Positions 1 to 64,000 of a stretch of 64,000 nucleotides of DNA are shown here, piece after piece. Where the stretch lies: positions 1 through 64,000 of the forward strand of contig JAHLWS010000046.1 of the NCBI GenBank assembly GCA_019057795.1, given 5' to 3'. Positions within the stretch are counted from its first letter, which is position 1. Every line of letters starts with the position of its first letter. Below the pieces are notes generated by a model. That model was not told the DNA's origin. It saw nothing but the letters and a program-made list of their open reading frames with translations, and searched no databases. The DNA comes from Promethearchaeota archaeon (GTDB taxonomy: Archaea > Asgardarchaeota > Lokiarchaeia > Sigyniarchaeales > SOKP01). The translations under genes were made by a program, and so were the position numbers.

Positions 1-275
1 CGAAGAAATCACTCAATTAATCTGTTAAACGCAGTTTTGAACAATTCTAAGAACTTAAAATACTGAAGAAATAATGTCGGAAAGAAAAATAAGAGATATT
101 ACAAAAAAATATAAAAAAAGTTGTTAACTTGTAAACTTAAGCATTCTTTTTTCTTTTATGAATCCTATTCTCGTTTTTAAATACATTTTTATTGAAGAAA
201 TTTTATATTTTGGTTGAAAGATTAATAAATATTAATTCCAAAAACTAAATTGAAATGTGAAGTTGAGAATACAAT

Positions 276-1196
276 ATGACCGATGTCTACGAAGAATTCA
301 TAGTATATGAGCTTGATAATTCAGGAGAACGAAATAGACTAGATATAAAACAGGAAGATCTTCAAATCCATTTAAATCCAGAACAGGTGTTTATTATTAT
401 ACGGGAAGACCTTAGAAGGATTTACATTTGGAAAGGAGCGAAATCTCCCGTTAGGAAAAGGTTCATAAGCTCCCGTGTAGCTCAAGAATTGCAACGAGAA
501 TTGATGGAAGACGCTCGTCACCATCGTTGTAAAATTGTATCCATAGATCAAGGGGACGAATTAGTGGAATTTTTAAACGCATTTAGATTGGAATCTATGG
601 AGGTAACGGAAAAATTAGCAGATATGCGCTATGTCCGAAACCTCGAGCGCGATAGATTATTAGAAGCAGAACATCAATCTAAAGCAAGTAAGACTAAAAG
701 AAAAGTAGAGGAGGAGTACTATTCGCCTATCTTGGATGATAAAACCGATAATATAGTGATGTCCTCGTTTGCTGTTGGAACCCCGAAATTTAAAGGGAAA
801 GAACGTCGTATTCACCCATCTAAAGTAAAAGGAACTCTTGGATTATTAGAGGAAGAAAAAGAAAAAATTAAAGAAAAAATATTAAGTATAGAAATTCCGG
901 AAAATTACGAACGCCAAAATCTGATTCTTGGACATTCCTTATACGGTGCTGTATCTAAAGTAACGGAAGTATTTGGAAAGAATGTTGTAGATATCACTTG
1001 GGAAGAGGTAAAAAAGCTTCCAAAAGGCGTAATGGAATTAGATAATAATTTATTTAGAGTTTACTTTGACGATAAGAAAGGAATTGTGGAAGCTGTAGAG
1101 GTTTTAAAGAAAGTAAGCACGCCTTCAAAAAATAAAGCTGAAAAACCTGCATCAACTCGAAGAGAACTACCAAAAATTCCAAGTAATAAAGATTAA
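276..1196 (+). CDS. Gelsolin-like domain protein with C-terminal extension (Asgard actin-regulator family)
   Basis: N-terminal LNPEQVFIII...RIYIWKGAKSPVRKRFISSRVAQEL...IVSIDQGDELVEFL matches the gelsolin repeat pattern (LnsxDvFil...iyvWxGxxs...vxqgxExxeF). Confidence 0.75.
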   Translation: MTDVYEEFIVYELDNSGERNRLDIKQEDLQIHLNPEQVFIIIREDLRRIYIWKGAKSPVRKRFISSRVAQELQRELMEDARHHRCKIVSIDQGDELVEFLNAFRLESMEVTEKLADMRYVRNLERDRLLEAEHQSKASKTKRKVEEEYYSPILDDKTDNIVMSSFAVGTPKFKGKERRIHPSKVKGTLGLLEEEKEKIKEKILSIEIPENYERQNLILGHSLYGAVSKVTEVFGKNVVDITWEEVKKLPKGVMELDNNLFRVYFDDKKGIVEAVEVLKKVSTPSKNKAEKPASTRRELPKIPSNKD

Positions 1197-1245
1197 TTCG
1201 TAAATAGAAATAGATTAAATCTTATTTTTGAGCAAGTCTTTTGCT

Positions 1246-1950
1246 CTATAAACTATTAAGAGCATCGTCTTGTGGTTCAATTTCTTCAACCGGACCTTCT
1301 TCTATTTCTTCTTCTCCTTCTTTTTCGTTATTCAACTTGTTATTTTCAGTTGTGTTAGATTCTTCATTATCTTGTGCCTTAGGGCTGAGTGCAAGGTTTT
1401 TATCCTTTTTATCGATTTTTTCGGGTTTATTCATCTGTTTAATTTTCTTTAAACCTTCTATTGCTTCTTTCCGCACGGAAGGGCTTCGATCTTTTAATGC
1501 TTTAGCTAAAACATCAAGAGAGTGCGGGTGATGTAATTCGCCTAATTCATCCGCAGCTTCTTTTCGAACTAATTCATGTGCATCGTTTAGTAAAATATAA
1601 GCTAAAACGCCTAGAACCTCGTTATCACCGAGTTCTCCTAAAGTATCCACCGCGTCTTTCCTAACGCCTGGATCAGGGTCAGTTAGTGCTGTATTAGCTA
1701 ACTCTTTTAGCGTTCTATCTGAATATCCAAGAGGTTGTATACCAACTAAATCTATTCCACAGAATTTACAAAAACTGTGACTAATTTTAATTGCTTTCCC
1801 ACACGAGGGACAAACGCGTTGGTTTTCAAAATCAACTGATGGTTTTGTAAACCTTGCTGGACTTGATCCTCGTACTTGCTCTCTATTTACTCTATAAGGG
1901 TTTTTATTAGGATCTGGATAATTTGTAGGTTTTCCCATTGGTTTACTCAC
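1246..1950 (-). CDS. Double zinc-ribbon plus HEAT/PBS-lyase repeat protein with acidic tail
   Basis: CPSCG...FCKFCG followed by three repeats of D...VRKxAxxxLGxL; GTG start. Confidence 0.8.
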   Translation of the reverse strand: MSKPMGKPTNYPDPNKNPYRVNREQVRGSSPARFTKPSVDFENQRVCPSCGKAIKISHSFCKFCGIDLVGIQPLGYSDRTLKELANTALTDPDPGVRKDAVDTLGELGDNEVLGVLAYILLNDAHELVRKEAADELGELHHPHSLDVLAKALKDRSPSVRKEAIEGLKKIKQMNKPEKIDKKDKNLALSPKAQDNEESNTTENNKLNNEKEGEEEIEEGPVEEIEPQDDALNSL

Positions 1951-2065
1951 ATTTTTTATTCTTTAATTAATCCTTTTAACTTATGATAAATATACTTTTT
2001 AACTTTAATTAAGATAATGTAGACCAATTTTTAATATAATAGAACTTTTCTTGAGAAAATTTGTA

Positions 2066-2584
2066 CTACCCATCTAACTTTACAAATATGTCTCCCACGC
2101 ATTTTTCTTGGGAGTATAATAAGCATTCATTAATTTTAGGTTTTAATTCATATTTAATTCCTAATGCATCCAGCCAGCAGCATACACGATAAACAACACC
2201 ACATTCATAACCTTGCTTTACTCCAATCATTTTCATTCCTTCGAACGCGAAACATTTATCCATTTCCCAATGCATGCAGTTATTTTCGGGGAAAGTATAT
2301 TCAAACTTCATAAAATCTCCTTTTAAAATACTAAAACCATCATCGATGAATTTTTTAAGTTGTTCGAAAGTAGTTATCTTCGTATTTTCCATTCCTAAGG
2401 CTTTTCGAACTCTTTGCATTTCAAATACTGATAAGTTTTTGATGGCTCCTTTATTGAGCTTGTTTGCAGCATCGATTCCATATTCTTTTACTGCATTATA
2501 AAACCACGCGCCATCATGGGTCATCCAACATTTAACAAGAAGATCTTTTAACTCATGCTTATCAAGTTTATCAAATAAGGTCAT
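2066..2584 (-). CDS. DUF6125-like / V4R-type ligand-binding hypothetical protein
   Basis: KCWMTHDGAWFY...YGIDAANKLN motif with C-terminal cysteines; likely start ATG at 2584 (MTLFDKL), as the upstream ORF extension is AT-rich. Confidence 0.6.
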   Translation of the reverse strand: MTLFDKLDKHELKDLLVKCWMTHDGAWFYNAVKEYGIDAANKLNKGAIKNLSVFEMQRVRKALGMENTKITTFEQLKKFIDDGFSILKGDFMKFEYTFPENNCMHWEMDKCFAFEGMKMIGVKQGYECGVVYRVCCWLDALGIKYELKPKINECLLYSQEKCVGDIFVKLDG

Positions 2585-2851
2585 ATTATAATCTAAATTG
2601 AGTTGACTTAAACTTAAGTTTAATAAAACGCAATAAAATTTAAAATATTTGAAAAAGAACAAGATAATTTTATATAATCTTAGAGCAAAAGTTACAACAT
2701 TTGCATTACTTTTGAGTTGAGTTGAGAATGACTAAAGATGACAAAAATTATAGTATGTTTTTGATAGATATAAAAACATATAATGATTTTACTATTATAA
2801 TAGAATAATTATTTTATTAAATAATTAAATAATTAGATCATATAAGTAAAC

Positions 2852-3103
2852 ATGACATATACTACAATTTCTATTAAAGATAAGACCAAAAAAGATTTAA
2901 AGAATCTTCTATCAATATATAATGCAAAATCTATGGATGAATTACTAAAATTGCTAATAATAGAAGCAAAGAAAAAGAAGATTGACGATTTTGGCATTGA
3001 ATTTCAAAAAAAATTAAAAGAAAAGAATTTATCTTTAGAAGATATCATAAAATCTGGAGAAGAAATAAGAGCAAAAATCTTAAAGGAAGAATCTAAGAAA
3101 TGA
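2852..3103 (+). CDS. VapB-like antitoxin (ribbon-helix-helix)
   Basis: MTYTTISIKDKTKKDL...SMDELLKLLI RHH pattern; ATGA overlap with downstream PIN gene. Confidence 0.7.
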   Translation: MTYTTISIKDKTKKDLKNLLSIYNAKSMDELLKLLIIEAKKKKIDDFGIEFQKKLKEKNLSLEDIIKSGEEIRAKILKEESKK

Positions 3104-3567
3104 TTCCCTTAGTTATAGATACAAACATAATATATTCAGCCATATATAATAAAAATGGCATCGAAAGACAACTTCTTAATTGTATTATTGATAATGATGA
3201 AATTCAAATATTTGCTCCCGCTATATTTTGGGATGAAATTCTTAGGAATCTTTCAAAAAAATTAAATTTTCAGGAAGAAACTGTGAATTCTATTCTTTCC
3301 CAATTTGATATAATTGAAATTTCTCCCAAACAATACGAACCAAAGATTGATGAGGCTAGAAGTTTAATTTTCCATGAAAATGACATACCTTTTGTTGCCT
3401 GTGCTCTTTTCTTAAATGCACCAATTTGGTCAGGAAATGAAACTCATTTTAGAGCTTTAGATAAATCTAAAAAAGTAATCTGGTTTAATTCAATAAGATT
3501 AAACAATTTTTTAAAAAAAAACAACATCGATAAATTGGATACTAATGACGATAAACTTACTAAATAA
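3100..3567 (+). CDS. PIN-domain VapC-like toxin
   Basis: LVIDTNIIYSA...E...DIPFVACAL...IWSGNETHF acidic PIN motifs. Confidence 0.85.
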   Translation: MIPLVIDTNIIYSAIYNKNGIERQLLNCIIDNDEIQIFAPAIFWDEILRNLSKKLNFQEETVNSILSQFDIIEISPKQYEPKIDEARSLIFHENDIPFVACALFLNAPIWSGNETHFRALDKSKKVIWFNSIRLNNFLKKNNIDKLDTNDDKLTK

Positions 3568-3589
3568 TTAGTCATGAGACGAAAAAAGA

Positions 3590-4336
3590 ATGAAAAAAAA
3601 ACCAAAACGTGGATTTTTAGTGGCACTATTAATTGGTTTTGATGAAAAAGAAATTCATACCTGGAAAGTGTATAGTCAATCTTTAAGAGTTTATAAAACT
3701 ATCAAATTAACTCGCAAATGGAAATACTTGGATGATAAGCAAATATATCATTTACTTGAAGAATTAGTAAATATCATTCGACTTGTTATTAGGGATGGTT
3801 TAAAAAGCATTTTATTAGCCAGCTCACAGAAAAAGGATTATTCAACCATCTTTTTAGACCATATTAATAAACATCACCAGTGGTTAATTCGTTCTAAGGG
3901 ATATAATCGAGTTAGTTTTGGTGAGATTGTTGGAAATGCTAATAATATAGAAAGTGCTAAATTTTTAATTTCTCAAGAGAAATCATTACATGTTATTCAC
4001 GAAACTACATCGGACGAAATAAATCTATTAGTTAAACAACTAGAAAAAATAATCAATGTCGGTGATCCTAACAGATTATTGTTATATAATTTGGAAGATA
4101 TTGAAGCTCTCATTTATGGAAGGGGTAAAAAAGACAAATCCGCAGCAGAAAAGCTAGACTTCTTAATCGTAACGGAAAACTTCATTAAAGATCATAAAAG
4201 TAAGAATCGAATCCATCGCCTCATACAGATTGCGAATAATAAGGGAATTTTAACAAAGACAATATCAATAGAAAATCCTGCAGTGGATCGTTTTAATCAA
4301 TTTGGAGGGATTTTAGCTTTTAAAAAGACAAGCTAA
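3590..4336 (+). CDS. Pelota/eRF1-like protein (domains 2-3 only)
   Basis: C-terminal LDFLIVTE...RLIQIANNKG...ISIENPAVDRFNQFGGILAF resembles eRF1/pelota domain 3; 248 aa, too short for the N-terminal domain. Confidence 0.6.
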   Translation: MKKKPKRGFLVALLIGFDEKEIHTWKVYSQSLRVYKTIKLTRKWKYLDDKQIYHLLEELVNIIRLVIRDGLKSILLASSQKKDYSTIFLDHINKHHQWLIRSKGYNRVSFGEIVGNANNIESAKFLISQEKSLHVIHETTSDEINLLVKQLEKIINVGDPNRLLLYNLEDIEALIYGRGKKDKSAAEKLDFLIVTENFIKDHKSKNRIHRLIQIANNKGILTKTISIENPAVDRFNQFGGILAFKKTS

Positions 4337-4364
4337 GATAGAGAAATTTTGATCTCTCAAAAAA

Positions 4365-5201
4365 TTATTGAGATTTTTCCATCTTTTTCCTTTCTTTAGC
4401 AACCTTGCGAAATCCTTTTATAAGTTTCATTATCGAAAATCCTCTGAATACTTTTCCATTAGATTTACAACGAGGTAAAACAAAAGGGATGACCTTGCTA
4501 CAACTCTCTTCTATATCAGTTGCCACATGTTTCATAATTAAGTCTAATTCTTTTTGAAATTCATCTTCATCTTTCCACTCTTTAATTACTTGCGAATTTA
4601 TCATTAAATTTGTATATATCATACCGGGAAGGAAAATGTTTATTTTGATATCATATGAATTCTGTTTAAATTCTTCTGCAAGGCATTTTGAAAATGCGAG
4701 CACACCTCCTTTTGAAGCAGAATATATCGTCATGTGTTCTAATGGGCGATCTGCGCCCCCTCCTGCTAATGTGATAATCCTTCCATATCCTTGCTTTTTC
4801 ATTTGGGGGATTACCGCAGAGATTGAATTAATGGTTCCAATCAAGTTAACACCGATAACTTGATTAGCATCTTGATTAACTTTTTCTAAAGAAAGATATT
4901 CAAAAGGTCCGTAAGTAAGGTTGAGTCCCGCATTCGTTACTAAGATGCGAACTCCACCAAATGCTTCAATTGTTTTATCAACAATATTTTTAACAGCAAT
5001 AGGGTCTGAAACATCGCACACAGCACCAATAACGTTATTTCCAAATTTTTCTTTAAATTCAGCTAAAGTTTTGTTAACTTTATCCTCATTTCTTGAGCAT
5101 ATAGCAACTTTGGCACCTTCCTTGAGAAATAATTCTGCTAACTTTTTCCCTATACCACTAGTAGAACCAGTTATGATTGCAATTTCATTTTTCATTCTCA
5201 T
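4365..5201 (-). CDS. Short-chain dehydrogenase/reductase
   Basis: TGSTSGIG, TNAG and YSASK motifs. Confidence 0.92.
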   Translation of the reverse strand: MRMKNEIAIITGSTSGIGKKLAELFLKEGAKVAICSRNEDKVNKTLAEFKEKFGNNVIGAVCDVSDPIAVKNIVDKTIEAFGGVRILVTNAGLNLTYGPFEYLSLEKVNQDANQVIGVNLIGTINSISAVIPQMKKQGYGRIITLAGGGADRPLEHMTIYSASKGGVLAFSKCLAEEFKQNSYDIKINIFLPGMIYTNLMINSQVIKEWKDEDEFQKELDLIMKHVATDIEESCSKVIPFVLPRCKSNGKVFRGFSIMKLIKGFRKVAKERKKMEKSQ

Positions 5202-5541
5202 TAATTAATCACTTAGTAAATTTTCATATTAAACCATTAACTAAATAATACTTCATATGTAAAGTTGACAATTATAAAAATTAATTCAGGGATATAATAT
5301 TACTCCCGTCTTAAAAGAACCCCAAAAAATAATCAGAAAGCAACTGTTTATTGAACACGACGAAGAAATAGTGGATGATACGATATTTAGACTTCGAACA
5401 CTAGTCACAAAAATTCACCGCTTAACGATCTACTATGGTTATGAGAATACAGGAGAACTATTCAATTATAAAAATGAATGAAAGAACTTTATCTCTTGGT
5501 TATGATTTTTGAGAAAAATAGAGAAATAAAAAGGTGTTGGA

Positions 5542-6672
5542 TTAAAGTATCAATTCCGTAAATGTTTTATTCCCGATCAATCGTTTTTCAGGCGGAATGT
5601 TGTCTCTTACCTTTACCATCTTAATAGCATCATTTGGGCAATTCGCTGCACAAACACCGCATCCGATGCATAATTCATCCCTCACCACTATCATCTCATC
5701 GGATGAATCTGATTCTTGGGGCCATCTATGATAGATCGCATCATTAGGACACTTTTTCAAGCATATCTCGCATTTATTACAAATCTCTACATTAATTTGA
5801 GGAGCATAATTTGAAGGACTAGCACCTTTCGTGTGAAATTGTTTTGCTGGAAACAATGCTCCACAGTGACAACTACAACAATTACAGAAAAATTGTGATG
5901 ATTCATATCCTTGGTCTTCGATTGCGTTATGCACTAGCCCTCTCTTTTCAGTTTCTTTAATGAATTCGATTGCTTCTTCCTTATTTAATAATCTTGCTCC
6001 AGGCATTTGAGCCATCATCGTTGAAGCAGCTCCCGCAATAAAACATCCCATTTCTGACGGGGCAACCTCGCAGGGCTCTCCTGATAATTCACCTATTAAG
6101 CGACATTGACAAGGAATAACGGCAAATTGATCATTATTTTTGATAATTTCCATTACTGTTTCGTAAGGATAAGCTTGAGCTTTTATGTCGTAAGATTTAT
6201 TAATTTCAATTAGTTTTTCTTGAGCATCTATAGGTAATAATGGTCTAAATAATTGAAAATCCGATTCAAAATTTGCTTGAGGATAAACTTCTTTCATTAA
6301 ATCACGATACAATTTAGCAGCTTTCAATTGATTTTCTTCTGTATCAGTTCTTCTTATGAAATATGTTTCGAATACACCTGGAAGAATAGGTTCAAGAGCG
6401 TATTTAGTTCCCGTTTTGTGAAGAGTTCCAACTCGTACGGAACGAGCTAAAATTTTTTTCAATTCAGCTTTGGGAATCCCGGTTTTCTCTTCTAATGTTT
6501 TTAATGAAATTGATTTATCTGCACTTTCAAACTGAGAAAGAATTTTTATTTCTTGTTCGTTCCAAAACACTTTTAATAGCTCAATAATTTTCTTATGTTT
6601 TGGTGTTTTTAATGGCCCTAATGTAAGTTTTTGCCGTACTATCTCGTAATAATCTGGTTCAGCCATAAACAT
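5542..6672 (-). CDS. 4Fe-4S ferredoxin-domain protein with N-terminal HTH
   Basis: CQCR, CNCCSCHC and two CxxCxxCxxxCP motifs. Confidence 0.85.
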   Translation of the reverse strand: MFMAEPDYYEIVRQKLTLGPLKTPKHKKIIELLKVFWNEQEIKILSQFESADKSISLKTLEEKTGIPKAELKKILARSVRVGTLHKTGTKYALEPILPGVFETYFIRRTDTEENQLKAAKLYRDLMKEVYPQANFESDFQLFRPLLPIDAQEKLIEINKSYDIKAQAYPYETVMEIIKNNDQFAVIPCQCRLIGELSGEPCEVAPSEMGCFIAGAASTMMAQMPGARLLNKEEAIEFIKETEKRGLVHNAIEDQGYESSQFFCNCCSCHCGALFPAKQFHTKGASPSNYAPQINVEICNKCEICLKKCPNDAIYHRWPQESDSSDEMIVVRDELCIGCGVCAANCPNDAIKMVKVRDNIPPEKRLIGNKTFTELIL

Positions 6673-6951
6673 TATTATAATTCTATTGTTTAAATATCTA
6701 TCTCATTGGATATTTTCTATAATGAAAATCGAACCATCATTTGAAGTATTGGATGACTGTTTTTTGGTCTGTCAGATGTATTCAGACTACACTTTATTAT
6801 GGGTTTGATGAAGTGTCACAACCAGATATGATAATATAACAAAAAACTATAAAAAAAAATATTTAATTCTCCGATGCTAAAATTTCTAAATCAAGTTTAT
6901 TTATTATACAATAGATATTTATAACCTATTCACTTTAATATATCATAGAAG

Positions 6952-7194
6952 ATGTCAGATATTATCGAGAGTAATCCCAAGATTCTTGGAGGAAAGCCTA
7001 TAATAAAAGGAACAAGAATTCCAGTCGCATTAATTTACGAATTAATAGGTTTGAATTATTCGATAAATCAGATATTAGAAGAGTATCCTCATCTTAATAA
7101 AAAGATAATCTTAACTTTACTTGAAATTGGAAAGGAGGCGAATGAAAACCTCTCAAATATAAACATTGACGACATTATTAGTAAAGAGGTTTAA
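6952..7194 (+). CDS. DUF433 antitoxin
   Basis: NPKILGGKPIIKGTRIPV...ILEEYPHL signature. Confidence 0.9.
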   Translation: MSDIIESNPKILGGKPIIKGTRIPVALIYELIGLNYSINQILEEYPHLNKKIILTLLEIGKEANENLSNINIDDIISKEV

Positions 7195-7196
7195 AA

Positions 7197-7550
7197 TTGA
7201 AATTTCTTCTTGATGAGAATGTTCCTATTTCAATTAAGAAAGTAATTCAAGATAATGGATTTGAAGCCTTTACTTTGTATGATTTCAATATGTTAGGTAT
7301 TCAGAATGGGAAGGTTGCTGAACTTGCTTTGAATAACAATGCTATTATCCTGACATTAGATTCTGATTTTTTAAATTTAAATAAGAATCTTCAAACAAAA
7401 AGTCGTATAGTTTATATTAAAATACATCCAAGAGATCCAGTTAAGCTTAGGAAAATAGTTAATAATTTTTTAAAAAAATACAGTTCTAAATTAAATAATC
7501 CATTCAAATTAATGATAACTGAGACTGATGAAGTCTATGAGCTCTTTTAG
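7197..7550 (+). CDS. DUF5615/Mut7-C-like PIN toxin
   Basis: MKFLLDENVP...IILTLDSDF; adjacent to DUF433; TTG start after GAGGT. Confidence 0.88.
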   Translation: MKFLLDENVPISIKKVIQDNGFEAFTLYDFNMLGIQNGKVAELALNNNAIILTLDSDFLNLNKNLQTKSRIVYIKIHPRDPVKLRKIVNNFLKKYSSKLNNPFKLMITETDEVYELF

Positions 7551-7690
7551 CACAATTTCGGATATATTGATAAATAAAAGCCTTAATGTTTTTATATTTC
7601 CAACTAACGACAATTAAAACCTAATGTTTGACTAATATAACTATAAAAAAAAAAGAAATTAATTAGGTTGATTTTTTTTAAGTTTTCAAT

Positions 7691-8002
7691 TTAACCCAGA
7701 CCTACCAAGCTTAAGGCGTCTTTAGCTTCTAAAACGGGATAAAGCGTATATTTGTAGCCTACTATATCCATGTATGCAGAAAGTCTTTTAACGATTGCTT
7801 TTATCGCGTCGAAGTATTTACTGTCATCTTCTACCTTATAAATGGCGAAAAATGTGGTTTCACCCGCTGCAGCATTGAATATGTGTAAGATTTTCACATA
7901 TTCAGGTAATTTTTCAAGTTTAGTAAACTTTTTTCCGACTTCCGTACCGACATGAGCTGGAAAGCTTCCCATAACCACTACATATGCCATAATTCCTACC
8001 AC
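7691..8002 (-). CDS. Small conserved hypothetical protein (ferredoxin-like fold likely)
   Basis: Clean 103-aa ORF with coding-like codon use; start may be the ATG at 7990. Confidence 0.55.
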   Translation of the reverse strand: MVGIMAYVVVMGSFPAHVGTEVGKKFTKLEKLPEYVKILHIFNAAAGETTFFAIYKVEDDSKYFDAIKAIVKRLSAYMDIVGYKYTLYPVLEAKDALSLVGLG

Positions 8003-8212
8003 CTTTAATTCTATAATTTTTAATTTAAATTCAAATTTTCTTAGATTTCGTTAAAGAAATTTAAGACAAATTAGTATAAAATCTTTATCACAAACAAATA
8101 TACAAAAAAAATTTCTAAAATGGCTTGCGAACTGTATCATCATCGAATTATTTGTTCATGGCGATACAATATAATAAAAAACTATAAAAAAAAGATTTAA
8201 TTTTATAAGGAT

Positions 8213-9292
8213 TTAGGCAATAGTGATGTCCTTGTTTAGATAAACATCTTGCACAGCGTTTAATATCTTAATTCCTTCGGGTGTTGGTTTTTTAAAGGCT
8301 TTTCTTCCCAAAATAAGACCCGTTCCACCAGATCTTTTGTTGATTACGGCTGCCTTAACGGCATCGGCAAGATCGTTTCCACCAGTTTCTCCACCAGAGT
8401 TTATTAACCCAACTCTGCCCATATAGCAATTCGCTACTTGATATCGGTTCCACTCAAGAGGGTGGTCGGTTGCTAATTTATCGTAAACAAGTTTATCGGT
8501 TTTTCCAAAATTCAACTCAACGAAACCTCTACTAGTTGTGGAAATTTTTTGTTTTATAATATCAGCTTCAATAGTTACGCCTAAATGATTAGCTTGGCTT
8601 TCTAAGTCGTTTGCAGTGTGGTAATCTTTTCCATCTTTAATGAACTCTTCCTTATTTCTAAGATAGCACCATAGTACGCAAACAAGTCCAAGCTCGTGAG
8701 CATATTTAAACGCTTCAGAAGTTTCTTGAATTTGACGCCGCGAATTTTGAGAGCCAAAATATACAGTTGAGCCAATTGCCACTGCACCCATATCAAATGC
8801 TTGATCTACACTAGCGAACATTGTTTGATCAGACAAGTTAGGTTTTGTAAGTAATTCGTTATGATTTATTTTAACTATAAATGGGACTTTGTGCGCATAT
8901 CTTCTGCTAATTGAACCTAAAACACCAAGAGTTGATGCTACACCATTGCAACCGCCCTCTATTGCTAATTTAATAATGTTTTCGGGATCAAAATATCTAG
9001 GATTTATAGCAAAACTGGCAGAGGCAGTATGTTCAATGCCTTGATCTACAGGGAGAATAGAGACATATCCTGTACCCGCTAATCTACCACGTTGGTTAAA
9101 TATTCTTTCCATATTGTTTAATACCAAATTATTTCGATCAGAATGCTCCCACACTCTTTCGATAAAATCTGGGCCGGGTTCGTGAATCATTTCTTTTGGA
9201 ATTCCAGTGCATGTGTGATTTAGAAGTTTATCCGCATCTGCGCCAAGTAAATTTTTAATTTCGTCATAACTCATAGGTTTTTTTTCTGACAT
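8213..9292 (-). CDS. fbaB: Class I fructose-bisphosphate aldolase (bacterial FbaB/DhnA type)
   Basis: [27 protein letters not shown] Schiff-base lysine region, GLILGRKAF; likely start MSEKK at 9292. Confidence 0.93.
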
Positions 9293-9592
9293 AATAATAT
9301 CGAAGATTGGTTCATTCTTAAAATTTATATCAAGTAAGAAAAACAAGAGAAAAAAAAAGATAAGAAAAAAAAAGTAACGGTTTAATTATAGATATTTATA
9401 ATAGCTAGAAGCGTTGAATTTCTCTTAAATCTCGTAAACTTCTCTGCGGATGTTCTTTTCGGCGGGTTTTGGCTTCTTTACGTAAGAGATTTTGACGTTG
9501 TGGTTTTTGTATAGCACGAGGGTAAGATTGCTCGAAACGTCGCAAGGCTCGTATTTTTAGCGCGGTCGTTTAATTTAAATAGGAACATTTAC

Positions 9593-10003
9593 TTGGTAAA
9601 AATGACGATGAGAAAAAAAAGAACAATTTCCATCCAGCACCCTCAGCTGGTAAGGTTTCGAAACGCCCTGAGAGAGGAGATATTTAGGTCTAAACTTGTT
9701 GAGATGGGAAGGTTATTGAACGAAGGAAAGGGTTTAGAGCCAACAGAAAGTAGCGCAGACATGGAAAAGGTCAAAGTTTTAAATGACAAACAGGACAAGT
9801 TAGCGTCCGCTTGGAAAGAGTCCCTTTGCACTTGCTCCTTGTGCGGCTCTCGGACCAGCGACATGACCTTTAACACATGTCTTGAGGGGTGGTTTTGCGT
9901 TGAATGTTATAAAGAACATCAAGCGTTCTACAAAGCCAAAGCAGAAAAGGGAGAAATATGGACCAGCGAAGATGGAATACCCTCTACTAAGTGGTGGCCT
10001 TAA
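9593..10003 (+). CDS. Hypothetical protein with C-terminal zinc finger, in a GC-richer patch
   Basis: CTCSLCG...WFCVEC motifs; composition visibly more GC-rich than its flanks. Confidence 0.6.
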   Translation: MVKMTMRKKRTISIQHPQLVRFRNALREEIFRSKLVEMGRLLNEGKGLEPTESSADMEKVKVLNDKQDKLASAWKESLCTCSLCGSRTSDMTFNTCLEGWFCVECYKEHQAFYKAKAEKGEIWTSEDGIPSTKWWP

Positions 10004-10099
10004 TTAAACTTGTTTAATCGTAGATGGCTTACTGAATTAAGAGGGAAAAGAGAGGGAGTTAAAGTAAAAGTTTTTAGTTTTTGAAAAAAAAGTAACTCT

Positions 10100-10441
10100 A
10101 TGCCAGATGAGTTTGAATTTGAAAATTACAGCGACTTCAAAACAATCGAAGATTTTAGCAAAACGGTTGAGAGTAGTAAATATTATCACGATTTATATCT
10201 CAAAGCTGTAAATCATCCTATTAGGCGCGAAATTCTGAAAATTGTAAATGATTCTGATGAAATTTTAGAAAAGAGATTATTTAACCAATTATCTGAAAAA
10301 GAGATATTAAAAGACCCTTCAATTTTAGAGTACAACATTAATTTTTTAATAAAAGCATTATGTATCGAAAAAATAGAGAGAGGAGACGGAACTTACTACA
10401 TAATCACTCAAGCTGGCAAGGTTGTTGATTATTTAAAATAA
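10100..10441 (+). CDS. ArsR-like winged-helix protein
   Basis: YLKAVNHPIRREILKI...YNINFLIKALCIEK...ITQAGK. Confidence 0.75.
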   Translation: MPDEFEFENYSDFKTIEDFSKTVESSKYYHDLYLKAVNHPIRREILKIVNDSDEILEKRLFNQLSEKEILKDPSILEYNINFLIKALCIEKIERGDGTYYIITQAGKVVDYLK

Positions 10442-10481
10442 ATACAAAATGAAAACAAAAAAACCATACATATAAAGAGGA

Positions 10482-10754
10482 ATGCTAAAAATGGTAGATC
10501 ACGCATTTTATTTGAAAGCAGTGAACAATCCAATAAGAAAAAAGCTGTTACGAATTTTAAATGAGGTGGAAAAAACCTCTCAAGAAGATTTATTAGAAAA
10601 ATTAAAAGCCAACAATATCTTGGATAAAGAAGATGTTTTTAAATACCATATAGACTACTTAATTCAAGCAGATTGCGTTAAGAAAATCGAGGAAGATGGA
10701 AACAAAATCAATTTTGAGATATTACAAGCTGGAAAAGTCATCGAAAAATACTAA
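10482..10754 (+). CDS. ArsR-like winged-helix protein (paralog of upstream gene)
   Basis: YLKAVNNPIRKKLLRIL...YHIDYLIQADCVKK...ILQAGK. Confidence 0.75.
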   Translation: MLKMVDHAFYLKAVNNPIRKKLLRILNEVEKTSQEDLLEKLKANNILDKEDVFKYHIDYLIQADCVKKIEEDGNKINFEILQAGKVIEKY

Positions 10755-10761
10755 ACCTTAT

Positions 10762-11235
10762 TCATTTATTTTTTTCCAAATATTTTTTAAAACAAGTACA
10801 ACAAGGAATTCCTATACTAATATTAAGATTTTGTAGTTTTTTTATTTCTGAATACATAAAATTGATTAAAACATCTCTCAGTTCTATATTTTCATCATTA
10901 AAATACATTTTTTTTAAATGCGAGTAGTGATTGGTAGCACCACATATAGGACATCTCGAATAATAATTTACAAAATTAAAAAAGATTTCTCTTTCCTCTT
11001 CATCGAGGGCTTTCAATTTCAAATCTGGATTGTTAAGGATAAGTGTTTTTAGGTGATCAAGTTCGGTTAACATCTCGTCTCTAAGAAAATTTGAGTTTTT
11101 TCTAAAATTATTAAGATGATTAGCACGGGGATTCATATCAGGTTTAAAATCAATTGCATTATCAAAATATTCTAAAGTTTCGTTAGAAAATATCAATCTC
11201 TTACTTTTTTTTGTACTATCCACAAGATTTTCCAT
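10762..11235 (-). CDS. Hypothetical zinc-binding protein
   Basis: CPICG and PCCTC motifs. Confidence 0.55.
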   Translation of the reverse strand: MENLVDSTKKSKRLIFSNETLEYFDNAIDFKPDMNPRANHLNNFRKNSNFLRDEMLTELDHLKTLILNNPDLKLKALDEEEREIFFNFVNYYSRCPICGATNHYSHLKKMYFNDENIELRDVLINFMYSEIKKLQNLNISIGIPCCTCFKKYLEKNK

Positions 11236-11308
11236 ATTTTTTTTCCGAGATTCTTAAATTAGTTTTTAACAATTAATCTTAGGATAGATTCATTCTTAAA
11301 AATTTATA

Positions 11309-12592
11309 TTACAAAAAGTTGAAGCTTTTTTGTTTACTAGAAAAAAGATCGTTTTCATTGAAATCAGATAGTCTTCGAATGTCCATAACTTTTGAGGAGG
11401 CGAAGTACTCGAAATCAAACTCTACAACATCGCCCGCGTTTCTACCCGGAATTGGCATAAGTCTGGCTGTTAGTGGTTTTTTCAATCTTAATGAAATAGT
11501 ACATATATCTAATAAAATATAAAACAATTCTCTTTCGGTAATATCGCCGGGTAACGGAACACAATCTAATCCTGTTCCGCAAATAGTAGCATACAGCAAT
11601 AGTGTATCTAAATTAAATTTATTTTCTGATAAGCTTTTAGCTATTGTATAGTCTTCAAGCACAGAAGGCATAAATCCTGAAAATCCTATAACTTTTTTTC
11701 TTTTGGGTATTGCATTTTTTATTATTGCTACTCCGATAAGAGAGCCAGGAGCTCCAAAATATTCGAAGTTTAGTTTTTCGAAGGCTGTTCCGATGCTTTT
11801 TTCTACAGTAGGATAAGGTGCTGGAGAGAAATCGATTCCATTAAATTCAATGTCGTGCTTGTTAGCCACATCTTCGCAAATTCTCATCAAATTGTCGTAA
11901 ATTTCGTTAAACCTTGTCCTCAAGTTATTTTGTGCCTCTTCAAGATTCTTAGAGTTTTCAAAAACCTTCACAACTTCATCTGCCATCTCCAACGCTAAAC
12001 TAAAAGAAGGCCTTTCTGAAACGTGATAAGCTGAGGGAAAAAATGGCGTATCGGGAGACACATTAGAACTCACGCAAAAGTTTAGATTTTTAAATGGATC
12101 TGGTTCGGATAATTTTTTTATAATTTTAGCTCCTGACCGAAGAGCAGATAAGTTAATTCCGTTGTCCGTTGACGCTACATGTAATGAACTAAAAAATTTT
12201 TCTTTTCTTTTAATGAACGCAGGTATTTCATTCAACAATAATTTTTCGTAAATACCATATTTCTGAATTTGTTCGTCCGCTAATACAGCACAAGAAGCAA
12301 AGTAGTCAAATTCGTATTTCGATACGATTTTTTCTAAGATATCTAATTGCTCGTGAATCCTCGTTAATGTTTCATTTAAATTTCTCGCCTGCAATTGTTG
12401 ATCATATGATAATATCGGTTGAGAGCACAACCTTTTAGACTGGACTTCAATAGCTATACCATTAAATTTTTGCGTTAGGTCTCTATTGAATACATTGAAC
12501 TTGCTAAGATTCTGCTCCATTACTCTTTCGAATTCTTTATCCTCGATTAAATATGGAATTTTTTGTCCAATTGTAATAGCTCGAATTTTCAT
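11309..12592 (-). CDS. DUF711 family protein
   Basis: MKIRAITIG, GIDFSPAP, IGFSGFMPSVLED, CGTGLDCVPLPGD, KPLTARLMP. Confidence 0.88.
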   Translation of the reverse strand: MKIRAITIGQKIPYLIEDKEFERVMEQNLSKFNVFNRDLTQKFNGIAIEVQSKRLCSQPILSYDQQLQARNLNETLTRIHEQLDILEKIVSKYEFDYFASCAVLADEQIQKYGIYEKLLLNEIPAFIKRKEKFFSSLHVASTDNGINLSALRSGAKIIKKLSEPDPFKNLNFCVSSNVSPDTPFFPSAYHVSERPSFSLALEMADEVVKVFENSKNLEEAQNNLRTRFNEIYDNLMRICEDVANKHDIEFNGIDFSPAPYPTVEKSIGTAFEKLNFEYFGAPGSLIGVAIIKNAIPKRKKVIGFSGFMPSVLEDYTIAKSLSENKFNLDTLLLYATICGTGLDCVPLPGDITERELFYILLDICTISLRLKKPLTARLMPIPGRNAGDVVEFDFEYFASSKVMDIRRLSDFNENDLFSSKQKSFNFL

Positions 12593-12878
12593 AATGTTTT
12601 CATTGGGAAGAATTATTGTTTTACATCTTAGTTGATAAAAGAAAAATCATTAAAAAGATTTACCATATTATAGGTAAAAACCCACTGCCTTTATGTTCTT
12701 GTTCTAATCGGCTTTTAGAGGGGCTCATTTTCAAATCACTTAAAATAATCAGAACTACTATATAAAATAAAGTTATTATAGTAAAAAATTTTAATTATGA
12801 GGAAAAATGTTTACTTAGCATAAACTTAATTACTTCGTATCACAAGTTTAAAAGTGAGAATATATTACACAGAACTCT

Positions 12879-14089
12879 ATGAATTTAACCGAAAGTAAAT
12901 CCCAAAAATCCTTGACAATTGGGAGAAAACATATTGTCCTAATACTTTCATTGTCATTTATGGTCAATTTTGATAGCAACGCAGTAATACCTATAATCGC
13001 GACTTACGCTAAAACATTAGGTGCTTCGGGTATTATGATTGGATTTATTGTAGGAATTTATTCCATGGTCCATATTCCTTCAAACATAATTTTTGGAAGG
13101 CTAGTTGACAAAATAGGTAGAAGACTGTTGATATCAATCGGAGTAATGTTAGATGGCTTGTCTATGCTTCTTTACGCTATTGCTCAAGACCCATTATTCC
13201 TTTTATTTGGTAGAATTGTCCACGGAATAGGAGGCGGTTTTGGTGGCCCTGCTACCATGGCTTATATATCCGACGCAACGTCTCAGAAACGTAGCGGAAG
13301 GGGGATGGCGTTATATGGAATGTCCATAGGATTTTCAAATTTAATAGGGTTCTTATTAGGCGGTATGGTCGCTCAAATAATTGGAGGAAGCAATTTGTTT
13401 TTCATAATAGCAATTGTGCTATTTATAATGTCTTTCACTTCTTTCTTTCTCCCATCGATATATCAACCCTCTAAAGAGAAAATAAAGTTTAGAGAAGAAC
13501 TTAAAACATTCAAAAACATAGTTTTACATAAATCCATGATCAGTCCTTACATTTCAATCTTAGCAATGATGTTTAACATCGGAATCGTTACGGCAGTATA
13601 CACACTTATGCTAGAGAGTGCGACATATACAGTTGGACAAACCGGTATAATTCTAAGTATTATGGTGATCTTCTCAATACTTATTCACTACCGGCAGGTA
13701 TAATGAGCGACAAAATAGGGTATCTCAAAGTAATGTTAATTGGATTATTATTGATAGCAACAGCATTTGGAGTTTTCTTAATATCATTCGAGGCTCCAGT
13801 ACCTATGATCGGTATGGTTTTTCTGGGTCTTGGGCATGGATTGATTTTTCCTTCTTCAGCAGGTGCTGTTAAAGAGAAAACCAAGGGTTCTGAGAGCGGT
13901 GTAGCGACAGGAATATTCTATGCTCTGATAGTTGCTGGAGTAGCCATTGGAGCGCCAATTTCGGGTCATGTTTACGACCTTTATGCTGGGCAGACGACTT
14001 TGCTATTGGGGGTTATAGTGCCATTGATAGTTGCTACCATTCTTATATTATTATTAAGAAATTTTAATAAAGATCCGAAACCAAAATAA
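12879..14089 (+). pseudogene. MFS transporter split by a 1-nt deletion at ~13691 (frameshift or sequencing error)
   Basis: ORFs 12879-13703 and 13703-14089 are two parts of one MFS (GRLVDKIGRR motif A); adding one C to TAC-CGG gives HYPAGIMSDKIG, the second motif-A-like loop, and a 403-aa protein. Confidence 0.85.
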
Positions 14090-14209
14090 ACCAATTCAAT
14101 TCAAATGATCTGCTATCCTAAAGCTAATTTTAATCTAATTGAATTGGTTATAAACAGTTAAGCCTAATTTTAAAAGTAGTTTATAATCAAAGTCAATCGT
14201 TTTTATTTT

Positions 14210-16606
14210 TTATATTTCATCCAGTTTTACTTTTTCTTTCTTTTTTTCTTCTGCAATTACAGGTTTTATATATTCTCCAGGCTTAATTGGACCCAGTTTT
14301 TCAAGCTCAGATTTGAATTCGGAAATAACTTGAGCAAATTTTTCACCTTCGCCAGCAGATATGCTTACAATTTTGACGCGATCTTCGTTTATCCCAGCTT
14401 CACCAAGTATTTCTCTTATGCTTTCGTATCTAGTCGTTGCTTTCATAAAACCAGTATCGTAATGGCAATCTTGTGGGTGGCACCCTGCGATTAATACGCC
14501 ATCCGCACCGTTAAAGAAAGCCTCAAACACTTGCGAAGGATTCAACATTGCTGTACACATTACGTGCACAGATCTTACGTTGCTCGGATAATTTAATTTA
14601 CTTGTACCAGCAAGGTCTGCGCCCATATAAGAACACCAATTACAGAGAAACGCGATTATTAAGGGGAATTCGATTTTTTTCTTTAATACCGTTTTTATTT
14701 GAGCATTTATTTGCCCTTTAGTAAAACCCGGAATGTACAACGCATCGGAATGGCACATTGCGGCACAAGCTCCGCATCCTGTGCAGTTAACTTGAGTGAT
14801 AATTAATTTATTATTCTCGATTTTTAAAGCGTTATAGTTACAGATATTTTCGCATAATCGGCATAAATCACATTCATCTGGATTAAAATAGACCATATGA
14901 GGGTCTAATTCGACCTTCTTTTTTGAAGTTAAAGCGATAGCCTTCGCAGCAGCGCTTTCTGCCTGAGCTATACTGTTAGGAATATCCTTAGGCCCTTGTA
15001 TCACGCCTGCCAGAAATATTCCGTTCACAGAGGTCTCAGAAGGTTTTATTTTCAGATGCTTTTCTAGTAAGAAACCATAGGGGTCTTGTGATATGTTTAA
15101 CAATTGACTTAATTCTTTTGTGCCCTCTGCAGGTTCGATGCCAACGGCTAGTACTACGACATCGGTCCTATTTTCGAAAATTGCGTCCTCAATAACATCT
15201 TCGCCCCGAATTAATAATTCTCCGCTTTCTGATAAATCGTCTTTTAAAATTGCAGAAATATTGCTTTTTATAAACCTAATCCCAAAAGTTTCTTGGGCTC
15301 TATTATAGAATTCCTCACAATTCTTACCCATAGCTCGAATGTCAGTATAATATACATTAATTTTAATCTCAGGATATTCCTTTTTTAATAGAACCGCTTG
15401 TTTAATTGCCTCATTACAACAAACTTGGCTACAGTAATCGTGGTGAATAACTTTATTTCTTGAACCTACGCATAATACAAACGACACTTTCTTAGGTACT
15501 TTTCCATTGGAAGGTCTCGCAAATCTACCGCGAGTAGGTCCATCGTTGTTAAGCAGTCGTTCTAATTGCATAGTGGTGATTACATCAACATATCTTTGAT
15601 AATTCAATTCGCCTAACAAACTAGGATCAAACGTCTTAAACCCTGTTGCCACTATAATTGTACCCACTTGAAATTCGATTGTCTCTGCTTTTTGATCGAA
15701 ATCGATTGCGTCGCGATCACACGCTTGCGCACACGCCTTACATCCGATGCAAAACTCTTCTATAATGTTTGGAAAGAGCGGTATAGCTTGAGGATAAACC
15801 ACATCAATTGCTTTTCTGGGAAAAAAAGTATCCTCTACATCAATTGGACAAACATCTCGACAAAGATCAAAGCAACCTACGCAAGTCTCTTCGTTTATAA
15901 ATCGCGGGTGTTTTTTTACTCTTACATCAAAGTTTCCGACATAACCCCCTACATTTTCAATTTCAGAATATGTAAGCAACTCAATATTGGGGTGATCTTT
16001 TACTTCTACCATAAGAGGACCTAATATACAGATCGAACAGTCTAACGTAGGAAAAGTCTTATCAAAAAGAGCCATGTGGCCTCCTATTGTTAAGTCTCTT
16101 TCAACTAAATATACTTTATATCCCGCATCCGCAATGACAAGAGCAGCTTTAATACCGGCAATTCCGCCCCCAATTACCAAAGTTGCTGGATTAACCTTAG
16201 CATATTGAACCTCTAAAGGCATGAGAAGCTTAACTTGTTCAATTGCCATATTTATTTGGTCGATTGCCTTTCTCGTAGCTTTCTCAGGTTCATCGTTATG
16301 AACCCAAGAGTTTTGCTCTCTAATGTTTGCGAAGGAGATAAGAAATCTGTTGATGCCCGCCTTTTCTATGGTTTTTCTGAACAACAATCCATGTAATTTA
16401 AAGGAACACGCGGCAATAACTACCCGATCGATCTTATTTTCTTTAATTTCCTCAATTATTTTATTTAAACCCAATTCTGCGCATAAATATTGATCTCCAA
16501 TTACATGGACATCTGGATATTGGCTAAAATGTTCTATCAATTTACCGTTATCGATTACTCCGCTAATATTTTTACCACAATCACATATAAACAATCCAAC
16601 TTTCAA
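14210..16606 (-). CDS. hdrA: Heterodisulfide reductase subunit A fused to MvhD
   Basis: CDCG N-terminus, GGGIAG FAD site, KTFPTLDCSICIL, YCSQVCC, ferredoxin inserts, C-terminal FLCNWCSY...AGCHPQDCHY MvhD domain. Confidence 0.95.
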   Translation of the reverse strand: MKVGLFICDCGKNISGVIDNGKLIEHFSQYPDVHVIGDQYLCAELGLNKIIEEIKENKIDRVVIAACSFKLHGLLFRKTIEKAGINRFLISFANIREQNSWVHNDEPEKATRKAIDQINMAIEQVKLLMPLEVQYAKVNPATLVIGGGIAGIKAALVIADAGYKVYLVERDLTIGGHMALFDKTFPTLDCSICILGPLMVEVKDHPNIELLTYSEIENVGGYVGNFDVRVKKHPRFINEETCVGCFDLCRDVCPIDVEDTFFPRKAIDVVYPQAIPLFPNIIEEFCIGCKACAQACDRDAIDFDQKAETIEFQVGTIIVATGFKTFDPSLLGELNYQRYVDVITTMQLERLLNNDGPTRGRFARPSNGKVPKKVSFVLCVGSRNKVIHHDYCSQVCCNEAIKQAVLLKKEYPEIKINVYYTDIRAMGKNCEEFYNRAQETFGIRFIKSNISAILKDDLSESGELLIRGEDVIEDAIFENRTDVVVLAVGIEPAEGTKELSQLLNISQDPYGFLLEKHLKIKPSETSVNGIFLAGVIQGPKDIPNSIAQAESAAAKAIALTSKKKVELDPHMVYFNPDECDLCRLCENICNYNALKIENNKLIITQVNCTGCGACAAMCHSDALYIPGFTKGQINAQIKTVLKKKIEFPLIIAFLCNWCSYMGADLAGTSKLNYPSNVRSVHVMCTAMLNPSQVFEAFFNGADGVLIAGCHPQDCHYDTGFMKATTRYESIREILGEAGINEDRVKIVSISAGEGEKFAQVISEFKSELEKLGPIKPGEYIKPVIAEEKKKEKVKLDEI

Positions 16607-16782
16607 TTTGAAACCACTCTATAACTTTAAATTTTCGCGAATCTATGATTAATATTATCTAATGTCAATATTAATTGTTCCTAATAATTGATTAAAATTA
16701 ATTTTAACCATTGTTAAAATTAAAGAATACTTAGAAATTACTTATCTAGCATATCCTTTGGTAAATTAAAAATTTAAGACTT

Positions 16783-17403
16783 TCAATTCCTAATTAACAG
16801 GATATCCTTTGGAAGGAATTTATACACTTTAAAAATGTCAAAATCGTTTTTTTTCATTGTAAAAAAATATCTTTTCTCGATTTCGTATTCTTCACTTGCC
16901 CATTTTAATATTTCTTCTTTTGAATAAAATCTCCCTTTATTTTTGAGCGAATTGTGAAGCGCGGGGCACTTTTTCGAATAATCAATAAAATTTTTGACGC
17001 TATTAATTAACATGTTCCACCCTATTGGAAAAGCGCGACATTGGAAGGGTCTCGCTTCGTGAACGGTGCATTCATTATCCTTTAAGAAGTGGCAATGCTC
17101 GTCGTCTCCAGTAAATCTAAACCCAAGAGTTTTGTATCTATAAGTTTTCTCTCTTACAGCGCCGGGTTCTTTCCAAAAGAACGAATCACTCACAATTTTA
17201 AGGTATTTATTCGCAAACTTTCGTAATTCTGAATTACTTTTTACGTTTAAGTGCTTTGCTAATTTTTTAATATCGTCTTGGTATAAATATACCTCTCCTT
17301 CTTTAAAACCCCGACAGCAAGCACCACACATTTCGCACGTAAAATAAACGCCGTTCTCGAACTTTTTTGCTAATTGAATTGTATGCGAAGCCAAATCGTT
17401 CAC
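16783..17403 (-). CDS. YkgJ-family cysteine-cluster protein
   Basis: FTCEMCGACC, CHFL, CTVHEARPFQCRAFP, CP. Confidence 0.9.
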   Translation of the reverse strand: MNDLASHTIQLAKKFENGVYFTCEMCGACCRGFKEGEVYLYQDDIKKLAKHLNVKSNSELRKFANKYLKIVSDSFFWKEPGAVREKTYRYKTLGFRFTGDDEHCHFLKDNECTVHEARPFQCRAFPIGWNMLINSVKNFIDYSKKCPALHNSLKNKGRFYSKEEILKWASEEYEIEKRYFFTMKKNDFDIFKVYKFLPKDILLIRN

Positions 17404-17544
17404 TTATTGACAAAAGCGAAAATATGTGCTATTAATTTAATAATATTAGTCTGTTAAATTTATATTTAAATATTAATTCATTGATTCTTTTAAGAAAGAA
17501 AAGCTGTTCAATTATTTAAGGTAGAATTTTTAAATTCATTAATT

Positions 17545-19770
17545 ATGACTGTTGATTTGCTTAAGTTTGAAAAGGATTTACAATATATTGAAAAATATTT
17601 GCTAAAAAAAGATATCAAACAATCTGATAATTACAAAGAGTGGTTTGATTATTTCATTAAAATTTACGGAAAAAAACACACTGATGTCCATCTCTATGTA
17701 GTCTTTTCGTTTATTTATTTTATAGCACTATTATTTATAGTAAAATACGTCTTAAATCAAGAGATAACATTTCAATCCAAACAATTTTCAAATAATTTCT
17801 TTAAAAATTTGAAGAATGATGTTAAAAAAAAGTTAAATTTTGAGATAGGAAACGAAATTAGTTATTTTCACCCACTTTTTGATGCTTTAGAAGAATTAGA
17901 TCCACCCGCTTTCGATAGTTTGATCAATCTAATCACTGCTGAGATATTTTCATTAGATGATAACCCTGAATATATGTTTGATAGCGTAATCCAAACCTTT
18001 TTATCCACTTACATAAGGCATAAATCTGGAGAATTTTACACTCCACCGTTCTTAGTCAAAAAAATGGTTAAAGAATCGTATATATTTGGTTCGAAAGTCC
18101 TCGATCCTTGCTGTGGTTCCGGAAACTTTTTAGTTGAAATTGTAAAAACTATAATAAACTCTCATAACTCAGAGAAAGAGAAAGTTGCGGCTCTTAATAA
18201 TATTCATGGTTACGATATCAATCCAATTTCGATTTTTATAACTAAAATCAATTTCTTGTTCTTACTCAAGGAAAAGACATCCAAAGTCGATTTGAACCTG
18301 TATGTAACCGATTATTTATTCAAGGAAGAAGTAAGTGTAAACGACGATTTTGATTTGATAATTGGAAATCCTCCTTGGTTTACTTTAAGAGACATAGATT
18401 CTCCTGATTACCAGAAAACGATAAAAAAGCTATCGGAAAAACTAGAGATAAAGCCGCAACCGAAAAACATCTTAAATATTGAGATTGCCTCGCTGTTTTT
18501 CTATAAAGCTAAGACATCAAACATGAAAAATAACGCAAAAATATTCTTTGTTATCACCGAAGGAGTTATAAATGGCTCTCATGCGGCTCGTTTCCGTAAT
18601 TTTAAGGGCTTCAAAAACATTAAAATCTGGAAGTTTACTCGTGAAATTACTAAAGTATTCAACGTGGATTTTATTTGTATCTTTGCTCAAAAATCTGCTG
18701 AAAATTTACAAAAATATAATATAGAAATCCCTGTACATTTATTTTCAATAAAAGAAAAAAGAAAAAAATTAACTTATTTTGAATTAATAGATTTAAAGTT
18801 AGAAAAAATTGAAATCCTGGTTCCGTATCTAATCGAAACGAAAGGAGACAAAACTTACACTAACAAACTGATCACAGAAGAAGATTATAAAAAACTAATT
18901 CCAATTAAAGTAAGCGAATACAAAAAGCTTTTCCATAAAGGCGCAGATTTAAATCCCAGGAATTTAATATTTATAAATTGTGAAATATATAATACCTCTC
19001 TGGTAAAAATTAATCCGGACACCCGAATTTTTAAGAGAGCAAAAGAACCTTGGAATAAAATTGAATTTAAGGACGAGTTAGTCGAGAAAAAATACATATT
19101 TAAAGTAATCAAAAGCACAGAGCTGGTGAAATTCTTTGTTTACGGTTATTACGACGTCTTTTTACCGCTAAGCAGAGGGAACTTGCGTTTTGATTATTCC
19201 TCGTTAGGAAAGAACGCTAAGGTTTTCTACGATAAGATAAACGAAATCTATTTGAATCATAAAAAAGAAACGACTAAAAACGAATCCTTGATGGATAACT
19301 TAAATAGATGGTCTAAGTTAATAAATAAACGGCAAACATCCAAAACTAAAGTAGTTTACAACAATTCGGGATCGGTTGTCAACGCGGCTGTCGTTCAAGG
19401 GGACTTCATTATAACTGGAGATTTAAGTTTTTACTCAACAGACGACCTAAACGAAGCTTATTACTTATCAGCAGTTCTAAACTCGCCGTTAATGACGAAA
19501 CAAGTTAAAATAAAAAAAAGCTCAAGACACATTTTTAAAATTCCTTTCGAAGTTCCAATTAAAAAGTTTGGCAATTCCGATAAAAATCATTTGAAACTAG
19601 CGGAATTAGCAAAAAAGGCTCAGAAACTCTCCAAATCTGTTACCATTGACATTCTGGAAAAAAACAATAATAACATTTCTAAAATCAAAATACAAAAGGC
19701 TCTTTCAAAGAACTTATCTCTAATATTAAAACAAATCGACGATATCCTAAATAATGAATTGAAATCTTGA
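17545..19770 (+). CDS. N6-adenine DNA methyltransferase (Eco57I/type IIG-like MTase-TRD, no obvious nuclease domain)
   Basis: GEFYTP, motif I VLDPCCGSGNFL, motif IV IIGNPPW, C-terminal YYLSAVLNS. Confidence 0.88.
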   Translation: MTVDLLKFEKDLQYIEKYLLKKDIKQSDNYKEWFDYFIKIYGKKHTDVHLYVVFSFIYFIALLFIVKYVLNQEITFQSKQFSNNFFKNLKNDVKKKLNFEIGNEISYFHPLFDALEELDPPAFDSLINLITAEIFSLDDNPEYMFDSVIQTFLSTYIRHKSGEFYTPPFLVKKMVKESYIFGSKVLDPCCGSGNFLVEIVKTIINSHNSEKEKVAALNNIHGYDINPISIFITKINFLFLLKEKTSKVDLNLYVTDYLFKEEVSVNDDFDLIIGNPPWFTLRDIDSPDYQKTIKKLSEKLEIKPQPKNILNIEIASLFFYKAKTSNMKNNAKIFFVITEGVINGSHAARFRNFKGFKNIKIWKFTREITKVFNVDFICIFAQKSAENLQKYNIEIPVHLFSIKEKRKKLTYFELIDLKLEKIEILVPYLIETKGDKTYTNKLITEEDYKKLIPIKVSEYKKLFHKGADLNPRNLIFINCEIYNTSLVKINPDTRIFKRAKEPWNKIEFKDELVEKKYIFKVIKSTELVKFFVYGYYDVFLPLSRGNLRFDYSSLGKNAKVFYDKINEIYLNHKKETTKNESLMDNLNRWSKLINKRQTSKTKVVYNNSGSVVNAAVVQGDFIITGDLSFYSTDDLNEAYYLSAVLNSPLMTKQVKIKKSSRHIFKIPFEVPIKKFGNSDKNHLKLAELAKKAQKLSKSVTIDILEKNNNNISKIKIQKALSKNLSLILKQIDDILNNELKS

Positions 19771-19865
19771 ACAATTGTATAAATTCTTATTATTTATTAA
19801 ATATTATAATAATATGGTTTTTTTTTAATACCAGATGCAAAATTGCGAGTAATTCGGTGAAGTTT

Positions 19866-20393
19866 TTGAAGAACTATGTTTTTAAGATTATCGTGGGAGG
19901 AAATGGCGGAGTTGGTAAAACTACGCTACTCCGAAGATATGTAGATGGTAATTTTGATGAGTCTACAATTGCAACGGTAGGAGTTGATTTCTTCATAAAA
20001 AAAGTAATCTACGAAAACATAGGGAATTTTACGCTTCAATTGTGGGATTTAGGAGGTCAGAAACGCTTTAGGCACTTGCTCGAAAGCTTTATTATGGGCG
20101 CAAAAGGAGCGCTTTTACTCTTTGACTTAACCAAAATGCCAAAAATAAACGATATTCTGAATTGGGTTAATATTTTCAGAATGCACGATTTAGACCTTCC
20201 CATAGTCCTCATTGGAACTAAACACGATCTTGAGGACGCTATTGCTGTCGACGACGAATCTGCCAATAGTATAAAAAACACGTTTAATATGATCGAATTC
20301 GTGAAAACTTCCTCAAAAACAGGCGATAATATAGGTCTAGTATTTGATATTCTAGTTGAAGAATTAATGAAAAAAAAAAATTTTTACCTTTAA
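19866..20393 (+). CDS. Rab-like small GTPase
   Basis: G1 GNGGVGKTT, G2 TVGVDF, G3 WDLGGQKRF, G4 TKHD, G5 TSSK; likely TTG start at 19866 after GGTGA. Confidence 0.9.
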   Translation: MKNYVFKIIVGGNGGVGKTTLLRRYVDGNFDESTIATVGVDFFIKKVIYENIGNFTLQLWDLGGQKRFRHLLESFIMGAKGALLLFDLTKMPKINDILNWVNIFRMHDLDLPIVLIGTKHDLEDAIAVDDESANSIKNTFNMIEFVKTSSKTGDNIGLVFDILVEELMKKKNFYL

Positions 20394-20428
20394 TTTTGCT
20401 TATTAACTCATTTTTATTGTTTTAAATT

Positions 20429-21220
20429 ATGGACGACGAATTAGTAATTTTAGGTTCTGGAGGTGGGCGTCACCACATCAGAACTCAGTATCGAGCGACG
20501 GGGGGTATTTTGTACAAATTCAACGGAATTCAGGCGCACATAGATCCTGGACCCGGAGCTATCGTACGAATCAACCAATATAAGGAAGATCCTACTAAAA
20601 CAGAATTATTTATCGTTACTCACATGCATATAGACCATTTTAACGATTTGTGCGCGATAATCGAATCCTCTCGAGAACGCCTTCACGATAAAAACTACGA
20701 TTATTTTAAAAAAGGAACTCTGATAACGACCGAAGAGGCGTTAAAATTCGTGCCCCAATATCACCAAGACATGCTCGAATCGATAGTTCCTTTCAAGACA
20801 GGAGATGTTTTTAGTTACAAAGGAGTTGAGATAATCGGTACTAAAGTCATCCACTCTCAAGTCGAAGGATTTGGAGTAAATTTTAATCTAAAAGATTATA
20901 CGATCGCGTTCTCCAGCGACACGAGGGTATTTGAAGGATTCTCCGAACAATTCTCAGGAGTTGACATATTGGTGCTAAATTTGCTTAGACCAGACTCTGT
21001 AGTTTGTCGTCGCCATCTATGTACAGACGAAGTGATACCTTATTTAAACAAAATTAAGCCTTCGCTTAAGGGGTTATTAATTACTCATTTTGGAAGCATT
21101 TTTTCCCAAAAAGATTTCATACCAAGCCAAATCGAAAAGTTAAAGGATAATACCAATATCAATAAAATCATCGCTGCTGAAGATGGAGCAAAAATTAAAA
21201 TTGTTGATTTTCTAAATTAA
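20429..21220 (+). CDS. Metallo-beta-lactamase-fold hydrolase
   Basis: ILGSGGG, IDPGPG, THMHIDHFND, SDT, THFG. Confidence 0.9.
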   Translation: MDDELVILGSGGGRHHIRTQYRATGGILYKFNGIQAHIDPGPGAIVRINQYKEDPTKTELFIVTHMHIDHFNDLCAIIESSRERLHDKNYDYFKKGTLITTEEALKFVPQYHQDMLESIVPFKTGDVFSYKGVEIIGTKVIHSQVEGFGVNFNLKDYTIAFSSDTRVFEGFSEQFSGVDILVLNLLRPDSVVCRRHLCTDEVIPYLNKIKPSLKGLLITHFGSIFSQKDFIPSQIEKLKDNTNINKIIAAEDGAKIKIVDFLN

Positions 21221-21566
21221 CTAATAAATTATTGAATTAAAGGGAAATTTAATCTAACCTTTTTATCGATATCTGTACTCCTATAAATTATAATACATAT
21301 TTATTTATAATAACGAAGTAGATCTATTAATAAGAAGGGAAATTTACACGATAATTTGAGCTAACATTGGATTTCGCCCTCTATTAAGCTCTAAGAGTTT
21401 AATTCTCTCCCTGTTTTTGTATTTTTGCTCAAATAAATCGTTCCCTTCCTTTATCCTTAATGTTCTTGGAATTCAAAACTGTTTAAAGATAACGGAATTC
21501 CGGATTTAAATTGAGTAAAAAAAAAAATAAAAAGAGTACTGATAAAATCATTAAAAGTATTTCAAA

Positions 21567-23018
21567 TCAGTCTGTTTTTTTAGGTTTGGACTTTTCTGAT
21601 AGGGATTTAAGGAATTCTTTTTCCTTCTCTTCGTGAAGTTCCATTATGTACTTCTTCTTTTTTAGCCACTCAGGACCATCCAAAGGGTACCATCGTAGAG
21701 TTAGAGCGCTTAAAACCAAAAGTATTGCCGGGACGATACAAAATGCGATTAAAATGCCAGTTAGAGCAATCACATCTTGAGCCTGTTTTACATCTACGCC
21801 ATCTACTATTATTGGCGCTTTAAACCCAAAACCGATAATGATAGCCAGGAACAGTGCGTTAGCTATGGAAATTGCGGGTTTAGTTACAATTGCGTTGACT
21901 CCACCATAAATTGCTTCTCTTCGTTTTCCTGTTATGAGCTCGTCGTTGTCAATTGCGTCACCCATTAACGCAAAGTTAGCGATTGACATACCTGCATATC
22001 CAATTCCAATAAATAGAAACGAAATTGCAGCTAACATTGAATTGTATCCAATTATAAATAGTAGAACTAATCCTGCGGTAATTAAATATGCGTCCATAAT
22101 CATAGTCTTTTTAGGCTGCCATTTTGCGATTTTTTTCATATTTATAATCATTCCAAGGATAATTCCTATAATCAAGGCAAGTAACATGTAAATCGGAGAT
22201 TGCCCGGATATGATATAATCAATATAGTAGAGAAGTCCCGTTAAGATAATAGGGTAGATTATACCAAGCAGAAAAGCAGGGATCATTAATAACCAAAACG
22301 GCTTATTTTTTAACGTCAATTTCAACCCTACTATGAAGCCTTCGTGCTCTTGTAACTGAGCAAACAGGTTTTCTTTGATTCCGAAAGATGTGATGAATAA
22401 TAGCAACGAACTTCCAAGCCCAATTGTTATAATTACAGGTGCGAACAAAGGATGAGTTCCTTCTTGACCAGTAAGTAAAACAACAGGTATGACTAAGCCA
22501 AGTACTAAATTGATCATACCTATTAGTCCACTATATACGCCAATACTTGCGCGCTGTTTAGCCGTCACAGCAATTTCGTTAGGAAGCGAAAAGAAACACA
22601 CTCCAACGATCGTAAACATCGTATCTAACAAAAAAAGAGCCGCTAAAAAATTGATAAATAGCCCAACTTGGTTATCCAAGGGGGATATTGGGAACCAGCA
22701 GAATATGAATGCTAATCCATAGAAAATTGAACCGTAACGAATATAGGGAATCCTTCTACCAATTTTAGTTCTCGTATTGTCGACAATGTAAGAGGCAATG
22801 GGGTCGTTTAAAGTATTCCAGATGGCAAATATCAACCAACCAATCATTAATAAGCCCGCATCTGCACCAAGTTTTATTTGATAGAAAAAAGTAAGATTTG
22901 CGAACACCAGCCCGTTTAATAAACCGTTAGCTAAACCCCCTATACTGAAGCTTAACTTTATTTTTGCCGAAACAAATTCTTCTGGTAATTCGATATTTTC
23001 TTTTATATTCATAATCAA
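21567..23018 (-). CDS. GPH-family (MFS_2) sugar/cation symporter
   Basis: WNTLNDP...DNTRTKIGRRIPYI; DAIDNDELITGKRREAIYGG; about 12 TM segments. Confidence 0.9.
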   Translation of the reverse strand: MIMNIKENIELPEEFVSAKIKLSFSIGGLANGLLNGLVFANLTFFYQIKLGADAGLLMIGWLIFAIWNTLNDPIASYIVDNTRTKIGRRIPYIRYGSIFYGLAFIFCWFPISPLDNQVGLFINFLAALFLLDTMFTIVGVCFFSLPNEIAVTAKQRASIGVYSGLIGMINLVLGLVIPVVLLTGQEGTHPLFAPVIITIGLGSSLLLFITSFGIKENLFAQLQEHEGFIVGLKLTLKNKPFWLLMIPAFLLGIIYPIILTGLLYYIDYIISGQSPIYMLLALIIGIILGMIINMKKIAKWQPKKTMIMDAYLITAGLVLLFIIGYNSMLAAISFLFIGIGYAGMSIANFALMGDAIDNDELITGKRREAIYGGVNAIVTKPAISIANALFLAIIIGFGFKAPIIVDGVDVKQAQDVIALTGILIAFCIVPAILLVLSALTLRWYPLDGPEWLKKKKYIMELHEEKEKEFLKSLSEKSKPKKTD

Positions 23019-23122
23019 TGTTCGTATTATTATTATTTAAAACCTCTACTTATGATAGTCAATAAATATATCTGAATAAATTGGAATTGTTTAATTAAGT
23101 AGCTATTGGAGTAGAAATAGAA

Positions 23123-23266
23123 TTAATTTAAAGAGATCCAATGTTTGCATACGATACATTGAAGTATTCTTTCTAATTTGCCGGAGTTTCTCTTAAATAC
23201 TCTATTAGCCATGATATTTCCGCATTTTTTGCAAATATGTAACTTCTTAACTGATACTTTCTCCAT
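23123..23266 (-). CDS. 47-aa zinc-ribbon microprotein (not in ORF track)
   Basis: Manual translation MEKVSVKKLHICKKCGNIMANRVFKRNSGKLERILQCIVCKHWISLN*, two CxxC pairs. Confidence 0.65.
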   Translation of the reverse strand: MEKVSVKKLHICKKCGNIMANRVFKRNSGKLERILQCIVCKHWISLN

Positions 23267-23472
23267 TAACGATAGTCTTCTCCAGAATAGATTTTAGAAA
23301 GAACTTCAAAGATTTTTGCCATATATTCTTCTAAAAAAAAAATTACAATCAGAATAAATACATCTATTTTGTAAAATTAATAGGTTAAGGGTTAATAAAT
23401 TTGTTTTAATAGAAAATAATTGAAGAATCTGAATAAAAACTATAAAATTCAAAAAACTTTTTGATATAATGG

Positions 23473-25365
23473 CTACAATTTATTAATCAGCCATATGGGG
23501 CTTGCCCATGCCATATTTTCGTCCTCAAGAATTATCCGAGGATAATAAAAAGCAAACTTTTCTTTACTATTTGTGTGAGTTAGAGAAAATTCTTCAAAAT
23601 TCTCGTCGTCAATTAAGTTGAATTCTGTTCTAGTTGAATTCACATCAAAAGTCTTATAGATTGAATTATTTCTGATTATTTCTACTTTATCAATTTTAAT
23701 TGGGCTTATTACTTTCACAATAATTTCTCTTTTAGACTGTAATTGAGAAAATACTTCTAAATCTATAATGTCACCCATGAAAAATTGAGCTAAGTGAAAT
23801 TCTATAATAACCCTTGGTCCCGTTGAGCCGTAACAACGACGATTAAGTAAAGCGTTCCATATTGACTCTTTAGTTAGTTGTTTTGCCCAAACCGCCATGA
23901 TTCCAGAGGGATAAATACCATTATCGGGATCGCCTGGCCCGGAAGGGTAAATGCCAAAATGATCGTCTCCACCGGCTGTAAAACCCAATTTATATCCTCT
24001 CTTTAAAGCGTCTTGAACAAAAGAACCACTCTTTTCTAAAATTGGTCCCCGCTTTCTAGCATACTTTCCATAGCCAAAAAATTTATACCTTGGAGGGAGA
24101 GGATTACCATCCTTATAGGAATATTCTTGATTCCCCCAAGTAGAATATATTTCTACTAATTTCTCTATGGAATTGTCAAAGTAATCCCAATTACGATATC
24201 CTGGCCTTAAAGCAGTATGGTGAGCAATTAACAAAACTTTTCCGTTATGAGATTTCAGATTTTTTATCAATTTCTTTGTAGAATTATACTTATTAACATC
24301 AGACCTTAAAATCGGTAGATCCTCATCGTAATGATATATACAAATATCTCCATATCCAGTGTACCAATATCCATATTCGTATCCGAAAAAAGAAACGAAT
24401 TCTGCGGAGTGATATTTTTTTACAGTTCGCTTAATTTCTTCAAAATCTTCGTCAGAAGTTTCCCATTTATGATCGTGGTCTGTTACCGTCCCAAAGTTTA
24501 ATCCTGCATTTATTAGATTCTTAAAATACTCCTCTACATCTCTCATTCCATCGCTCTTATTAGAGTGTCCATGTATATAGCCCCAGAATAATTTCTTTTC
24601 ATTAAGTTCATCAATACATATGATGGGGTTAGATTTAAAGTAAGAACCATTGTAAAAAGCTTCGATGGAGTAAGTGCCAGATTCAGAAATTTTAAAATCG
24701 TATTTCTTAAAAATTCCTTCGTTTTCTTCCTTAAATTCTAAACTTGCTATGTAATCTCTATCTTTAGAATTTGTTGATTTGTACAATTGTATGTTATCGG
24801 AGAAGTTTTTTATTAAATTATTAAACTTGTCCTCAACCCTTATTAATATTTTGAATTCCTTGTTGGCACTTACGATTGAGGGGCAAATTATTGTAACGTG
24901 ATCAAATTTCTTGTTAATAACATTAATAATGGGACAAATATCTGGAGTTACTAACTTCTGATTTCGTAATTTGATTAAGACTTCTACTTTTTTATTTTGT
25001 TCTACTAACGATTGAACTAGCGTTTTAAAAACATTAAGTTCGAAAACAGTCCCTGCTTTAATTCCACTTTCCTCGCAGACAATATATTTAATTAAAAGTT
25101 CTTTTCCAGAAATAAGTGCTGGAACTAATTTTACTTGCGAGCTTAGGCTCAATTTAACGTACCCTTTCATTTGCGGGTCGTAGGGCTGCAAGTAATACCA
25201 ATCGTTTTTATTGTTTCTTCCTCCACGAAATCTAAAAATTATAGAAGAACCATTAGGAATATCTTGATTTACTGAAAAATTAATCGAAATGTCGCTTAGA
25301 GTTCTGACATTTACGCATTTAGGTTCTACTTTTAGGTTTTGTAATTTAATTTCAAGCTCTTCCAA
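23473..25365 (-). CDS. DUF3604 / PHP-like metallohydrolase
   Basis: WGYIHGHSNKSDG, TDHD, GYE, AHH, VEIYSTWG, GFTAGGDDH, RRCYGSTG, AWASPIW. Confidence 0.8.
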   Translation of the reverse strand: MEELEIKLQNLKVEPKCVNVRTLSDISINFSVNQDIPNGSSIIFRFRGGRNNKNDWYYLQPYDPQMKGYVKLSLSSQVKLVPALISGKELLIKYIVCEESGIKAGTVFELNVFKTLVQSLVEQNKKVEVLIKLRNQKLVTPDICPIINVINKKFDHVTIICPSIVSANKEFKILIRVEDKFNNLIKNFSDNIQLYKSTNSKDRDYIASLEFKEENEGIFKKYDFKISESGTYSIEAFYNGSYFKSNPIICIDELNEKKLFWGYIHGHSNKSDGMRDVEEYFKNLINAGLNFGTVTDHDHKWETSDEDFEEIKRTVKKYHSAEFVSFFGYEYGYWYTGYGDICIYHYDEDLPILRSDVNKYNSTKKLIKNLKSHNGKVLLIAHHTALRPGYRNWDYFDNSIEKLVEIYSTWGNQEYSYKDGNPLPPRYKFFGYGKYARKRGPILEKSGSFVQDALKRGYKLGFTAGGDDHFGIYPSGPGDPDNGIYPSGIMAVWAKQLTKESIWNALLNRRCYGSTGPRVIIEFHLAQFFMGDIIDLEVFSQLQSKREIIVKVISPIKIDKVEIIRNNSIYKTFDVNSTRTEFNLIDDENFEEFSLTHTNSKEKFAFYYPRIILEDENMAWASPIWLINKL

Positions 25366-25377
25366 ATTATAATTTCA

Positions 25378-26286
25378 CTAATCTTTTTTATTATTTTTAG
25401 TTTTATTTTTTAGAACAGTAATCAAAATTGCTATAAAAATTAAAGCGCATCCTAACCAACCCATCCAGTTCATTGTTTCGTTGCCGATAATGAAAGAAGC
25501 AAAAATTACAGCAAATACGGGTTCTAAAGTAAAGATTATTGCCGTTTGAGATGGTCCTTGATGTTGCTGACTCCAATTTTGAAAGATAAAAGTTCCAGCT
25601 GTAACGATAACCCCCATATAAATCATAATCAACCAAAAAGGTAAACCCACATTTATTAAATCGAATGTCTCATTAAATAGAAACGAGCTTCCAAAACAAA
25701 ATAAACTAATTGTAGTTAGTTGAACGATCGAATAGAGGTAAACGTCTACAAGTTTAACGAATTTATCGGTTAATACGATATGAAACGCACAAAAAACAGC
25801 GCAAATAAGAACTAAAAAATCTCCAACTACGATACCTGATTCTCCCTCTAATAATAATAAGGCCATACCAATCACAGAAATAATTACGGCTAGCCAAATC
25901 CTCTTTTTTAGCTTTTTTTTAAACCAAAACCAGGTTAAAAAAGGCACCATGATAGTGCTTAAACCCGTGATAAAGCCTGCCTTACCCGCACTAGTAGTTT
26001 GAAGACCAAACGTTTGAAAAATAATTGCAAAACAATAAATTAAGCCGGTTAAAGCACCATATAAGATAATTTTCTTGTTAATTTTTTTTATGTGAATAAA
26101 ATATGGAAGAAAACCAATGATTGCTAAAGAAAACCGAATGCCAAGATATAAGAAAATTGGTACAGTTTGAATTAGGTTTTTTGTAATTATAAATGTTGTG
26201 CCCCATAGAATAGTTGTGGATATCAATAGGATATTAGCTATTACCTTCTGCTTAGATGATGGAGCGTGATTATTTTTTTTTTCCAT
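25378..26286 (-). CDS. DMT/EamA family transporter
   Basis: LWGTTF, GLQTTSAGKAGFITGL, IIFTLEPVFA; 10 TM segments. Confidence 0.92.
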   Translation of the reverse strand: MEKKNNHAPSSKQKVIANILLISTTILWGTTFIITKNLIQTVPIFLYLGIRFSLAIIGFLPYFIHIKKINKKIILYGALTGLIYCFAIIFQTFGLQTTSAGKAGFITGLSTIMVPFLTWFWFKKKLKKRIWLAVIISVIGMALLLLEGESGIVVGDFLVLICAVFCAFHIVLTDKFVKLVDVYLYSIVQLTTISLFCFGSSFLFNETFDLINVGLPFWLIMIYMGVIVTAGTFIFQNWSQQHQGPSQTAIIFTLEPVFAVIFASFIIGNETMNWMGWLGCALIFIAILITVLKNKTKNNKKD

Positions 26287-27186
26287 TCTATTTTCTATAA
26301 TTTTTTCTAAAAATTAGACTTGTTTATTTTTAGATAGTTATGAAAAAATTAGTTTGATGAATTTCTTTAATTATTAAGAGATTTTGCTTATTATATCTAT
26401 AAACAAGAAATTAAAAAAAAAAGAATTAATTATTTTGGTTCTTTCTCAATATTAGATATTATGCATGATATACATTGATAGTATATTCTGCAGGTCCTTG
26501 ATTAGAACTAACTATTAATAGTACATATCCATCTTTTTCAATATACCCTTCCAGTAATTCAGTGGCAATTTCGGTAATATCGTCAACATCAATAGTGACA
26601 ATGTTATTATATATTGGACCATTACCATTTTCTTCAACTGCGATGAGAGTTACTAAGAAATCCGTTTCTGGATTTGGTGGAAATGTGAAAGTAATAATAT
26701 CATCAGCATTATCTATTATTGCTCCATCAATTGCTATGTTATCAACCCACCAACCAGGGTCTTCAAAAGCCCAATCTGTCATATAACGGAATCCAATAAG
26801 AATTGATTGTCCTGCAAAAGCAGAAACATCAAAACCCATATTCATCCATTCACCACTCAATCCAGTTAAACCCGGAAGATTTTCTATTATAGCTGGGTAA
26901 GCACCTGGATCGTGGTCATAAGTTGTATAATCGTTTGCTAGTGAAAACCAAGTCGCCCCGCCATCAGTTGATACTTGGACAAATCCATAGTCCCATAAAT
27001 TTTCAATTTCGTAATATGTATCAAATGATAAGGTAGTTGCTGATACAGACAAATCAACTGCTGCAAGAATTTGTAAGTCTGCTTCGCTAACTGCAGGTGT
27101 AGAGTACCATTCAAGGTTATTGCTAGACAATAAATTAAGCCGGTTAAAGCACCATATAAGATAATTTTCTTGTTAATTTTTTTTAT
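26032..27186. repeat. 60-nt exact direct repeat (26032-26091 = 27127-27186)
   Basis: acaataaattaagccggttaaagcaccatataagataattttcttgttaattttttttat is present at both positions. Confidence 0.9.
26459..27126 (-). pseudogene. 3' fragment of an immune-inhibitor-A-like secreted peptidase paralog
   Basis: EWYS...LSFDTYYEIE..WDYGFVQVSTDGG...FRYMTD...GWWVDNI parallels the C-terminal beta domain of 27610-29739; lacks signal peptide and HExxH. Confidence 0.7.
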
Positions 27187-27381
27187 ATGAATAAAATAGG
27201 GAATAAATCCAATAATCGCGATTGAAAACCTTATTCCGAGGTATAGAAAAATGGGAACTTCTTGAGTGAGATTTTTAGTAATTATGAAAGATGTGCCCCA
27301 CAAAAGAGTAGTTAATACCAATAGAATATTTGCAATCGTTTTGGGGTTGATTCTATAATTTTTTTTGGTTTTAATCACCAT
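27127..27381 (-). pseudogene. 5' fragment of a DMT/EamA paralog fused out of frame to the peptidase fragment
   Basis: First ~85 aa parallel 25378-26286 (IANILL...LWGTSFIITKNL...GALTGLIYC), after which similarity stops abruptly. Confidence 0.8.
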
Positions 27382-27609
27382 AGAAAATGCAGTTTATTGA
27401 AATTCTTGAGAAGAAAATTGTTATATTAAAATTACTATTAGTCAAAAGTCTGATACTTAAAAAAGTTTAACAGTTCTAAGTAGATATATTTTGAAACAAT
27501 TTATGAGTATCAAATACTGAGAAAGATTAGATTCTTTCCTTTAATATTTACTAGAAATATAGAACATAAAAAAAAAAAGAAATTTTTATTAATTATTTTT
27601 AAAACGCTT

Positions 27610-29739
27610 TTAATATGCACCCATAGTATAGTAGTTTGCTAGTATATGGTCTGCATGGTTAGCAACAACTGCGATCGACATTCGACCAGACTTGTAAGGT
27701 GTGGCAGGAACTGAGACGATGCCAGTTTGTGTAGCAAAATCAACATCCATTTCCCAAATACCTCCTAATTCCATTCCATTGCGCTTCTCTTTAAAGTCAA
27801 ATACGGTCATATCCCAGCCATTGTCCCATAAACCTATGCTAACAGTCCAACCATCAGTTGCCCATCCATCTTCTCCAGCTTCTACATCGTCGAAGAAGCC
27901 TAATTCCGGAATAGAAATATCGTCAACGAACATATTTACCAAGGTAAATGCACCATCTTGCCAAAGTCGGAAGTGAAGCTCAATTCTATCTCCTGCGAAA
28001 GGAGTTAGATCCATTAATACCTCAACCCAGCCATGACTATTACCAGTAAAAGCATGCCATCGATCGTCTGCATCGTAATCCTTTGGATTACGACCAGCAG
28101 GGCAATTAGGGTTTGTCTGTCCTTCAGCATCAAAGTCAATAGTATTACCATTTAGATCTTCAAGTGTGTACCATTCATCTGTAGTCAGATCATGGACTTC
28201 CACATAACCGTAATCCCAGTCGAGTTCAATATCATAAGCTGTCCAGAAGTTGAGAGATGCTCCCGTAACTGGAATATCAAATGTTTGATAGAAGCTACGA
28301 TAAGCCCAGGCTAGGTCACCTGAGTACCATTCATAACTTCCACTGTGTGGCGATATTCCCGCAAAATCTTGGCCATCCATCCATACATCTGCTCCCTTTT
28401 TGCTATTAAACCTGAAATATTGCGCTGTATATGGCAAAGGATCACCGTATAATGCGAATTGCCACCAGGTTTCTTGAAATGGAGTTTGGTAGAAAGGGAA
28501 CACTTCAATTTTATAGGCATCCCAATAAAGCCCATGGTATATATCCATCCAATATGCGAGAGTATGATCACGAGTATCAGGTCCTCCAATTTCAAGGGAA
28601 TAATAGCCATATTTGCCACCAGCTTTACTTGTGTCGTCTACCCAGTTTGCTATAGTCCAAGCATCAAAAATCTCATCAAAGGTATCCGTATAACCCCAAG
28701 CTGCTAATGTAGCTTCAATACCTTCAATACCATTAAGTTGTTCCTGAACTAAATCAGCTATAAACTCAGCTCCACCAAAATGATCGTATAGATATAGTGC
28801 GAATAAATAACTTGCACCATAATCTTCAAGACCGCCTCCCCAGAAAGTAAGGGGTGTATACCAATGTCGTCTAAGGTAATAATCGATGTGACCATCCGAA
28901 TGACCATATCCACAGAAATAGCCAGCTAAATCAGCTAACCCTTCATCTACCCAAGATGGCTCATCTGGATCCTGGTCAAAATGGATCATATGCTCAAATT
29001 CATGAGCGAAAACCCCTTCGTATAAATAAGGACGAGTACCATCAGGGCCAGTTCGATTGAACCAATCGTAAGAGTCGATGTGGAACATATTTTTATTCGC
29101 ATCAGAATTCTCACTTGATGAGAAGTAGCCAGCGACATAGTATTCATAATCACCGTAATAAGCCTCGTCTCGGATGTTATGAATAAGAACCCATACTTTA
29201 TGTCCATCTTCCTCACTTCCTCTTGGTAACAAATCACCGTAAATAGCAGTTTCTATTGGATACATATTAGTGTCTAATTCATTTAAAAGGTAAGCTAATT
29301 GAGCTGTAGAAATCCGGTCCTCAGGTCGCCAAGTACCACTAGGATTTGCAAAAACATATTCATCGGTTCCAGCATCGTAATTGTCAACAGCATCTTTTTC
29401 AACAAGAATGATACCATTTTCGCCATCAATGATAACTACAAATGTTTCATCATATCGAGGTTCACCTGGCATAAAGTTTCCAACAGTAACTACGACTTCT
29501 TCACCAATTACAACTGGATCACCTGAAATTGAAGCTCCAGTAGCTACTGCTGCGCCAACTTTGGCAGCATACTTTCGCATAGCTACTTCATCTTCTCCGA
29601 TCATTTCGGGAGTTGCATCTATAATTTCAGGACCTAAATCAATAGCAGGAGCGGCTGTTGCAGTAGTAAGCAATGCTATACTACTGACACTTAGTAAGGC
29701 GAAGACTAATAGTGTTACTAAAATTTGTTTTTTTCTCAT
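27610..29739 (-). CDS. Secreted zinc metallopeptidase (M30/immune inhibitor A-like)
   Basis: Signal peptide MRKKQILVTLLVFALL, HEFEHMIH...WVDEGLA zinc motif, C-terminal WDYGYVEV beta domain. Confidence 0.85.
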   Translation of the reverse strand: MRKKQILVTLLVFALLSVSSIALLTTATAAPAIDLGPEIIDATPEMIGEDEVAMRKYAAKVGAAVATGASISGDPVVIGEEVVVTVGNFMPGEPRYDETFVVIIDGENGIILVEKDAVDNYDAGTDEYVFANPSGTWRPEDRISTAQLAYLLNELDTNMYPIETAIYGDLLPRGSEEDGHKVWVLIHNIRDEAYYGDYEYYVAGYFSSSENSDANKNMFHIDSYDWFNRTGPDGTRPYLYEGVFAHEFEHMIHFDQDPDEPSWVDEGLADLAGYFCGYGHSDGHIDYYLRRHWYTPLTFWGGGLEDYGASYLFALYLYDHFGGAEFIADLVQEQLNGIEGIEATLAAWGYTDTFDEIFDAWTIANWVDDTSKAGGKYGYYSLEIGGPDTRDHTLAYWMDIYHGLYWDAYKIEVFPFYQTPFQETWWQFALYGDPLPYTAQYFRFNSKKGADVWMDGQDFAGISPHSGSYEWYSGDLAWAYRSFYQTFDIPVTGASLNFWTAYDIELDWDYGYVEVHDLTTDEWYTLEDLNGNTIDFDAEGQTNPNCPAGRNPKDYDADDRWHAFTGNSHGWVEVLMDLTPFAGDRIELHFRLWQDGAFTLVNMFVDDISIPELGFFDDVEAGEDGWATDGWTVSIGLWDNGWDMTVFDFKEKRNGMELGGIWEMDVDFATQTGIVSVPATPYKSGRMSIAVVANHADHILANYYTMGAY

Positions 29740-30173
29740 TTTATTTTCAACCTTTTTTATTTTATTTTTTAATTAAATTTTCTAAATTAATTAAAATATT
29801 CTAAGAGTTTTTCAACATTTTAGAATGTTTCGCATATTTCAAAAAAGTCATGATTGACTTTAATTTGTAATACTCTATTATTTACTATTTTTTCGTATTT
29901 AAAATTTTCTATTTCACGTGAAAAGTAGGAAAAAGTTATGGGGCACAGCTCCCCCCCCTTGTGTGTAGAAAAAGACAAAAATTTTTTTCTATTCGAACTT
30001 ATGGAATTTAAATTTTGCTAAAAAAAAATTTTGAATCCTATTTTGTAATTTAAATCTATTTTTTTTATATTGTGTGGAAATTTAGTAGTAAAATTTTGCA
30101 AAATACTCAATATTTAAAAATATGAGGACTATTAAAAATAGGACAATTTGTTTTTTGGATTTTTATTTCAACT

Positions 30174-30198
30174 TTTTGACTGCGTTTAGCAGTCAAAA
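30174..30198. promoter_or_regulatory. Perfect 10-bp inverted repeat, candidate operator in a divergent promoter region
   Basis: TTTTGACTGC-GTTTA-GCAGTCAAAA between the peptidase and homocysteine synthase genes. Confidence 0.45.
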
Positions 30199-30389
30199 TT
30201 TACTTTAAATTTTTATTAGACTTTTAAAACAATATCGTTGACTGTGAATTTAATTTTATTATTATCACGCATTAAAAATGCAATAACAGCATATTTCATA
30301 TGTAAATATTTTTATATAGCATATAATTAATTATTTTAATATAACCTTTCTTTTCCCATTGGTTAGAAGATTAAAGAAAAGGTGATAAG

Positions 30390-31862
30390 TTGACGAAAAC
30401 TTATGCAGAAATAAACGAAAAAATTAAAAATGGTAGTGTAGTAGTTGTTACAGCGGAAGAAATGATAAACATTGTTGAAGAAAGAGGCATTAAAGTAGCT
30501 GCTGAAGAGATTGATGTAGTAACCACGGGAACCTTTGGACCGATGTGTTCTAGTGGAGCTTTTTTGAATTTTGGGCACTCTGACCCCCCGATTAAGTTCG
30601 AACACCTTTGGTTAAACGATGTTCACGCCTATCATGGAAACGCGGCCGTCGATTGTTATATTGGGTGCACCAGAATGGCGGATGTTCGACCGTTCGAATA
30701 CGGTGGAGGTCATGTTATCGAAGATCTCGTTTCTGGAAAACCGATAAGGCTTAGGGGAAATTCAAACACTACTGATTGTTATCCTTTAGCTGAAGTGGAT
30801 ACGGAAGTCACCCTCAATAGCATCAATCAAGCTATATTATGCAATCCAAGAAACGCTTACCAACGATATGTATGTGCGGTAAATAGTTCTGATAAAACAT
30901 TATACACTTACATGGGTAAGCTACTGCCAAAATTTGGCAACGCCCATTACGCAGGGGCAGGATGTTTAAGTCCTCTAAGTAACGATCCTGACTATGAAAC
31001 AATTGGACTTGGTACGAGAATTTTTCTTGGGGGTGGTATAGGGTATGTAGTTGGCGAAGGGACTCAACATAACCCTTCAAACAGATTTGGAACTTTATTT
31101 CTTAAAGGAGATTTAAAGCAGATGAGTTCTGAATATTTACGAGGCGTAGCTTATGAAAAGTACGGTACTAGTATGTTTGTTGGCGTTGGAATTCCGATTC
31201 CAATTTTAAACGCAGGTCTAGCTAAAAAAACAGCAATCAAAAACGAGGATATTTTAACAGACATAGTGGACTATAGTGTACCTAGAAGGGACAGGCCGAT
31301 ATTAAAACAGGTTAGTTATAAAGAATTAGAAAGTGGGTATGTTGAGATTAATGGAAAGAAAGTCAAATGTTCGTCGTTATCGTCGCTATTTCACGCGCGT
31401 AAGATTGCTGAAACACTTAAAAACTGGATTAACGAAGGTAAATTTTTCTTAAACCCCCCCGCAGAGACACTTCCAACAAATACAGTTTTTAAACCAATGA
31501 AACAAACTTCCGAATTAAAGTTTGTAAAAGATTTTAAAAGAAAAGCGATCAAATGTTTTGATGATTGTGATTTAAAGAAGGTTGCTGAGAAAATTATAGA
31601 AGAGAACATGAATCACATCGTTATTACAGATCGAGAAAACTATCTAAAAGGAATCGTGACTAGTTTTGATGTGACCAAAGCAATTGCTCAAAATAAAAGA
31701 GAATTAAATGACATTATAACAAAAAAAGTAATTACTACTACGGACAACGAACCAATTGGACTTGCTGCCAGACGAATGAAAAATAACAATATTTCAGCAT
31801 TACCGGTTGTTGATGAAAGTAAAAGAGTAATTGGAATAATTACTTCGGAGGAGTTGATGTAA
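30390..31862 (+). CDS. Homocysteine biosynthesis enzyme (L-aspartate semialdehyde sulfurtransferase, DUF39 + CBS pair)
   Basis: KTYAEINEKI, DVVTTGTFGPMCSSGAFLNFGH, NPRNAYQ, SPLSNDP, C-terminal tandem CBS domains. Confidence 0.93.
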   Translation: MTKTYAEINEKIKNGSVVVVTAEEMINIVEERGIKVAAEEIDVVTTGTFGPMCSSGAFLNFGHSDPPIKFEHLWLNDVHAYHGNAAVDCYIGCTRMADVRPFEYGGGHVIEDLVSGKPIRLRGNSNTTDCYPLAEVDTEVTLNSINQAILCNPRNAYQRYVCAVNSSDKTLYTYMGKLLPKFGNAHYAGAGCLSPLSNDPDYETIGLGTRIFLGGGIGYVVGEGTQHNPSNRFGTLFLKGDLKQMSSEYLRGVAYEKYGTSMFVGVGIPIPILNAGLAKKTAIKNEDILTDIVDYSVPRRDRPILKQVSYKELESGYVEINGKKVKCSSLSSLFHARKIAETLKNWINEGKFFLNPPAETLPTNTVFKPMKQTSELKFVKDFKRKAIKCFDDCDLKKVAEKIIEENMNHIVITDRENYLKGIVTSFDVTKAIAQNKRELNDIITKKVITTTDNEPIGLAARRMKNNNISALPVVDESKRVIGIITSEELM

Positions 31863-31863
31863 T

Positions 31864-32259
31864 ACGACTATAATTAATTGCACCTTACCGTTCGGAGCTA
31901 TAAGAGACATAGACGATTATTCGAAAATCATAAACGAGATTTTAAAATACGATATTACATTTAACATTCTAAAGTTTTCTACGGGAACGAGTGGTGTGAA
32001 TTTCTTGTTAGATGTTCCTGAAAATAAAATGAAAATCATTACTGATGCTTTACAAAGAAACGATGTAGTTGTAAATAAAAAGGGAAGGGTCATCGTTGAC
32101 GATGATAAATGTATTGATTGTGGTGCTTGCATATCTCTTTGCCCAACCGACGCTCTGCATTTTAACATGGATGAACGCTTAGAATTATCGTTTGAAAAAT
32201 GTATAGGGTGTTTACTTTGTATAGATTCATGTCCAAGGCAAGCTATTGAAAAAATGTGA
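31864..32259 (+). CDS. NIL-like + 2x[4Fe-4S] ferredoxin partner of the homocysteine synthase
   Basis: CIDCGACISLCP and CIGCLLCIDSCP; the frame stays open upstream of the called GTG (…YSKIINEILKYDITFNILKFS…) back to a TGA at 31855; start probably ACG 31864 or ATA 31870. Confidence 0.8.
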   Translation, partial: TTIINCTLPFGAIRDIDDYSKIINEILKYDITFNILKFSTGTSGVNFLLDVPENKMKIITDALQRNDVVVNKKGRVIVDDDKCIDCGACISLCPTDALHFNMDERLELSFEKCIGCLLCIDSCPRQAIEKM

Positions 32260-32296
32260 ATTTTATTTTTAATAAATAAGAATAGTTTGAATGAAA

Positions 32297-33307
32297 TTAT
32301 TGCTGTGTTATAATTTCAAATATCTCCTCAAGACGAGGAGTTTTTCTTCGCAAGGTAATACAGCGTTCTTCTTCGCACCCTCGCAAAATAGCGACAAGTT
32401 CATTTAAATGAATTGTTGGGATTTCGAGCTTTTCGCCAAACCATTTTTTGATATTATCTCTATATTCTGGTTTACTCAAAGTATATAGACAAGTAGGACA
32501 TGGCATTAATATAAAGCTGGCTCCAACGTTTTCTGCGCTTTTTAACTTGCTATAAGTGATTTTAAGAGCTTCGCGAGGATTTATTAACAATTGACTGGCC
32601 CCCCATCCACAACAATTCTCTCTTTCTTGGTAATCGACGGGAACCCCCCCAAAAAGCTCAATAAGCGCCTCTAATTTATTTTTACTCCCTAAGTAATTTT
32701 CCACATTTTTCTTATCTCTCGATAAATTTAAGTAATGACAACCGTAATGGACGGCCACTTTTAAGCCTCTTAAGTCGAATTTTAGAGCGTTGAGAAGTTC
32801 GTCTCGAATTAAGTATAAAAAATCTAAATCGTGAACTAATTTAAGTTTTGGATTTTCTAAAATGTCGTACATTCCAGGGTATTTTTCCTCATCAGCTTTT
32901 TTCTTGACTGAATTCAAGATTTTCTGGGTTTTATCTCTCACTTCTGTATTTTTTAAAAAATCTCGCCCTCTGAGAAGGGAATTGTAGCATCCGTTGCAAC
33001 TAAATAATACGATATCTGCCTGCCGATTCATTTCGCTAAGGTTCCTCTCGTTAATTGCGGAAAATTGGGCTCTTGTTATTAGATTCCTCTGAAAAAACGT
33101 TCCACTGCAACAAGATTGATCGTTACATATAGACACGTCTAACTCTAGTTCTTCTAAGAGATCTTGAAACCCCCATCTTACGCCTGGAAAATACTTTTCT
33201 AAACAAGCTTTAAATAGGCATAACTTCTTACCTTTAAAAAATTCTAAAGGATTAGGATATTCCTTTTTAATTTCTTGTAAATCTAAAGCTAAATTATTAA
33301 AATTCAT
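32297..33307 (-). CDS. hdrB: Heterodisulfide reductase subunit B-like (CCG domains)
   Basis: QSCCSG, SCNGC, AVHYGCH, NCCGWG, PCPTC. Confidence 0.88.
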   Translation of the reverse strand: MNFNNLALDLQEIKKEYPNPLEFFKGKKLCLFKACLEKYFPGVRWGFQDLLEELELDVSICNDQSCCSGTFFQRNLITRAQFSAINERNLSEMNRQADIVLFSCNGCYNSLLRGRDFLKNTEVRDKTQKILNSVKKKADEEKYPGMYDILENPKLKLVHDLDFLYLIRDELLNALKFDLRGLKVAVHYGCHYLNLSRDKKNVENYLGSKNKLEALIELFGGVPVDYQERENCCGWGASQLLINPREALKITYSKLKSAENVGASFILMPCPTCLYTLSKPEYRDNIKKWFGEKLEIPTIHLNELVAILRGCEEERCITLRRKTPRLEEIFEIITQQ

Positions 33308-33333
33308 TTTATCCTATTCAATTAATCTTTGTT

Positions 33334-33867
33334 TTAATTTCTATTTCGTTTTTTCTTATTTTTTTTGCTTTGGTCGCTTTTACTTGCTTTAAACACATAT
33401 TTTATTCGTGCAAAGTTACAAATCTCGTAAATTTCATCAACTCGCTCCTGTGATAATTTACCTCCTAATGGATCTTCTACTACAGTACCTTGGGTTAAAA
33501 ATCTCTCCGACATCTCTACGTATTTTCTCAAATCGTTATATTTTGGACCATAACCTTTTTTAAAAGATTCGTTCCTAAGGTTGATTATAAGTAAGGGGAT
33601 ATTTATATTTTCTTTAGGACAAACTCGTTTACATCTTTCACATAAATAGCAATACCAAATATCAGAATCTTTCAAAACGCTTTTATCGCCGCGAAGAACT
33701 TTCTTAATAATTTTTCTACTGTTAAAGTTAGATACTTTTGCAGCAGGGCAATCCCCTACGCACTTTCCACACGAAATACATTGAATAATATTTTTATTTT
33801 CGTCCACATCATCAACAAGTTCTTCGTAAAATTCCCAATTCCAATCTAAATCTGTGTAATCGTCCAT
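33334..33867 (-). CDS. hdrC: Heterodisulfide reductase subunit C-like
   Basis: CISCGKCVGDCP and IWYCYLCERCKRVCP; directly upstream of hdrB. Confidence 0.88.
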   Translation of the reverse strand: MDDYTDLDWNWEFYEELVDDVDENKNIIQCISCGKCVGDCPAAKVSNFNSRKIIKKVLRGDKSVLKDSDIWYCYLCERCKRVCPKENINIPLLIINLRNESFKKGYGPKYNDLRKYVEMSERFLTQGTVVEDPLGGKLSQERVDEIYEICNFARIKYVFKASKSDQSKKNKKKRNRN

Positions 33868-33985
33868 CTTATTAATTATCTCAAAATTTATCCGGAATAT
33901 TTCACTACCTAAAAGAGAATCATCATTGATAGTAAAAAAATTATTGTAATTAGAAATATAAGGAAATAATTAAAAAAAAAATGAT

Positions 33986-34741
33986 TTATTTTTTAGTGAA
34001 TATGGCGTGCATCCATTTTGGGAGGATAAACCCACCATAAAATTCGAGCGCACTGATTATTAATAATATTCGAGTTATAACTACCATAATTGCTAACAAG
34101 GGGTCAGTAGGAACTGCAAAAATCGTACCAAGTAATGAATCTAAAAGAGCAGCAATCGTAAAAGTGATAAAAGCCGCGCGAAGTAGTTTTCCTTTTAATC
34201 TCACTTCCCGATCTTCCGACTTCACTGATTTTTGAGCAAATATAATTCCAGTTACAAACATAATTAGAATTACAAGCATTAAAAATATGCTGATGAATAT
34301 TCCGAATTCCACGGTAAAAGGCCTTGACTCATTGATAATTCCAATTTGATCAATATCCGTAATTAATAGATAAAAGAAGATGATTTCAAAAACTATGCCA
34401 AAAAAAACCGTTAAAATTACAGTTAATTTTTGCTTTTTTTTATTAATCATATCTGTGTAGGCGATTAGCCAAACTAAAAGGGCGACCGGCATAGTAACAT
34501 TACCGATAATAAAATACCACTCAATTGCGAGAGATTCTTGAAAAAGTATGTTCATAATAAAACTAATTGAATCAGGAAACCACGGTGAAGCAACTCCAAT
34601 CCAGGCAATACCTACAAGAATGTATAGTCTCGATTTATATTGAAAATATTTAGATAGTATTGAAAAACCAATTATTAACGAGATGATCACAAAAATCAAA
34701 CTAAAACTTCCTTGTAAGTAATCTACAAGTTCTAATGCCAA
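33986..34741 (-). CDS. Multi-pass membrane protein (about 7 TM), function unknown
   Basis: Hydrophobicity pattern; TTG start after GGAGA. Confidence 0.7.
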   Translation of the reverse strand: MALELVDYLQGSFSLIFVIISLIIGFSILSKYFQYKSRLYILVGIAWIGVASPWFPDSISFIMNILFQESLAIEWYFIIGNVTMPVALLVWLIAYTDMINKKKQKLTVILTVFFGIVFEIIFFYLLITDIDQIGIINESRPFTVEFGIFISIFLMLVILIMFVTGIIFAQKSVKSEDREVRLKGKLLRAAFITFTIAALLDSLLGTIFAVPTDPLLAIMVVITRILLIISALEFYGGFILPKWMHAIFTKK

Positions 34742-34871
34742 AATTATCTCCTAAATTTGTTTTTTATAAAAAGTTAATGGTGATCAAAATTTGATTTTAA
34801 TATTTATAAAGGTTTTTCGAACTTATCTTTGTTATATGTTTAAGGATAACATAAAATTATTCTTAATGTAA

Positions 34872-35942
34872 TTAAATTACATTATAATCTAAAATTGACG
34901 GTTGGCTGTTAAGCTGGTTAATTAACAACTTTAAATGAAATAAGTATTGATCTAAAGAAATTTCTTGCTTCTGATACCTTTCTAACAACAACTCAATAAT
35001 GTAATACGGAGTAAATTTAATAAATCGAATATCGGAAAAAAGATAAACTACGCCTTTTGCTTCGAATATGAACTTTTTTTCCAATAATTCTTCAAATAGT
35101 TCTTCGTTATTACTTAAAATATTGATACTTTCATTTACAGTTAGTTCCTTCTTTCTTAGAGATTTAATTAAGTTAAATACGTCCCTATCAATTAGAAAAT
35201 TAATAATTTCCTTATTTTCAATTTCTTGACTACAATTATAATTAGAAAATAATTTAACAAATTCTTTTTTGAATTTTTTCAATAATTTTTCCTCTGTTCC
35301 CTCATCTGGTAATTTTTTAGGAGGTAATCGCATATAAGATAGATCTTTAATTAAAAAATAACATTCTTTACTTCCTGAAATGGTTTTTTTCAAAATTAAA
35401 TTTTCTCGGATGAAAGATATCAACAATAAATCAATATTGACGGTCGAAAAACCGTAATCTTGCCGGAGAGTTTCGGCTAATTCTGCTTTAGAAATTACAC
35501 CATTTCGCAGAATTTGTAATATGGTATATTTTATCTTTTCTTGAAAAAAGTTAATTAAGTCTTCTCCTTCAATTTTACTGTAATTCTTTATAGTATTAAA
35601 TGCTTCAGAGATAGTTCTCGTAATTTTATTCGTGTTTATAAGTTCTAATAAGTTTTTAGTAATAATTGCTAATATATCTGAAGAAATAATCTCGCTAACT
35701 TTACTTTTGGACATGAAAAATAAACACAAAAAATAAATTTCTCCTTCATACTCTTGTATAACAGAAATAATATTACGATCTTTTTCTTCAAGTTCAATTA
35801 GCGCGTCCTCCTTATTTAAATCGTGTTGAGCCCAAATTTTTAGAAAAATGTCCTTCGAAGGATACGCTCCTTCAGGAGGGTATTGTATTATTGGAATTGG
35901 ACCCGTGCTTTTATTCCAATGAACAATAATTAATCGTTCCAT
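34872..35942 (-). CDS. Hypothetical protein with longin/uDENN-like N-terminus and winged-helix-like middle
   Basis: N-terminal IIVHWNKSTGPIPIIQYP resembles the start of uDENN/longin domains and the N-terminus of 57430-58737. Confidence 0.5.
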   Translation of the reverse strand: MERLIIVHWNKSTGPIPIIQYPPEGAYPSKDIFLKIWAQHDLNKEDALIELEEKDRNIISVIQEYEGEIYFLCLFFMSKSKVSEIISSDILAIITKNLLELINTNKITRTISEAFNTIKNYSKIEGEDLINFFQEKIKYTILQILRNGVISKAELAETLRQDYGFSTVNIDLLLISFIRENLILKKTISGSKECYFLIKDLSYMRLPPKKLPDEGTEEKLLKKFKKEFVKLFSNYNCSQEIENKEIINFLIDRDVFNLIKSLRKKELTVNESINILSNNEELFEELLEKKFIFEAKGVVYLFSDIRFIKFTPYYIIELLLERYQKQEISLDQYLFHLKLLINQLNSQPSILDYNVI

Positions 35943-36085
35943 TTTAGTGAGTTGTTAAATTATAATAATATATCAAATCGATTTATAATGCAGAAAATTG
36001 TTAATTTATATAATAAAATAGGCAAATTCAATATAAATTCTATTGTCAAAAATAGTATGAAAATTTGAAAAAAAAATAATCTAAC

Positions 36086-36337
36086 TTAAAAAAGACCAAT
36101 ATATTTTTTCTCAATAGCTTCTACGGTTTCTAACAATAACTCGTTTAGTCTTTTAATATTAAAAGGATTTACGCTCTCAATAAAGTTTTTTATAATCTGA
36201 TGAGCAAGTTCTTTGTCTTTTTGATTATATTTATGTTGTCTAAACTTAAATAAATAGTAAAATTCTTCTGTTAACCAATTTAATTTTTGGATTAGGCTAT
36301 CTTCTAAAATATCATTATAATCCCCATATAAAAACAT
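36086..36337 (-). CDS. Small hypothetical protein
   Basis: 83-aa helical ORF with GGGG SD-like motif upstream. Confidence 0.5.
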   Translation of the reverse strand: MFLYGDYNDILEDSLIQKLNWLTEEFYYLFKFRQHKYNQKDKELAHQIIKNFIESVNPFNIKRLNELLLETVEAIEKKYIGLF

Positions 36338-36517
36338 TTAGAACCCCTTCTTTTCGATTAAATTCATAATTAATGTAATTATAATTATAGTAGGGTGTCT
36401 CCTTAAATAATTTTGCAATATAAATCTTAAGTGATCAACAATTCACCCAATTTAAGCTTTAAAATGTTTAAATAGCAGCCAATTTTTTATTATATACCTA
36501 TAATTAAATGATCCTAT

Positions 36518-36703
36518 TTAGATATCGATCTTTCTAAAGTGGTATCTTGTTATCGTTTTAGAAAGCTCCCAAATAGATTGGATATTATTAGAATTGATCG
36601 CTTGATTAAGTTCTTTGTATAGTTTTGATAGGGATGGTTGATTATCTGCAAAATTCTCGCTTTTCTTAATTCCTAGTTTTTCATCGTTATTCATACCAAA
36701 CAT
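36518..36703 (-). CDS. Small hypothetical protein
   Basis: 61-aa ORF, co-oriented with neighbours. Confidence 0.4.
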   Translation of the reverse strand: MFGMNNDEKLGIKKSENFADNQPSLSKLYKELNQAINSNNIQSIWELSKTITRYHFRKIDI

Positions 36704-36788
36704 TCAAATTTCACAAATTAAAAACAGAAATAGTATCACAATAACATACTTAGTTTCTTTAATCTCGAAAGAAAAAAAAATAAGAAAA

Positions 36789-38078
36789 CTATTGTTCTAA
36801 ATAAAGAAATCTTTCCAGATAGTAAACCCAGACCTGCGAAAAAGTATTACCTACGATAAGATCGCTAGCATGTGCTGCAAAGGGGAAAGTTAAGAGCATA
36901 CAGTCTACTCCGTTGGCATTTAATGCGCTTTTTATCGTTTCAGCGTTTATTAATGGGACCAAATCATCTCTTAAACCTTGGAAAATTAAAGCGGGCGGAT
37001 CGGTCGCATCGGCTAAATTACTAGGAGTAAATTTTTCGAACGCTAAAGGGTTTGATAGTGGATCGCCAGGGATTAATCTTGATAGAGGTTCGTGCGTAAA
37101 ATAAGGATCAGCGAAATTTGGAGGATAAATGGGGATGATTCCCTTAATATTTAAAGCATTGCTAAAGTTTCCGGCAAAATAAGGGTCGTTGTATCCTAAC
37201 CCTATGACACCTGTCAAATGAGCGCCAGCAGAGCCGCCCATGATAAAAACGGAGTCTAAATTCGCGTTATAAGTGCTTGCATAAGTTGTTTCTAACTGTT
37301 TGGTAAAGTATCCTATTTGGTAAACCATATCGTGTAGAGTTAAATTCCCTCTAACATAATCTGGAGTAGGGATAAAAGTAGAACCTCCAGCGTCTAACAG
37401 CCCATATTGAATATCAAACACTACATATCCTTGAGCTGCAAGATACTTATTGAGTACTAATACGTTTCCTAAGCTTTTATCTCCAAATTGCCAACCTCCT
37501 CCGTGAATCTTAATAATTACGCTGTTATTTCCGGGTAATTGTTTCGTTGTAGATTTGGGATAATATACATCGAAATAGAGCTGGAACCCATCGTTGTCGT
37601 AGTATTTTATATCAGTCTCTATGTTGCAATCTCTATGTGAAAATCCCAAAAAGTAATTATAAAGGTTAAATTGAGTAGGTAAAAAATAAGAATCTACAGT
37701 TGATGGTATCTGTGCGCTCCAATCTTCACCGTAAGCAACATTGAATTCATTTTCCGCAGTTTGAATTGAAATAGGCGTAGCTATTAATGGCAAGGCGTTA
37801 AGAAAGGTTAAAACTAATCCAAAAACTAATACACATTTTTTCACTAGACTTCTTCGTTTAATTGTAGGGATTAATTTTACCAAAAGTATCGTTGTAATAA
37901 GATATAAAAACATTAGAAAACCAGAAATCTGAGCTATAAAATATGACAAAGAACTCGATATCCCATCGTTAATAGGAATAAGTAATACGATTGTAAAGTA
38001 AATTCCAATGATAAAGGTTAAAAAACTCAGAATTACAAGTAAAAGTTTTAGAAATTTCAATAAGGTCGGTTTATTCAA
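36789..38078 (-). CDS. Membrane-anchored alpha/beta hydrolase (HSL-type esterase)
   Basis: Three N-terminal TMs, IHGGGW, GGSAGAHL, D-L-V-P, AHAS; likely TTG start at 38078 after GAGGTG. Confidence 0.88.
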   Translation of the reverse strand: MNKPTLLKFLKLLLVILSFLTFIIGIYFTIVLLIPINDGISSSLSYFIAQISGFLMFLYLITTILLVKLIPTIKRRSLVKKCVLVFGLVLTFLNALPLIATPISIQTAENEFNVAYGEDWSAQIPSTVDSYFLPTQFNLYNYFLGFSHRDCNIETDIKYYDNDGFQLYFDVYYPKSTTKQLPGNNSVIIKIHGGGWQFGDKSLGNVLVLNKYLAAQGYVVFDIQYGLLDAGGSTFIPTPDYVRGNLTLHDMVYQIGYFTKQLETTYASTYNANLDSVFIMGGSAGAHLTGVIGLGYNDPYFAGNFSNALNIKGIIPIYPPNFADPYFTHEPLSRLIPGDPLSNPLAFEKFTPSNLADATDPPALIFQGLRDDLVPLINAETIKSALNANGVDCMLLTFPFAAHASDLIVGNTFSQVWVYYLERFLYLEQ

Positions 38079-38577
38079 ATTTCCATACACCTCTATTATC
38101 AATGTTTAAAAATGTAGTGAGAGTAAGCTGTAAACTAATCATTTCGATTCCAAAAAATCCAATGATAATCATGAGAAAGGCTATAACGAAAAGATATCCA
38201 TCTAAAATGAATGCCGTAAGAATTACGCCCCATACAATCAATAACACTCCGATTATGAATAAAACTATGTTGTAATACGTTAATCTATTAATCTTTTTTC
38301 CTATTAAGGTAGATTTATTAAGATAGGAATCGTCTATAAGAAGAATTAGGATATTGAGGATCCAGGACGCGATTAATATAACTCCAAATATATCAAATAT
38401 GAATGAATTAACTGGAAAAGAGAAATACATGATACCAAAAGCACAACTTAGAATATGCAAAAAGATACCGAATTGACTAAGGCTTTTCGCTAATATTTTA
38501 GGAATATTTCTTTTTTCTAACATCTTTTTCAAGATTTTTTTTTTAATTTCTATTAAAACTACTTTTGCTTTAATCAC
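38071..38577 (-). CDS. 4-TM membrane protein
   Basis: Hydrophobic ORF whose stop overlaps the start of the hydrolase. Confidence 0.65.
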   Translation of the reverse strand: MIKAKVVLIEIKKKILKKMLEKRNIPKILAKSLSQFGIFLHILSCAFGIMYFSFPVNSFIFDIFGVILIASWILNILILLIDDSYLNKSTLIGKKINRLTYYNIVLFIIGVLLIVWGVILTAFILDGYLFVIAFLMIIIGFFGIEMISLQLTLTTFLNIDNRGVWKFE

Positions 38578-38652
38578 TAATAAAACTTTATAATGATAAG
38601 AAAAAAGAATTTATCCATTAAATGCTAATTAAATTTATACTGAGTTAGTAGC

Positions 38653-39501
38653 TTAATCGCTTTTCTGCGATTTCTTCTTTATATAATGCTTGCTTGTAAT
38701 ATAATATGCTACAAACATGACGACTAAAACTACTAACACAATCAATAATACATTATTAAAATTCGCAGATAATGCTTCCATATCCTCGAATGGTAAAGCA
38801 TCAAGAGTCAAAGGAAATGTTATACCCGCAGTAATAGATGCACCAAGCCAAGAATAAAAGAAAGCCCTAGGTATTGAACCAATAAATGTTCCTAAAGAAT
38901 ATTTCTTAACATCTAAATCAACAAGACCCGCTGTGTAAGAAATTGGATCAAAGGCTATAAATGGCAATAATCTTGCGATGATTATCGCAGACATTCCATA
39001 TTTATGGATAAAATCATCGGCTAAAGATATTGCACTTTCTCCTACAAACTTCTCAGCTAGTGGACGGCCACCCTTTCTACTTATGTAATAACACAATAGA
39101 GCCGCGGCCATTGAACCAATAACGCCCATAATTCCACCTCCAACTAGTCCCCAAATCATTCCAGCGGCAAGAAGAACTATTTCGGAGGGGATTGGAACTA
39201 AAAGTCCTTGTATCCCCATTATTAATATAAACAATAGAATCCCAAAAATACCTAGAATGTAAATCGGATTAATGAACCAATCTACTACTAAAGTTAGTAA
39301 AAATGTTTCGCCACCGCCTAAATAAATAAACCAGAGCATCCATAATGAAATAACTACTAATGCCGCAAATAAGATAATGTACAAAATGGTTTTAAAACTA
39401 TACTGTGAAAAATTAAATAGATTTTTGATATATTTCTTTAATTTTAAAGAAAAGGAATCGTTATTTTTATTACGAATTTCTTTATTTTCCATGTTTATCA
39501 A
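38653..39501 (-). CDS. TVP38/TMEM64 (DedA/VTT domain) membrane protein
   Basis: PIPSEIVLLAAGMIWG, ARLLPFIAFDPISYTAG, GTFIGSIPR. Confidence 0.9.
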   Translation of the reverse strand: MINMENKEIRNKNNDSFSLKLKKYIKNLFNFSQYSFKTILYIILFAALVVISLWMLWFIYLGGGETFLLTLVVDWFINPIYILGIFGILLFILIMGIQGLLVPIPSEIVLLAAGMIWGLVGGGIMGVIGSMAAALLCYYISRKGGRPLAEKFVGESAISLADDFIHKYGMSAIIIARLLPFIAFDPISYTAGLVDLDVKKYSLGTFIGSIPRAFFYSWLGASITAGITFPLTLDALPFEDMEALSANFNNVLLIVLVVLVVMFVAYYITSKHYIKKKSQKSD

Positions 39502-39592
39502 ATCATTTAATAACTTTTGAGTAATATATGTAATTAAAATTTCTATAAAAATTTGTTTTTTGTTAATAATTCAAAGCAGATTCATAATAATT

Positions 39593-40327
39593 ATGAAAGA
39601 ACCACATATATTTGCTCACAGAGGAGGAATGGGCAATTGTATAGAAAATACAATTCCTTGCTTTAAAAATGCGGTAAAAATAGGAGTGAGTATAGAAACT
39701 GACCTCCAACTTACAAAAGACAATAAGTTAATCTGTTATCACGATCACCATATAAAAAGAGATTCTGAATGGTATGATATAAAAAAACTAACTTTGGTTG
39801 AGTTAAAAAATATCAAATTTAAGGATAATCGAGAAATTCCAACGACCATCGAAGTGTTTAACGCTTTGGAAAACTATGCTAACGATTTAAGGTATAGTTG
39901 CGATATTCGAGATATAAAAACGGGATTAAAAATAATAGACATAGCTACAGATTTCGATATTCTTGATAAAATTGAAATTACGGAAAGAAACCATAATGTC
40001 TTGCTTAAGTTAAGAGAATATAATAAAAAAATAAAGCTAGTCCATACATTAACTGATAGTGTTTCTAGTATAAATGACAATATTGTTGATGTCGAAATAT
40101 TAAAAGATTTAAAAATTGAAGCTATTAACATTCAAAGTTGGAGAGCTAATATCAAGAATTTAAAACAAGTAATTGATTTTGGCTTTAAATGTTATGTGTG
40201 GGGGGTTAACAGCAAATCTCGCATGAAAAAAGTTTTAAAATTAACTTATAATGGTGAGGGAGTAAGTGGCATTTACACAGATTACCCTGATATCCTCGTT
40301 AAATTGTGTAAAGAAATTTCTACTTAA
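39593..40327 (+). CDS. Glycerophosphodiester phosphodiesterase
   Basis: AHRGG...ENTI, ETDLQLTKD...HD, WGVN, GIYTDYP; likely start MKEPH at 39593. Confidence 0.9.
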   Translation: MKEPHIFAHRGGMGNCIENTIPCFKNAVKIGVSIETDLQLTKDNKLICYHDHHIKRDSEWYDIKKLTLVELKNIKFKDNREIPTTIEVFNALENYANDLRYSCDIRDIKTGLKIIDIATDFDILDKIEITERNHNVLLKLREYNKKIKLVHTLTDSVSSINDNIVDVEILKDLKIEAINIQSWRANIKNLKQVIDFGFKCYVWGVNSKSRMKKVLKLTYNGEGVSGIYTDYPDILVKLCKEIST

Positions 40328-40380
40328 ATAATCTAGCTAAGAAAAAGAGAGATTATAAAACAAAAAAGATATAAAATCTT

Positions 40381-41043
40381 TTAGGGGCGATTATTTTCCA
40401 TATAATTTCTGATGTAGCGTTCTACTTCGCTAGCTGGTTTTATTACACCAAAATGACCTTCGCATAAAATATCGGCCTTTAAATCTAAAAGTTTTTGCAT
40501 TGATTTTTGATAATCTTCTAAATCGGAACCAAAACTTTCGTAAAAAGGTCCGTGGATATCTTGTCCAAATAGAATTCTAGTGTTATCAATGTCGATTAAG
40601 ATAGATATTGAACCAGGAGTATGTCCAGGAGTATGAACGCAAAGAAATTCGTAGTATCCTAATTGTAAAACTTCCAAATCTCCCATGAATCTTTTTTCTA
40701 ATTTAACTGGCTTGTAATCAATTCCGTACCAAGACGCGGCTGTTTTCTCATCATGCCCACTCTCCTCGATTGGATCGGCGTCTAAATCGTGAGCATAGAA
40801 CTTAACTTGCTTGTTAAAACTTTTTAAATCGAAACAAGCGCCTGTATGGTCAATATGAAAGTGAGTTAATATGCAATGTTTTATATTCTTAGGATTTAAA
40901 TTTAATTTGCTGATTTTTTTAATCATTTCAAGACTCATTCCACAATCAATCAAAACAAGCCCGTCTTCGCTATGAGTGTCCACTAAAAATACAGAGCAAC
41001 CCGAATCACCAACATGATAAACATCTTTAAAAATTTTCTTCAT
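40381..41043 (-). CDS. Metallo-beta-lactamase-fold hydrolase
   Basis: THFHIDHTG, HTPGHTPGS, GQD, CEGH. Confidence 0.92.
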   Translation of the reverse strand: MKKIFKDVYHVGDSGCSVFLVDTHSEDGLVLIDCGMSLEMIKKISKLNLNPKNIKHCILTHFHIDHTGACFDLKSFNKQVKFYAHDLDADPIEESGHDEKTAASWYGIDYKPVKLEKRFMGDLEVLQLGYYEFLCVHTPGHTPGSISILIDIDNTRILFGQDIHGPFYESFGSDLEDYQKSMQKLLDLKADILCEGHFGVIKPASEVERYIRNYMENNRP

Positions 41044-41102
41044 AAATCTTTTTCCTCATCAGAAACTTTATTTGAGTCCCAAAAGTAAATAAAAATATTG
41101 AG

Positions 41103-41894
41103 TTATTTCCTCTTTAGATATGATCTTTTATATAAAAGTATTGTTACGATTGCTGCCATTCCCGTCGAGAAGAGAACATCAGAAGCATAGTGAGCACCAA
41201 CAACAATTCGGGATAATCCCACGAATAACCCCCATCCAATAACTAAAACTGTAACTACAATTCTATAAGGATCCTTGATTTTACGGTCTTTAACAACTAT
41301 TAAAAATGGTAGAAGCATCCACCCCATTGCCGCATGCCCTGAGGGAAACGACAAATCATCCAAACTTAATCCAGGTGGCAAAAACCATGGTGTAAAATTG
41401 GTAAATCCAGGATCAAGATTCCTGAAGCGAACTCTTCCACATAAAATCTTAGTAATTTGGACAAATAACAAAGGGTTAATAACAGCTAAAAGTGAAATTA
41501 TACCCGCTAAGGTTCTGTAATTTTTCCAATCTTTATTCCAAGTTATAATTGTATAAATTATCATTGGAATAATTAAACTAAAACCTGTGTAAAAATCACT
41601 ATCGACTATAATAAAAAGCATTCCAATAACAATAATTATCAAGGCAGGTATTTTTTGTAATTTCAAATTTTTAATGTTACCACCAAAAAAAGTTGCTAAT
41701 GCTATTCCAATTAACGCCCAACCCGGTAATTCCCCGTAATCTGCACCAAAATTCCCCCAAGCAGAGGTTCCATCAACGACTGCGATTGAAATATCTAAAT
41801 CAAAAATACCAAATATTATCGCAAGAATTATCCAAGATGCAAGTACAATTAACGTTAACTTACTAACCATGGACCAATTTGTTTTTTCAGACAT
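41103..41894 (-). CDS. PAP2-family membrane phosphatase
   Basis: KILCGRVRF, SFPSGH, SRIVVGAHYASDV. Confidence 0.9.
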   Translation of the reverse strand: MSEKTNWSMVSKLTLIVLASWIILAIIFGIFDLDISIAVVDGTSAWGNFGADYGELPGWALIGIALATFFGGNIKNLKLQKIPALIIIVIGMLFIIVDSDFYTGFSLIIPMIIYTIITWNKDWKNYRTLAGIISLLAVINPLLFVQITKILCGRVRFRNLDPGFTNFTPWFLPPGLSLDDLSFPSGHAAMGWMLLPFLIVVKDRKIKDPYRIVVTVLVIGWGLFVGLSRIVVGAHYASDVLFSTGMAAIVTILLYKRSYLKRK

Positions 41895-42099
41895 AATTTT
41901 ACAGAATTCTTTATTTAAAATGAAAATAATTATTATGAATTTGATTGTTAGAAATTATTTACAACCTTGTCAAAAATGTAAAATCGTTAACCTAATCCTA
42001 ATTATAATTATATTATTAATCTCACTTCTTTTAAAAGGATTAATATTTTAATAGAAATAATATTTCAATACCAAAAATTTTGCATATAGGAGATATTTT

Positions 42100-42930
42100 T
42101 TGTTAAATATATTCTTTGAATCGTTTAACCAAGCAATAAGAAAGTTTGAGTACGATTATATCTTTATAGATGGAATAATTCTTACGATATGGCTTGCGGT
42201 TCTGATAAAATATAAAAAATGGGCTCCAATCAAATTTGGAATAATTACAGGATTTTTAATATATATCATTGACGCAATAGCGTGGTTCAATATATCTGCA
42301 GGTTCTAATTACCCTTCTGGCACATTTATAAGAGAGTATTGGATCGGAGGAAAATATATGCCCCGCCCCTTAGAAGATTATTTTTGGAGTAAATTTGGGG
42401 CAGATTTTATGATGACTTTTTCTTACGCGATGTTTGCCTTTGGTTGGTTGTGGATAATGTTTGAAAATTTTATAAAAAAAAATAAGAAAGAGATGATCTT
42501 ATTCACATCGCTACTTTTTGGGTTTTGGATGTTAACACCCTTTTTTTCCTTATGGCTTCCAATAAATAACACTATAGTTGAAAGTGTGAGATATATGGAC
42601 ACGCAATTAGTAATTTGGTTTGTTAACATAGTTCTTGGATATTCCTTATTGTATTTAATCTATGGAACAAATAAATTTGGAAGCAAAAAACCAAAGATAA
42701 TTTTGTATGTTTTCTTTTTAGGTTGTTTAGGAGCCTTTTTCATGGAATTTCCACTATTAATTTCGGGAATTCGCCCTACAGGCGTCCTATATTTACTTTT
42801 TAGCACAGTTATAATGTTTAATCAAGGAGCACCATATCTCTACGTCTTATACGATAAAGTAATACCATGGCTTAGTCGTAAAGTTAAAAGAGATCAATTA
42901 AAAGAAATAGAATTAGTATTCGAAAAATAA
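42100..42930 (+). CDS. Multi-pass membrane protein, function unknown
   Basis: About 7 hydrophobic segments; GGAGA upstream of TTG. Confidence 0.65.
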   Translation: MLNIFFESFNQAIRKFEYDYIFIDGIILTIWLAVLIKYKKWAPIKFGIITGFLIYIIDAIAWFNISAGSNYPSGTFIREYWIGGKYMPRPLEDYFWSKFGADFMMTFSYAMFAFGWLWIMFENFIKKNKKEMILFTSLLFGFWMLTPFFSLWLPINNTIVESVRYMDTQLVIWFVNIVLGYSLLYLIYGTNKFGSKKPKIILYVFFLGCLGAFFMEFPLLISGIRPTGVLYLLFSTVIMFNQGAPYLYVLYDKVIPWLSRKVKRDQLKEIELVFEK

Positions 42931-42959
42931 AAAATAGAATTAAATCAATAAATATTCAT

Positions 42960-45900
42960 TTATCTGAGGTTTTTTACCATTTTCGATTTAATCAATTTTA
43001 TATTGTTCTTAAGAACTTTTGTTAAAGGGACTTTTCCTGAACCACTCTGAATAAGCGTGTTAAGCGCGTTTTCATGAATTTTTAAAGCTTCCACATAAGA
43101 TTTTTGCTCTAAATATGTTAATCCCAATTTATATTGACTGTCTGCTATTCCCTCGCCGTTTTCAATATCCTCGAATATTTTAAGGGCTTTACTACAGCTT
43201 TTCCAAGCATCAGTATATTTCCCTTGATTGAGATAAGTTAAACCTATATTATTAATATATTGAGCTTTCTTCTTCTTATCATCGTTTTTATCAGCTATTT
43301 TCAAAGCCTCCTCGAAGCGTTTTAACGCAACGGGATAATTGCTTTCGTCTAAATATATCAATCCTATGTTGTTAAGACTTTCTGCCTTTCTAGAAAGATT
43401 GTTTAGCTCTTCGTCTATTTTTAAAGATTGTTCAAAAGTTTTTAAAGCGTCAAGGTACAATCCTTGGTCGCGGTAAATCAAAGCCGTGTTATAAAGATTT
43501 TCGGCTCTCTCATTTGATGGTCCTAAAACTTTAAACAGTTTTGTTCCTCGATTATACCACTTAAGAGCTTGGTTGTAATCACCTCGATCTTGATACACTA
43601 ACCCAATTTTATTTAAGCAATATGTTTTACCGATCAAGTCTCCTCTTTTATCAAATAAATCAAGAGCGAGATTATAACGTTTAAAAGCATCTCTATATAT
43701 ACCTTGCTCATGGAAAATGACACCTACTTTACAAAGAATTCGTGCTTTCCTGTCATCGTCATAAATTTGTGTGGTTATCTTAAGAGCTTCGCTATACCAC
43801 TTCAATGCTTCAGGATAGTTATCTAAGCTTTGATAAATTGAACCTATGCTCTCAAAGCAATCAGCATTACCTTCAAGATTTTCAATTTCATCGAATAATT
43901 TATAAGCATCTTCGTACCACTTTAGAGCCTCATTGAAATGCTCTTGAATCATATAAATATCCCCAATTTTGCGTATAATTATAGCTTCTTTAGTTAAATT
44001 TCCTAGATGTTCTTCAATTTCTAACGCTTCCCTGTATTTTTTTAATACTTCGTTGTATTTCTTATGGACCAAGAAAACATTACCAATACATAGAAGCCTT
44101 TGTGCTTTCCCTTTCGTATTTCCTAGTTGATCGTCAATTTTTAACGCTTCTTCGTACATTTTTAACGCTTCTGTAAAATTATCCTCGTCAAAATAGATAT
44201 CCCCTATACTTGTGAAGATATCCGCTTTGGTTTCAAGATTGCCTATACTTTCTGAAACATAAATTGCTTCGTTGTAATGTCTTAGAGCTTCTGGATAATG
44301 CTTTTGGGCTTGATATATTTTGCTAATAGTAATAAGTATTTGAATTTGTTCATCGAGATGGCCTAATTCATCCGCTATCAGTAAAGCTTCTTCATAGCGT
44401 TTTAACGCCTCAACATAATCCCATTTTTCTCGAAAAATATCGCCTATAATATTAAGACAGAGTGCTTTTTTGTGTAAATTTCCAATTTGTTCTGCTATTT
44501 GAACCGCCTCTTCAAATACCTTTAAAGCTTCATTATCTTGTCCTAAATAATGGTAGTTAATACCAATCAAATGAAGACTTTCAATTCTTCCTTCCATGTT
44601 ATTTTCTTGATTGAAGATTTCAAGCGCTTCTTCAAATTTTTCCATAGCCTGAGAATACGCACCCTGATCTTGGAAAATAGATCCTATCTTGTTAAGCAAT
44701 TCAGCCTTTTTCCCTTTTTCACCTAATTTATTAACAACCTCTAGAGCGTTCTTATACCTACTTAAAGCTTCTTTGAAGTTTGCTTGTTCGGCATAGAAAT
44801 TTCCAATATTTTTCAATGATTCAGCATTTCCTTCAAGGTTTTCTGTTTCTCCATAAATTTCAAGAGCTTCTTGAAAATTTTTAAGTGACTCTAAGAACTT
44901 TCTTTGGTCCAGATAAATTTGGCCTATGACATTAAGAGTGGAGGCTTTACTGTTTAAATCTTCAAGGCGCTCAAATATCTCTAATGCTTTTTCAAATCGT
45001 CTTAAAGCTTTTAGATACATTTTTTGCTCTTTGTATATAAGTCCTATTTTTTTTAACACATCTACTCTTCCTTTAAGGTCTCCTACCTGCTCAAAGAGTT
45101 TTAAAGAATCTTCAAACCATTTTAGCGCTTCAGAATATTTATTTTGATTTTGGAAAATTGTACCTATTTGGTTTGAGAAGTTGGCTTTTAACTTGAGATT
45201 CCCCAAGTTTTCAGCAATTTGAAATCCATCCTCAAAATAATCTAAAGCTTTGATGTAATTCCACTGATCTCTGTAAATTATCCCCAAATAATTTAGAGAA
45301 TCCAATTTCCCTTCAGAATTTTTTAACCGATCATAAATCATCAAAGCTTCGTTACACTTATCCAAACCATTTAGGGAATCGCCCATTTCATGAAATATAC
45401 CCCCTAAGAGATTAAGAATTTCTGCTTTATCTTCAAGGTTTTCCAATTGCTCGTTAAGTTTCAAGGCTATGTTAAAATATTTAAGTGCCTCGTTAAAATT
45501 TTTTTTTGAATAGTAAATTTTCCCTATTTGCTTGTAATTAATCGCGTTTTCGCTGAGATTTTCAAGCCTGTCATTTATTTTAATGGCAGTTTCGAAATAC
45601 TTTAGAGCATCCTGATATTTCTCTAGATATTGATAGTTAATACCAATATGTTTGTATAATTTAGATTTTTCATAAATATCTTTAATTCGCTCGTTTTCCT
45701 TTAAAGCAAATTTAAAGTTTTGTAAAGCCTCAGAATAATTTTTCTGAGCTTGGTGAATTAGGGCAATATATTTAAAAATTGAAGTTCGTTGAGGAAAGGC
45801 TTTTATTTTTAGCTGAACTTGTAAAGATTTACGCAACCATTCTAAAGCATCGATATAATTTAATTGTATATAGTTGATAATTCCCATTTCCATAAGAGCA

Positions 45901-47030
45901 ATTGCTTTCCATTGGTTATTTCCCGAATCTTCACTTATCCGAAAAATTCTTTCTAAACACCTTAAAGCATCGGTATAGTTTTTAGTCTCAAAGTAGATTT
46001 TATTAGATATAAACAACTTAGTTAATTCGTTGGGTTCGTCAATATTAGTTTTAAACCATTCCATTAAGTCAATAGAAAATTTATCTTTGCTTAATTTTTC
46101 TTTTTCTTTAAAGAATTTCTCAAGAAATTTTGATGTATTCACATTTAAACGAAAAACATTAACAGAATCATTTAATTGCTTAATTTCTAACAAAGATTGG
46201 TCCAATTTATCTAGGTTTTTGAGATCACTACTCTTTTGTGCGTCAAATTCGTAGAGGTCTTCTTTTGATCCTCCGCCTGAAATGTGATTTATCCAGATTA
46301 AGTTTTTTAAATTTTTCATTATTTTAAGGGTCGAAAGAAGGTCGAAATCATTATTACCAGAATAACCTATTATTATTATTGAACGTTCATTTGAGATTTT
46401 ATCTAAGAATTGTGCTTTATGGGGCTCTAATTGGACGATGCTACTCTCTGTTTGATTCAGCCCAATTAATTTTAAAGTGTTGATAAACGATGTTCTCGTA
46501 TCTTCACCAGTGATGATGTTTCTATGAGAACCATGAATTTTATAAACGGGTATTTTTCCATTTTTATACAACTTTTCGGGGTCACTGAATTTTTCGTAAT
46601 CTTTTTTCGTTATTACAGGAACAATCTTCTTTTTAGGAACATTAGATTGGAGCAGAGCGTATTCTAACAGAAAATCGAAGTTACTTGTAATAATAAAATG
46701 CCCCTTTTTTAACATTTCGGCTAGAACAAAATGCTCAAGATTGGGTTTATCGCTTTTTGTAAAAAAGTTTAGAAATCGAAAATCGTCCTCAATCGATTTG
46801 TGAATAATTCCTACTAAAACCTCAAACATCAAATTCTGTAATTTCAAGATTGTTTCGATCTCAGAATTAGCACAGAAATGCTTAATTAGTGCCTTCATCG
46901 TATCATTAGTTGATGGTATTTGAGAAGGCGCCTCAACCGAAGCTCCCGCACCCACTAAAAAAGTAAGTTTTTCGTCTGATTCGAATAATTTTGTAACATT
47001 AAAACTTTTTGACTTTTTAATTGAACTCAT
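42960..47030 (-). CDS. SIR2-like (SIR2_2) domain protein with a long TPR array
   Basis: FLVGAGAS, ITSNFD, YKIHGS, IGYSGNND, followed by ~1000 aa of 40-residue TPR-like repeats (LNxIGxIYxxxxxYxEALKxxExAL). Confidence 0.88.
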   Translation of the reverse strand: MSSIKKSKSFNVTKLFESDEKLTFLVGAGASVEAPSQIPSTNDTMKALIKHFCANSEIETILKLQNLMFEVLVGIIHKSIEDDFRFLNFFTKSDKPNLEHFVLAEMLKKGHFIITSNFDFLLEYALLQSNVPKKKIVPVITKKDYEKFSDPEKLYKNGKIPVYKIHGSHRNIITGEDTRTSFINTLKLIGLNQTESSIVQLEPHKAQFLDKISNERSIIIIGYSGNNDFDLLSTLKIMKNLKNLIWINHISGGGSKEDLYEFDAQKSSDLKNLDKLDQSLLEIKQLNDSVNVFRLNVNTSKFLEKFFKEKEKLSKDKFSIDLMEWFKTNIDEPNELTKLFISNKIYFETKNYTDALRCLERIFRISEDSGNNQWKAIALMEMGIINYIQLNYIDALEWLRKSLQVQLKIKAFPQRTSIFKYIALIHQAQKNYSEALQNFKFALKENERIKDIYEKSKLYKHIGINYQYLEKYQDALKYFETAIKINDRLENLSENAINYKQIGKIYYSKKNFNEALKYFNIALKLNEQLENLEDKAEILNLLGGIFHEMGDSLNGLDKCNEALMIYDRLKNSEGKLDSLNYLGIIYRDQWNYIKALDYFEDGFQIAENLGNLKLKANFSNQIGTIFQNQNKYSEALKWFEDSLKLFEQVGDLKGRVDVLKKIGLIYKEQKMYLKALRRFEKALEIFERLEDLNSKASTLNVIGQIYLDQRKFLESLKNFQEALEIYGETENLEGNAESLKNIGNFYAEQANFKEALSRYKNALEVVNKLGEKGKKAELLNKIGSIFQDQGAYSQAMEKFEEALEIFNQENNMEGRIESLHLIGINYHYLGQDNEALKVFEEAVQIAEQIGNLHKKALCLNIIGDIFREKWDYVEALKRYEEALLIADELGHLDEQIQILITISKIYQAQKHYPEALRHYNEAIYVSESIGNLETKADIFTSIGDIYFDEDNFTEALKMYEEALKIDDQLGNTKGKAQRLLCIGNVFLVHKKYNEVLKKYREALEIEEHLGNLTKEAIIIRKIGDIYMIQEHFNEALKWYEDAYKLFDEIENLEGNADCFESIGSIYQSLDNYPEALKWYSEALKITTQIYDDDRKARILCKVGVIFHEQGIYRDAFKRYNLALDLFDKRGDLIGKTYCLNKIGLVYQDRGDYNQALKWYNRGTKLFKVLGPSNERAENLYNTALIYRDQGLYLDALKTFEQSLKIDEELNNLSRKAESLNNIGLIYLDESNYPVALKRFEEALKIADKNDDKKKKAQYINNIGLTYLNQGKYTDAWKSCSKALKIFEDIENGEGIADSQYKLGLTYLEQKSYVEALKIHENALNTLIQSGSGKVPLTKVLKNNIKLIKSKMVKNLR

Positions 47031-47140
47031 CTATTCGCACCTAATAAAAATTTATGCTTATGTAAGATTGTTACTCTTATCACTCTTAAAAAATTTTGCT
47101 TCATATTTTAAAACAAAATTATATATTTTGTTAATTGAAA

Positions 47141-47953
47141 TTAAAATTTGAAGAAATTCTTGATCTCTTCGTGAATTTGTTCAACTGCTTCTTCTTGGAT
47201 AATATCGTGATCCATGTTATCGATAATCGCAAGGTCTAGATTGTTTATTTGGTTTTGAACAATTTCAGTAATTTCATTAACAGGAGTTATTTTATCTGAA
47301 TCGCCAATTATAATTCTTAAAGTTTTATAATTAAGTTGTTTTACCACTTCTTTTATTTGGTAACTCTTGTTTTTTAATTCGTTTTTAGTTTTCTTAATAA
47401 ACTCATCTACATTTTCTATTCCTTTTACATTTCCTGGAAGGAGTTGGTTTATATAACGCAAAGATTTTGAGAAATCAATATGATACGCGTGTTTTTCTAA
47501 ATTAATAATTGGACTTATTAACAACATTCTATTTAAAACCTTTATTTTTGAACTTAGAATGAGCGCTATGTAAGCTCCAAAGTCGTGAGCAAGAAGATTT
47601 ACGCTGTTTAAGTTAAATACATTTCTTTTTGCCATTTTTCTGACAAATTCGATAATTTTGATGGAATCTGACACTTGAGATGTAATAGATACATCTCCTT
47701 GACTAGATCTATATCCTCTGAAATTAAAAACTAGAAAGGAATAACCCATGTCTAAAAGATATTGGTGGTCTTTAACGATTTCTTTTAACGCAAATAATTG
47801 TGGGAAACCGTGGAAATAAATTATTAATGGATAAGGTTTATGAAATGTTGCTGGAGGAAAATAGAGTATACCTTTAAAGATTTGATTTTGGTTATGTATT
47901 TCAACCTCAGATACCTCGTATATGCCGTCATATTGTTTTTCTTTAAATTCCAG
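47141..47953 (-). CDS. Alpha/beta hydrolase, probable CTG/ATA start
   Basis: Frame is open 68 codons upstream of the called ATG and includes FKGILYFP...PLIIYFHGFP; AAGGTGA SD precedes ATA-CTG at 47956/47953; AHDFG elbow, D-K-I-T-P, M-D-H. Confidence 0.8.
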   Translation of the reverse strand: MEFKEKQYDGIYEVSEVEIHNQNQIFKGILYFPPATFHKPYPLIIYFHGFPQLFALKEIVKDHQYLLDMGYSFLVFNFRGYRSSQGDVSITSQVSDSIKIIEFVRKMAKRNVFNLNSVNLLAHDFGAYIALILSSKIKVLNRMLLISPIINLEKHAYHIDFSKSLRYINQLLPGNVKGIENVDEFIKKTKNELKNKSYQIKEVVKQLNYKTLRIIIGDSDKITPVNEITEIVQNQINNLDLAIIDNMDHDIIQEEAVEQIHEEIKNFFKF

Positions 47954-48048
47954 TATTTTTTCACCTTAATATAATAAAAAAATTTATCTAATTTATTTAA
48001 TAGTGTCAAATATTAGAATAATTTTATAAATTTCGGATACTCTTTAAA

Positions 48049-48912
48049 ATGAGATTTGAAGATTGGCACACACATAACTCACTTTGTCGGCATGCAAAAG
48101 GCTCAATTGAGGATTATATTAAAAAGGCTGTTGAGCTTAATTTAAAAGTTATTGGAATGAGTGATCATTTTCCTTACGAGTTTTTAAGCTCAGAAATATC
48201 ATCTCTGGATGATATACCATACAAAAGGTATGCAATGGCCTTAGACGAAGTTGATGAATATATTTTAGAGTTAGAGCATCTTAAAGAAAAATATAAGAAC
48301 AAAATTCAAGTAAAATCCGCTTTTGAAATTGATTATTTTAAGAATCAAGAACATGTTATTAATCGATATCTTAAAAATTACATTAATAAACTTGACTATA
48401 TTTTAGGATCTGTTCATGTATTGTTTGGAAAGGCAGGTATTTTTGCTTTTGATGATGGTCGATTTCTAAATAAGTATAAAGTTTACGATAATAACGATGA
48501 GATTTATCTTGAGTTTTACAACACCCTACAAGATATGATTAAATCAAAAAAATTTGATTTTGATATTGTAAGTCACTTTGATTTACCCAAAAAATTCGAT
48601 AAAAGGGCTGAAACCTACGATCTTATTATGGAAAAAGTAGTAAAAACTCTTGAACTAGCAAAAAAGAGAGATTTAGCCATTGAAATTAATTCCAGTGGTT
48701 TGAGAAAAAAAATTAGAGAACAATATCCTAGTGTTGAGATTATTGAACAAATGTACGAGTTAGATATCCCCGTTTTGTTAGGTTCAGATGCACACCAAAT
48801 TGATGAAATAGCTTATGAATTTAAATATATAATTGATTTATTAAAGAATATTGGTTATAATCAGCTTGCGCATTACAATAAAAGAAAAAGAACATTTATA
48901 GAAATTGATTAA
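48049..48912 (+). CDS. PHP-family histidinol-phosphatase (HisJ/HisK type)
   Basis: DWHTHNSLCRHA, SDHFP, EIDY, LGSVH, SHFDLPKK, EINSSGLR, LGSDAH. Confidence 0.88.
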   Translation: MRFEDWHTHNSLCRHAKGSIEDYIKKAVELNLKVIGMSDHFPYEFLSSEISSLDDIPYKRYAMALDEVDEYILELEHLKEKYKNKIQVKSAFEIDYFKNQEHVINRYLKNYINKLDYILGSVHVLFGKAGIFAFDDGRFLNKYKVYDNNDEIYLEFYNTLQDMIKSKKFDFDIVSHFDLPKKFDKRAETYDLIMEKVVKTLELAKKRDLAIEINSSGLRKKIREQYPSVEIIEQMYELDIPVLLGSDAHQIDEIAYEFKYIIDLLKNIGYNQLAHYNKRKRTFIEID

Positions 48913-48963
48913 AAAATAAGATGGTTTTGTACATCAGATAAAAACAACATTAAATTAAAAACT

Positions 48964-49920
48964 TTAATCAAGTTTGCGTGATCGTAGCCATCCTTCCATA
49001 ACCAAGCTCCGTAGCAATCTTTGATGTTTAGGGTCTCTAGTATGGATAACTAAATTGTTATCTTCGTTTTTTCCAATAATAGAGAATAATAATTCCTCTC
49101 CATCACGATCGATGACAAATCTATCTTTCTGCTCGTTTAATCTTATTGAGATATTATCTAGACTTCCAAATTCCTCTAAAAGTTCAGCATCTTCTTCAAG
49201 ACTGGGGTCAATATAACAAGAGATCTTCATATTAACAGACGATCGTACCTCATATAAATGTAGCTCTTGCAAGTCCTTTATATCGGGAACAGCAATAGTT
49301 ATGTTATGTAACGATTTATTTAGTATATCTCTCATTTTTTTCAAAATATCTGGTTTTTGAACTTTAATGTCTGTCCAGTCTATAATTTTAGGACCAGATG
49401 CCGAAGCCAGGTTATTTCTTAACTTCTCATTTTCCGTCTCTAGCGCTTCTAAATCTTCATCCGCTGTTTCTAATTCTCCATTTAAGATTTTGAGTTTTTC
49501 TTGAAGATTCTCGATTTTTTTGTCTTTTTCTATTAAAAGATTTTTCTCAACTGTAGAAGAAGCCAACTCCTTCAATTGTTCCTCTTTTAAACTGATAGAC
49601 TTTTCTAAAGTCTTGATTTTCACATTCTTAATTTTTAAAGAATATTCTAGTGTTTTAACTTGTTCTTCTTTTAAATCCATTGAGGATTTTATAGTTTTTA
49701 TTTGATCATCTTTAAGGCTTAGAGAACTCTTCAAATTTTCAATTAGATCATCTTTAAGTTTCAATTTAAGGTCAAAATCCTCGAACTTTTTCAATCCTTC
49801 TTCTATTGATAAAAGTCTTTCCCGTAATTCGTTAATAATATGTTCCTTTTGTTTTAGTTCCTCTTGTAGGTTTGCTAAATAATCTTTATTTGCCTCAGAA
49901 AGGTTGTTTAATTCATCCAT
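48964..49920 (-). CDS. Coiled-coil protein with 14-aa repeats and a globular C-terminal domain
   Basis: SLSLKDDQIKTIKS/SMDLKEEQVKTLEY/SLKIKNVKIKTLEK/SISLKEEQLKELAS repeats. Confidence 0.7.
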   Translation of the reverse strand: MDELNNLSEANKDYLANLQEELKQKEHIINELRERLLSIEEGLKKFEDFDLKLKLKDDLIENLKSSLSLKDDQIKTIKSSMDLKEEQVKTLEYSLKIKNVKIKTLEKSISLKEEQLKELASSTVEKNLLIEKDKKIENLQEKLKILNGELETADEDLEALETENEKLRNNLASASGPKIIDWTDIKVQKPDILKKMRDILNKSLHNITIAVPDIKDLQELHLYEVRSSVNMKISCYIDPSLEEDAELLEEFGSLDNISIRLNEQKDRFVIDRDGEELLFSIIGKNEDNNLVIHTRDPKHQRLLRSLVMEGWLRSRKLD

Positions 49921-50050
49921 CTTAAAAAACTAGAATTTATTATCTATTTTATGAATAATAATAAAAGAATTTCCTTTTAATTCTTAGTTAAATATCTTCA
50001 TTTAAAAAAAAGAGGAATTTATAGATTATCCTTTTTTATTAAAACAATTA

Positions 50051-50887
50051 TTAAAATTTCTTATCAATTTCAATATATCGAAACCTTTTGTCCATTTTGA
50101 TAATGTCCTCTATGAATGTTATATGATAACTTCCAATATTCTCAATTGTTATATCGTGGTCAATAATATTTATCCCCCTTACTATATCGCCCTTTTGAAT
50201 AGATGCTTTAATTGAATCTTGCATTTCTTTTTCCCCACGTAATGAAAAATCAACTTTTTCCAAATAAGATATTATTTTTTGATTAAATATATAGAAGGGA
50301 AGGGAATAATATTCACTTAAAATTTGATTTTCTTTCGGTTTCTCTACAATATCAACAATCTTTAACCCGTGCTTTATATCTGAATCTCTAATTAATTCTG
50401 AATCTTTAGAAATCTTAACATTTCCGTGCCTGCTAGCAATTTTTTTATCGTTTGATTTCATTAAACCTAAGATTATGTCCGCATTAGCGTTTTTATACAA
50501 AGAAAACATCTGATTGATTTTTTGTTTTGAAAAAACAACATCTGCGGCAGTTACAAAAAAATTGAATAAAAGTTGCTTTTTTTCGTTAAATTGATTAAGA
50601 CATAATAAAAGACCGTCTGCCATCCCCAACTGGTTTGTTTGCTCTACAAACTTTAATTCAATATCTTGAATTTTTAATAATTCCGTTTTAATTGCTTGTT
50701 GTTTATAGCCGACTAGTATGATAAAGTTAATAAATCCCGCTTCTTTAAATGTGTGAATAATGCGAGATATTATCGGTATTCCATTTATTTTAATTAATGG
50801 TTTAGGAATTACATCAGATAAAGGTTTTAATCTCGTTGCTTTACCAGCCGCTAGTATTATTACATATGTGTTTATTGAAGAAGGCAT
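50051..50887 (-). CDS. Sugar-phosphate nucleotidyltransferase
   Basis: ILAAGKATRLKPLS...PKPL, EQ...LGMADG, IVEKP, RGEKE. Confidence 0.88.
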   Translation of the reverse strand: MPSSINTYVIILAAGKATRLKPLSDVIPKPLIKINGIPIISRIIHTFKEAGFINFIILVGYKQQAIKTELLKIQDIELKFVEQTNQLGMADGLLLCLNQFNEKKQLLFNFFVTAADVVFSKQKINQMFSLYKNANADIILGLMKSNDKKIASRHGNVKISKDSELIRDSDIKHGLKIVDIVEKPKENQILSEYYSLPFYIFNQKIISYLEKVDFSLRGEKEMQDSIKASIQKGDIVRGINIIDHDITIENIGSYHITFIEDIIKMDKRFRYIEIDKKF

Positions 50888-50966
50888 AAAATCAAGTGAT
50901 TTTTTTATATCATATTTTTACAAATATAAGAATATCTTTAAATTTGATTAGTATTATTATATTCTC

Positions 50967-51701
50967 ATGAGTTCTGATGAGAATATAAAAAAACTAAATA
51001 ATGAACTATCTGAATTATTAGAAAAAGAAATTAATAACAGAAAAAGCATTCTAGGCATCTCAATTTCAACTCACGGGGGAACACATCTCGTTAGTAAATT
51101 AAAAAAAGATATTACAATGACAAATTCTGAGATTTCTGCTGCGAGTAGTAGCTTAGTTTTTATATCTTCTAAAATATTAAAAGACTCGCTAAACCAGCAA
51201 ATCTCGTATAATTTGATCACAGGAAAAAAAAGAATAATTCTATCTATTTTAACTGAAAATATCGCTCTTATCGCTTATCTAAATAGAGAGCTAGCTGAAC
51301 TTGAGGGACTGGATTCATATATAACTTCTTTGAGGAGATTTGCGATACAGATTTCTGCATTCGTAGAAACTAGCGATCTTATTAAAGAAGAAGTGTTCGT
51401 AGCCATTAAGAGAGCAATTCCAAACGCATTAGTTATCGCGATAATTACTAAAGATGGTTTGCCAATTAAAGTTCAATCTACTATGCCAGAGCCTATACTT
51501 TCAGCGATGACTTCGGCTATTTACAATTTAGCAGGGATCCTTTTGGAAGAGGGCTTAGAATTCTCGATTATAGGGGGAGAGAACGGTTCAATAATTATCC
51601 ACGAATTAGATGAGAGGAGGATACTCGCAATCGCAGTTCCAGAAGCAGACGAGAGAAAATTAGGCTCTTATATTGCTAAGATTAAATCAATTATCAAATA
51701 A
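50967..51701 (+). CDS. Tandem Roadblock/LC7-domain protein
   Basis: Two repeats of helix, GISISTHGG or IAIITKDGLPI, S, then helix ISAASSSL or LSAMTSAI, then beta strands. Confidence 0.75.
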   Translation: MSSDENIKKLNNELSELLEKEINNRKSILGISISTHGGTHLVSKLKKDITMTNSEISAASSSLVFISSKILKDSLNQQISYNLITGKKRIILSILTENIALIAYLNRELAELEGLDSYITSLRRFAIQISAFVETSDLIKEEVFVAIKRAIPNALVIAIITKDGLPIKVQSTMPEPILSAMTSAIYNLAGILLEEGLEFSIIGGENGSIIIHELDERRILAIAVPEADERKLGSYIAKIKSIIK

Positions 51702-51711
51702 ATTCTTAGAA

Positions 51712-52959
51712 TTATTTAATAATCTTTTTAATTTCATCAGCTACTTTTAGACTTCCAAAATACGAACCAGAAAAGGTTTTAGCTTTAAATAGAATTGTAC
51801 ATAAAGGTTCGTTTTTGGAGATATTTTTAATAGGTTCTGATTTATCGTGTATATATTTAAGATTGTTAATTTTGTTTAATAAATGCTTATTAATTTCTTT
51901 TGGAGCAAAGAAAATCATCTTAGTTGCGAAATTTTCTATTTCTGATTTCTTCAATGTCTCTTTAACATATTCCCATCCTTCGAGGTTAAAACTCTTTACA
52001 TGTAAATTTAACAAATTTAAGTTCATTGCCTCTTCAGATACTCTGATTGACCCCGGTATTCTAGGATTAATCTCCATTAAATAAGGATAATGTTCTTTTA
52101 GTACAAAATCGAATCCATTTATTCCTCTTAATTTCAACTCGTTTGATAATTTTAACGAAATTTCAGCTATTAACTTTTTATCTTCTTTAAAAATATTGGC
52201 AGGCACTATATTCCCGCAGTACATGAATTCTTTTGGGGCGTTAAGGAATTTTTCTCCGACTATTTGACGATTAATAGATATTACTCTACTTTCTATTCCA
52301 TTAGATATTGTTGTACAACTTACTGGTAACCCTTCAATATATTCTTGAACTAACCAATCTTTAGGATAAAAGTCTTGAGTTCTAATTAAATTAAGAATAA
52401 ACGAAAGTTCATCTCTATTATTTATTTTATATACGTTAATTCCACCAGAACCGCTTACTTTTTTAAAAACAAAAGGATAATTTAATCCGTTTATTTTAGA
52501 TTTGACTTCGTCATATGAAGTTGAAGAAGGCACCTTGTATCCTAAATTTTTCAAAAAATTGAAAATATAATCTATGTTGCGGCTCTTTTTAATTGCGTCT
52601 AAACTATTATTAAGATTAATAATTTTGTAATTTTTTTGATTTATCTCATTTAAAATAAGTACTCTTTCTTCAAAAGCATCGTCTAAACCACTTCCAATAA
52701 TTAGATAGTTAATTTTAGGATGTTTGGCTAAAAGTTCCAATATAAGGTTTGGAAGGTATTCACTATAGTTATTTTTTATAATTTCGTAGTTAGCGCTTAA
52801 GATTTTGGTAAGAACTAAATAATCTTTAACGCACGGATAAAGGTCTAAGTCTCCAAAAAAATCTACAGCATACACTTCGTAACCAGCTTTATATAATGAA
52901 TAAGCTAAGGGGCGTGTGTTAAATCCAGCTACTAAAACAGATTCTACTTTGTTACCCAT
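51712..52959 (-). CDS. ATP-grasp ligase (COG2232-like)
   Basis: GFNTRPLA...VDFFGDLDL, KKVSGSGG, QEYIEG, YCGN, GINGFDF, MEINPRIPGS. Confidence 0.85.
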   Translation of the reverse strand: MGNKVESVLVAGFNTRPLAYSLYKAGYEVYAVDFFGDLDLYPCVKDYLVLTKILSANYEIIKNNYSEYLPNLILELLAKHPKINYLIIGSGLDDAFEERVLILNEINQKNYKIINLNNSLDAIKKSRNIDYIFNFLKNLGYKVPSSTSYDEVKSKINGLNYPFVFKKVSGSGGINVYKINNRDELSFILNLIRTQDFYPKDWLVQEYIEGLPVSCTTISNGIESRVISINRQIVGEKFLNAPKEFMYCGNIVPANIFKEDKKLIAEISLKLSNELKLRGINGFDFVLKEHYPYLMEINPRIPGSIRVSEEAMNLNLLNLHVKSFNLEGWEYVKETLKKSEIENFATKMIFFAPKEINKHLLNKINNLKYIHDKSEPIKNISKNEPLCTILFKAKTFSGSYFGSLKVADEIKKIIK

Positions 52960-53003
52960 TAATTAAATAATAAAATAAGAACTTTAAGAACTTAATTATG
53001 AAA

Positions 53004-55246
53004 TTAAAGGATTTTCTTTAATTCCAAGATCAAATTTTTTGGATTAATACGATCAAATTGAAATATTTCTGCTTTTCCGTATTCTTTAAAGTTCTTTTTA
53101 ATGTTGTCCGCGGCGAACGTATTTACGCCCAGAGATCTTGTCGCATATGACTTCTTCGGCTCTAAAACGACCATATGTGCTCCTTTCTTGGATAAATTCT
53201 TTGTTAATGCTTTTAATTCGTTAATAATTAATGTGTAGTCTGTTTGAACTTGAGCAATTAAATCAGGAAATTTATAGGAAATGTTAGCTCCGCAGTCAGA
53301 ACATACAAAAATGACGGGAATCATATTTCTATTCTTTAACTTTTCAGCGTTCATTAGCTTTAAGCATTTTGTCAACGCTGCTGCCATAGGCGTGTAAGAT
53401 TTTCCTTTAATCTTTTTCATTTTATTTACAGCAGTTTTAAAGTAAACCGTAGGTTTCTGAAGAACGACGGCTTCTTTTCCTCTAAAGATGATGAGGCTTA
53501 TTTTATCCTTTTTCCGGTATCCTTCACGTTGTAACGATAGAATCACATCTGTCATTTGTTTAATCACGTAATGCATCGAAGCAGAACTGTCGAGTACAAA
53601 AAATAAAACTAATGGTGCACGATATTCGTACACTTTATCCATTAAATCGTATTTATTAAATTTTATTGGAAAGTCTATTTCCGTTTGATTGTATATAGTA
53701 TTTTTCAAATAAGTCCTTATTGTTGCGTCAAGAGCTATGCTTTTAGGTCGATTAATAGGCTGCCGATATGAAATGTACCTTCCCTTTTGAGAAGAAGCTA
53801 TTTTTATCCGTCGCCCAATTCCTCTCCCGCCGTAATCAGATATTTTTCGATCTTTTCGAATATTATCTAGTATGGAAGTCATTTTCTTTTCCATGTTGTA
53901 AATTAATGGCATGGAACCTAATCCGTTTTCAAAAAATTTAAAATCTCGCTCGTCAAACTCAGGAATATCTTTTACCTTCCATCCTCCAGCAGGTGTTGGG
54001 TTTCTTTTTTTATTATCAGGGTATTTAGGGGGTGGAAGTTTCTGTTCTTTTGTCTCTGGAATGTTAACTTTTTTTGGATCAACAGATTGTCTTTTGAATT
54101 CCTTTTGAGGAGTGTCGTCGTGCTTCAGCGGTCCTTCAGTTTCTTTATTTGGTTGATAAGTATTTGGATCCTCGTAAGCTTTTTGTATCTTTCCGTAAAC
54201 TTCAAATATTTTTGCTTTAACTTCTTCAGGAGTCATCTCGTAATGGAGCGATTTGATTCTATGTTCAAACACTAAATTCATAGCCGCATTTAAATCTTCT
54301 TCAATAACTTCCTTCCGACCGTTGAGTGCAGCATGAGCTCTCGCGCATCTTATAAACGTAATATCTGCTCTTTGTGAAAAAATATCCAATTCGTTAACTA
54401 ATCTAGATACGAATTCGTAAACAGTTGAGGGAATTTGGACTTCCTTTATAATTTGACGCGCCATCACGATTTTCTTTCTTAAATCTTCTTGTTCTTGCTC
54501 GTATTTCTTAATAAAATCCTTTGGGTTATCGTCAAAATCAATAACGCTTTTTGTAATCTCTGCTCGTAATTTTATATCGCGAGGAGCCTTGATTTTTACT
54601 TCTAAACCCAATCTATCCGCAATTTGAGGACGTAATTCTCCCTTTCCGAATTCTAATTCGAAACGAATTGAGAACCTTCGGGGTTCATACTTCCTACTAA
54701 TACAAATCGGGAGGGATGTGATACCGAAATACCTTCGCGCTCTATGATATTTATACCCGAAGCTGCAGCATCCAATAGAACATCAACAATATGGTCTTGA
54801 AGTAGATTTATCTCATCAACATAGAGGAGACCTCTATTTGCTTTAGCAAGTAGACCGGGATGAAGGCTACGAATTCCCTCAGTGAGTACTCTATCGATTG
54901 ATAAGGAACCAGTTACCATATCTTCAGTTGCGCCCAAAGGCATATCTGCTATACGCATACTACGCTTTTCTATTTCAAGATTGCCCGATTCCTTTCTTTT
55001 CCTGCAATCATTGCATAAATCGTTCAAAACAGCTTTAGGATTACATGAAAAAACACAGTCCTTAACAACTTCGATTTCAGGCATTACTTCAATTAGGGAC
55101 CTTACCGCAGTTGACTTTCCTGTTCCTTGTTGACCTGTTAATAACACACCACCAATCATAGGATCAATAACATTAAGAATTAACCCTAGCTTCATCTGAG
55201 GTTGTCCTAAAATGGCGGTAAATGGGTAATTTTTCTTTTTTTGCAT
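53004..55246 (-). CDS. ChlI/ChlD-like AAA+ chelatase subunit with C-terminal VWA domain; exons 55246-54676 and 54643-53004 (736 aa spliced)
   Basis: YPFTAILGQ, Walker A GQQGTGKST, LPLG-like MPLGATED, Walker B LYVDEINLL, then SMNPE|EGELRPQIADRLGL across the insert; VWA with DSSASM, TPMA, SD. Confidence 0.88.
54644..54675 (-). other. Candidate 32-nt archaeal BHB/BHL-type intron in a protein-coding gene
   Basis: Insert GTTCTCAATTCGTTTCGAATTAGAATTCGGAA is a hairpin with an in-frame TAG; junctions form a CCGA/UCGG 4-bp helix with AG^G and AA^A bulges; removal restores NPEEGEL and the frame. Confidence 0.8.
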
Positions 55247-55321
55247 ATCAAGTCATTGTAAAAAATAATTTCAATTAAAGATTTTCCTTTAACACAAATT
55301 ATTAGAAATATTAATCAAAAT

Positions 55322-56953
55322 TCACCGAGATGAATAATATTTCTTAAAATAATTCATTAATGATAGGGCTTTAAAACCTTTTTTAGTTAGTTCATACTCA
55401 GTAATTCTATTCTCTCTACTTATTCTTATAAATTGTTTAAGAAAATCATTTCTATCAAAAAATTGGGCTACTATCTTAGGGGATTTAACACCAAGAGCAT
55501 TAGCTAAGATCTTGTTAGTTATAATTCCACCAGTTTTGGATAATTTATCAATAGCTATTAAATATTTTTCAAAATTACCACTTAATCTCTTAGACAATTT
55601 AAATGGATCTTTAATCAATACGCTACTATAAACAAGTTTAAAGTTTTGCTTCACATTGGTATGATCTTTAGAGACTTTCTCCATAACATTCTCATCAATA
55701 TAGACATTTTCCAATAAATCATAATAACTACTCCTATGAAAAACAGTATGACAATTATTACATAAATATCCACCACGTTCTTGATCAAGTTTACTTACAA
55801 TCTCAGAACAAGTAATTTCTTCAGATTTAAAAAGATCAGAAGCTATTAAGGTCTTTTTTGTTTCATCCATGTGATTAAAATGAAATGATACTAAATGTTC
55901 AATTGTGTTAAATTCCCCACAAATTTGGCAAGATTCACCATATAGAGTTTCAATAATATATTTTCTTTTTAATAAGCTTATAATACTAAGCTTTACATAT
56001 GCTTTTTGTTTTGAATTTAGATTTTTAGTAATTGGATAAGCATTAATTGAAATTTTTATAAGAGTATGAATTAATTCAGGAGAGAGATATTGTATTTTAT
56101 TAGGAAAAATATTTGGTAAATATTTCCAAGATATCAGATGTCTGAAAAAATTATAATATTTAGAAGAAATTATATCATGATGATTAGCACATATGAGAGT
56201 GATTTTTTTTGATTCCATTGATTTAATTAAGTTTTCTAAAAATAACGGATTGTCTCTATTTTCATTAAACAATTCATACAAAACAGTAGTAGAATATTTT
56301 TGCTCTTTTTCATCAGTAGTATGGTGGAATTCCAATGCTTTTAATCTTGAAATATTTGTATTTATTTTAAATCCTTCTTTCTTGCACTCTGGGCATTCTC
56401 CTTTTCCACTCTTGCAAAATTTACCATTATAAAGGTTTTTAATGAGATAAAGCTTTATTCTACTACCAATTAGAGATGAATAAAGTTTTTCGTTATGTAT
56501 CTCTGTTTTTGATCGTTTTGGAAGTATATCTGGAAATTTTTTATAAAGAAAATCAAATATCTCTATAATTGAATTATAAAATGTTTTAAAATTTTGGAAC
56601 ATGGTAATTTCTTTATTAAATAAATATTTTGCAAGAGGTTTTATGGTTAGATTGGTTCTTATTTTTTTATGCATTACAGAAACGGCATAGAGATATTTTA
56701 TGGTTTCAGCTAATTCTGAAAAATATTTTACAGATTTATCGAAATGGTTTTTATAGAGCTCCTGTATTAATAAAATATCTTCTTTAGATAATAGATGTCG
56801 TAATTTAGCACAGTTTTTCTGTAAATCTAAAGCATAATTTGAAATTTTTGAACCAGACTTATCTAATATTATTTTTTCAAAGATATCAAAAGAAATTAAA
56901 TTCCTGATTCTTGGAAAATTATAATACGGAGGAAAGTTAAACTGTTTATTCAT
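55322..56953 (-). CDS. Protein with two HNH-like zinc-binding domains and a C-terminal winged helix (endonuclease-like)
   Basis: CPEC...LEFHH...LICANHHDII and CQICG...FHFNH...LCNNCHTVFH; C-terminal ITNKILANALGV...YELTKKG. Confidence 0.6.
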   Translation of the reverse strand: MNKQFNFPPYYNFPRIRNLISFDIFEKIILDKSGSKISNYALDLQKNCAKLRHLLSKEDILLIQELYKNHFDKSVKYFSELAETIKYLYAVSVMHKKIRTNLTIKPLAKYLFNKEITMFQNFKTFYNSIIEIFDFLYKKFPDILPKRSKTEIHNEKLYSSLIGSRIKLYLIKNLYNGKFCKSGKGECPECKKEGFKINTNISRLKALEFHHTTDEKEQKYSTTVLYELFNENRDNPLFLENLIKSMESKKITLICANHHDIISSKYYNFFRHLISWKYLPNIFPNKIQYLSPELIHTLIKISINAYPITKNLNSKQKAYVKLSIISLLKRKYIIETLYGESCQICGEFNTIEHLVSFHFNHMDETKKTLIASDLFKSEEITCSEIVSKLDQERGGYLCNNCHTVFHRSSYYDLLENVYIDENVMEKVSKDHTNVKQNFKLVYSSVLIKDPFKLSKRLSGNFEKYLIAIDKLSKTGGIITNKILANALGVKSPKIVAQFFDRNDFLKQFIRISRENRITEYELTKKGFKALSLMNYFKKYYSSR

Positions 56954-56981
56954 ATATAGATCTTTATCCTTATACTTTTAA

Positions 56982-57152
56982 TTACTTTTTTGAAAATTTT
57001 GGGTCACTAAAGATAGTTCCATTCATAAATGTGAAACCCATACCACAATTAGGACACTTGCCTCTAAATGCATTGGATTCTGGTAATTGACTCCAACCAA
57101 TCTCAACATTACAAACAGGACATCTTTCGCCCCTAAGCTTTACTTCTGTCAT
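56982..57152 (-). CDS. 56-aa zinc-ribbon microprotein (not in ORF track)
   Basis: Manual translation MTEVKLRGERCPVCNVEIGWSQLPESNAFRGKCPNCGMGFTFMNGTIFSDPKFSKK*. Confidence 0.7.
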   Translation of the reverse strand: MTEVKLRGERCPVCNVEIGWSQLPESNAFRGKCPNCGMGFTFMNGTIFSDPKFSKK

Positions 57153-57429
57153 TATTTATGAAATGTTAGAATCTTATACTTAAAAAAAGAGAGACTTCTT
57201 ATTTTCTGATTAAAAAATTTAATACTTTCATCTGTGGTTGCCCTAAAATGGCGATAAATGGGTAATTATTCGGTTTTAAGAATCTTAAAATTTTTTAGCA
57301 ATTTCTGCCAATTTTACGCCTAATTTTTCAATACTTTCATCCCATTTTGATAATATCTAAATAATATTGAAAAAAATCTGCATTAAAAAACTATAATTTG
57401 AAGATTATAGCTTCACATGTAATATTGAC

Positions 57430-58737
57430 TCAGTTTTTTTTAATTAAATTAAGATGTTTATTTAATTCAGTTTTTAATTCGTTCGCTAACAAAATCAACT
57501 TATTTGAACTGAGATTTTCCGATGTACAAATTAAATTTTTCATATTAAAACGCCAAAGATTAAGATTAATCATAATTATATTTAGTCCATTAGAACTTGA
57601 AATAATTAGATATTCTATTTTACTTTCTGCCATGTCTTCAAATGTTTGATTTAATTGGGCGATTAGCTTGTGAGCGTGATTTATTAGAATTGTATTGAAA
57701 TCTTTTGACATAGATTGTATAATAATACTATTATTATGGTCAGTAATGAAACACATAATCTTAGAATATTCTTTTAAAAAATCATCTATAATATTTTTCA
57801 ATTTGAATGTTTCTTCTGAGAAACTACTTAGAATTTCGTAAAAAGCGTTATATATACTATAAATAAAATCAGGGTATATACTTGTAAAATAAATTGGTAA
57901 ATTTAATTGATTTTGTATTTCCTTCTTTATGTTTTTAATATTCGATTCTCTATTGCTTGGATCTAGTTGATCTATTTTGTGTAAGAATAATATTATTTTT
58001 GAATCATAAGATCTAATTCTTATAATATCTATAATATCTTGGATCTCCCTAATTATTTCTTTCGATTTTGAAGCCCAAATCGTAAATTCAAAAATATAAA
58101 TAATAACATCAGTATTTTCAAAAGCAATGAATTGAGTTTTATTATTATTTAATATACCATTTAATTCTTGTCCTGAACTGTCAAAAACCCCTAAACTTAT
58201 GTCTAACCAAGAGTAAACTGAAGGTTTTATACCTCGTGTTGGACTAAGAGGATTAATTAATAAATCCCTAGGATCATGACCTTCAAATATAATTTCTTTT
58301 ATTGTGGTTTTTCCCACTCCCGCACGTCCTAATAATAGAATTTTTCTTTCTGTAGTTTCTTTAAAAAGAATGCCAATATTATCTGAAACATAAGTAATCC
58401 GATCTTCTTTTTGAAGTTTAAAACAAGCTTGAGCAAAATCTGCCAATTCTAAAGTCAACTTATAAAGATTGATTTGTTCTCTTTCGTGAAGGATTAAAAC
58501 TAAGATTTCATACCCTAATTCAACAACTCTAGTTTTATCACAATAACTTAGAATTATTTGGTCTTCAAAATGAAGTTCGTATAATTCTTCTTCTTTAACA
58601 TTACTTTGTTTTAATGCATGAGACAGGTAAATTTTATTAATTAAATCTTTTGTTAAATTTAGAGTATTAGGATATTTAAAATCTAAAATACTACCTGCTT
58701 TGCTATCCCAACTAAATAATGCTAATCCTAATGGCAT
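57430..58737 (-). CDS. Rag/Gtr-like small GTPase with longin-like N-terminal and roadblock-like C-terminal domains
   Basis: G1 GRAGVGKTT, G2 PTRG, G3 DSSGQ, G4 HKID, G5 TSIY; likely start MPLG at 58737. Confidence 0.8.
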   Translation of the reverse strand: MPLGLALFSWDSKAGSILDFKYPNTLNLTKDLINKIYLSHALKQSNVKEEELYELHFEDQIILSYCDKTRVVELGYEILVLILHEREQINLYKLTLELADFAQACFKLQKEDRITYVSDNIGILFKETTERKILLLGRAGVGKTTIKEIIFEGHDPRDLLINPLSPTRGIKPSVYSWLDISLGVFDSSGQELNGILNNNKTQFIAFENTDVIIYIFEFTIWASKSKEIIREIQDIIDIIRIRSYDSKIILFLHKIDQLDPSNRESNIKNIKKEIQNQLNLPIYFTSIYPDFIYSIYNAFYEILSSFSEETFKLKNIIDDFLKEYSKIMCFITDHNNSIIIQSMSKDFNTILINHAHKLIAQLNQTFEDMAESKIEYLIISSSNGLNIIMINLNLWRFNMKNLICTSENLSSNKLILLANELKTELNKHLNLIKKN

Positions 58738-58868
58738 ATTTAAAAACAAAAATCTGTTTAAAATTGAAATTATCGGAAAATTATGATAATAATTAATACA
58801 TACAATATACAAAATTATTTATATTTATTATTTTCCTATCTTTTAGGATTTAAACTTAAAAATAAGCT

Positions 58869-59900
58869 TTACAATAATTGGTTTATTTTTTCTGCTTTCG
58901 CATAAAATTCTTTTCCAAGATGTTCGTCTCCTATTTCTAAACAAATCTCAGCAATTTTTTCGAAAATAATAGCTGCGCCTTTAAAATCTTCATTTTTCAA
59001 AGCGAATGTTGCTTCTTCAATCAATTCCTCTCTCTCTTGTAAGCATTGTAATGAAGAAAATGTTTCAATGCTTAAATCAAAAATATCAGCCAAAATCTTA
59101 ATTAATTTAAATTGATTTTTTTGTTCAGTAGCAATCATTGAATAGGTTTTTAATCCCGTTATTCTTTCGATAGTTTCAAGATCTAATGCATCGGGCAAAT
59201 CTTGTTTATTTGCAATTATAGCTGAACGAGCATAAGGTGCTTCTTCTTTTATTAACTCTATAAAAAATTTGCTTTTTTCCACATTTTCTAGTGTTGAATC
59301 TGAAATTAAAAGTACAGTATCACTTCCTTTAATCAATTTATTCCAAAGAAAACTAAAACTATCTTTTCCTGCAAAATCCCATAATGAAAAATATAATTTT
59401 CCAATTCTAACAGTAGTTATGTTTCCGTAAATAAATGGTCTGTACTCCCGAGATGTTTTTTCATTTGCTATTAAATTAGCGATTGTAGTTTTCCCAACAC
59501 CAGAAAAGCCTACTAATGATATTTTAGGTTTTAAATTTCTATGAATAGCATTAACAGTGGGATTTATTATCTCAAATGCTGATTTATCTAAGTTTTCACT
59601 GATAAGATCACTAAAAAAGTTCAAAAAAACTTTCCTAAATTTATATAATTCAACTTTTATATTTTTTAAAACATCTGTTAATTCATTCACAAATATAAAA
59701 ATTAAGGATAAGTTGTTTTCTTTAATGAATGATATTCTATAGTTAAAATAATCAAAAGAACCAATCTCATCCTTTGATTTTAAAGCGTAATAATTTCTTA
59801 TATCCGAGAAAAAACTTATAATATTTAAGTCACTTAAAGTTTTCCCGAAGTGTCTTTCGTACAGATTTTTCTCCCTTATTATGTAGATTTCCCTTAACAT
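58869..59900 (-). CDS. Arf-like small GTPase with N-terminal longin-like domain and degenerate switch motifs
   Basis: G1 GFSGVGKTT, WDFAGK, LWNKLIKGSD, ANKQDLPDAL. Confidence 0.82.
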   Translation of the reverse strand: MLREIYIIREKNLYERHFGKTLSDLNIISFFSDIRNYYALKSKDEIGSFDYFNYRISFIKENNLSLIFIFVNELTDVLKNIKVELYKFRKVFLNFFSDLISENLDKSAFEIINPTVNAIHRNLKPKISLVGFSGVGKTTIANLIANEKTSREYRPFIYGNITTVRIGKLYFSLWDFAGKDSFSFLWNKLIKGSDTVLLISDSTLENVEKSKFFIELIKEEAPYARSAIIANKQDLPDALDLETIERITGLKTYSMIATEQKNQFKLIKILADIFDLSIETFSSLQCLQEREELIEEATFALKNEDFKGAAIIFEKIAEICLEIGDEHLGKEFYAKAEKINQLL

Positions 59901-59938
59901 TTGTCCCTCTTGCGTATTTATTTGAGAATTTTTTGAAA

Positions 59939-60865
59939 TTATTTCTTATTATAATATTTGTTAAATTCTATTTCCAATTTTTCAATTATCAAATTAAGGT
60001 TTTCTTTACTAAAGTTTTCAGAGAAAATAATTAAATTTTTAAAATTAGGGTTAAAATGATTGAGATTATCTATAATCACACTCAAAATCTTAGAACCTGA
60101 GTCTATGTAATTAATTTTCTTACTAATTAATGTTTCATCTTCAGTGGATTGGCTTATTTCAAGTATTTTTGTGTGCAATTGATTAATTAAATTAATATCA
60201 AAATCATTAATCTCTGTTTGAACTATAATGCTATTATTTTTACTTGTTATAAAACCCATAGTTTTGGGGAAATCTTTAACAATATTATCTAAAATGTGTT
60301 TTAAATCAGAAGTTTCTCTTAAGAAACTACAAAATATCTCAGAAAATGCGTTATAAGTATTATAAATTAAAAGTGGATGTATACTAGTAAAATAAATTTT
60401 TTTAATTTCTGGAAGATTTAAGATTTCCTGTATTTGATTTTTAAGTAATTTTAACTTTTCTCTAAACTTTTTATTTATTAAATCTATTTTATGAAAGAAT
60501 AATAAAAATTTAGCTTCAATATAATTTCTACTTATAAGATTTTCAATTTCTTTAATTTCATCTTTAATCTCTTGGGAATTAGATGCCCATGTAGGATAAT
60601 CAAAAACATATATGATTACATCTGCTTTATTAAATGCCTTATTTTGCTTTTTTTCATCTTCTAGCAAAAATGGTAATTCTTGTCCAGATGTGTCGAAAAG
60701 AACTAATTCTAAATCCATCCATGAGTAAATTGAAGAGGTTATTCCTCTGGTAGGCTCGAGTGGATGAATTATTAAATCTTTTGAATTTTCTCCTTCAAAG
60801 ATGGTTTTTTTTATACTTGTTTTTCCCACACTTGCCCTTCCTATTAAAAGGATCTTCTTTGGCAT
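59939..60865 (-). CDS. Rag/Gtr-like small GTPase with roadblock-like C-terminal domain
   Basis: G1 GRASVGKTS, LEPTRG, DTSGQ, HKID, TSIH. Confidence 0.82.
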   Translation of the reverse strand: MPKKILLIGRASVGKTSIKKTIFEGENSKDLIIHPLEPTRGITSSIYSWMDLELVLFDTSGQELPFLLEDEKKQNKAFNKADVIIYVFDYPTWASNSQEIKDEIKEIENLISRNYIEAKFLLFFHKIDLINKKFREKLKLLKNQIQEILNLPEIKKIYFTSIHPLLIYNTYNAFSEIFCSFLRETSDLKHILDNIVKDFPKTMGFITSKNNSIIVQTEINDFDINLINQLHTKILEISQSTEDETLISKKINYIDSGSKILSVIIDNLNHFNPNFKNLIIFSENFSKENLNLIIEKLEIEFNKYYNKK

Positions 60866-60909
60866 AATTTTAATTATTTCTATTCAATTTATTTCAATTG
60901 TCAAATTTA

Positions 60910-61284
60910 TTAAGACAAAAGAGCCTTTACATTTTCTCTAAATTCCTTAATATTTAACGGTTTTTCGTACCACTTATCAAAACCTGCCTCTTCAAATATC
61001 TTTTTTTTATTTCCTTTAAGAGGGGATGATGAAATAACGATGATAGGAATATTTTTGAATTTATCGATTTTACGAAGTTCTTTACAAAGCGTAATTCCAT
61101 CCAAATTTGGAAGGTAATAATCTATGATGCATAAATCCGGTTCTCCTGACTTTATCATTTCTAATCCTTTATCACCAGTATTCGCAAAAAAAGGCTTAAT
61201 ATTTTCCATCTGATCAAAAAGCGCTATATAAAACTCAATATATTTTTCGTCGTCTTCAATGATATAGATTTTTTTTTTTTTCAT
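60910..61284 (-). CDS. Single-domain response regulator (CheY-like)
   Basis: IIEDD, D-Y-Y-L-P-N-L-D-G, ISS, EKP. Confidence 0.9.
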   Translation of the reverse strand: MKKKKIYIIEDDEKYIEFYIALFDQMENIKPFFANTGDKGLEMIKSGEPDLCIIDYYLPNLDGITLCKELRKIDKFKNIPIIVISSSPLKGNKKKIFEEAGFDKWYEKPLNIKEFRENVKALLS

Positions 61285-61362
61285 TTTCTTACTACTTTCT
61301 TTATCGATATCTTTATTATATTTATAAATTCTAAATATTTTTAAAGTTTAAGAAACTCACAT

Positions 61363-63441
61363 TCATTTTATCATTTTTTTAGGTAATATAAAGGTGAATG
61401 TAGTACCTTCTCCCAATTTGCTAGTAAAAGAGATATTTCCACCGTGCAATTCAATAAATCTTTTAGATAATGAGAGTCCTAAACCTGTACCTTCGACCGA
61501 ATAAACATAATCACTTTTAACCCTTTTAAATTCCTTAAAAATTAAATCAAAATCTTCTTCTGCTATCCCAATACCTGTATCAATTATGTTAAACTCCAAA
61601 TGATCTTCGCGTTCCGCAATTTCGAGCCTAAATCCCCCCTTTTTAGTAAATTTTATAGCATTGTTTAATAGATTATAAAGGATTTCCTTAAATCTTATGG
61701 GATCGGCTTGTATAAATTTCTCTTCGTCTAACCCTATTACCTCAAATTTCAACTTTTTTTCTTCATACATTGGTTTAAGCGTGCTAATAATTTGATTTGC
61801 TATTTTATTTAACGAAAATTCCTCAATATTTAATTCAATTTTTCCCGCTTCTATTTTTGATATATCTAAAACCTCATTTATCAAATCTAATAAATGGAAC
61901 GCCGAAGACCTTATGTTATTAAGATAATGGTCTTGTTTTTCATTTATTTCACCGTAAAAACCTTCTAATAATATATCAGTGAAACCTATAACGCTATTTA
62001 ACGGCGTCCTTAATTCATGAGACATAGAAGCCAAAAATTTCGATTTAAATTGGGATGCCTTCAAGAGTTGTTCTTGGTATAACTTTTGCTGTTCTAGTGA
62101 TTCATTCAATTCTTTAGTTCTTTTTTTTACTTTATTCTCTAATTTTTCAGCGAATCTTTCTCTTAGAATCTCTGACTTTTTTCTTTCAGTAATATCCCGA
62201 GCAAGTCCACGAAAACCGATCTTCTTGCCTGTAGAATCGTATTTTAGATAAATGTTACTATCAAGGACAATTCTTTTTCCATATTTATTTTTAATTTCAA
62301 ATTCAGCAGAGCGATATATATTATTTGTTTTAAAAACCGTGTTGAAAACATTAAAAATTATTTTTGCACTCTCTTTATTCATAATGTTTCTATAATTCAT
62401 TCCTGACAATTCACTTTTCGAATATCCTAGAATTTCTCCAATCATATCATTAAAAAAAATAAAATTTCCCTTGAGATCTACTTCAAAATACAAATCTTTA
62501 ATATTTTCAAGAATTTCTCGATATTTTTCTTCTGATTCTCTTAATTTTTGGTCCATTTTCATATGTTCTGTAATATCAGCTGCGATACCGTCTATTCTCT
62601 CGAGATTTCCTTCCGAATCAAGAGTGGGAGTTCCAAAAACACGAATCCATCGAATACCACCGTCCTTTCTGGTGATTCGATATTCAACCGAAAATGATTC
62701 CCCTTTAAAAAGGTTTTTATACGCCTCCTCATAGATAGCCTTATCTTCTGAGAGAATAATTTTATTCCATAGCTGTGGAGTATTATTAAACTCTTCTACG
62801 GTATAGCCAAATAAATCCACACAATTCTGACTGACATAATTCCTAAATCTTTTAATATCAGTAGAGAAGATTACATCTGGTACTTTATTTATAATCGTTT
62901 CAATAAATGCTTTGGATGATCTTAACTTCTCCTCCACTTTCTTGCGCTTAATGATTTCTTTTTCAAGGGCCAACATTTTTTGTTCCAGCTTATTGACCAG
63001 TCGTTCGCTATAAAGTTTAAATAACTCTTTTTCTTCTTTAATAATATCTTTCTTGGGTTTAACTTGGCTTATCTCCATGTTTTGAAGCAAATTTTTAATA
63101 ATCTTAATAAATTTTTCTGGTTCCATAGGTTTTCTTATGAATTTATTCGCTCCCAACTTTAAAGCAAGTTCTTCATCTTCTTTTTCTACATAAGTGGCAG
63201 TGTAAAAAATAAACAAGATATCATTAAATTCTTTATTACTTCTTACAGCCTGGCAAAGTTGATAGCCATCCATTACTGGCATTAAGATATCTGATATAAT
63301 CATTTTAAAATTATCGCTATGGAACTTTTCAAGAGCTTGTTTACCATTTTCTGCCATTACCACCTCGTGCCCAATTTTCTTTAGCATTCGTTCTAATAGA
63401 TAGAGATTTTCTTTCTTATCATCAACAATAAGGACTTTCAT
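61363..63441 (-). CDS. Hybrid histidine kinase (REC-PAS-PAS-HisKA-HATPase)
   Basis: N-terminal receiver, two PAS/PAC domains (DITE), SHELRTPLN, NLLNNAIKFT, DTGIG, GTGLGL. Confidence 0.95.
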   Translation of the reverse strand: MKVLIVDDKKENLYLLERMLKKIGHEVVMAENGKQALEKFHSDNFKMIISDILMPVMDGYQLCQAVRSNKEFNDILFIFYTATYVEKEDEELALKLGANKFIRKPMEPEKFIKIIKNLLQNMEISQVKPKKDIIKEEKELFKLYSERLVNKLEQKMLALEKEIIKRKKVEEKLRSSKAFIETIINKVPDVIFSTDIKRFRNYVSQNCVDLFGYTVEEFNNTPQLWNKIILSEDKAIYEEAYKNLFKGESFSVEYRITRKDGGIRWIRVFGTPTLDSEGNLERIDGIAADITEHMKMDQKLRESEEKYREILENIKDLYFEVDLKGNFIFFNDMIGEILGYSKSELSGMNYRNIMNKESAKIIFNVFNTVFKTNNIYRSAEFEIKNKYGKRIVLDSNIYLKYDSTGKKIGFRGLARDITERKKSEILRERFAEKLENKVKKRTKELNESLEQQKLYQEQLLKASQFKSKFLASMSHELRTPLNSVIGFTDILLEGFYGEINEKQDHYLNNIRSSAFHLLDLINEVLDISKIEAGKIELNIEEFSLNKIANQIISTLKPMYEEKKLKFEVIGLDEEKFIQADPIRFKEILYNLLNNAIKFTKKGGFRLEIAEREDHLEFNIIDTGIGIAEEDFDLIFKEFKRVKSDYVYSVEGTGLGLSLSKRFIELHGGNISFTSKLGEGTTFTFILPKKMIK

Positions 63442-63463
63442 TTTCTTTTACCTCACATCTTTT

Positions 63464-63823
63464 TTATATATATTTGTTAAGTTCTTCAATAAAGGATTCT
63501 GGTTCAATAGGTTTCTCTATGTATGCAGTGCAAACAGCAGCTAAAATTTTTTCTCTGTCACCAACCATAGCATACGAGGTTATAGCAATTATAGGAATGT
63601 CTTTCGTTTCTTCTATTGCTCGAATTTGTTTTGTTGCTTCATATCCATCCAACCCAGGTAGTTGTATATCCATTAATATAAGATCCGGTCTTTCTGCTAT
63701 GGCAAGTTCCACACCGGTATAACCATCTTGCGCTTCAATGACTTGATGTCCTAATTTTTGAAGAATAGTGCGCATTAAATAAAGATTTATTTCGTTATCT
63801 TCTATAACAAGTACTCTTTTCAT
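63464..63823 (-). CDS. Single-domain response regulator (DivK-like)
   Basis: VIEDN, LMDIQLPGLDG, ITSYAM, EKP. Confidence 0.93.
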   Translation of the reverse strand: MKRVLVIEDNEINLYLMRTILQKLGHQVIEAQDGYTGVELAIAERPDLILMDIQLPGLDGYEATKQIRAIEETKDIPIIAITSYAMVGDREKILAAVCTAYIEKPIEPESFIEELNKYI

Positions 63824-63824
63824 A

Positions 63825-64000
63825 TTAAACTTCCTCTTTAAACTTAATTGGAATAATTAATTTAAATTCACTTCCCTTGCCAAATTGGCTTTTTACTGAA
63901 ATATCTCCATGCAGTAAATCAATTATTTTTTTACAGAGATAAAGTCCCAGACCTGTGCCTTCATAGCTCTTTGTTGAAGACATGTCAATTTGTTGAAATG
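63825..64000 (-). CDS. Histidine kinase C-terminus (partial, extends beyond window)
   Basis: Manual translation FQQIDMSSTKSYEGTGLGLYLCKKIIDLLHGDISVKSQFGKGSEFKLIIPIKFKEEV*. Confidence 0.9.
   Translation of the reverse strand, partial: FQQIDMSSTKSYEGTGLGLYLCKKIIDLLHGDISVKSQFGKGSEFKLIIPIKFKEEV

What the first reader, a model, noticed from the sequence alone, without database searches (positions are those of the whole stretch)
54625..54695. Candidate tRNA-endonuclease-type (bulge-helix-bulge) 32-nt intron inside an mRNA: the chelatase AAA+/VWA gene
Seen in sequence: on the minus strand the gene reads ...AGT ATG AAC CCC GAA G|GTTCTCAATTCGTTTCGAATTAGAATTCGGAA|AG GGA GAA TTA CGT CCT CAA... Removing exactly 32 nt (54675-54644) gives SMNPEEGELRPQIADRLGL, the conserved sensor-1/Arg-finger motif of ChlI/ChlD ATPases, and fuses the 197-aa and 535-aa ORFs into one 736-aa protein. 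The insert is a hairpin (UUCU-C-AAUUCG-UUU-CGAAUU-AGAA) carrying an in-frame UAG. The junctions fold into a 4-bp central helix CCGA/UCGG with a 3-nt AAA bulge on the 3' side and AGG (opposite one U, i.e. a relaxed BHB/BHL) on the 5' side, closed by exon-exon pairs CC/GG and more distantly GUA/UAC and AGGA/UCCU. Established: the archaeal splicing endonuclease EndA cuts after the 2nd nt of each bulge and RtcB ligates; here those cuts (AG^G, AA^A) fall exactly on the frame-restoring boundaries. The best-known archaeal mRNA intron is in crenarchaeal cbf5. Inference: this is a spliced mRNA intron in a metabolic gene of a probable Asgard archaeon. It could act as a frame-switching control, analogous to unconventional HAC1/XBP1 splicing, because unspliced RNA yields only a truncated ATPase.
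Basis: partly seen in the sequence, partly recalled or inferred. Interest (0 to 1): 0.95.

Follow-up and report, generated by a model that had tools for sequence, protein, structure and literature searches.

The report
tRNA-type mini-intron in Asgard ATPase gene
A 32-base insert shaped like a tRNA intron splits a conserved ATPase gene of a Loki-type Asgard archaeon, and comparison with relatives shows that it almost certainly has to be cut out of the messenger RNA, a kind of splicing that the papers I could search confirm for only one archaeal protein gene (cbf5).

Summary
On the minus strand, 32 nt (54675-54644) split a ChlI/ChlD-like AAA+/VWA gene into a 197-aa ORF and a frame-shifted 545-codon continuation. 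A relative with 96% protein identity lacks exactly these 32 nt, so the borders are unique. They are the borders that the bulge-helix-bulge (BHB) cutting rule predicts.

Eleven distinct variants of 30, 31 or 32 nt sit at this site in four genera. Cutting each at the BHB sites restores the frame and the EEG(E/D)LRPQ motif. Both gene halves are under strong purifying selection in intron carriers (dN/dS 0.03-0.11).

The genome encodes two EndA paralogues, one with catalytic residues and the broad-specificity loop lysine, and one RtcB. Its single rpl11 gene carries similar inserts.

Best reading: an EndA/RtcB-spliced mRNA intron (confidence about 0.85). The HAC1/XBP1-like control idea has no support: about nine in ten related species lack the intron, and so do some near-identical alleles.

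The scan has noted the same kind of intron in many other Asgard genomes and in other genes of this genome. Searchable papers confirm mRNA BHB splicing only for crenarchaeal cbf5. I class this as a new member of a known kind.

The parts
54676..55246 (-). Exon 1: codons 1-190 plus the first base of codon 191. It covers the AAA+ N-half (Walker A/B, sensor-1 region) and ends ...ATG AAC CCC GAA G.
   Evidence: ORF and translation. Pfam Mg_chelatase/AAA_5. The border is set by the intron-less allele L004.
54644..54675 (-). The 32-nt intron, in phase 1. It carries the in-frame UAG at 54655-54653.
   Evidence: Absent, to the base, from L004. Identical in L003, which comes from another sample. Variants occur in 10 further lineages.
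53004..54643 (-). Exon 2: the last two bases of codon 191 plus 545 codons and the stop. It covers the Arg-finger motif GELRPQIADRLGL, AAA_lid_2 and VWA.
   Evidence: Translation. Pfam. dN/dS 0.03-0.11 among intron carriers.
54678..54681 (-). Central BHB helix H, 5' strand (exon): CCGA.
   Evidence: Pairs with 54649-54646. Invariant in 7 variants. Present in the minimum-energy folds.
54646..54649 (-). Central BHB helix H, 3' strand (intron): UCGG.
54675..54677 (-). 5' bulge A-G-G. The cut falls after the second base (between 54676 and 54675). The third base is G, A or U in relatives and faces one U (54650).
   Evidence: Border. Variation.
54643..54645 (-). 3' bulge A-A-A. The cut falls after the second base (between 54644 and 54643).
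   Evidence: Border. AAA or AUA in all 32-nt variants.
54651..54674 (-). Intron helix h' (UUCU/AGAA) with the inner hairpin AAUUCG-UUU-CGAAUU.
   Evidence: Folds. One compensatory pair, U-A in 3 rows against C-G in 4 rows.
54682..54683 (-). Outer exon helix h, 5' strand: CC. It pairs with GG at 54642-54641.
   Evidence: Invariant in 7 variants. The Pro codon is CCC in 12/12 intron-bearing rows against 12/33 intron-less rows.
54641..54642 (-). Outer exon helix h, 3' strand: GG.

Best explanation
The 32 nt at 54675-54644 (minus strand) are a bulge-helix-bulge (BHB) intron in the pre-mRNA of a ChlI/ChlD-like AAA+/VWA gene.

Proposed mechanism: the transcript folds so that the last exon-1 bases (CCGA) pair with the intron's 3' end (UCGG). 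This 4-bp helix is flanked by a relaxed 5' bulge (AG+N) and a 3' AAA bulge, stacked on an intron hairpin and closed by CC/GG. The cell's two-subunit splicing endonuclease (EndA alpha/beta) cuts after the second base of each bulge, and RtcB joins the exons. The product is one 736-codon reading frame with the motif MNPEEGELRPQ. Unspliced RNA can only give a 197-aa fragment.

Shown here: the insert, its exact borders, its structure, its conservation, selection on both exons, and the presence of the enzymes. Inferred: that cutting and joining take place on the RNA.

The intron looks like a tolerated passenger rather than a switch. It is old (four genera), slides by one base, changes length (30, 31, 32 nt) and has been lost precisely in close relatives.
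For: 1. Exact borders. L004 (96% protein identity, 38-kb contig) lacks exactly these 32 nt, and no other placement gives its sequence. The borders are those the rule predicts (cut after the second bulge base; rule as stated for cbf5 in PMC2738675).

2. The insert is real DNA. The identical insert is in an independent assembly (L003). At least 15 distinct 197-aa alleles come from NCBI, ENA, JGI and Logan sources.

3. Eleven distinct variants sit at the same codon: seven of 32 nt (genus g1 and metagenome contigs), one of 31 nt (G101, g12) and three of 30 nt (G041 in g11, G145 in g13, and L008). After excision every one restores EEG(E/D)LRPQ, and the complete loci give 738-756 open codons. A scoring blind to reading frame ranks the frame-restoring border first of about 700 possible placements in 8 of 11 variants. 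It ties for first in the window and comes second in L005. Two 30-nt variants (L063, L008) form a strict BHB.

4. Selection. dN/dS is 0.03-0.11 in exon 1 and in exon 2 between intron carriers, with synonymous sites mostly saturated. The ten codons GELRPQIADR after the junction are kept through synonymous changes, yet have no start codon upstream in their frame.

5. Structure. The central helix and CC/GG are invariant and h' has a compensatory U-A/C-G change. Exon codons that form the motif are fixed in carriers: CCC in 12/12 against 12/33, Fisher p = 1e-4, not corrected for phylogeny.

6. Enzymes. There are two EndA paralogues of about 200 aa. One aligns without large gaps (largest gap 2 residues) to the catalytic subunit of Aeropyrum pernix EndA (3p1z_B), including the Tyr/His/Lys catalytic residues and the loop lysine, Lys44. 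One RtcB is present. Asgard EndA is reported as the (alpha-beta)2 type with the L1 loop, which gives broad specificity (PMC5829648).

7. The same genome depends heavily on this machinery. Its only rpl11 gene carries two inserts, and the second (C73:108851-108824) is the best BHB in its region and restores GINIKDVV. ARAGORN recognises only 18 tRNA genes in this genome, 10 of them with introns.
Against: The 5' bulge of the 32-nt class is not canonical. The energy model pairs the first intron base and leaves a 2-nt bulge, and the outer helix h has only 2 bp and is not predicted in a short context.

Covariation rests on seven related sequences and one clearly compensatory pair.

The L005 and L064 variants have only 3 of 4 central pairs, and in G101 the true border is not among my top three scores.

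No 736-aa product identical to this strain's exons is in the protein collection.
Confidence: 0.85

Rival explanations
1. Pseudogene: the 32 nt are an inactivating insertion and the gene is dead in this lineage.
For: The unspliced frame stops after 197 aa. About nine in ten related species have no insert. A degenerate fragment of a second copy exists elsewhere in the genome (C34).
Against: Eleven diverged carriers in four genera keep both halves open. dN/dS is 0.03-0.11 in both halves with saturated dS. There are no further frameshifts or stops. Insert length varies, yet excision always restores the frame.
Confidence: 0.03
2. Translational recoding: ribosomes bypass or frameshift across the insert (as in T4 gene 60 hopping or programmed frameshifting), without any RNA cutting.
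For: There is a hairpin with a stop codon just downstream of the break, which loosely resembles a bypass signal. cbf5 introns were once confused with frameshifting (PMC2738675).
Against: The join lies inside a codon (phase 1). No matching take-off and landing codons lie 32 nt apart, read directly. Variants of 30 nt (in-frame, with stops), 31 nt and 32 nt would each need a different recoding event, whereas one cutting rule explains all of them. The conserved parts are the BHB core and its exon partners, not a slippery site.
Confidence: 0.04
3. Split gene: the two ORFs are translated separately and assemble into a working ATPase.
For: Gene callers list 197-aa and 535-aa products. A TTG lies 11 codons after the junction.
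Against: The break lies inside the AAA+ module between the sensor-1 region and the Arg-finger motif. The ten codons before that TTG are conserved at the protein level through synonymous changes, and no start lies upstream in that frame. The 30-nt variants are in-frame inserts with stop codons. The TTG is simply a Leu codon of DRLGL and is CTA in other carriers.
Confidence: 0.03
4. Regulated switch: splicing is conditional, as for HAC1/XBP1, and the unspliced mRNA's 197-aa fragment or the splicing ratio controls the ATPase.
For: Unspliced RNA would give a truncated Walker-A/B fragment. The intron has persisted in several lineages.
Against: The intron is missing from most species of the order and from alleles 96-97% identical to this one, which keep an intact gene. 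Its interior sequence and length drift. The splice sites lie in BHB bulges, not in IRE1-type 7-nt loops, read directly. Similar inserts sit in unrelated genes such as rpl11, which points to passengers rather than gene-specific switches.
Confidence: 0.05

Closest known systems
BHB intron in the cbf5 (pseudouridine synthase) pre-mRNA of Crenarchaeota (Watanabe 2002; Yoshinari 2006; Yokobori 2009, PMC2738675)
   Same: A short intron inside a protein-coding frame. An unconventional (relaxed) BHB. Cut sites between the second and third bulge bases that match the exon borders. An organism with a hetero-oligomeric EndA. Lineage-specific precise loss.
   Different: A different phylum (Asgard/Lokiarchaeia-type) and an unrelated gene (AAA+/VWA chelatase-like). 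Presence or absence varies even among alleles 96-97% identical. Length variants of 30, 31 and 32 nt, with the helix register slid by one base. Splicing of cbf5 was confirmed by cDNA, whereas here no RNA was checked.
Non-canonical BHB introns of archaeal pre-tRNAs (hBHBh', HBh', BHL classes), cut by (alpha-beta)2 or epsilon2 EndA and joined by RtcB
   Same: The same motif geometry and cutting rule, the same size range, and the same enzymes encoded in this genome. Asgard tRNA genes are heavily interrupted (bioRxiv 10.64898/2026.10.13.758758), and here ARAGORN finds only 18 tRNAs.
   Different: The host RNA is an mRNA. [quoted passage not shown]
BHB-dependent processing in the 5' UTR of the Haloferax volcanii endA mRNA (PMC7714728)
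   Same: EndA acting on an mRNA.
   Different: That site is in an untranslated region of a euryarchaeon and does not interrupt a reading frame.
HAC1/XBP1 unconventional mRNA splicing (IRE1 plus tRNA ligase/RtcB)
   Same: A small intron that restores the frame, removed without a spliceosome. In animals the joining is done by RtcB.
   Different: The nuclease there is IRE1, which recognises twin 7-nt loops, and splicing is stress-regulated. Here the sites lie in BHB bulges, EndA is the expected nuclease, and nothing indicates regulation.

Membership tests
Archaeal BHB intron (EndA-cut, RtcB-joined) | A 4-bp central helix between two 3-nt bulges on opposite strands | tested here: met
   CCGA/UCGG forms four Watson-Crick pairs and is invariant in 7 variants. 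The 3' bulge is AAA. The 5' bulge is AG+N opposite one U (relaxed) in the 32-nt class. It is a strict 3-nt bulge in the 30-nt variants L063 and L008.
Archaeal BHB intron (EndA-cut, RtcB-joined) | Cuts after the second base of each bulge coincide with the exon-intron borders | tested here: met
   The border is fixed independently by the intron-less allele L004. The rule also restores the frame in the 30-, 31- and 32-nt variants.
Archaeal BHB intron (EndA-cut, RtcB-joined) | At least one flanking helix (h of exon, h' of intron) | tested here: met
   h' has 4-5 bp with a compensatory U-A/C-G change. h (CC/GG) is invariant but has only 2 bp.
Archaeal BHB intron (EndA-cut, RtcB-joined) | Removal restores a conserved, selected product | tested here: met
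   736 codons, as in the orthologues. dN/dS 0.03-0.11 in both exons among carriers.
Archaeal BHB intron (EndA-cut, RtcB-joined) | The host encodes a splicing endonuclease able to cut relaxed motifs, and an RtcB ligase | tested here: met
   Two EndA paralogues. The alpha-like one keeps Tyr/His/Lys and the loop Lys44 of A. pernix EndA (the role of Lys44 is from my own knowledge of Hirata 2011). RtcB is present. The Asgard EndA type comes from PMC5829648.
Archaeal BHB intron (EndA-cut, RtcB-joined) | Spliced RNA and excised (circular) intron observed; cleavage by EndA in vitro | not testable with these tools
No product identical to this strain's spliced exons is in the protein collection.
cbf5 intron lineage of Crenarchaeota | Located in cbf5 at the catalytic Asp codon, inherited within Desulfurococcales/Sulfolobales | tested here: not met
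   The host gene is a ChlI/ChlD-like AAA+/VWA gene of an Asgard archaeon. It shares the mechanism, not the lineage.
IRE1-type (HAC1/XBP1) unconventional splicing | Splice sites in twin 7-nt hairpin loops, cut by IRE1 | tested here: not met
   The splice sites lie in 2-3-nt bulges beside a 4-bp helix. I did not search the genome for IRE1.
Programmed translational bypass (T4 gene 60 type) | Matched take-off and landing codons flanking the skipped stretch | tested here: not met
   The junction is in phase 1, inside a codon. There is no matched codon pair 32 nt apart. Length variants of 30, 31 and 32 nt exist.
ChlI/ChlD-like AAA+ plus VWA proteins (host gene) | An N-terminal Mg_chelatase-type AAA+ module, an AAA lid and a C-terminal VWA domain | tested here: met
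   PF01078, PF07728, PF17863 and PF13519 match across the two parts. Real chelatase activity was not tested. The neighbouring genes are JAB/RPN11-like and ATP-grasp genes.

The most novel reading that the evidence does not exclude
This intron is one visible member of a population of EndA-dependent introns in ordinary protein-coding mRNAs of Asgard archaea. On this reading they behave like eukaryotic introns: ancient at a site, sliding by a base, changing length, co-segregating with one exon through recombination, and lost precisely. That would mean the archaeal relatives of eukaryotes routinely express interrupted protein genes through the tRNA-splicing machinery.
Probability: 0.5. Interest if true: 0.85.

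Novelty: new member of a known kind. Interest (0 to 1): 0.68.

Why it matters
If the RNA is spliced as predicted, gene finders mis-call this conserved gene as two fragments, and they do so in many public Asgard assemblies.

It would also extend protein-coding BHB splicing from a single crenarchaeal gene to an ordinary gene of the archaeal group closest to eukaryotes.

The locus is a good test case. Intron-bearing and intron-less alleles differ by only a few percent. Natural length variants of 30, 31 and 32 nt exist. The exon half of the RNA motif leaves a readable footprint on synonymous codons.

Tried and rejected

Search for a spliced product of this strain. All 15 members of the 736-aa cluster and the 736-aa members of the neighbouring cluster differ from the window's exons by at least 3 (N-terminal) and at least 17 (C-terminal) residues. 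None is an RNA-derived copy of this allele.

Genome-wide census. I required a strict BHB plus the joining of two open frames of at least 80 codons. This gave 211 hits, against 189-223 when the 3' partners were slid by 2-4 bases, so there was no excess. Adjacent same-strand genes dominate the hits, and the thresholds exclude short genes such as rpl11. A follow-up asking whether paralogues align across the junction gave 13 hits against 13-16 in the controls. Those I inspected were neighbouring genes or operon paralogues. The census says nothing either way.

Repeat or mobile-element reading. A covariance model of the intron with its flanks finds only itself in the 4.95-Mb genome. A short-word BLAST of the intron finds nothing beyond chance.

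The only H+-PPase match (C56) is one uninterrupted 738-codon frame, so I did not reproduce it.

Full report
**What is there.** On the minus strand of the window (contig C46 of a 4.95-Mb, 87-contig genome) a ChlI/ChlD-like gene is broken. ORF 55246..54653 gives 197 aa and stops at a UAG. From 54641 to 53004 a different frame is open for 545 codons, beginning GELRPQIADRLGL. Pfam puts Mg_chelatase/AAA_5 on the first part and AAA_lid_2 plus VWA_2 on the second. Removing 54675-54644 (32 nt) joins them into 736 codons.

**The borders are fixed by an independent allele.** The nearest proteins in public data are 734-736-aa proteins of Lokiarchaeota/Promethearchaeota. Among them are about 197-aa and about 535-aa pairs called on neighbouring ORFs.
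- Contig L004 (protein 96% identical, 38 kb) lacks exactly the 32 nt. It reads CCCGAAG|AGGGAGAA, and shifting the gap by one base either way gives a different sequence, so the borders are unique.
- Contig L003, from another sample, has the identical insert.
- At least 15 different 197-aa alleles are on record from four sources.

The insert is therefore real DNA and not an assembly error.

**Distribution.** In the same order, 144 of 154 species genomes have a match to the query, and about nine in ten of these are uninterrupted at this site. The site is interrupted in the following:
- seven species of the window's genus (32 nt);
- G101 of genus g12 (31 nt);
- G041 of g11 and G145 of g13 (30 nt, in frame, with stop codons);
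- the metagenome contigs L005 (32 nt) and L008 (30 nt).

After excision, every complete carrier locus gives a frame of 738-756 open codons with no further stop or shift.

**Structure and cutting rule.** The last exon-1 bases, CCGA, pair with the intron's UCGG. Upstream CC pairs with downstream GG. Between them lie AG+N on the 5' side and AAA on the 3' side. The intron forms h' (UUCU/AGAA) and an inner hairpin.
- Cutting after the second base of each bulge, the rule given for cbf5 in PMC2738675, gives exactly the borders fixed by L004.
- In seven 32-nt variants the central helix and CC/GG never vary. One h' pair switches U-A to C-G (3 rows against 4). The paired fraction is 84.5%, against 26-52% when the partners are slid.
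- The first intron base is G, A or U opposite a constant U, so the 5' bulge is relaxed. Energy folding pairs it when it can and leaves a 2-nt bulge.
- In the 30-nt variants the central helix has moved one base (CGAA/UUCG or CGAA/UUUG). The rule still gives EEGE, and two of them (L063, L008) are strict BHBs.
- A scoring blind to reading frame, run over about 700 border placements per sequence, puts the frame-restoring one first in 8 of 11 variants. It ties for first in the window and comes second in L005. It misses in the U-rich G101.

**Footprint on the exons.** In carriers the codons that build the motif are fixed. Pro189 is CCC in 12 of 12 rows against 12 of 33 intron-less rows, and Glu191 is GAG in 9 of 12 against 5 of 33. 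These counts are not corrected for relatedness.

**Selection.** Between carriers, dN/dS is 0.03-0.11 in exon 1 and in exon 2, and synonymous sites are mostly saturated. The ten codons after the junction are kept through synonymous changes, although no start codon lies upstream in their frame.
- This rules out a long-dead gene and argues against two separately translated halves.
- Recoding by the ribosome would need three different events for the 30-, 31- and 32-nt forms. One cutting rule explains all three.

**History.** On the exon-1 tree the carriers group together with a few intron-less sequences nested among them, which needs four changes. L004 sits inside the clade of the window and G122, which points to a recent precise loss. 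The exon-2 tree disagrees with the exon-1 tree. For example, G104 and G112 have an exon 2 close to the window's (dS about 0.3) but a distant exon 1. So recombination has occurred near the intron, and the intron travels with exon 1.

**Machinery.** The genome has two EndA paralogues of about 200 aa.
- One matches the catalytic subunit of the Aeropyrum pernix heterotetramer (3p1z_B, E = 4e-34) without large gaps (largest gap 2 residues). The match includes the catalytic Tyr/His/Lys and the loop lysine, Lys44.
- The other paralogue is more diverged.
- One RtcB is present.
- Published work assigns Asgard archaea the (alpha-beta)2 enzyme with the L1 loop, which confers broad specificity (PMC5829648).

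ARAGORN recognises only 18 tRNA genes here, 10 of them with introns. This fits the heavily interrupted tRNA genes reported for Asgard archaea (bioRxiv 10.64898/2026.10.13.758758).

**Another case in the same genome.** It carries two inserts. The second (108851-108824, 28 nt) is the best BHB in its region, with a 4-bp helix GCAU/AUGC, AAA bulges and an 8-bp h'. Its removal restores GPTGINIKDVVDAVNEKT. An essential single-copy gene cannot be a pseudogene, so this organism must remove such inserts.

**What is not shown.** No RNA was examined. My own genome-wide census was uninformative.

The HAC1/XBP1-like control idea has no support. The intron is dispensable in most relatives and in near-identical alleles, its interior drifts, and similar inserts sit in unrelated genes.

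The host protein's role is unknown. It is chelatase-like, and in relatives it lies between a JAB/RPN11-like gene and an ATP-grasp gene, so 'metabolic' is a guess.

**Comparison with what is known.** In the papers I could search, a BHB intron inside a coding frame is confirmed only for cbf5 of Crenarchaeota. Introns in other genes are only 'predicted' (PMC2738675), and recent EndA papers still cite only cbf5. The present case works like cbf5 but is not part of that lineage.

This scan has noted the same kind of insert many times in other Asgard genomes and in other genes of this genome. I treated those notes as leads only.

**Verdict.** The best reading is an EndA/RtcB-spliced mRNA intron (confidence about 0.85), and it is a new member of a known kind.

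Noticed in passing
L008:1228-1260 region (metagenome contig) and L058 (G101:C242), upstream of the main site: A second insert site in the same gene, not present in the window. About 30 nt with an in-frame stop lie between ...LGVTE and DMV... (codon ~106 of the window's protein). Two lineages that also carry the main intron share it.
   Followed up: partly
window 53004-55246 compared with L047/L049 (G104, G112): Exon 1 and exon 2 have discordant histories. G104 and G112 have an exon 2 close to the window's (dS about 0.3) but a distant exon 1 (dS saturated). This points to recombination at or near the intron, with the intron following exon 1.
   Followed up: partly
G000:C73:108824-108912 (minus strand): The only rpl11 (uL11) gene of this genome is broken by two short inserts around a ~28-nt micro-exon. 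The second (108851-108824, 28 nt) has a 4-bp central helix GCAU/AUGC, AAA bulges and an 8-bp stem. I could not fix the exact borders of the first.
   Followed up: partly
G000:C34:73794-74021 (locus L002): A 76-residue fragment 59% identical to the N-terminus of this ATPase, with an internal TAA. It lies just downstream of a JAB/RPN11-like gene, the gene that precedes the ATPase in relatives. It looks like a decayed second copy or a rearrangement scar.
   Followed up: partly
window 55322-56953 (minus strand): In the window the gene upstream of the ATPase is a 543-aa ORF with no Pfam match. Relatives (L003, L004) have a JAB/RPN11-like gene there instead.
   Followed up: no
whole genome G000: ARAGORN finds only 18 tRNA genes (10 with introns, one called with a 90-nt intron) in a genome rated 100% complete. 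Most tRNA genes are presumably interrupted in ways the program cannot read.
   Followed up: no
G101:C242 start / G101:C88 end; G047:C155 end: In two related genomes, contigs end at or within this intron, and the two G101 contigs overlap across it. This may reflect a mix of intron-plus and intron-minus strains in the samples.
   Followed up: no
G000:C56:31605-33584: The only H+-pyrophosphatase match is one uninterrupted 738-codon frame. An earlier first-stage note had described two inserts in hppA of this genome.
   Followed up: partly
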